A DNA stretch of 24,637 nucleotides from Burkholderiales bacterium. Its GTDB lineage: Bacteria; Pseudomonadota; Gammaproteobacteria; Burkholderiales; SG8-39. The stretch is taken from positions 1 to 24,637 of the forward strand of contig DATHHZ010000305.1 in the NCBI GenBank assembly GCA_035316965.1. Reading direction: 5' to 3'. Both the position numbers and the translations under genes were made by a program. The notes beneath the pieces were generated by a model. The model searched no databases and was not told the origin of the DNA. It saw nothing but the letters and a program-made list of their open reading frames with translations. This document shows positions 1 through 24,637 of the stretch, one piece after another (the stretch's first letter is position 1; every line of letters starts with the position of its first letter).

Positions 1-320
1 CTCGTCGCGTAGAGCGTGACCGCGCTCACCATGGGCCCGATGTGTCCCATCACCAGGTTGTAGCCGTCGGGCGGCGATTTGGCGACGACGTCCGTGGGAA
101 TGGTGCCGCCGGCGCCCGCGCGGCTGTCGACGATCACCGGCTGCCCCCAGCGCTCCTGGAGCCGCTGCGCGAGATAACGCGAAAGATAATCGGCGGTGCT
201 GCCCGTGCCCTGCCCGAAGATGCGGATCGTCCTCGAAGGGTAGCTCGCGGCCGGGTCCTGCGCGTGGACGGACGATGCAGCGAGAAGAAATGCTGCGGTG
301 AATACAAATATTTTTTTCAT
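1..320 (-). CDS. Bug/TctC-family tripartite tricarboxylate transporter substrate-binding protein (partial, 3' end runs off window start)
   Basis: Manual translation from ATG at 320: MKKIFVFTAAFLLAASSVHAQDPAASYPSRTIRIFGQGTGSTADYLSRYLAQRLQERWGQPVIVDSRAGAGGTIPTDVVAKSPPDGY. Signal peptide plus typical Bug motifs (YP..TIRI, GQPVIV..RAGAGG, AK..PDGY). Not in the ORF track because it has no stop inside the window. Confidence 0.88.
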   Translation of the reverse strand, partial: MKKIFVFTAAFLLAASSVHAQDPAASYPSRTIRIFGQGTGSTADYLSRYLAQRLQERWGQPVIVDSRAGAGGTIPTDVVAKSPPDGYNLVMGHIGPMVSAVTLYAT

Positions 321-355
321 GTGCCTGCTCATCTCAGTAGTTGCGGCACCGGCAT

Positions 356-542
356 ACCACCCCGGCGCTTCGCGCCACCCCTCCTCATATGAGGAGGGGA
401 AAAATCAGTCGAGCTTCGCGCCACCCCTCCTCAGAGAGGAGGGGAAGGAGAAAATCGCCTTCCGCTCCGCGCCGAGCATTACGATCCCGCTCCGCATCCC
501 CTCCTTACCAAGGAGGGGTGCCGCCGAAGGCGGCGGGGTGGT
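356..542. repeat. REP-like double-hairpin repeat cluster (family A): full unit 356-400 (+), partial unit 413-445 (+), inverted unit 497-542 (-)
   Basis: 356-400 accacccc-ggcgc-ttc-gcgcc-acccctcctc-atat-gaggagggg-a; 413-445 gcttcgcgcc-acccctcctc-aga-gaggagggg-a; 497-542 is the reverse complement with stem gccgcc/ggcggc. Confidence 0.92.
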
Positions 543-546
543 GCAG

Positions 547-1512
547 CTAGTCGAGTTTTGCACCCGCGGCCTTGACGATCTTGGCCCAGTGCGCGAGGTC
601 GGTCTTGATCTGCGCTGCGAATTCTTCCGGAGTGTTTCCTACCGGCTCGATTCCGTCCCTAGCCAGGCGTTCGAGGAAATCCGGCCGCTTGATGACGGCG
701 ACGGAGTCGTCGTGGATCTTTTTCACGATCTCGCGCGGCGTGCCCGCCGGCGCCATGAAGCCGTACCAGGCGGTGATGTCGAAGCCGGGCAGGGTCTCGG
801 CGATCGCGGGAACATCGGGCAGCGCCTTTGCACGCCCGGGGCCCGTGACGGCTAGCGCCTTTAACTTCCCGCTCCGGGTGAGCTGGATCGACGCGGTGAT
901 GCCTCCGAAGATGAGCGGCACCTGGTTGGCGAGCACGTCGGCGATGCCCTGGCCGAATCCCTTGTAGGGCACGTGGATCATGTCCATGCTGCCCGCCATG
1001 GTGCGGATGTATTCCATCGCGAGATGCTGCTGGCCGCCCGCGCCCGAGGACGCGTAGCTCACCTTGCCCGGCTGCGTCTGCACCAGCGCGATCAGCTCCT
1101 TCACGTTGTCCGGCGGAAACGCAGGGTTCGCCATCAGCACGAAGGGGCCCGCGGCGTCGTTGACGACGGGCGCCAGATCGCGCACCGGGTCGTAGGGCAG
1201 CTTCGAATTCAGGTGCGGCGCGATGGTGATGGTCGCGTCCGCCGCGAAGAGCAGGGTGTAGCCGTCGGGAGCCGCCTTCGCGACGTAATCGGTGCCGATC
1301 GTTCCGCACGCGCCGGTGCGGTTCTCGACCACGACCGACTGGTTCCAGACCTTTTGCAGCTCGGCCGACATGACGCGCCCGTAGATGTCGGGCGTGCCGC
1401 CGGGCGGGAAGGTGACGATCACGCGGACGGGCTTGGACGGAAAGCCTTGAGCCCACGCGGCGGACGAAAGAACGGCCAGGACGGCGAGCGCAACTATTGT
1501 TCTCAAGGACAT
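547..1512 (-). CDS. Bug/TctC-family substrate-binding protein (321 aa)
   Basis: C-terminal part of ORF 547..2394. Real start MSLRTIVALAVLAVLSSAAWAQGFPSKPVRVIVTFPPGG (ATG at 1512). Motifs VVVENRTGA.GTIG, PDGYTLL, HVPYKG, GIEPVGNTPEEF. Confidence 0.93.
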   Translation of the reverse strand: MSLRTIVALAVLAVLSSAAWAQGFPSKPVRVIVTFPPGGTPDIYGRVMSAELQKVWNQSVVVENRTGACGTIGTDYVAKAAPDGYTLLFAADATITIAPHLNSKLPYDPVRDLAPVVNDAAGPFVLMANPAFPPDNVKELIALVQTQPGKVSYASSGAGGQQHLAMEYIRTMAGSMDMIHVPYKGFGQGIADVLANQVPLIFGGITASIQLTRSGKLKALAVTGPGRAKALPDVPAIAETLPGFDITAWYGFMAPAGTPREIVKKIHDDSVAVIKRPDFLERLARDGIEPVGNTPEEFAAQIKTDLAHWAKIVKAAGAKLD

Positions 1513-1557
1513 CTCACAACTTCCACCAAAGCACACGGCGAAGGATAGCACCGGAGC

Positions 1558-1710
1558 ACCACCCCGTCGCCTGCGGCGACACCCCTCCTTGAGAAAGGAG
1601 GGGACTGATACCACCCCGCCCCGCTGCGCGGGCACCCCTCCTTGAGAAAGGAGGGGACTAAATACCACCCCGCCCGCTGCGCGGGCACCCCTCCTTGAGA
1701 AAGGAGGGGA
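1558..1710 (+). repeat. Three tandem family A double-hairpin units (1558-1604, 1610-1657, 1664-1710)
   Basis: Each unit reads accacccc-[stem1]-acccctcctt-gaga-aaggagggg-a. Stem1 is gtcgcc/ggcgac in the first and gcccgc/gcgggc in the other two. Spacers are 5-6 nt (ctgat, ctaaat). Confidence 0.93.
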
Positions 1711-1711
1711 T

Positions 1712-1739
1712 AGAAAAGAAAAAGGCGGCCCCTTTTTTT
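1712..1739 (-). terminator. Possible intrinsic terminator of the atp operon
   Basis: On the minus strand, about 65 nt after the atpC stop: aaaaaaagggg-ccg-cctttttcttttct, a short stem (with G.U pairs) followed by a U-rich tract. The stem is weak. Confidence 0.4.
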
Positions 1740-1802
1740 GTTGTTGGGGCCACCTCCGAGCAACAAACTCCGCGCGTTTTTCTTGTTTTGCTGCTTCTCG
1801 CT

Positions 1803-2225
1803 TTATTTTCTCTGGCGGAGCTTGCGGATGGCTGCGAGCTGCGCGGCGAGGGACGCCAGCTCGGCTTCGACGGTCGCGACTTCCTGCTTGTCCTTCGCGC
1901 GGCGCCGCGCTTCCTCGGCGGCCTTCAGGGCCTCGGTCGCCTTGGCCTCGTCGAGGTCGCGGCCGCGGATCGCGGTGTCGGCGAGCACGGTCACCACCTC
2001 GGGTTGCACTTCGAGGATGCCGCCCGCGACGAAGACGAGCTCCTCCTCGCCGCCGCCCGCCGGCTTGATCCTCACCGATCCGGGCTTGATGCGCGTGATG
2101 AGCGGCGCGTGGCGCGGGTAGATGCCGAGCTCGCCCGCTTCGCCGGGGAGCACGACGAACTCGGCCTCGCCCGAGTAGATGCTCGCTTCGGCGCTGACGA
2201 CGTCGACGTGAATCGTGTTTGGCAT
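1803..2225 (-). CDS. atpC: F1Fo ATP synthase epsilon subunit
   Basis: [42 protein letters not shown]...[26 protein letters not shown]; last gene of the atp operon. Confidence 0.97.
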
Positions 2226-2245
2226 GTCCGTGTTCTACGTTCCTG

Positions 2246-2291
2246 ACCACCCCGCCCGCTTCCCAGGCGCCCCTCCTTGAAAAGGAGGGGA
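2246..2291 (+). repeat. Single family A unit with degenerate first hairpin, in the atpD-atpC gap
   Basis: accacccc-gcccgc-ttc-ccaggc-gcccctcctt-gaa-aaggagggg-a. Stem1 is mispaired and stem2 is intact. Confidence 0.85.
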
Positions 2292-2302
2292 TGAGGCAGT
2301 CG

Positions 2303-3748
<1,446 letters not shown>

Positions 3749-3783
3749 CTATTGGTGCCTTCCAAATTCAGTTTCCCCTCCCA

Positions 3784-3969
3784 TCCCCTCCTCATCTTGA
3801 GGAGGGGTGCCCGCGAAGCGGGCGGGGTGGTGGAGGGGTGCCTTCGCAGCAGGCGGGGTGGTTTCCCCTCCTCTTTTGAGGAGGGGTGCCTGCGCAGCAG
3901 GCGGGGTGGTCTTGTGCGCCGACCACCACCCCGCGCCTTCGGCGCACCCCTCCTCAAGAGAGGAGGGGA
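3784..3969. repeat. Family A cluster in the atpG-atpD gap: inverted units 3784-3831, 3832-3862 (half unit), 3864-3910; direct unit 3925-3969
   Basis: tcccctcctc-loop-gaggaggggt-[stem1]-ggggtggt repeated, then accacccc-gcgcc-ttc-ggcgc-acccctcctc-aaga-gaggagggg-a. Confidence 0.92.
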
Positions 3970-3993
3970 AGAAAGCGGCACACATCGCTCGAT

Positions 3994-4037
3994 TCATACC
4001 GCCGCCGCTCCTGCGCGCCTCATACCGCCGCCGCTCC
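3994..4037 (-). repeat. 18-bp direct duplication of the last six codons of atpG including the stop
   Basis: tcataccgccgccgctcc occurs at 3994-4011 and 4020-4037, separated by tgcgcgcc. Confidence 0.9.
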
Positions 4038-4883
4038 GCCGACGATCTCGGAGATTTCCTTCGTGATCCCCGCCTGCCGGTTCTTGTTGTAGACGAGCGT
4101 CAGCTCGTCGATCAGGGTCTCGGCGTTGTCGGAGGCGGACTTCATCGCGACCATGCGCGCGCTCTGCTCGGAGGACATGTTCTCGGCGACCGCCTGGAAG
4201 ATGATCGCCTCGATGTAGCGCGTGAGCACCTGCTCTAGCACGACCTTCGCCTCGGGCTCGTAGAGGTAATCCCAATGGCTTGCCGGCGAGCCGAGCCGCT
4301 CGCCCGAGAGCGGCAGCAGCTGCTCCATGACCGGCTCCTGCTTCATGGTGTTGATGAAGCGCGTGTAGAAAAGCAGGAGGCGGTCGAAGCGGTCCTGCGT
4401 GTAGCCGTCGAGCATCACCTTCACCGCGCCGATGAGCTTGTCCATCTGCGGCCGGTCGCCGAGCTGAACGACGTGCGATGCGACGTTCGCGCCCAGGCGC
4501 TGCATGAAGCCGAAGCCCTTGCCGCCGATCGCGCAGACCTCCATTTTCTCGCCCTGCGCTTCCCACTCCTTGTACTTTCCGAGCGCGAGGCGAAGGAGAT
4601 TGGTGTTCAGCGCGCCGCACAGGCCCTTGTCGGTGGTGACGATGATCATCCCGACGCCCTTCACCGTGTCGCGCTCGACGAGGAACGGGTGCCGGTACTC
4701 GGGATTGGCGTGGCTGATGTGCGCGGCGACGTTGCGGATCTTCTCGCCGTAGGGGCGCGAATGGCGCATGCGCTCCTGCGCCTTCCTCATCTTCGAGGCG
4801 GCGACCATCTCCATCGCCTTGGTGATCTTCCGGGTGTTCTGCACACTCCGGATTTTCATCCGTATTTCTTTTGTTCCCGGCAT
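4020..4883 (-). CDS. atpG: F1Fo ATP synthase gamma subunit
   Basis: [79 protein letters not shown]. Confidence 0.98.
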
Positions 4884-4896
4884 CCTGTCCTCTTGT

Positions 4897-4987
4897 CGTC
4901 ACCCCCGCGAAAGCAGGGGCCCAGTATCGTCAAAGTCGCTGGATTCCTCACCCGCTTTCGCGGGTGCTGAAGGCCGCGGGAATGACG
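4897..4987. repeat. CGTC/GACG-bounded palindromic REP-like element (family B) in the atpA-atpG gap
   Basis: cgtcacccccgcgaaagcaggggcccag ... ctggattcc ... gcgggaatgacg. Terminal inverted repeat cgtca/tgacg with internal hairpins; translates to the familiar spurious peptide VTPAKAGAQ...WIP...AGMT. Confidence 0.8.
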
Positions 4988-4990
4988 GTT

Positions 4991-6541
<1,551 letters not shown>

Positions 6542-6564
6542 CGTTGCTCCTGGTCGCTTTTCTG

Positions 6565-6669
6565 TCCCCTCCTCATTTGAGGAGGGGTGGCGCGAAGCGC
6601 CGGGGTGGTCTCGCCGCGTACCACCACCCCCCGCCTGCGGCGGACCCCTCCTCCTGAAAGGAGGAGGGG
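6565..6669. repeat. Head-to-head pair of family A units (6565-6609 inverted, 6623-6669 direct) in the atpH-atpA gap
   Basis: tcccctcctca-tt-tgaggaggggt-ggcgc-gaa-gcgcc-ggggtggt, a 13-nt spacer, then accacccc-ccgcc-tgc-ggcgg-acccctcctcct-gaa-aggaggagggg. Confidence 0.92.
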
Positions 6670-6701
6670 TCACAATGGATCTTCTGCAGCTGCTGCATTC
6701 G

Positions 6702-7238
6702 TCAGGCTTTCAGCGCCGCGGCCATCTCTTCGAGCTTGCCGCGCACCGAGCAGTCGATCACTTCATCGCCGGCCGTGATGCGCACGCCGCCGATCAGCTC
6801 CTTGTCCACGGCGACGCGCGGCTGGACCCGGCGCTTCAAGCGCCGCGAGATGTCCGCGACGAGCCCGTTGATCTGCGCGTTGTCCAGCGGAAAGGCGGTG
6901 CGGATCTCGGCCTCGACCACGCCTTCGAGCTCGTTTTTCAGCTCGATGAACTGCTGGTGGATCTGAGGCAAGAGCGCGAGACGGTCGTTGGCGATCAGCA
7001 CGCGCACGAAGTTCCGCGCGTCGATGGGAAAATCCTCCTTGCACAGCTCCATGAACAGGTCGTAGAGCTGCTTGGCTCCGAGATTGGGGTTCGAGATGCA
7101 CGCGCGCATGTCCGGATGCGCCGCGACCCGCGCCATGATCGCAAGCATGTTCAGCCAGTTCGCGAAAGCGCCCGCGCGCTCGGCGAGGCCGAAGACGGCC
7201 CCGGCGTAGGGTCTGGCGATGGTGGCGGCTTCAGCCAC
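6702..7238 (-). CDS. atpH: F1Fo ATP synthase delta subunit
   Basis: GTG start; [48 protein letters not shown]. Confidence 0.97.
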
Positions 7239-7243
7239 GGCTC

Positions 7244-8831
<1,588 letters not shown>

Positions 8832-8853
8832 TGCGGGAAGCTCTTTCTGAATT

Positions 8854-9210
8854 CTACTTTTCGCGAACCAGTATTGCCATGGTGAAAATCAGGACCGTGG
8901 CGATGAACGTGCCGATCAGCCCGATCGCGACGACGTCCCTGTACGTCGCCAGCACGAACCACAACAGGAGAACCATGAGTACCAGCTTGACGGCCTCGGC
9001 CCTCAAGGTGGTATACAGCGCCTCCCCTGCAGACTTCGATCTACCGCGTGCAGCCAATACCGCAAAAGCCAGGCCGGCGATGATTCCTATCGATCCGCCC
9101 AGTGCGGCGGAGATTGCGCCGTGTATTCCGGCGAGCCAGGCCGACAGCAGGCTTACGGCAGCGGTGCACAAAAACTGCAGCCCGATTATCGGGCGGAATA
9201 CGTGCCACAC
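8854..9210 (-). CDS. atpI: ATP synthase protein I (about 118 aa; alternative TTG start at 9228)
   Basis: Four hydrophobic segments with SAALGG and AE.VK.VL motifs; first gene of the operon. GTG at 9210 is preceded by GGAG at 6 nt spacing. Confidence 0.85.
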
Positions 9211-9237
9211 GCCCAGCTCCAGCTGCAAAACCGCAGA

Positions 9238-9267
9238 ATTTTATAGGGAAACCGACGCGGCCGTCAA
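9238..9267 (-). promoter_or_regulatory. sigma70-type promoter of the atp operon
   Basis: Minus strand TTGACG-gccgcgtcggtttccc-TATAAAAT: -35 TTGACG with -10 TATAAA (16 nt spacer) or TAAAAT (18 nt spacer), just upstream of atpI. Confidence 0.7.
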
Positions 9268-9317
9268 ACTCGCGCGGCGAAAAACGGCGCGGATCCGCCG
9301 GAATCGTCCCCCGGGCG

Positions 9318-9812
9318 TCAGATCGGGTAGAGCAGCGAGTCGGGCGGAACGTCCGAATCGAGCACGCACAGTTTTTCCCTGAAGTGGAGGCGCCTTGCGG
9401 TGATCGCGATGCGGTCGTCGTAGATGCCCGAGACGAAGTGCTCGCTGCGCTTCTCGGGGAAGGTGCGCAGGATCTCGAAGTTCGCCTGCACGCGCAACTC
9501 CTCGTCGGAGGCGGCCTGGACGCGGAAGTTCGAGATGAGGTGCCGCTGCGTGTGCGGCTCGTAGTCCTCGGACTGGCCGATCGCGACGATCCTGTCGCGC
9601 ATGGTGGTCCGGGTGGAGAGCGACACGAGATGCTCGTCCGGGCCAAGGCGCAGGTTGCGCCGCGTCGTGACGCGGTAGGTGCAGGAGTCCAGGAAGAACT
9701 CCGGCCACTGCTGCAGCCTGCCGTTGTCCAGGCATTCGGCGTAGCGGGCGTAGAACTCCTGGACGTCGAGCCGCAGCTCTGCGGTCAATACGGCTTTTTC
9801 CGTGACGGGCAT
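9318..9812 (-). CDS. Aromatic-ring-hydroxylating dioxygenase beta (small) subunit-like protein, NTF2/SnoaL fold
   Basis: F.ARYA.CLD.GRL..WPEFF...C.YR, RDRI, RHLISNFRV, V.ANF...RT, SG.Y.D.I, VLDS....LLYPI C-terminus typical of NagH/AndAd-type small subunits. Confidence 0.8.
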   Translation of the reverse strand: MPVTEKAVLTAELRLDVQEFYARYAECLDNGRLQQWPEFFLDSCTYRVTTRRNLRLGPDEHLVSLSTRTTMRDRIVAIGQSEDYEPHTQRHLISNFRVQAASDEELRVQANFEILRTFPEKRSEHFVSGIYDDRIAITARRLHFREKLCVLDSDVPPDSLLYPI

Positions 9813-9866
9813 GGGCTCTCCGATCTCTTCGATACGAGCAACTGCGAGCCGATCAGACGGGGCATT

Positions 9867-10736
9867 TCAGGCGTAATCGGTCGCAATTCGAATGTCGCTT
9901 TCACCTACCCCCTGGACGTACGCATGCAGCAAATCGCCCGGCTTTACCGGGGAGACGCCCGCGGGCGTTCCGGTCATGATGATGTCCCCCGGATGCAGCG
10001 TGTACATCGCCGAGGCGAACTCGATCAGCCGCTCGACGTCGTAGACGAGATACTTCGTGTTCGAATTCTGTCGCAGCTCGCCGTTCACCCTGATCGAGAG
10101 ATCGAGGTCGTTGGGATCGCCGATCTCGTCGGCGGTCGCGAGCCAGGGCCCGAGCACGCTGTAGGTATCGATCGACTTGCGGAAGCACTGCAGCTCCGGC
10201 CCGCGCACGGTCATGTCCAGGCCGATCGAGTAGGCGCAGACGTACTCGAGCGCCTTTTCCCTGGGGATCTTGTTGCCGCGCTTGCCGATCACGAGCGCGA
10301 GCTCGACCTCGTGATCGTTGCGGCGGTCGGGCCAGCGCAGGCGAATCTCCTCGCCGAAGCCGATCAGCGAGGAATTCGCCTTGAGGAATAGGCCCCAGTC
10401 GCCGATGCCCTTCTGGATGTTGGTGCGCCCGTGCGCGATTCCCGGGTCCTTGATCGATTCGGCGATGTGGTCGTTGTAGTTGATCGGCGCGCCGATGATT
10501 TTTCCGGGGTTGGGAACGGGGGCGCGGAGCCTCACTTTCGCGAGCGGCTTTCTCTTCGCACTGGGCGCGAGTTTCTTCGCCGCAGCGAGAACGCGCTTGA
10601 AGTTCAGGATCAGGGGATCGCCTTGCGGGATCGGCCAGCCCGGCCGCGGAATGACCGACAAGGCCTTGCTCACGTCCAGAACCTCGTCGCCTTCCACGAT
10701 GCCCAGGCGGTTGTTGTCGTAGCGGCAGAGTTTCAT
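9867..10736 (-). CDS. Fumarylacetoacetate hydrolase (FAH) family protein (289 aa)
   Basis: Start MKLCRYDNNRLG at 10736. PGKIIGAPINY.DH, LFLK, DHEVELALVIGK, GLDMT.R, L.PGDII.TGTPAGV. Confidence 0.92.
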   Translation of the reverse strand: MKLCRYDNNRLGIVEGDEVLDVSKALSVIPRPGWPIPQGDPLILNFKRVLAAAKKLAPSAKRKPLAKVRLRAPVPNPGKIIGAPINYNDHIAESIKDPGIAHGRTNIQKGIGDWGLFLKANSSLIGFGEEIRLRWPDRRNDHEVELALVIGKRGNKIPREKALEYVCAYSIGLDMTVRGPELQCFRKSIDTYSVLGPWLATADEIGDPNDLDLSIRVNGELRQNSNTKYLVYDVERLIEFASAMYTLHPGDIIMTGTPAGVSPVKPGDLLHAYVQGVGESDIRIATDYA

Positions 10737-10743
10737 TTTCCGT

Positions 10744-11952
10744 TCATAGCGTCGGGTTGTTGACCTCGCCGCCGAGCGCGACCAGGCCCCAGCCGGAGGC
10801 CTGCGCATCGAAGCTGAAGCTGATATGGCCGGCGAGCGAATGCGCGTCGCGGAAGACGCGCTCGAGCGGAGTGGTCTCGTAGATGCCGTTCGCGCCGGCC
10901 ATCGCGTGGAGGGCGTCCACCGCCTCGGTGCACAGGTTCACCGCGTAGGCGAGATTGCGCTTGAAGCGAAGCTTCGTCTGGACGTCGGCGATGAGGTTGC
11001 GGTTTGCAATTCTCTGCGCTTCGAGGCAATCCTCGCGGAGGATGAGGCGCGCGGCGTCGATTTTCGCGCCCGCCGCGCCCACGCGCAGCTGCACCGCCTG
11101 GAAATCGCGCATCTTCGCTCCGGTGTAATTGGTGCTTCGCTCCTTGACGGAGGCTATCGTCGATTCGAGCGCGGCCTGGGCGTTGCCCACCGCGCAGGCG
11201 CCGATGCCGTGCCCGCCGAGCGCCGAGAGCGGCACGCGGTAGGCCGGGTTCGGGTTGGTCTTCGCGCCGGGGAATTTGTCGCCGCCGCGCGCGTCCAGCA
11301 TGCCGAGCGCCTTGTACTCGGGAACGAAAACGTCCTTGGCGACGACGCTCATGCTGCCCGTGGCGCGCATCCCGAGCACCTGCCAGTCGTCGATCACCTC
11401 GTACTGCGACTTGTGCAGCAGGCACATGCGGTAGTCGACCGCGCGATCGCCGTCGCGCACCGTGACGGCGAGCATGTTCCATTCGGCGATGTTGGAGCAG
11501 CTCGAGAAATTCCACTTTCCGCCGATGAGGTAGCCGCCCTCGACTTTCTTCGCGCGCCCCTGCGGAAAGGCGATGCCGGATGCGATCAGCGCTTCGGGAT
11601 CCGCGCCCCACACTTCTTCCTGCGCGCGCTCCTCGTACATCGCCAGCATCCAGTGGTGCACCTGGAGATTGCCGAAATTCCAGGCGGTCGAAGCGCAGCC
11701 GCGCGCGAGCTCGTAGCAGAAGTCGACGTAAGCGATGAAATCGAACTCCATGCCGCCCCAGCGCCTGGGCTGCATCGAGCGAAGGATCCCGCTCGCGTGC
11801 AGCTCGGCGATCGTCTCGGGCGGCATCACGCGAGCCTTCTCGGCCTCGGCCGCCCGGCTGCGCAGCGCGGGCACGAGCGCCCGCGCGCGCGCGATCGCCT
11901 CCTCGTAGGAGACGCCGGCGAAGCTGCGAGCGCCCGGGTGGGGAGCGTTCAT
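10744..11952 (-). CDS. Group D two-component flavin-dependent monooxygenase, oxygenase component (acyl-CoA dehydrogenase fold, HsaA/C2-HpaH-like)
   Basis: ARALVPALRSRA..AE..R.MP.ET...L..SG..R..QPRRWGG, C.STAW, G.W.FSSC, DDW.VLGMRATGS, LERVFRD.H. Confidence 0.87.
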   Translation of the reverse strand: MNAPHPGARSFAGVSYEEAIARARALVPALRSRAAEAEKARVMPPETIAELHASGILRSMQPRRWGGMEFDFIAYVDFCYELARGCASTAWNFGNLQVHHWMLAMYEERAQEEVWGADPEALIASGIAFPQGRAKKVEGGYLIGGKWNFSSCSNIAEWNMLAVTVRDGDRAVDYRMCLLHKSQYEVIDDWQVLGMRATGSMSVVAKDVFVPEYKALGMLDARGGDKFPGAKTNPNPAYRVPLSALGGHGIGACAVGNAQAALESTIASVKERSTNYTGAKMRDFQAVQLRVGAAGAKIDAARLILREDCLEAQRIANRNLIADVQTKLRFKRNLAYAVNLCTEAVDALHAMAGANGIYETTPLERVFRDAHSLAGHISFSFDAQASGWGLVALGGEVNNPTL

Positions 11953-12461
11953 TACGCGGCGACCTTGGCCTTCGTCGTTTTTTTCTTCGACGCTTCCTTC
12001 GACTGAGCGCGCGGCATCTTCGAGTAGTCCTCGCCGCCCCAGTCCGGCGCTTTCGTGACGCCGAAGAAGTTGAGCTCGATGGTGAGTCCGTCCGGATCCT
12101 TGATGAAGAGCTGGTAGAGCTGCGACTCGGGGAAATTCCGCGGCCGGCAGGGAACGCCGACCGCCTTCAAGTGCTTGACGAATTTTTCGGGGTCGGTCGC
12201 GAGGAAGGCGACGTGGTCGATCACCCCGGAGTTGTCCTTCGCGGCGTTTTTCGGGCTGCCGAGGTAGTAGAGCTCGGAGTTCGGCACGCCGGCCTGCGCC
12301 ATGTGCACCTGGATCTTGCCGTCAACGCCCAGCCAGTAGCCGGGAAACGGAAAGTCGGGGCGCGGCATGACTTCGAACCCGAGCACCTTGCAGTAGAAGT
12401 CCTTGGTGCGCTCGAGCTTGTTCGCGCGAATGAGAAAGTGGTTGAGTTCGGTGACGGGCAT
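11952..12461 (-). CDS. VOC (glyoxalase/bleomycin resistance/extradiol dioxygenase) family protein (169 aa)
   Basis: Start MPVTELNHFLIR at 12461 with AGGAG RBS. FY..VLGF, IQVHM, IDHVAF, DPDG..IELNF give His/His/His/Glu metal positions. TAATG overlap with the downstream monooxygenase. Confidence 0.9.
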   Translation of the reverse strand: MPVTELNHFLIRANKLERTKDFYCKVLGFEVMPRPDFPFPGYWLGVDGKIQVHMAQAGVPNSELYYLGSPKNAAKDNSGVIDHVAFLATDPEKFVKHLKAVGVPCRPRNFPESQLYQLFIKDPDGLTIELNFFGVTKAPDWGGEDYSKMPRAQSKEASKKKTTKAKVAA

Positions 12462-12620
12462 GGCGTGCTCCTGGATTCTAAGGCAGGGGCCGGCGCCCCT
12501 AGTGAGGGGAACATTATGCCAAGAACGCGGGCGCGGGACACCTCCCCGGGGGTCGGAAAAAGCGCCGAATCGAAGTACACTTTGCGCCTTCCTCTCTTCC
12601 ACAGCCAAAGGAGACAACAA

Positions 12621-13289
12621 GTGGGCAAGATGATCGAGCTGACCGCCTCGGACGGCCACAAACTCTCAGCCTACCGCGCCGAGCCCACGGGCAAGCCGCG
12701 CGGAGGCTTGATCGTGGTGCAGGAAATTTTCGGGGTCAACAGCCATATCAGGAGCGTCGCCGACGGCTACGCCGCCGACGGCTATCTCGCCGTCGCGCCG
12801 GCATTCTTCGACCGCGCGCAGCGCGGCGTGGACCTCGGCTATTCGCAGGCCGACATCGAAGTCGGCCGCACCTACATTCCCAAGATGAATTGGGACAACG
12901 TGATCAAGGACGCGGCCGCCGGAAGGGACGACGTGAAGGCCGCGGGAAAGGTCGGCATCGTGGGCTACTGCTGGGGCGGGACGGTGTCGTGGATGGCGGC
13001 GGCGCGCCTCGAGGGCCTCGCGTGCGCCGTGTGCTACTACGGAGGCGGCATCCCGAACAACGCCGGCGAAAAACCGAAGTGCCCGGTGATGTTCCACTGG
13101 GGCGAGACCGATCAGTCGATCCCGATCGATGCCGCGAAGAAGGCCGCGGCGCAGCACCCGAGCGCGCAGTCCTTCGTCTACCCGGCCGGCCACGGCTTCA
13201 ACTGCGACCAGCGCGGCTCCTACCACGCCGAGAGCGCGAAGCTCGCGCGCTCGCGCACGCTCGAGTTCCTGCGAAAGCACATCGGGTAG
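12621..13289 (+). CDS. Dienelactone hydrolase family protein (222 aa)
   Basis: GTG start after AAGGAG. QEIFGVN.HIR, nucleophile motif GYCWGG, GETDQSIP (Asp), AGHGFNCDQR (His). Confidence 0.93.
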   Translation: MGKMIELTASDGHKLSAYRAEPTGKPRGGLIVVQEIFGVNSHIRSVADGYAADGYLAVAPAFFDRAQRGVDLGYSQADIEVGRTYIPKMNWDNVIKDAAAGRDDVKAAGKVGIVGYCWGGTVSWMAAARLEGLACAVCYYGGGIPNNAGEKPKCPVMFHWGETDQSIPIDAAKKAAAQHPSAQSFVYPAGHGFNCDQRGSYHAESAKLARSRTLEFLRKHIG

Positions 13290-13314
13290 ACCTCACCGCA
13301 GCGGAGGAAACACA

Positions 13315-14172
13315 ATGCCATCGATCCAGGTCAGGAAGCTCGCAGAGGCTCTCGGCGCCGAGGTGAGCGGCGTCGATCTGTCCCGGTCTCTCGCCGCCGG
13401 AACCTTCGTCGAAATCCGCAAGGCCTGGCTCGATCACCTGGTGCTGCGCTTCCGCGGACAGACGCTCTCCGATCCTCAGCTGATGGCGTTCAGCGAGCTC
13501 TTCGGCGAGCTCGATCCACCCGGGCCGAACCCCTACGGCAAGCCCTTCTTGCCCGAGCATCCCGAAATGAACGTGATCTCCAATATCAAGATGGAGGGCG
13601 CGCCGATCGGCGGCCTGGGCGACGGCGAGGCGATCTGGCACGCCGACATGACCTACGTCGACTCGCCGCCGATGGCCACGATCCTGCACGCGCTGGAGGT
13701 TCCCGTCTCGGGCGGCGACACCTACTGGGCGAACATGTATTCTGCGTACCAGAAGCTCCCCGCGAATCTGAAAAAGCGCATCGAGGGCCGCAAGGCGGTG
13801 CACGACGCCACCTACAACAGCGCCGGTGTCAAGCGCAAAGGCTATCAGGAGGTCACCGATCCACGGAAGGCGCCGGGCGCGCAGCACGAGCTCATCCGCA
13901 CGCATCCCGAGACCGGGCGCCCCTGCCTCTTCCTCGGGCGCCGGCGCAACAGCTACATCATGGGCATGGAACTGGACGAGAGCGAAGCACTGCTCGACGA
14001 ATTGTGGGCGCACGCGACGCAACCGCAATTCACTTTTCGCCAGCAATGGCAAGTGGGCGACGTGCTGATCTGGGACAACCGCTGCACGCTGCACCGGCGC
14101 GACTCTTTCGACGCGAACGCGCGCCGTCTGATGCACCGCACCCAGATCAAGGCCGATCGGCCGCGCGTCTGA
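13315..14172 (+). CDS. TauD/TfdA family Fe(II)/2-oxoglutarate-dependent dioxygenase (285 aa)
   Basis: ATG at 13315 after GGAGG. LGAEVSGVDL, WHADMTY (HxD), GGDT.WANM, W.VGD.LIWDNRCTLHRR, R.MHR. Confidence 0.93.
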   Translation: MPSIQVRKLAEALGAEVSGVDLSRSLAAGTFVEIRKAWLDHLVLRFRGQTLSDPQLMAFSELFGELDPPGPNPYGKPFLPEHPEMNVISNIKMEGAPIGGLGDGEAIWHADMTYVDSPPMATILHALEVPVSGGDTYWANMYSAYQKLPANLKKRIEGRKAVHDATYNSAGVKRKGYQEVTDPRKAPGAQHELIRTHPETGRPCLFLGRRRNSYIMGMELDESEALLDELWAHATQPQFTFRQQWQVGDVLIWDNRCTLHRRDSFDANARRLMHRTQIKADRPRV

Positions 14173-14180
14173 ATTCCCAT

Positions 14181-15335
14181 ATGAGCGCGAAAGTCGCCCC
14201 GCTCCGGATTTCTGAAACCCGGCCGAAGCTCGCGATCGAGCGAGTCGAAGTATTCGGCGTCGCCGTGCCGCTCGCAGGCGGCGGGTTCAAGAACGCCTAC
14301 GTGACCAAGACCGTGCAAAAAAGCGCCGTCGTGCGCGTGACCGCGGGCGGCGGCGCGGTCGGGCTGGGCAACATCGATCCCTCGCCGGGCTATTCGACCG
14401 AGACCATCGAGGAATCGCTTGCGGCATTGCGCGGCAAGCTCGCGCCGGGCGTGATCGGCCTGGATGCGGCGAACATCCATGTTCTCAACGCGCGGCTGGA
14501 CGCGGTGGCGCCCGGTTTTCTCGACGCCAAGGCGGCGATCGAAATGGCCTGCGTGGACCTCACCGCTCGCGCGCTCGGCGTGCCGGTGTACACCTATCTC
14601 GGCGGCGCAGTGAAGGAACGCCTGAGCTTCAACGCGTGGATCGGTATTTTGCCGCCCGAGGAAGCGGCCGCCGAGGCGCGCAAGTGGTTCGAGCGCGGCT
14701 TCCGCTCGGCGAAGATCAAGGTCGGCGGCGGCATCGAGGCCGACCGCGACCGCGTCAAAGCGGTGCGCGAGGCGGTCGGCGGCACGATGGCGCTGCGCAT
14801 CGACGCGAACGCAGGCTACGACGCGGACACGGCGATACGCCTTGCACGCTTGATGCAACCTTGCGATCTCCAGCTCTTCGAGCAGCCGGTCGCGGCCCGC
14901 GATCTCGCCGGCATGGCGCGCGTGCGCCGCGAGGCGGGCGGCGTGCCGATCATGGCGGACGAATCCGTCCTCGACCACGCGAGCCTGATCGCTGTGATCA
15001 AGGCGGACGCCGCCGACATCGTCAAACTGAAAGTCATGAAGCAGGGCGGGTTCCACCGCACGCTCGCGATGCTCGCGACCGCGGAAGCCGCGGGGTTGCG
15101 CTGCGTCGTCGGACACGGATTCGGGCTGGGCGTGAACACCATGGCGGAGATCATGCTCGCCGCCACCAGCGCGAACGTGATCGACGGCCTGGAATGCGTC
15201 GGGCCGCTCAAGACCGTGGACGACATCACCACCGAAAAACTCGACCTCGGCGCGGGCGTCCTCGCGCTTCCGCCCGGCCCGGGACTCGGCGTCGCGCTCG
15301 ACGAGGCGAAGCTCGCGCGCTATCGGTTCGCCTAG
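14181..15335 (+). CDS. Mandelate racemase / muconate-lactonizing enzyme family enolase (MLE subgroup, 384 aa)
   Basis: KIKVG (KxK), RIDAN, FEQP, MADES, KLKVMKQGG; start MSAKVAPLRI at 14181. Confidence 0.9.
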   Translation: MSAKVAPLRISETRPKLAIERVEVFGVAVPLAGGGFKNAYVTKTVQKSAVVRVTAGGGAVGLGNIDPSPGYSTETIEESLAALRGKLAPGVIGLDAANIHVLNARLDAVAPGFLDAKAAIEMACVDLTARALGVPVYTYLGGAVKERLSFNAWIGILPPEEAAAEARKWFERGFRSAKIKVGGGIEADRDRVKAVREAVGGTMALRIDANAGYDADTAIRLARLMQPCDLQLFEQPVAARDLAGMARVRREAGGVPIMADESVLDHASLIAVIKADAADIVKLKVMKQGGFHRTLAMLATAEAAGLRCVVGHGFGLGVNTMAEIMLAATSANVIDGLECVGPLKTVDDITTEKLDLGAGVLALPPGPGLGVALDEAKLARYRFA

Positions 15336-15355
15336 CGGCACAGGACGCAGCATCG

Positions 15356-16324
15356 ATGACACGTCGTTTTCCTCGCATCGTAATCGCGCTCGCATGCCTG
15401 CTCGCCGCCGCGCAAGCGCTCGCCCAAGCCTATCCGGCGCGGCCGATCCGAATGCTTGTCCCCTTCGCCGCTGGCGGCTCGGTGGACATCGTGGCGCGCC
15501 TCCTCGGCGTGAAGCTCTCCGAACAACTGGGCCAGCCGTTCGTGGTCGAGAACAAGGGCGGCGCGGGCGGCACCATCGCCGCCGCTACACTCGCCAAGTC
15601 GCCCGGCGACGGCTACACGCTGATGACGATGCACCAGGGACTCGCTTTCAACGCGAGTCTCTACCCCGACCTTCCCTACGATACGCTGCGCGATCTGACT
15701 CCGATCGCCCACGTAGGTGCGACACCCAATGCGCTGGTGGTCACCCACTTGCTGCCGGTGAAAACGATGCAGGAGTTTCTCGCCTACGCGCGCGCCAACC
15801 CAGGCGGCATCGCCTACGGCTCGGGCGGAATCGGCAGCGCGGGACATCTCTCGGTCGAGCTGCTGCAGTCGCTCACAGGCACCAAGTTCACGCACGTGCC
15901 GTACAAGGGCTCCGGGCCGGCGATCACCGACCTGATCAGCGGGCAAATCCAGGCCATGCTGCTCACCATGCCCTCGGTGATGCCCTACGTGAAAGGCGGC
16001 AAGGTGCGAGCCATCGCCACTTCCGGCGCGCGCCGCTCGCCGGCGCTGCCGGACCTGCCCACCATCGCCGAAGCGGGCGTGCCCGGTTACGAATACACGC
16101 CCTGGTATGGAATGTTCGGCCCGGGCACGCTGCCGAAGCCGCTGGTCGCGCGGCTCAACTCGGCCGTCAACACGTCACTCGCCGACGCCGGGGTACGGGA
16201 GAAGCTCGCGCAGCAAGGTCTGGAAGTGCACACGACGACGAGCGACCAGTTCACCGAGATCGTGCGTGCCGACGTGGCACGGTGGGGAAAAATCATCCGC
16301 GAGATCGGCGTGCGCGGAGAATGA
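15356..16324 (+). CDS. Bug/TctC-family substrate-binding protein (322 aa)
   Basis: MTRRFPRIVIALACLLAAAQALAQAYPARPIRMLVPFAAGGSVD, GQPFVVENKGGAGG, HVPYKGSGPA, GLE. Confidence 0.93.
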   Translation: MTRRFPRIVIALACLLAAAQALAQAYPARPIRMLVPFAAGGSVDIVARLLGVKLSEQLGQPFVVENKGGAGGTIAAATLAKSPGDGYTLMTMHQGLAFNASLYPDLPYDTLRDLTPIAHVGATPNALVVTHLLPVKTMQEFLAYARANPGGIAYGSGGIGSAGHLSVELLQSLTGTKFTHVPYKGSGPAITDLISGQIQAMLLTMPSVMPYVKGGKVRAIATSGARRSPALPDLPTIAEAGVPGYEYTPWYGMFGPGTLPKPLVARLNSAVNTSLADAGVREKLAQQGLEVHTTTSDQFTEIVRADVARWGKIIREIGVRGE

Positions 16325-16417
16325 AGTGCTCGAAGGTGCACACAACGTCCTGCGTTTGAATTTCTAAGCGCAGCTCGATCACGCTTGCACCGGCCGACTC
16401 TTGCGCGATCCTTCGGC

Positions 16418-17119
16418 TCAAGGAAGCTTTGCGCCTTGTTCCATCAACAGCGTCCTGATGTCGTTCATCACCACTTGCGGATGCAGAAAGGTCGAGGTGT
16501 AGATCTCGCGGATGCTCCCGGACCGGTCGATCAGGAAAACCTTCAGCACGTGGGAGAGTTCTCGCACCGGCCTGCCGGTGGATTTGTCCACCGAATAGCG
16601 GATGTCCTGGCCGAAGCCTTCGACGAGCGGCAGCAGATCCCGCACCGAACGCGTGGTCAGGAAATACCAGCGCAAGCCGCGGCTTTCCTTGATGCGGCTC
16701 CCGGCGTAGTGCTTCATGACCTCGGGTGAGTCGCGCGCGGGGTCGAAGCTGAGGGTCACGAAGCGAACCTGGTCGTGCAGGGCCGGGGTGGCCTGGATTT
16801 CTTTCTTCAGGCGGTCGAACACGCGATAGGCAAGCGGGCAGCCTTCAGGATCGGTGCACGTGGTGTAGATGAAACCCAGCAGCGTGATCTTGTCCTGAAG
16901 AAAGCGCGAGAGCTTCTGCGAACGTCCCTCTGTGTCGAGCACTCGGCCGTCGGGTGCGGACATGATGCGATGAAGCTGGTAGGTACCGGGCCCGGGAGGT
17001 TCGAATTCCAGGACTGCATCGTGGCCGTCTTGCTGGTGTCCGCAGGCGATTCGGGACACCAGCATGACTGCGAAGAGCGTCAAGAGCCGCGCGATGGTCG
17101 TATCGCGGCGCACGATCAT
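16418..17119 (-). CDS. SCO1/SenC family copper chaperone
   Basis: N-terminal hydrophobic segment, LLGFIYTTCTDPEGCP (Cys pair), FVTLSFDPARD.PE.M..Y, conserved H in ELSHVLKVFLIDR.G.IREIY. ATGA overlap with the upstream gene. Confidence 0.88.
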   Translation of the reverse strand: MIVRRDTTIARLLTLFAVMLVSRIACGHQQDGHDAVLEFEPPGPGTYQLHRIMSAPDGRVLDTEGRSQKLSRFLQDKITLLGFIYTTCTDPEGCPLAYRVFDRLKKEIQATPALHDQVRFVTLSFDPARDSPEVMKHYAGSRIKESRGLRWYFLTTRSVRDLLPLVEGFGQDIRYSVDKSTGRPVRELSHVLKVFLIDRSGSIREIYTSTFLHPQVVMNDIRTLLMEQGAKLP

Positions 17120-18447
17120 CGGTTGAGCGCGACCTGCCGGGACGTTTCCGGCGTTGTGTAGGCCGTACGCAGCGCCTTCGACCCGAGCTTCATATGATGC
17201 GCGCGGCCGAGCTTCTCCGCGGTGAAATCCACCTCGAACACCTGCTTCAACTCCTTGCCGTTCCAGGTGAACCCGCGCAGGAACTGCTCGTTATCCGCGC
17301 CGCCCTTGTCCCAGTTCGCGAGCAGCGACGACGTGATGTACACCCGCTTGCCGTCCCAGCTCTGCGAAATCATGTTGACCTGCTTGCCGGTTTGCTTTTC
17401 GTAGGTTTGCTTGGGCGCTTCGGGATTGGAAAGGTCGAAGTAGCGCGTCTTCCCGTCCATGAAGGTGTTGACCCACAGGCCCTTGCCGTCGCGGGTGATG
17501 CTGATATCGACGGGTAATGGGATCTTGGCCGGGTCGCCGATCGTCGCCACGTCCTTCGCCTGCCACTCGCCCTTGGCGTCCTGCTTCACCAGCCAGATTT
17601 TCGATGTGAGCGCGGTGGCCGCGACCGCCCAGTTGTCCCCGGGCTTCAAGGACCAGCGAATCTCGAGCGGTGCGCCAGGCACGCTGAAGACTTTTTGCGG
17701 CTTCATGGCCTTGAGGTCCCACAGCACCATGGTATTGCCGAAACGCTTCATTGCCTCCGGGTCCTTCACGACTTCGCCCAAGGACCGCATATAGTTGTTG
17801 TAGCCGGTGAAGCTCGAGGTGAGCAGCACGTTTTTCCTGGGATTCACCGCGAGATCGTAGCCGTAGCCGTCCCCGCCGTTAGCGACCGGCATTGCGTAGC
17901 TCGTGATGAAGTCGCCTTTGTTGTTGTACAGCGCCATCCCCGTAACGCCGCCCTTGTCCCTGGTGTTGGAGAGCGCCTGCACCAGCATCCGCCCGGGCAG
18001 GGCATAGTAGGTGTGCGGACCGACATAGCCGGTCTTCTCCGCGAGGTTCGCGATGCTATTGACGAGCCGGGGTCTGCCGGGATCGGTCGCGATGTCAAAA
18101 ACGTGGATCCTGCTGTTTTCCAGGCCGCCCGCCCAAAGGAAGCGCCGGTCGTCGGTGAAGCCCATGTGATGAGCCTCGCCGCGTGACCCGACCGAGACCT
18201 GTTGAATCACCTTGCCGTAGTTCTTCGATTTGGGATTGACATCCACCGTCACCATTTTGTCCGAGCCGTCGCCCAGGCCCTCCACGCCCAGCGCCCAGAC
18301 ATAAACGTAGTCCTCCTGTCCCTTGATCAATTTTGTGACGTAAGGCGAGTTGCAGGTTTCGTCGCCGTAGGCCTGCGGGACTTCAAGCGGCACGGCACCT
18401 ACGAAGATGAACGCCGCGTAAGACATTGCTCGACTGAACCGGATCAT
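17116..18447 (-). CDS. mtoX: SBP56/SELENBP1-family methanethiol oxidase-like protein, periplasmic (Sec signal, mature start DETCNSP)
   Basis: EAHHMGFTDDRR, GPHT, YGYD, GNT..LWDL, PLEIR, LPVDISI, SQS.DGKR.Y.TSSL.ANWD, LGRAHHM. Recognised as closely resembling bacterial MtoX, and paired with SCO as in known mtoX clusters. The activity is not certain (see findings). Confidence 0.8.
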   Translation of the reverse strand: MIRFSRAMSYAAFIFVGAVPLEVPQAYGDETCNSPYVTKLIKGQEDYVYVWALGVEGLGDGSDKMVTVDVNPKSKNYGKVIQQVSVGSRGEAHHMGFTDDRRFLWAGGLENSRIHVFDIATDPGRPRLVNSIANLAEKTGYVGPHTYYALPGRMLVQALSNTRDKGGVTGMALYNNKGDFITSYAMPVANGGDGYGYDLAVNPRKNVLLTSSFTGYNNYMRSLGEVVKDPEAMKRFGNTMVLWDLKAMKPQKVFSVPGAPLEIRWSLKPGDNWAVAATALTSKIWLVKQDAKGEWQAKDVATIGDPAKIPLPVDISITRDGKGLWVNTFMDGKTRYFDLSNPEAPKQTYEKQTGKQVNMISQSWDGKRVYITSSLLANWDKGGADNEQFLRGFTWNGKELKQVFEVDFTAEKLGRAHHMKLGSKALRTAYTTPETSRQVALNR

Positions 18448-18501
18448 GACGATCTCCCCTTTAGAAAATACGTTGACAAGTGCCCCGAATGTTTGAGCCG
18501 C

Positions 18502-19461
18502 TCAATCCAGCTTCGCACCGGAGAGCTTCACCAGTCTTGCGTACTTATCGTACTCCGCGCGCATCAGCGCGTCGAACTGCTCGGGCGTGCTCGTTCCGAC
18601 CCCGACGCCGAATCCGGCTATCTTCGCGTGGACCTCGGGCGAAGCCACAGCCGCCAGGATGCCGGCGTTCAGCCTGGCGACGAGCTCGCGCGGCGTTCCC
18701 GCCGGCACGAGCGCGCCCAGCATGGAGGCCATGTCGAAGCCCGGAATGCCGAGCTCGGCGATCGTCGGGATCTCCGGCAGCGCGGGTGTGCGCTTGCCGT
18801 CGGCGCTGGCGAGAATGCGCACCTTTCCCGCCCTGACGAACTGCGCCATCGCGGTATAGCTGGAGAACGCGACCTGCACGTCGCCCGCGATCAGGGCCGG
18901 CCCGGCCTGTCCCATTCCCTTGTAGGGCACGTGCACCATCTCGATTCCGGCGAGCGACTTGAACAGCTCGGTCGTGATGTGGTGGATCGAGCCGTTGCCC
19001 GCCGAAGCGTAGGAGAGCTTCCCGGGATTCCGCTTGGCGTAGGCGACGAACTCGGCGTAGGTGGTCGCCGGGACCGACGGATGCACCGTGAGGAAGGTCG
19101 GCAGCGTCGAGATCGTGGTGACGCCGGCGAAATCCTCGAGCGGCCGGTAGGGCACTTTCGCGTACAGGTGCGGGTTGATCGCCCAGATGGCGCTGTCGCA
19201 GACGTAGGCGGTATAGCCGTCGGGCGCGGATTTGGAGACCATTTCCGCCGCGATGTTCCCGTTCGCGCCGATGCGGTTCTCGATCACCACGGATCCCCAG
19301 GATTCGCTCATCTTCTGCGCGATGAGGCGCGCGAACACGTCGGGCGAGCCCCCCGGCGAAGTGCCGACGACGATCTTGACCGTCTTCGACGGATAGGCTT
19401 GGGCGGCGGCGGGGACCGGCGCAAGAACGCCGACCGCGAGGGCGACTAGGAGAGTGCGCAT
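18502..19461 (-). CDS. Bug/TctC-family substrate-binding protein (alternative start 19470)
   Basis: MRTLLVALAVGVLAPVPAAAQAYPSKTVKIVVGTSPGGSPD, VVIENRIGANG, PDGY, HVPYKG. Confidence 0.92.
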   Translation of the reverse strand: MRTLLVALAVGVLAPVPAAAQAYPSKTVKIVVGTSPGGSPDVFARLIAQKMSESWGSVVIENRIGANGNIAAEMVSKSAPDGYTAYVCDSAIWAINPHLYAKVPYRPLEDFAGVTTISTLPTFLTVHPSVPATTYAEFVAYAKRNPGKLSYASAGNGSIHHITTELFKSLAGIEMVHVPYKGMGQAGPALIAGDVQVAFSSYTAMAQFVRAGKVRILASADGKRTPALPEIPTIAELGIPGFDMASMLGALVPAGTPRELVARLNAGILAAVASPEVHAKIAGFGVGVGTSTPEQFDALMRAEYDKYARLVKLSGAKLD

Positions 19462-19471
19462 GGCTTCCATG

Positions 19472-20494
19472 TCAGGCCGGGGCGAGACGCGCGGCACGCT
19501 TCAACATCGGCATCACCTCGCTTGCGAAGAGACCGATCGAGCGCAGCGTCTCTTCCTGCGTGAGGTTGCCGAAAGCAAACTGGCCGACGAAGTAGTTCGC
19601 GCCCGCTTCCTCGAGTTGCGCCCGTACGTACCCGGCGACGCCTTGAGGGTCGCCGGCAAACGCGCGCCCGTCCTCGGCGATCGCTTCGAATTCAGGCGGC
19701 CGCGAATGCCGGTGGCTGACTCCCAACAGCGAAGAAAGAAACGTGAAGCTCTCGTACCAGCGCTTGTAGGCGCGGCGCGCCGCGGCGCGCGCATCGCCCG
19801 CGTTCTTTCCCACGACGATGAACCGCCCGAGCCCGATCCTGGGCAAAGGGACATCGCCGCGCGTCTCTCTCCAGACGGCGCGAAACCGCTCGAAGCAGGG
19901 CTTGAGCTCGGCGACCGTGTCGAGGCCGACCACGTTCATGCCGCGCCGCGCGACGCGCTCGGCGGCCTCCGGCGAATGCACGCCGTACCACAGCGGCGGA
20001 TGCGGTTTCTGCAGCGGCGGAATGGCGAGCGGCAGGCGCCGCTTTCCGCTCTCCGCAGTGACCGTGACCGCGCCTTCGCTCAAGCCTTCGAGGATGAAAC
20101 CGACCATTTCCTGGTGCACCTTCTCCGTCTGCGCCGGATCGACGTCGAAGAAGCGCACCTCCGCGCCGAGCGCGCCCCGGCCGAACGCGAGCTCCAGCCG
20201 CCCGCCGCTCATCTGGTCGAGCATGCCGATCTCTTCGAGCAGCCTCAAGGGATGATAGAGCGGCGCGACGGTCACCATGGGCCCGAAGCGCAGGCGCTTC
20301 GTGCGCTGCGCCACCGCCGCGAGGAACACCGAGGGCGAAGGCGCCATCCCTAAGGGCGTGAGATGGTGCTCGGCGACGTGGTACGAGTAAAAACCCGAGC
20401 GCTCGTAGGCCTCGATGATCTCGAGGCGCTCGCGATAGAACTGCTCGTGCGGACGGTCGCCGAGGTCGAGGTGATCGAAGACGCCGAATTCCAT
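19472..20494 (-). CDS. LLM class (luciferase-like) flavin-dependent oxidoreductase (340 aa)
   Basis: Start MEFGVFDHLD at 20494. AEHH, PSP.VFLAAVAQRT.RLRFG, HPLRL.EEI.MLDQMS.GRLE...GRG, PLQKPHPPLW. The ORF-track extension to 20611 is repeat-derived. Confidence 0.9.
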   Translation of the reverse strand: MEFGVFDHLDLGDRPHEQFYRERLEIIEAYERSGFYSYHVAEHHLTPLGMAPSPSVFLAAVAQRTKRLRFGPMVTVAPLYHPLRLLEEIGMLDQMSGGRLELAFGRGALGAEVRFFDVDPAQTEKVHQEMVGFILEGLSEGAVTVTAESGKRRLPLAIPPLQKPHPPLWYGVHSPEAAERVARRGMNVVGLDTVAELKPCFERFRAVWRETRGDVPLPRIGLGRFIVVGKNAGDARAAARRAYKRWYESFTFLSSLLGVSHRHSRPPEFEAIAEDGRAFAGDPQGVAGYVRAQLEEAGANYFVGQFAFGNLTQEETLRSIGLFASEVMPMLKRAARLAPA

Positions 20495-20511
20495 GGCGAT
20501 CCTTGTCTTTT

Positions 20512-20619
20512 TCCCCTCCTCTTCGAGGAGGGGTGCCGCCGGAGGCGGCGGGGTGGTAATGCGGCAAACATCGAACCACCCCGGCGCTTCGCGCCACCCC
20601 TCCTTGTCCAAGGAGGGGA
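20512..20619. repeat. Head-to-head pair of family A units (20512-20557 inverted, 20575-20619 direct)
   Basis: tcccctcctc-ttc-gaggaggggt-gccgcc-gga-ggcggc-ggggtggt, a 17-nt spacer, then accacccc-ggcgc-ttc-gcgcc-acccctcctt-gtcc-aaggagggg-a. Confidence 0.92.
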
Positions 20620-20620
20620 A

Positions 20621-20655
20621 ATCTTACAGTGCCGATCTTACAGTGCCGATCTTAC
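20621..20655. repeat. 14-bp tandem repeat (2.5 copies) overlapping the cupin stop codon
   Basis: atcttacagtgccg atcttacagtgccg atcttac. Confidence 0.9.
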
Positions 20656-21236
20656 CGCGCCGTTTTCCGCTGCCGGGGCATCGCGCCCGCCGCCTCGATT
20701 CTGCGCATCGATTCGCTCGTGAACTCGGCGCTCGGCGCGTCGCCGCCGATCACGAACATCAGGATCGAGGGCTTGTTCTTCGGGCCCTTGGTCACGTTCA
20801 TGAAGCGGCGCGAAGCGCCGGGCGGGAACGAGATCAGGTCGAGCGGCTTCAGGTCCACGTGCTCGAGCTCGCCGCGCGCGTTCTCCCAGAGGGCGCGCCA
20901 GGTGCCGGTCATGGCGATGAAAGTCTCGTTGGTATCGTGGTTGTGCAGCATGGGGCCCTTGCCTGGCAGCGCGCGGCAATAGCCCAAGTTGAAACCTTCG
21001 GAGATCTTGATCGCCGCGAGGCGCGCGGCAATGTCGCCTACCGGTGACTGCTTGCCGTTCTTCTCCACCCTGGGCGGCTGGAAGCCGATGACGTTGTAGA
21101 GGATGCGCTCGCAGCCGGGCATCTTCGAATCGGGCAGCCCGCCGTCGGAGCCTTTCAGTTTCTTGAAGCGCGCGACGCGCTTCATCATCGCCTTGCGCGA
21201 TATGCCGCGGCGCGGCAGGGTTTCCCGATAGTCCAT
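20652..21236 (-). CDS. Cupin domain protein (194 aa)
   Basis: ATG at 21236 after GGAGG. PGKGPMLHNHDTNETFIAMTGTW (HxH..E cupin motif 1), L.P.DLISFPPG...RF.N (motif 2). Confidence 0.8.
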   Translation of the reverse strand: MDYRETLPRRGISRKAMMKRVARFKKLKGSDGGLPDSKMPGCERILYNVIGFQPPRVEKNGKQSPVGDIAARLAAIKISEGFNLGYCRALPGKGPMLHNHDTNETFIAMTGTWRALWENARGELEHVDLKPLDLISFPPGASRRFMNVTKGPKNKPSILMFVIGGDAPSAEFTSESMRRIEAAGAMPRQRKTAR

Positions 21237-21286
21237 GGGGGCCTCCCGAAAAACAATGCTGCATAATACGGCACGGAGGACGGGGG

Positions 21287-22147
21287 ATGAAAGCACCGCG
21301 CTTTGCCTACGCGCGACCGGCAAGCGTCGCAGAGGCGCTTGCGCTTCTTGCCGAGCACAAGGACGACGCACGGGTGCTGGCGGGCGGCCAGAGCCTCGTC
21401 CCGATGCTGAATTTCCGGCTCGCGGCGCCGAAAGTTCTCGTCGACATCAACCGCATCGCGGCGCTCGCGGGGATCAAAGTCACCCGGAATCACATACGCA
21501 TCGGCGCGCTCACGCGGCACGCGGAGCTCGAGCGCTCCGCCGACATCGCGCGGCACCTGCCGCTCGTCGCGGCAGCGATGCCGCACGTCGCCCACCCGGC
21601 GATCCGCAACCGCGGCACCTTCGGCGGCAGCTGCGCGCTCGGCGACCCCGCCGCGGAGCTGCCGGCCTGTGCGCTCGCGCTCGGCGCGACTTTCATCGCC
21701 GCGGGAAAGAAGGGTGAGCGGCGCATCCCGGCCCAGGATTTCTTCAAGGGCCTCTACGCCACCGCGCTCAAAGCGGGCGAGCTCCTCGTCGCCGCGGAAT
21801 TCCCGCTCCCGAAACCCGGCTACGCCTCGGCGTTCGGCGAGCTCGCGCGCCGCCATGGGGATTACGCCATGGTCGGGGTCGCCGCGCACGGATCGACGCT
21901 GGGGAAGAAATTCTCCGACATGCGCGTCGTGTTCTTCGGCGTCGCCGACCGGCCCCAGCGCGCGGCGCAGTTCGAGCGCGCCCTCGACGGCCAGGCCGCG
22001 GCGGCGAAGGCGATTGACGTGGCTCTGCCGAAGCTCGACGCCGATCTCTCGCCGCGAGCCGACTTCCACGGCTCGGCCGCGACCAAGCTGCATCTCGCAA
22101 AAGTGCTCGCCGGCCGAGTTCTCAGGCAGATGGAAGGTGTTTCGTGA
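21287..22147 (+). CDS. Xanthine dehydrogenase/CODH family FAD-binding medium subunit (CoxM/CutM-like)
   Basis: YARP.SV.EA..LL, LAGGQSL.P.LNFRL, IGALT.H, AHPAIRNRGT.GGS...GDPAAELP. Confidence 0.92.
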   Translation: MKAPRFAYARPASVAEALALLAEHKDDARVLAGGQSLVPMLNFRLAAPKVLVDINRIAALAGIKVTRNHIRIGALTRHAELERSADIARHLPLVAAAMPHVAHPAIRNRGTFGGSCALGDPAAELPACALALGATFIAAGKKGERRIPAQDFFKGLYATALKAGELLVAAEFPLPKPGYASAFGELARRHGDYAMVGVAAHGSTLGKKFSDMRVVFFGVADRPQRAAQFERALDGQAAAAKAIDVALPKLDADLSPRADFHGSAATKLHLAKVLAGRVLRQMEGVS

Positions 22148-22638
22148 AAGCTGCCACCGAAACGCTGGAGGTCTCGCTGACCGTCAACGGCGAGCGGGTG
22201 AAGCGCAGCGTGCCCGCGCGCCTCAACCTCGCCGACTTCCTCCGGAACGAGCTGGAGCTCACCGGCACCCACGTCGGCTGCGAGCACGGCGTGTGCGGCG
22301 CGTGCACGGTGCGCGTCGACGGCGAAATCGTGCGCGGCTGCCTCATGTTCGCGGCGCAGGCCGATGGCTGCAAGGTGGACACGATCGAGGGCTTGTCCGA
22401 TTCGCGCGAAATCGAGGAGTTGCAAAGCGCCTTCGTCCTCACTAACGCCCTGCAATGCGGTTTCTGCACGCCGGGCGTCCTCATGGCGGCGCAGGCGTTG
22501 CTGCGCGACGAGTCGAACCCTTCGCGCGAGCGCATCCGCGAGTATCTGTCGGGCAATTACTGCCGCTGCACGGGCTACCAGGCGATCGTCGATGCGATCG
22601 AGGCGGTGGCGAAGGCGCGGGCGGCGAGATCCAGATGA
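22144..22638 (+). CDS. 2x[2Fe-2S] small subunit (CoxS/CutS-like)
   Basis: GCEHGVCGAC...C, QCGFCTPG, GNYCRCTGY; GTGA overlap with the medium subunit gene. Confidence 0.94.
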   Translation: MKAATETLEVSLTVNGERVKRSVPARLNLADFLRNELELTGTHVGCEHGVCGACTVRVDGEIVRGCLMFAAQADGCKVDTIEGLSDSREIEELQSAFVLTNALQCGFCTPGVLMAAQALLRDESNPSRERIREYLSGNYCRCTGYQAIVDAIEAVAKARAARSR

Positions 22639-22639
22639 T

Positions 22640-22743
22640 TGTCATCCTGAGCCCTTCGCTTCGCTCGAGGGTGAACTCCGCGAAGGATCTGCTTTTCGAG
22701 AACTGCAAAAGCAGATTCTTCGGCCTGCGGCCTCAGAATGACA
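22640..22743. repeat. TGTCAT-bounded 104-bp palindromic element (family C, REP/MITE-like) between the small and large subunit genes
   Basis: Terminal inverted repeat tgtcatcctgag / ctcagaatgaca (11 of 12 match); perfect inner inverted repeat atctgctttt (22687-22696) / aaaagcagat (22707-22716); translates to the spurious VILS...AKDL...RFFG...QND peptide. Confidence 0.82.
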
Positions 22744-22762
22744 CTGTTTGGAGCATTGGCGC

Positions 22763-24637
22763 ATGAGCGAATTCGACGAAACGGCGAAGACGCTCGATTT
22801 CGATGCGCCGAACAGCTACGTCGGGCGCTCGGTGACGCGCCCGAATGCGCGGCGTCTCACGCAAGGCCGCGGCCAGTACGTCGACGACATCGTGCTGCCG
22901 CGCATGCTGCACGTCGCTTACGTGCGCTCGCCGCACGCGCACGCGAGGATCTTGAGAATCGAGACCAAGAAGGCCGCGGCGATGCCCGGCGTGGTGCGCA
23001 TCGTCACCGGCGCCGAGATCGCGCTGGTCTGCAAACCGTACGTCGGAGTGCTCACTGACTTGCAGGGAATGCGTTCGCCGCCGCAGTACCCGCTCGCGAT
23101 GGAGGTCGCGCGCTGGCAGGGTGAACCGGTCGTCGCGGTGGTCGCGCAGTCGCGCGCCGAAGCCGAGGACGCGGCGGAAGGCAGCGAGGTCGGGTACGAG
23201 GAGCTGCCCGCCGCGCTCGACGCGGAGCGCGCGCTCGACCCGTCCGAGCCGAAGATCCACAAGGAGTTCGACAGCAACCTGTGCTTCCAGAGGATCGTGG
23301 ATACGGGCGGCGTGGACGCCGCGATGAAGGGCGCGCACCTCGTCGTCGAGGACACGATCCGTTTCGGCCGCCACACCGGCGTCACCATGGAGCCTCGCGC
23401 CATCCTCGCCGACTACAATCCGGCGGAAGAGAGCATGACCGTGTATCACTGCGGCCAGTCGCCGCACATGATGCAGGGGATCATCGCGAGCCGCCTCTCG
23501 CTGGATGAGCACCGCGTGCGCATCGTCGCGCGCGACGTCGGCGGCTCCTTCGGCATCAAGATCCACACTTACGGCGACGAGATCGCCGCCTGTGCGCTCT
23601 CGCTCATGCTGGGGCGCCCGGTGAAGTTCGCCGCCGACCGCTACGAGTCCTTTCTCTCGGACATCCACGCGCGCGACCACCGCGTTAAGGCGAAGCTCGC
23701 CGTCGACCGCGACGGCAACATCACGGCCCTCGAGATCGACGATCTCACCGGCATCGGGCCGTACTCGATGTTCCCGCGCTCCTCCGGGGTCGAGTGCAAC
23801 CAGATCCTCAATCTCACCGGCGGGCCGTACAAGCACAAGGAGTACCGCGCGAAAGGCACGGTGGTGTTCCAGAACAAGAACATGATGTGCCAGTACCGCG
23901 CCGTGGGGCATCCGATCGCGGTCGCGGTGGCGGAGCACATGGTCGACCAGGCGGCGGCCAAGCTCAGGCTAGATCCCGCCGAGATGAGGAAGAGGAACCT
24001 CATCGCCGATGACGCCTATCCCTGCAAGTCGCCTTCGGGAATGCGCTTCGAGGCGCTGTCGCACCACCAGTGCCTGGACAAGCTGCTCGCGCTGATGAAG
24101 TACGGCGAGCTGCGCAAGGAACAAGCCGAGCTTCGAAAGAAAGGCGTTTACCACGGCATCGGGCTCTCTTCCTTCATCGAAGTGACCAACCCGAGCCCGA
24201 TGTTCTACGGCGTGGGCGGCGCGAGGATCGCCGCCCAGGACGGCTGCACCATCAAGCTGGACGCGAGCGGTGCCATCGTCGCCGCCACCGGCGTCACCGA
24301 GCAGGGCCAGGGAACCGAGACGATCATGGCGCAGATCGCCGCGACCGCGCTCGGCGTCGAGATGAGCTGCGTGAAGGTGCTCACCGGCGACACCGACAAG
24401 GTGCCTTACGGCGGCGGCACCTGGGCCTCGCGCGCGGCGGGAATCGGCGGGGAGGCCGTGCTCCAGGCAGGGCTCGCGCTGAAGGCGAACATACTCCAGG
24501 CCGGCGCGGTGATCCTGAAAACGAGCGCCGCCGAGCTCGATATCGTCGACGGCAAGGTGGTGAAAAAAGGCAGCGAGCAGGGCATCACCCTCACCGAGCT
24601 GGCGCGCATCTGCTACTACCGCGGCAACGAATTGCCC
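22763..24637 (+). CDS. Xanthine dehydrogenase family molybdopterin-binding large subunit (CoxL-like; partial, runs off window end)
   Basis: Manual translation from ATG 22763 (GGAG upstream): MSEFDETAKTLDFDAPNSYVGRSVTRPNARRLTQGRGQYVDD...RSPHAHARI; VGGSFGIK, QYRAVGHP, EQGQGTET, GGGTWASR. Not in the ORF track because it has no stop inside the window. Confidence 0.92.
   Translation, partial: MSEFDETAKTLDFDAPNSYVGRSVTRPNARRLTQGRGQYVDDIVLPRMLHVAYVRSPHAHARILRIETKKAAAMPGVVRIVTGAEIALVCKPYVGVLTDLQGMRSPPQYPLAMEVARWQGEPVVAVVAQSRAEAEDAAEGSEVGYEELPAALDAERALDPSEPKIHKEFDSNLCFQRIVDTGGVDAAMKGAHLVVEDTIRFGRHTGVTMEPRAILADYNPAEESMTVYHCGQSPHMMQGIIASRLSLDEHRVRIVARDVGGSFGIKIHTYGDEIAACALSLMLGRPVKFAADRYESFLSDIHARDHRVKAKLAVDRDGNITALEIDDLTGIGPYSMFPRSSGVECNQILNLTGGPYKHKEYRAKGTVVFQNKNMMCQYRAVGHPIAVAVAEHMVDQAAAKLRLDPAEMRKRNLIADDAYPCKSPSGMRFEALSHHQCLDKLLALMKYGELRKEQAELRKKGVYHGIGLSSFIEVTNPSPMFYGVGGARIAAQDGCTIKLDASGAIVAATGVTEQGQGTETIMAQIAATALGVEMSCVKVLTGDTDKVPYGGGTWASRAAGIGGEAVLQAGLALKANILQAGAVILKTSAAELDIVDGKVVKKGSEQGITLTELARICYYRGNELP

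Follow-up and report, generated by a model that had tools for sequence, protein, structure and literature searches.

Methanethiol oxidase (MtoX) catalyses a key step in volatile organic sulfur cycling, and the literature calls bona fide the arrangement in which mtoX shares an operon with a gene for a mauG-like di-haem peroxidase. The tryptophan tryptophylquinone (TTQ) cofactor is established for methylamine dehydrogenase, and the tryptophans assigned to a TTQ in Hyphomicrobium MtoX are reportedly Trp211 and Trp374, 163 residues apart. The founding member of the family, MtoX of Hyphomicrobium sp. VS (Eyice et al. 2017), was described as a Cu-dependent, periplasmic enzyme with His89, His90, His140 and His412 at positions which fit the Trp211/Trp374 spacing, and the presence of TTQ in MtoX is a proposal of 2017, made from gene context and the 2ECE apo-structure (PMC5739008). 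For the validated MtoX of Ruegeria pomeroyi, Trp223 and Trp386 were proposed as TTQ tryptophans and His88, His89, His141 and His424 as copper ligands, and a Cys-S-S-CH3 adduct was reported on Cys28; when produced in E. coli without MauG, this protein consumed methanethiol with formation of sulfane sulfur and no H2O2 (PMC10936201). Copper alone was reported to suffice for activity of recombinant SELENBP1, C. elegans SEMO-1 and RdMTO from E. coli (PMC10362175, PMC13603461), with human SELENBP1 from E. coli showing Cu-dependent methanethiol oxidase activity when supplied with copper only (PMC10362175).

We analysed a stretch of DNA of 24.6 kb (the window), which carries an mtoX-family gene and the features listed in Table 1. 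The predicted protein scored 152.3 bits with the Pfam family SBP56 (PF05694, cut-off 34) and 739.3 bits with the NCBIfam equivalog MthilOxMtoX (NF052453, cut-off 650), and is 57% identical to R. pomeroyi MtoX (residues 29–430). A hydrophobic N-terminal leader was recognised by eye ahead of DETC, as in the R. pomeroyi alignment, and the protein is probably periplasmic.

Table 1. Features of the mtoX locus, with positions in the window
Feature	Position	Strand	Evidence or remark
mtoX-family gene (SBP56 / methanethiol oxidase), 443 aa	17116..18447	(-)	ORF, Pfam, NCBIfam
Cys32 codon, sole cysteine	18352..18354	(-)	on Cys28 of R. pomeroyi MtoX
His93-His94 codons, proposed Cu ligands	18166..18171	(-)	alignment; PMC5739008, PMC10936201
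His145 codon (GPH145), proposed Cu ligand	18013..18015	(-)	alignment
Lys165 codon	17953..17955	(-)	His in all mauG-linked relatives
Tyr216 codon TAC	17800..17802	(-)	codon read; on Trp223 of R. pomeroyi MtoX
Arg221 codon	17785..17787	(-)	Met in 19/19 mauG-linked relatives
Trp379 codon TGG	17311..17313	(-)	codon read; on Trp386 of R. pomeroyi MtoX
His417-His418 codons (AHHM)	17194..17199	(-)	His417 on proposed Cu ligand His424 of R. pomeroyi
SCO1/SenC-family copper chaperone gene, 233 aa	16418..17119	(-)	Pfam SCO1-SenC, 42 bits
TctC/Bug-family periplasmic receptor gene, upstream	18502..19497	(-)	Pfam TctC
Luciferase-like monooxygenase gene, upstream	19472..20611	(-)	Pfam Bac_luciferase

An earlier note on this DNA had claimed that a tyrosine replaces the first of the two proposed TTQ tryptophans, 163 residues from the second, and that the putative copper ligands are intact, and both claims stand. 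The two codons were read directly, with Tyr216 in the context LLTSSFTGYNNYM and Trp379 in SSLLANWD at a spacing of 163 residues, and alignment to R. pomeroyi MtoX placed Tyr216 and Trp379 on its two proposed TTQ tryptophans and His93, His94, His145 and His417 on His88, His89, His141 and His424, respectively. The motifs YGYD and PLEIR were also found, and the motif SSFTGWNNYM, which the note had cited, does occur in the Trp-type relatives.

Tyr at site 216 is neither an error nor rare among homologues. Sequencing error was ruled out, since TGG and TAC differ at two bases and relatives share the Tyr, which is present in 97 of the 120 nearest homologues (78–96% identical) and in the two closest loci, L003 and L007 (94% and 88% identical). 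The remaining homologues have His (19) or, once each, Ala, Lys, Gln or Phe, and none has Trp, and by its entropy column 216 ranks at the 79th percentile, among the more variable columns. Cys32, His93, His145, Arg221, Trp379, His417 and His418 were invariant in the same 120 homologues, and His94 was kept in 120/121 rows.

The SCO1/SenC chaperone gene lies directly downstream of mtoX in the window, its start overlapping the mtoX stop codon by 4 nt (ATGA), and a SCO1 homologue occupied this position in all 76 loci, out of 80, with sequence past the mtoX end. Clustering of 608 neighbouring ORFs returned only mtoX and SCO1, joined by MauG in the Trp-type loci, with no third conserved maturation gene in the mauG-less loci and no neighbour gene conserved across loci that points to another substrate. 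The TctC gene occurs upstream of mtoX only in L003 and L007 and is not part of a conserved module, and the luciferase-like gene, for which all NCBIfam matches were under their cut-offs, is conserved in position only in L003. Both were considered as a clue to the substrate and dropped, because their conservation is limited to these nearest relatives.

No gene for a mauG-like di-haem peroxidase was found within the window. The locus set comprised 80 species-representative loci, the best 80 of at least 579 relatives, which together with the window gave 81 rows, 67 of which were evaluable for mauG. Trp216 occurred with mauG in 19 of these rows and without it in six, and a residue other than Trp occurred without mauG in 42 rows and with it in none, so that an MtoX-type mauG was present downstream in 19/25 evaluable Trp loci versus 0/42 evaluable non-Trp rows. 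All 19 di-haem ORFs tested (17 linked to mtoX and two, at L077 and L081, on the opposite strand) were assigned to CCP_MauG by Pfam. The earlier note had raised the question whether Tyr-type genes lack mauG, which they do in the evaluable rows, and together with the equivalence of Tyr216 to the first proposed TTQ tryptophan this places the window gene in a distinct subfamily, as the note had considered. The tree holds only three or more changes of mauG state, a number at which an independent-pairs sign test is without power, and the association of Trp216 with mauG therefore rests partly on shared ancestry.

The window belongs to a 75%-complete metagenome-assembled genome (MAG), and a mauG gene could be located in the remaining part. 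The sole CCP_MauG-family gene of this MAG, on contig C370, was rejected as a MauG acting in trans, since at 33% identity and 133 bits to the MtoX-linked MauGs, versus the 324–404 bits that true MtoX-linked MauG orthologues score among themselves, it is not an MtoX-type MauG orthologue. Genome-wide, an MtoX-type MauG was absent from four cultured Massilia genomes (best match 130 bits, versus 324–404), which have mtoX and SCO only and carry at site 216 Ala (M. aquatica), His (M. eurypsychrophila and M. solisilvae) or Arg (M. psychrophila). An SBP56 protein encoded with SCO only on plasmid pSM-2 of Skermanella mucosa (WP_202683009.1) has Lys at this site. In a held-out set, the five MtoX genes from 400 sampled Pseudomonadota genomes and the R. 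pomeroyi gene all had His165, Trp216 and an MtoX-type MauG nearby; this set is small, as only five of the 400 other genomes of the random phylum sample had MtoX, all of them canonical.

The linkage extends to two further residues, as a His165-Trp216-Met221 triad was found in 19/19 mauG-linked genes and in 0/48 mauG-less rows, the window having Lys165, Tyr216 and Arg221 at these sites. Column 216, an invariant Trp in the 19 mauG-linked genes, showed the largest entropy gap between mauG-linked and mauG-less rows among 402 columns, and site 221 was Met in all 19 mauG-linked genes and Arg in 41 of the 48 mauG-less rows. On pruned trees, site 216 underwent no changes over a length of 2.54 in the mauG-linked tree versus 16 changes over 5.98 in the mauG-less tree, and equal rates would give about 6.8 expected changes in the former and, by our own arithmetic, a probability of about 0.001 of observing none. 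In mauG-less lineages site 216 evolved at approximately 2.7 times the rate of an average site, and 10 different residues were found there (48 rows, drawn from the best 80 of at least 579 relatives and the window). Trp379 was invariant with or without mauG. As judged from these alignments, constraint on sites 165, 216 and 221 is confined to genes with a linked mauG, while Trp379 is constrained regardless.

The triad allows a different view of the canonical enzyme. The Cu site of MbnP is formed by kynurenine, His and Met, and is made by a di-haem enzyme of the MauG family (PMC11951088, section 2.1.5). The MauG/MbnH-like partner of canonical MtoX may similarly modify Trp216 alone, for instance to kynurenine, and so build a second, MbnP-like Cu site with His165 and Met221 instead of a Trp216-Trp379 TTQ; on this view the window would encode a naturally occurring MtoX with a single site, which has lost the second one (now Lys165/Tyr216/Arg221) and works through Cys32 and the His4-Cu site alone. 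In favour of this reading, the triad tracks mauG perfectly and Trp379 is invariant regardless of mauG; we nevertheless regard it as distinctly unlikely. That mtoX survives here only as the decaying or non-catalytic remnant of an operon which lost mauG is scarcely credible: mauG is gone and three otherwise invariant residues are changed, but the reading frame is intact, 157 of 397 columns are invariant across 120 homologues spanning several phyla, with no change in Cys32 or the His ligands, and every locus with sequence keeps the coupled SCO1 gene.

A TTQ is characterised by two crosslinkable tryptophans and a dedicated MauG enzyme. At the two sites the window protein has Tyr216 and Trp379, and the window encodes no such enzyme; a canonical Trp-Trp cofactor is impossible with Tyr at the first position, in line with the earlier note. 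The note went on to suggest that Tyr216 itself forms a new crosslink or quinone, and this idea is not supported, as the site is variable (Tyr in 97/120 homologues, 79th percentile of entropy, 10 residues in mauG-less lineages). In self-processed tyrosine cofactor families of the TPQ or LTQ type the precursor residues are, to our knowledge, invariant. With a strictly conserved precursor Tyr wanting at site 216, a cofactor at Tyr216 is unsupported, because a cofactor-forming residue would be expected to show the same invariance as Cys32, Trp379 and the His ligands. Self-processing of Tyr216 by Cu and O2, giving a Tyr-Trp379 crosslink or a tyrosyl quinone in place of TTQ, would fit with Tyr being the majority residue in the clade of the window, with the invariance of Trp379 and with the processing of Tyr by Cu enzymes, TPQ being listed as autocatalytic (PMC11951088). 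However, Tyr gives way to His, Ala, Lys, Gln or Phe in homologues whose other functional residues are all fixed, sister mauG-less clades have Arg, Lys, Ile, Ala, Ser or Gln, and the site changes faster than average, which makes self-processing very improbable and, more generally, any Tyr-derived cofactor at this position unlikely. Site 216 appears free to vary once MauG is gone, so Tyr216 is probably not a new cofactor. Since Tyr is the majority residue in its own clade (19/22 rows, with His as the chief alternative), Tyr216 could still have a local role, for example in H-bonding near the metal.

We consider it probable, on the comparative evidence, that the window gene encodes a MauG-independent copper thiol oxidase of the MtoX clade from which the MauG-dependent site has been erased, with Tyr216 as a tolerated filler. 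In such an enzyme, with mtoX translationally coupled to the SCO1/SenC gene and the four putative Cu-binding histidines, Cys32 and Trp379 retained, SCO1 would load Cu onto the His site following export, and Cys32 and the Cu site would oxidise the thiol with O2 to formaldehyde and sulfide or sulfane sulfur, without a Trp-derived cofactor. Tyr216 would occupy a site freed of a constraint imposed by MauG. By homology, the most likely substrate is methanethiol, and a different substrate or product is possible. The MauG-free R. pomeroyi protein formed sulfane sulfur in a Cys28-dependent manner and no H2O2 (PMC10936201), and therefore a MauG-less enzyme may not be a true oxidase. The mauG-less subfamily might accordingly consist of Cys32/Cu enzymes that make sulfane sulfur from methanethiol or a small thiol instead of H2O2-forming oxidases, or that act on another substrate, with the loss of the triad marking the shift. 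Cys32 does not vary among the 120 nearest homologues, and Arg221 is newly fixed (all 120 of these and 41/48 mauG-less rows), which suggests adaptation rather than mere decay. Such a change of chemistry seems unlikely given that the NCBIfam equivalog score is over its cut-off, the His ligands and SCO1 are kept and the conserved neighbourhood offers no hint of another substrate; moreover, RdMTO with Cu was reported to yield H2S, H2O2 and HCHO, which disputes the sulfane-sulfur reading (PMC13603461).

The mauG-less subfamily is widespread, and is known mostly from soil metagenomes (Burkholderiales, Methylomirabilota/Rokubacteria and Binatia), in addition to cultured Massilia and Skermanella. The association of Trp216, His165 and Met221 with mauG is the first tie between MtoX and its MauG partner at the level of single residues. 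Environmental surveys that count mtoX may merge two biochemically different enzyme types, and the natural variants at site 216 now make it possible to examine directly what MauG produces and whether oxidase turnover requires it.

Among known systems, human SELENBP1 and the Sulfolobus tokodaii SBP56 protein (PDB 2ECE) belong to the same Pfam family as the window protein, but their genes are not accompanied by SCO1 or MauG, and they are distant matches (E = 3e-24 for 2ECE). 2ECE is the only solved structure of the family that we found, and in the HMMER alignment to it site 216 is not column-equivalent, with Tyr216 paired with Pro and the nearest Trp three columns upstream. The likeness to MbnP/MbnH is confined to the Trp-type relatives, which have a di-haem partner and the His/Trp/Met set in an unrelated fold; their partner scored 225–227 bits with the NCBIfam MbnH model versus 184–196 bits with that for TTQ MauG, all under the cut-offs. 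The window, with Lys165, Tyr216 and Arg221 and no partner gene, differs from this arrangement. In the accessible text of the searchable literature (including PMC9003020, PMC10277263, PMC6548844 and bioRxiv 10.64898/2025.12.05.692423), no mention was found of variation at the Trp site or of mauG-less MtoX.

The Hyphomicrobium sp. VS locus resembles the window in having SCO1/SenC downstream of mtoX, but differs in that its operon includes mauG (PMC5739008), this comparison being indirect, through R. pomeroyi. MtoX of R. pomeroyi DSS-3 (RpMTO; SPOA0269, WP_011242048.1, on megaplasmid NC_006569.1) belongs to the same MtoX clade as the window protein and has in common with it the four proposed Cu-ligand histidines, Cys28/Cys32, Trp386/Trp379 and a SCO-family gene directly downstream. 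RpMTO differs in having Trp223, along with His where the window protein has Lys165 and Met where it has Arg221, and its genes continue with a MauG-like cytochrome c peroxidase and a formaldehyde-detoxifying dehydrogenase, which the window lacks. The arrangement of the window is shared by the Skermanella mucosa and four Massilia homologues from cultured bacteria, which are 57–72% identical to the window protein, have other residues at site 216 and, like the window gene, are mauG-less, non-Trp at that site and accompanied by SCO only.

On sequence, the window gene clearly belongs to a known family, its product scoring 739 bits against the NCBIfam equivalog model of the methanethiol oxidase MtoX (cut-off 650) and 152 bits against Pfam SBP56, with the Sulfolobus tokodaii SBP56 protein 2ECE as the sole related solved structure found. 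Direct reading of the TAC and TGG codons bore out the Tyr216 and Trp379 of the earlier note, which was also right about the HH93-94, GPH145, YGYD, PLEIR and AHHM motifs. The mtoX stop and the start of SCO1, the SCO1/SenC copper chaperone gene, share an ATGA overlap, with SCO1 being translationally coupled.

Features of the window, with one gene of the Ruegeria pomeroyi locus (L083) for comparison
Feature	Position (nt)	Strand	Remarks
mtoX-family ORF	17116-18447	-	443 residues; ORF reading
Tyr216 codon (TAC)	17800-17802	-	Direct reading, within LLTSSFTGYNNYM
Trp379 codon (TGG)	17311-17313	-	Direct reading, within SSLLANWD
SCO1/SenC homologue	16418-17119	-	CTDPEGC, i.e. Cys-x5-Cys (usual SCO protein motif: CxxxC)
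F1Fo ATP synthase operon	1803-9228	-	Called complete on Pfam hits to subunits I, A, B, OSCP/delta, alpha, gamma, beta and epsilon
CoxM/CoxS/CoxL-type molybdenum hydroxylase gene set	21287-24637	+	FAD-binding, 2Fe-2S and molybdopterin subunits, the last continuing past the window end
TctC/Bug-family periplasmic receptor gene, one of three in 24.6 kb	547-2394	-	615-aa ORF, over-extended, overlapping ATP synthase epsilon gene; TctC match in C-terminal half only
TctC/Bug-family gene	15332-16324	+	
TctC/Bug-family gene	18502-19497	-	
S-(hydroxymethyl)glutathione dehydrogenase gene, L083	7271-8383	+	Formaldehyde-handling

The presence of tryptophan tryptophylquinone (TTQ) in MtoX was proposed by Eyice et al. 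because the operon encodes a mauG homologue and 2ECE has a pair of tryptophans near the histidines, as a proposal without peptide-level proof in the main text, which names His89, 90, 140 and 412 (PMC5739008). For the R. pomeroyi enzyme (RpMTO), Trp223 and Trp386 were named, with His88/89, 141 and 424 (PMC10936201). The R. pomeroyi gene lies on the megaplasmid, is annotated mtoX, and is followed by SCO and then cytochrome c peroxidase genes; the dehydrogenase gene comes after these, whereas none follows the mtoX-SCO1 pair of the window. Alignment of the two proteins paired Tyr216 with Trp223, Trp379 with Trp386, His93/94/145/417 with His88/89/141/424, and Cys32 with Cys28, which confirmed the position assigned to Tyr216 in the earlier note; because of this alignment, its equivalence to the proposed TTQ Trp is taken as exact within the MtoX clade. 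With the distant 2ECE, HMMER placed Tyr216 opposite a Pro, the nearest Trp being three columns upstream, so equivalence of position 216 across SBP56 is unsettled by sequence.

Among the best 120 matches of a large protein search (78–96% identical), column 216 contained Tyr in 97, His in 19, and Ala, Lys, Gln and Phe in one each, with Trp in none, and Tyr216 is ordinary within its subfamily. A base error, suggested earlier as a possible refutation, was rejected, as the change from TGG to TAC takes two substitutions and Tyr, far from being a rarity, recurs in these homologues. In a wider set of 50%-identity cluster representatives (150 listed, many of them fragments), the 82 rows spanning the column, including the query, had Trp 28, Tyr 8, Arg 8, Lys 6 and others fewer, some rows being misaligned or frameshifted fragments. 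The entropy of column 216 among the 120 nearest homologues was 0.89 bits (79th percentile, median 0.12), while it was zero at Cys32, His93, His145, Arg221, Trp379, His417 and His418. A cofactor-processed residue would be expected among such invariant columns, and the variable Tyr216 therefore speaks against the idea that it is a cofactor precursor.

We scanned one genome per species, and the best 80 loci (66–94% identical, flanks of up to 8 kb) had Trp 30, Tyr 24, Arg 10, His 5, Ile 4, Lys 2, Ala 2, and Ser, Phe and Gln 1 each at residue 216. Wherever the sequence of a locus extends past mtoX, an SCO1 homologue comes next, and same-strand downstream di-haem ORFs (two CxxCH motifs) were found in Trp-type loci only. 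All 19 di-haem ORFs submitted matched Pfam CCP_MauG, some fused to SCO1; 17 are same-strand and mtoX-linked, and two are the opposite-strand CCPs of loci L077 and L081. The fusions form one ORF of ~590–710 aa in several Trp-type loci (L050, L074, L080, L067, L072, L075 and L078), with both domains passing Pfam only in L050, L074 and L080, and such a fusion was reported for Methylophaga thiooxydans (PMC6548844). An HMM from nine mtoX-linked mauG genes was searched against all ORFs of all loci, and rows (80 loci plus the window) with at least 2.2 kb downstream or a MauG seen were taken as evaluable, giving 67/81 (the other 14 being 9 non-Trp and 5 Trp). Rows with Trp at 216 had mauG present in 19 and absent in 6, and non-Trp rows had it present in 0 and absent in 42, a table not to be over-read since relatives share states; mauG was thus lacking, as the earlier note had wondered of Tyr-type genes, throughout the evaluable non-Trp rows. 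Six loci (L061, L064, L073, L077, L081 and L038) kept Trp216 with no MtoX-type mauG within 2.4–8 kb downstream, two having a distant opposite-strand CCP 27–28% identical to true MtoX-linked MauGs.

The tree of the 81 proteins, constructed with column 216 removed (IQ-TREE quick, LG+G4), requires no fewer than seven switches between Trp and non-Trp, of which well-supported branches force four, together with 18 residue-type changes at 216 and three or more switches of mauG state, and an independent-pairs test on it had too few contrasts to inform. When the tree was pruned to the 19 mauG-linked rows (length 2.54), there were 0 changes at site 216, compared with 16 for the 48 mauG-less rows (length 5.98), or ~2.7 changes per unit length, above the average site. 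Applied to the mauG-linked rows, this rate predicts ~6.8 changes, and the probability of seeing none is ~0.001 by our own arithmetic; the test is not post hoc, because the site had been named beforehand. Non-Trp MtoX 76–85% identical to the Burkholderiales-type gene of the window also occurred in MAGs labelled Binatia and Methylomirabilota/Rokubacteria (L004, L008-L010, L012, L014, L015, L020, L023, L024 and L028), and their interleaving with proteobacterial rows suggests that the mtoX-SCO1 pair may have spread horizontally among soil phyla.

A scan of all 402 aligned columns for the entropy gap between the same two groups ranked column 216 first, at 0 (mauG-linked) versus 2.69 bits (mauG-less). 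Post hoc, His was found at position 165 in 19/19 mauG-linked and 4% of mauG-less rows, and at position 221 Met in 19/19 mauG-linked and Arg in 41/48 mauG-less rows. The complete His165-Trp216-Met221 triad was present in 19/19 versus 0/48, while Trp379 was invariant in every row, with mauG or without. The six mauG-less Trp genes had Lys-Trp-Arg (five) or His-Trp-Lys (one), Met221 thus being lost in 6/6 and His165 in 5/6, and the window has Lys165-Tyr216-Arg221.

As a held-out check, 400 further genomes drawn at random from the same phylum were searched and contained only five MtoX genes; each combines His165 and Trp216 with Met or Gln at 221 and has an MtoX-type MauG no more than ~3 kb away. 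R. pomeroyi has His-Trp-Met with MauG, and a Skermanella mucosa plasmid gene has Gly-Lys-Met with SCO only. Genome-wide searches detected no MtoX-type MauG in four cultured Massilia genomes (Ala, His, His and Arg at 216), the best match giving 130 bits and 44% over half its length versus 324–404 bits and 49–56% for true ones; the sole CCP_MauG gene in the 75%-complete MAG of the window was 33% identical, at 133 bits versus the same 324–404.

The window protein thus belongs to the MtoX clade and has intact proposed Cu ligands and Cys32, without the triad and without mauG in the window. The simplest reading of Tyr216 is release from selection followed by drift: selection would retain Trp216 only in enzymes that MauG acts on, and after mauG loss the site would drift, with Tyr and His probably the favoured fillers in the clade of the window. 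Neighbour clustering found no gene conserved beside mauG-less mtoX that could supply another maturation step, and the upstream TctC and luciferase-like genes were common to the nearest relatives only. We infer that the protein may be exported and loaded with Cu by SCO1, and that a thiol would be oxidised at the His-Cu site with the substrate bound by Cys32; the corresponding Cys28 of RpMTO was reported as Cys-S-S-CH3 (PMC10936201). Distant family members produced in E. coli were active with Cu alone (PMC10362175; PMC13603461). The main rival reading is that an enzyme naturally lacking MauG may form products other than those of the canonical oxidase, since RpMTO, when made in the absence of MauG, yielded sulfane sulfur but no H2O2 (PMC10936201).

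A large mauG-less MtoX subfamily variable at the proposed TTQ Trp was absent from the searchable literature, with Table S7 of PMC5739008 possibly listing mauG-less operons, as was residue-level coupling of His165, Trp216 and Met221 to mauG; mtoX-SCO1-mauG has been taken as the bona fide arrangement (e.g. bioRxiv preprint 10.64898/2025.12.05.692423). The MtoX-linked di-haem enzymes gave 225–227 bits for NCBIfam MbnH versus 184–196 for TTQ MauG, a small difference with all scores below the cut-offs. As a hypothesis only, a single-Trp modification building a second Cu site would fit the mauG-linked pattern better than a Trp-Trp crosslink, since His, Trp and Met are linked to mauG and Trp379 is independent of it. 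MbnH converts a Trp of MbnP into kynurenine, and the Cu site of MbnP consists of this kynurenine, His, Met and water (review PMC11951088, section 2.1.5), similar to the His, Trp and Met of mauG-linked MtoX.
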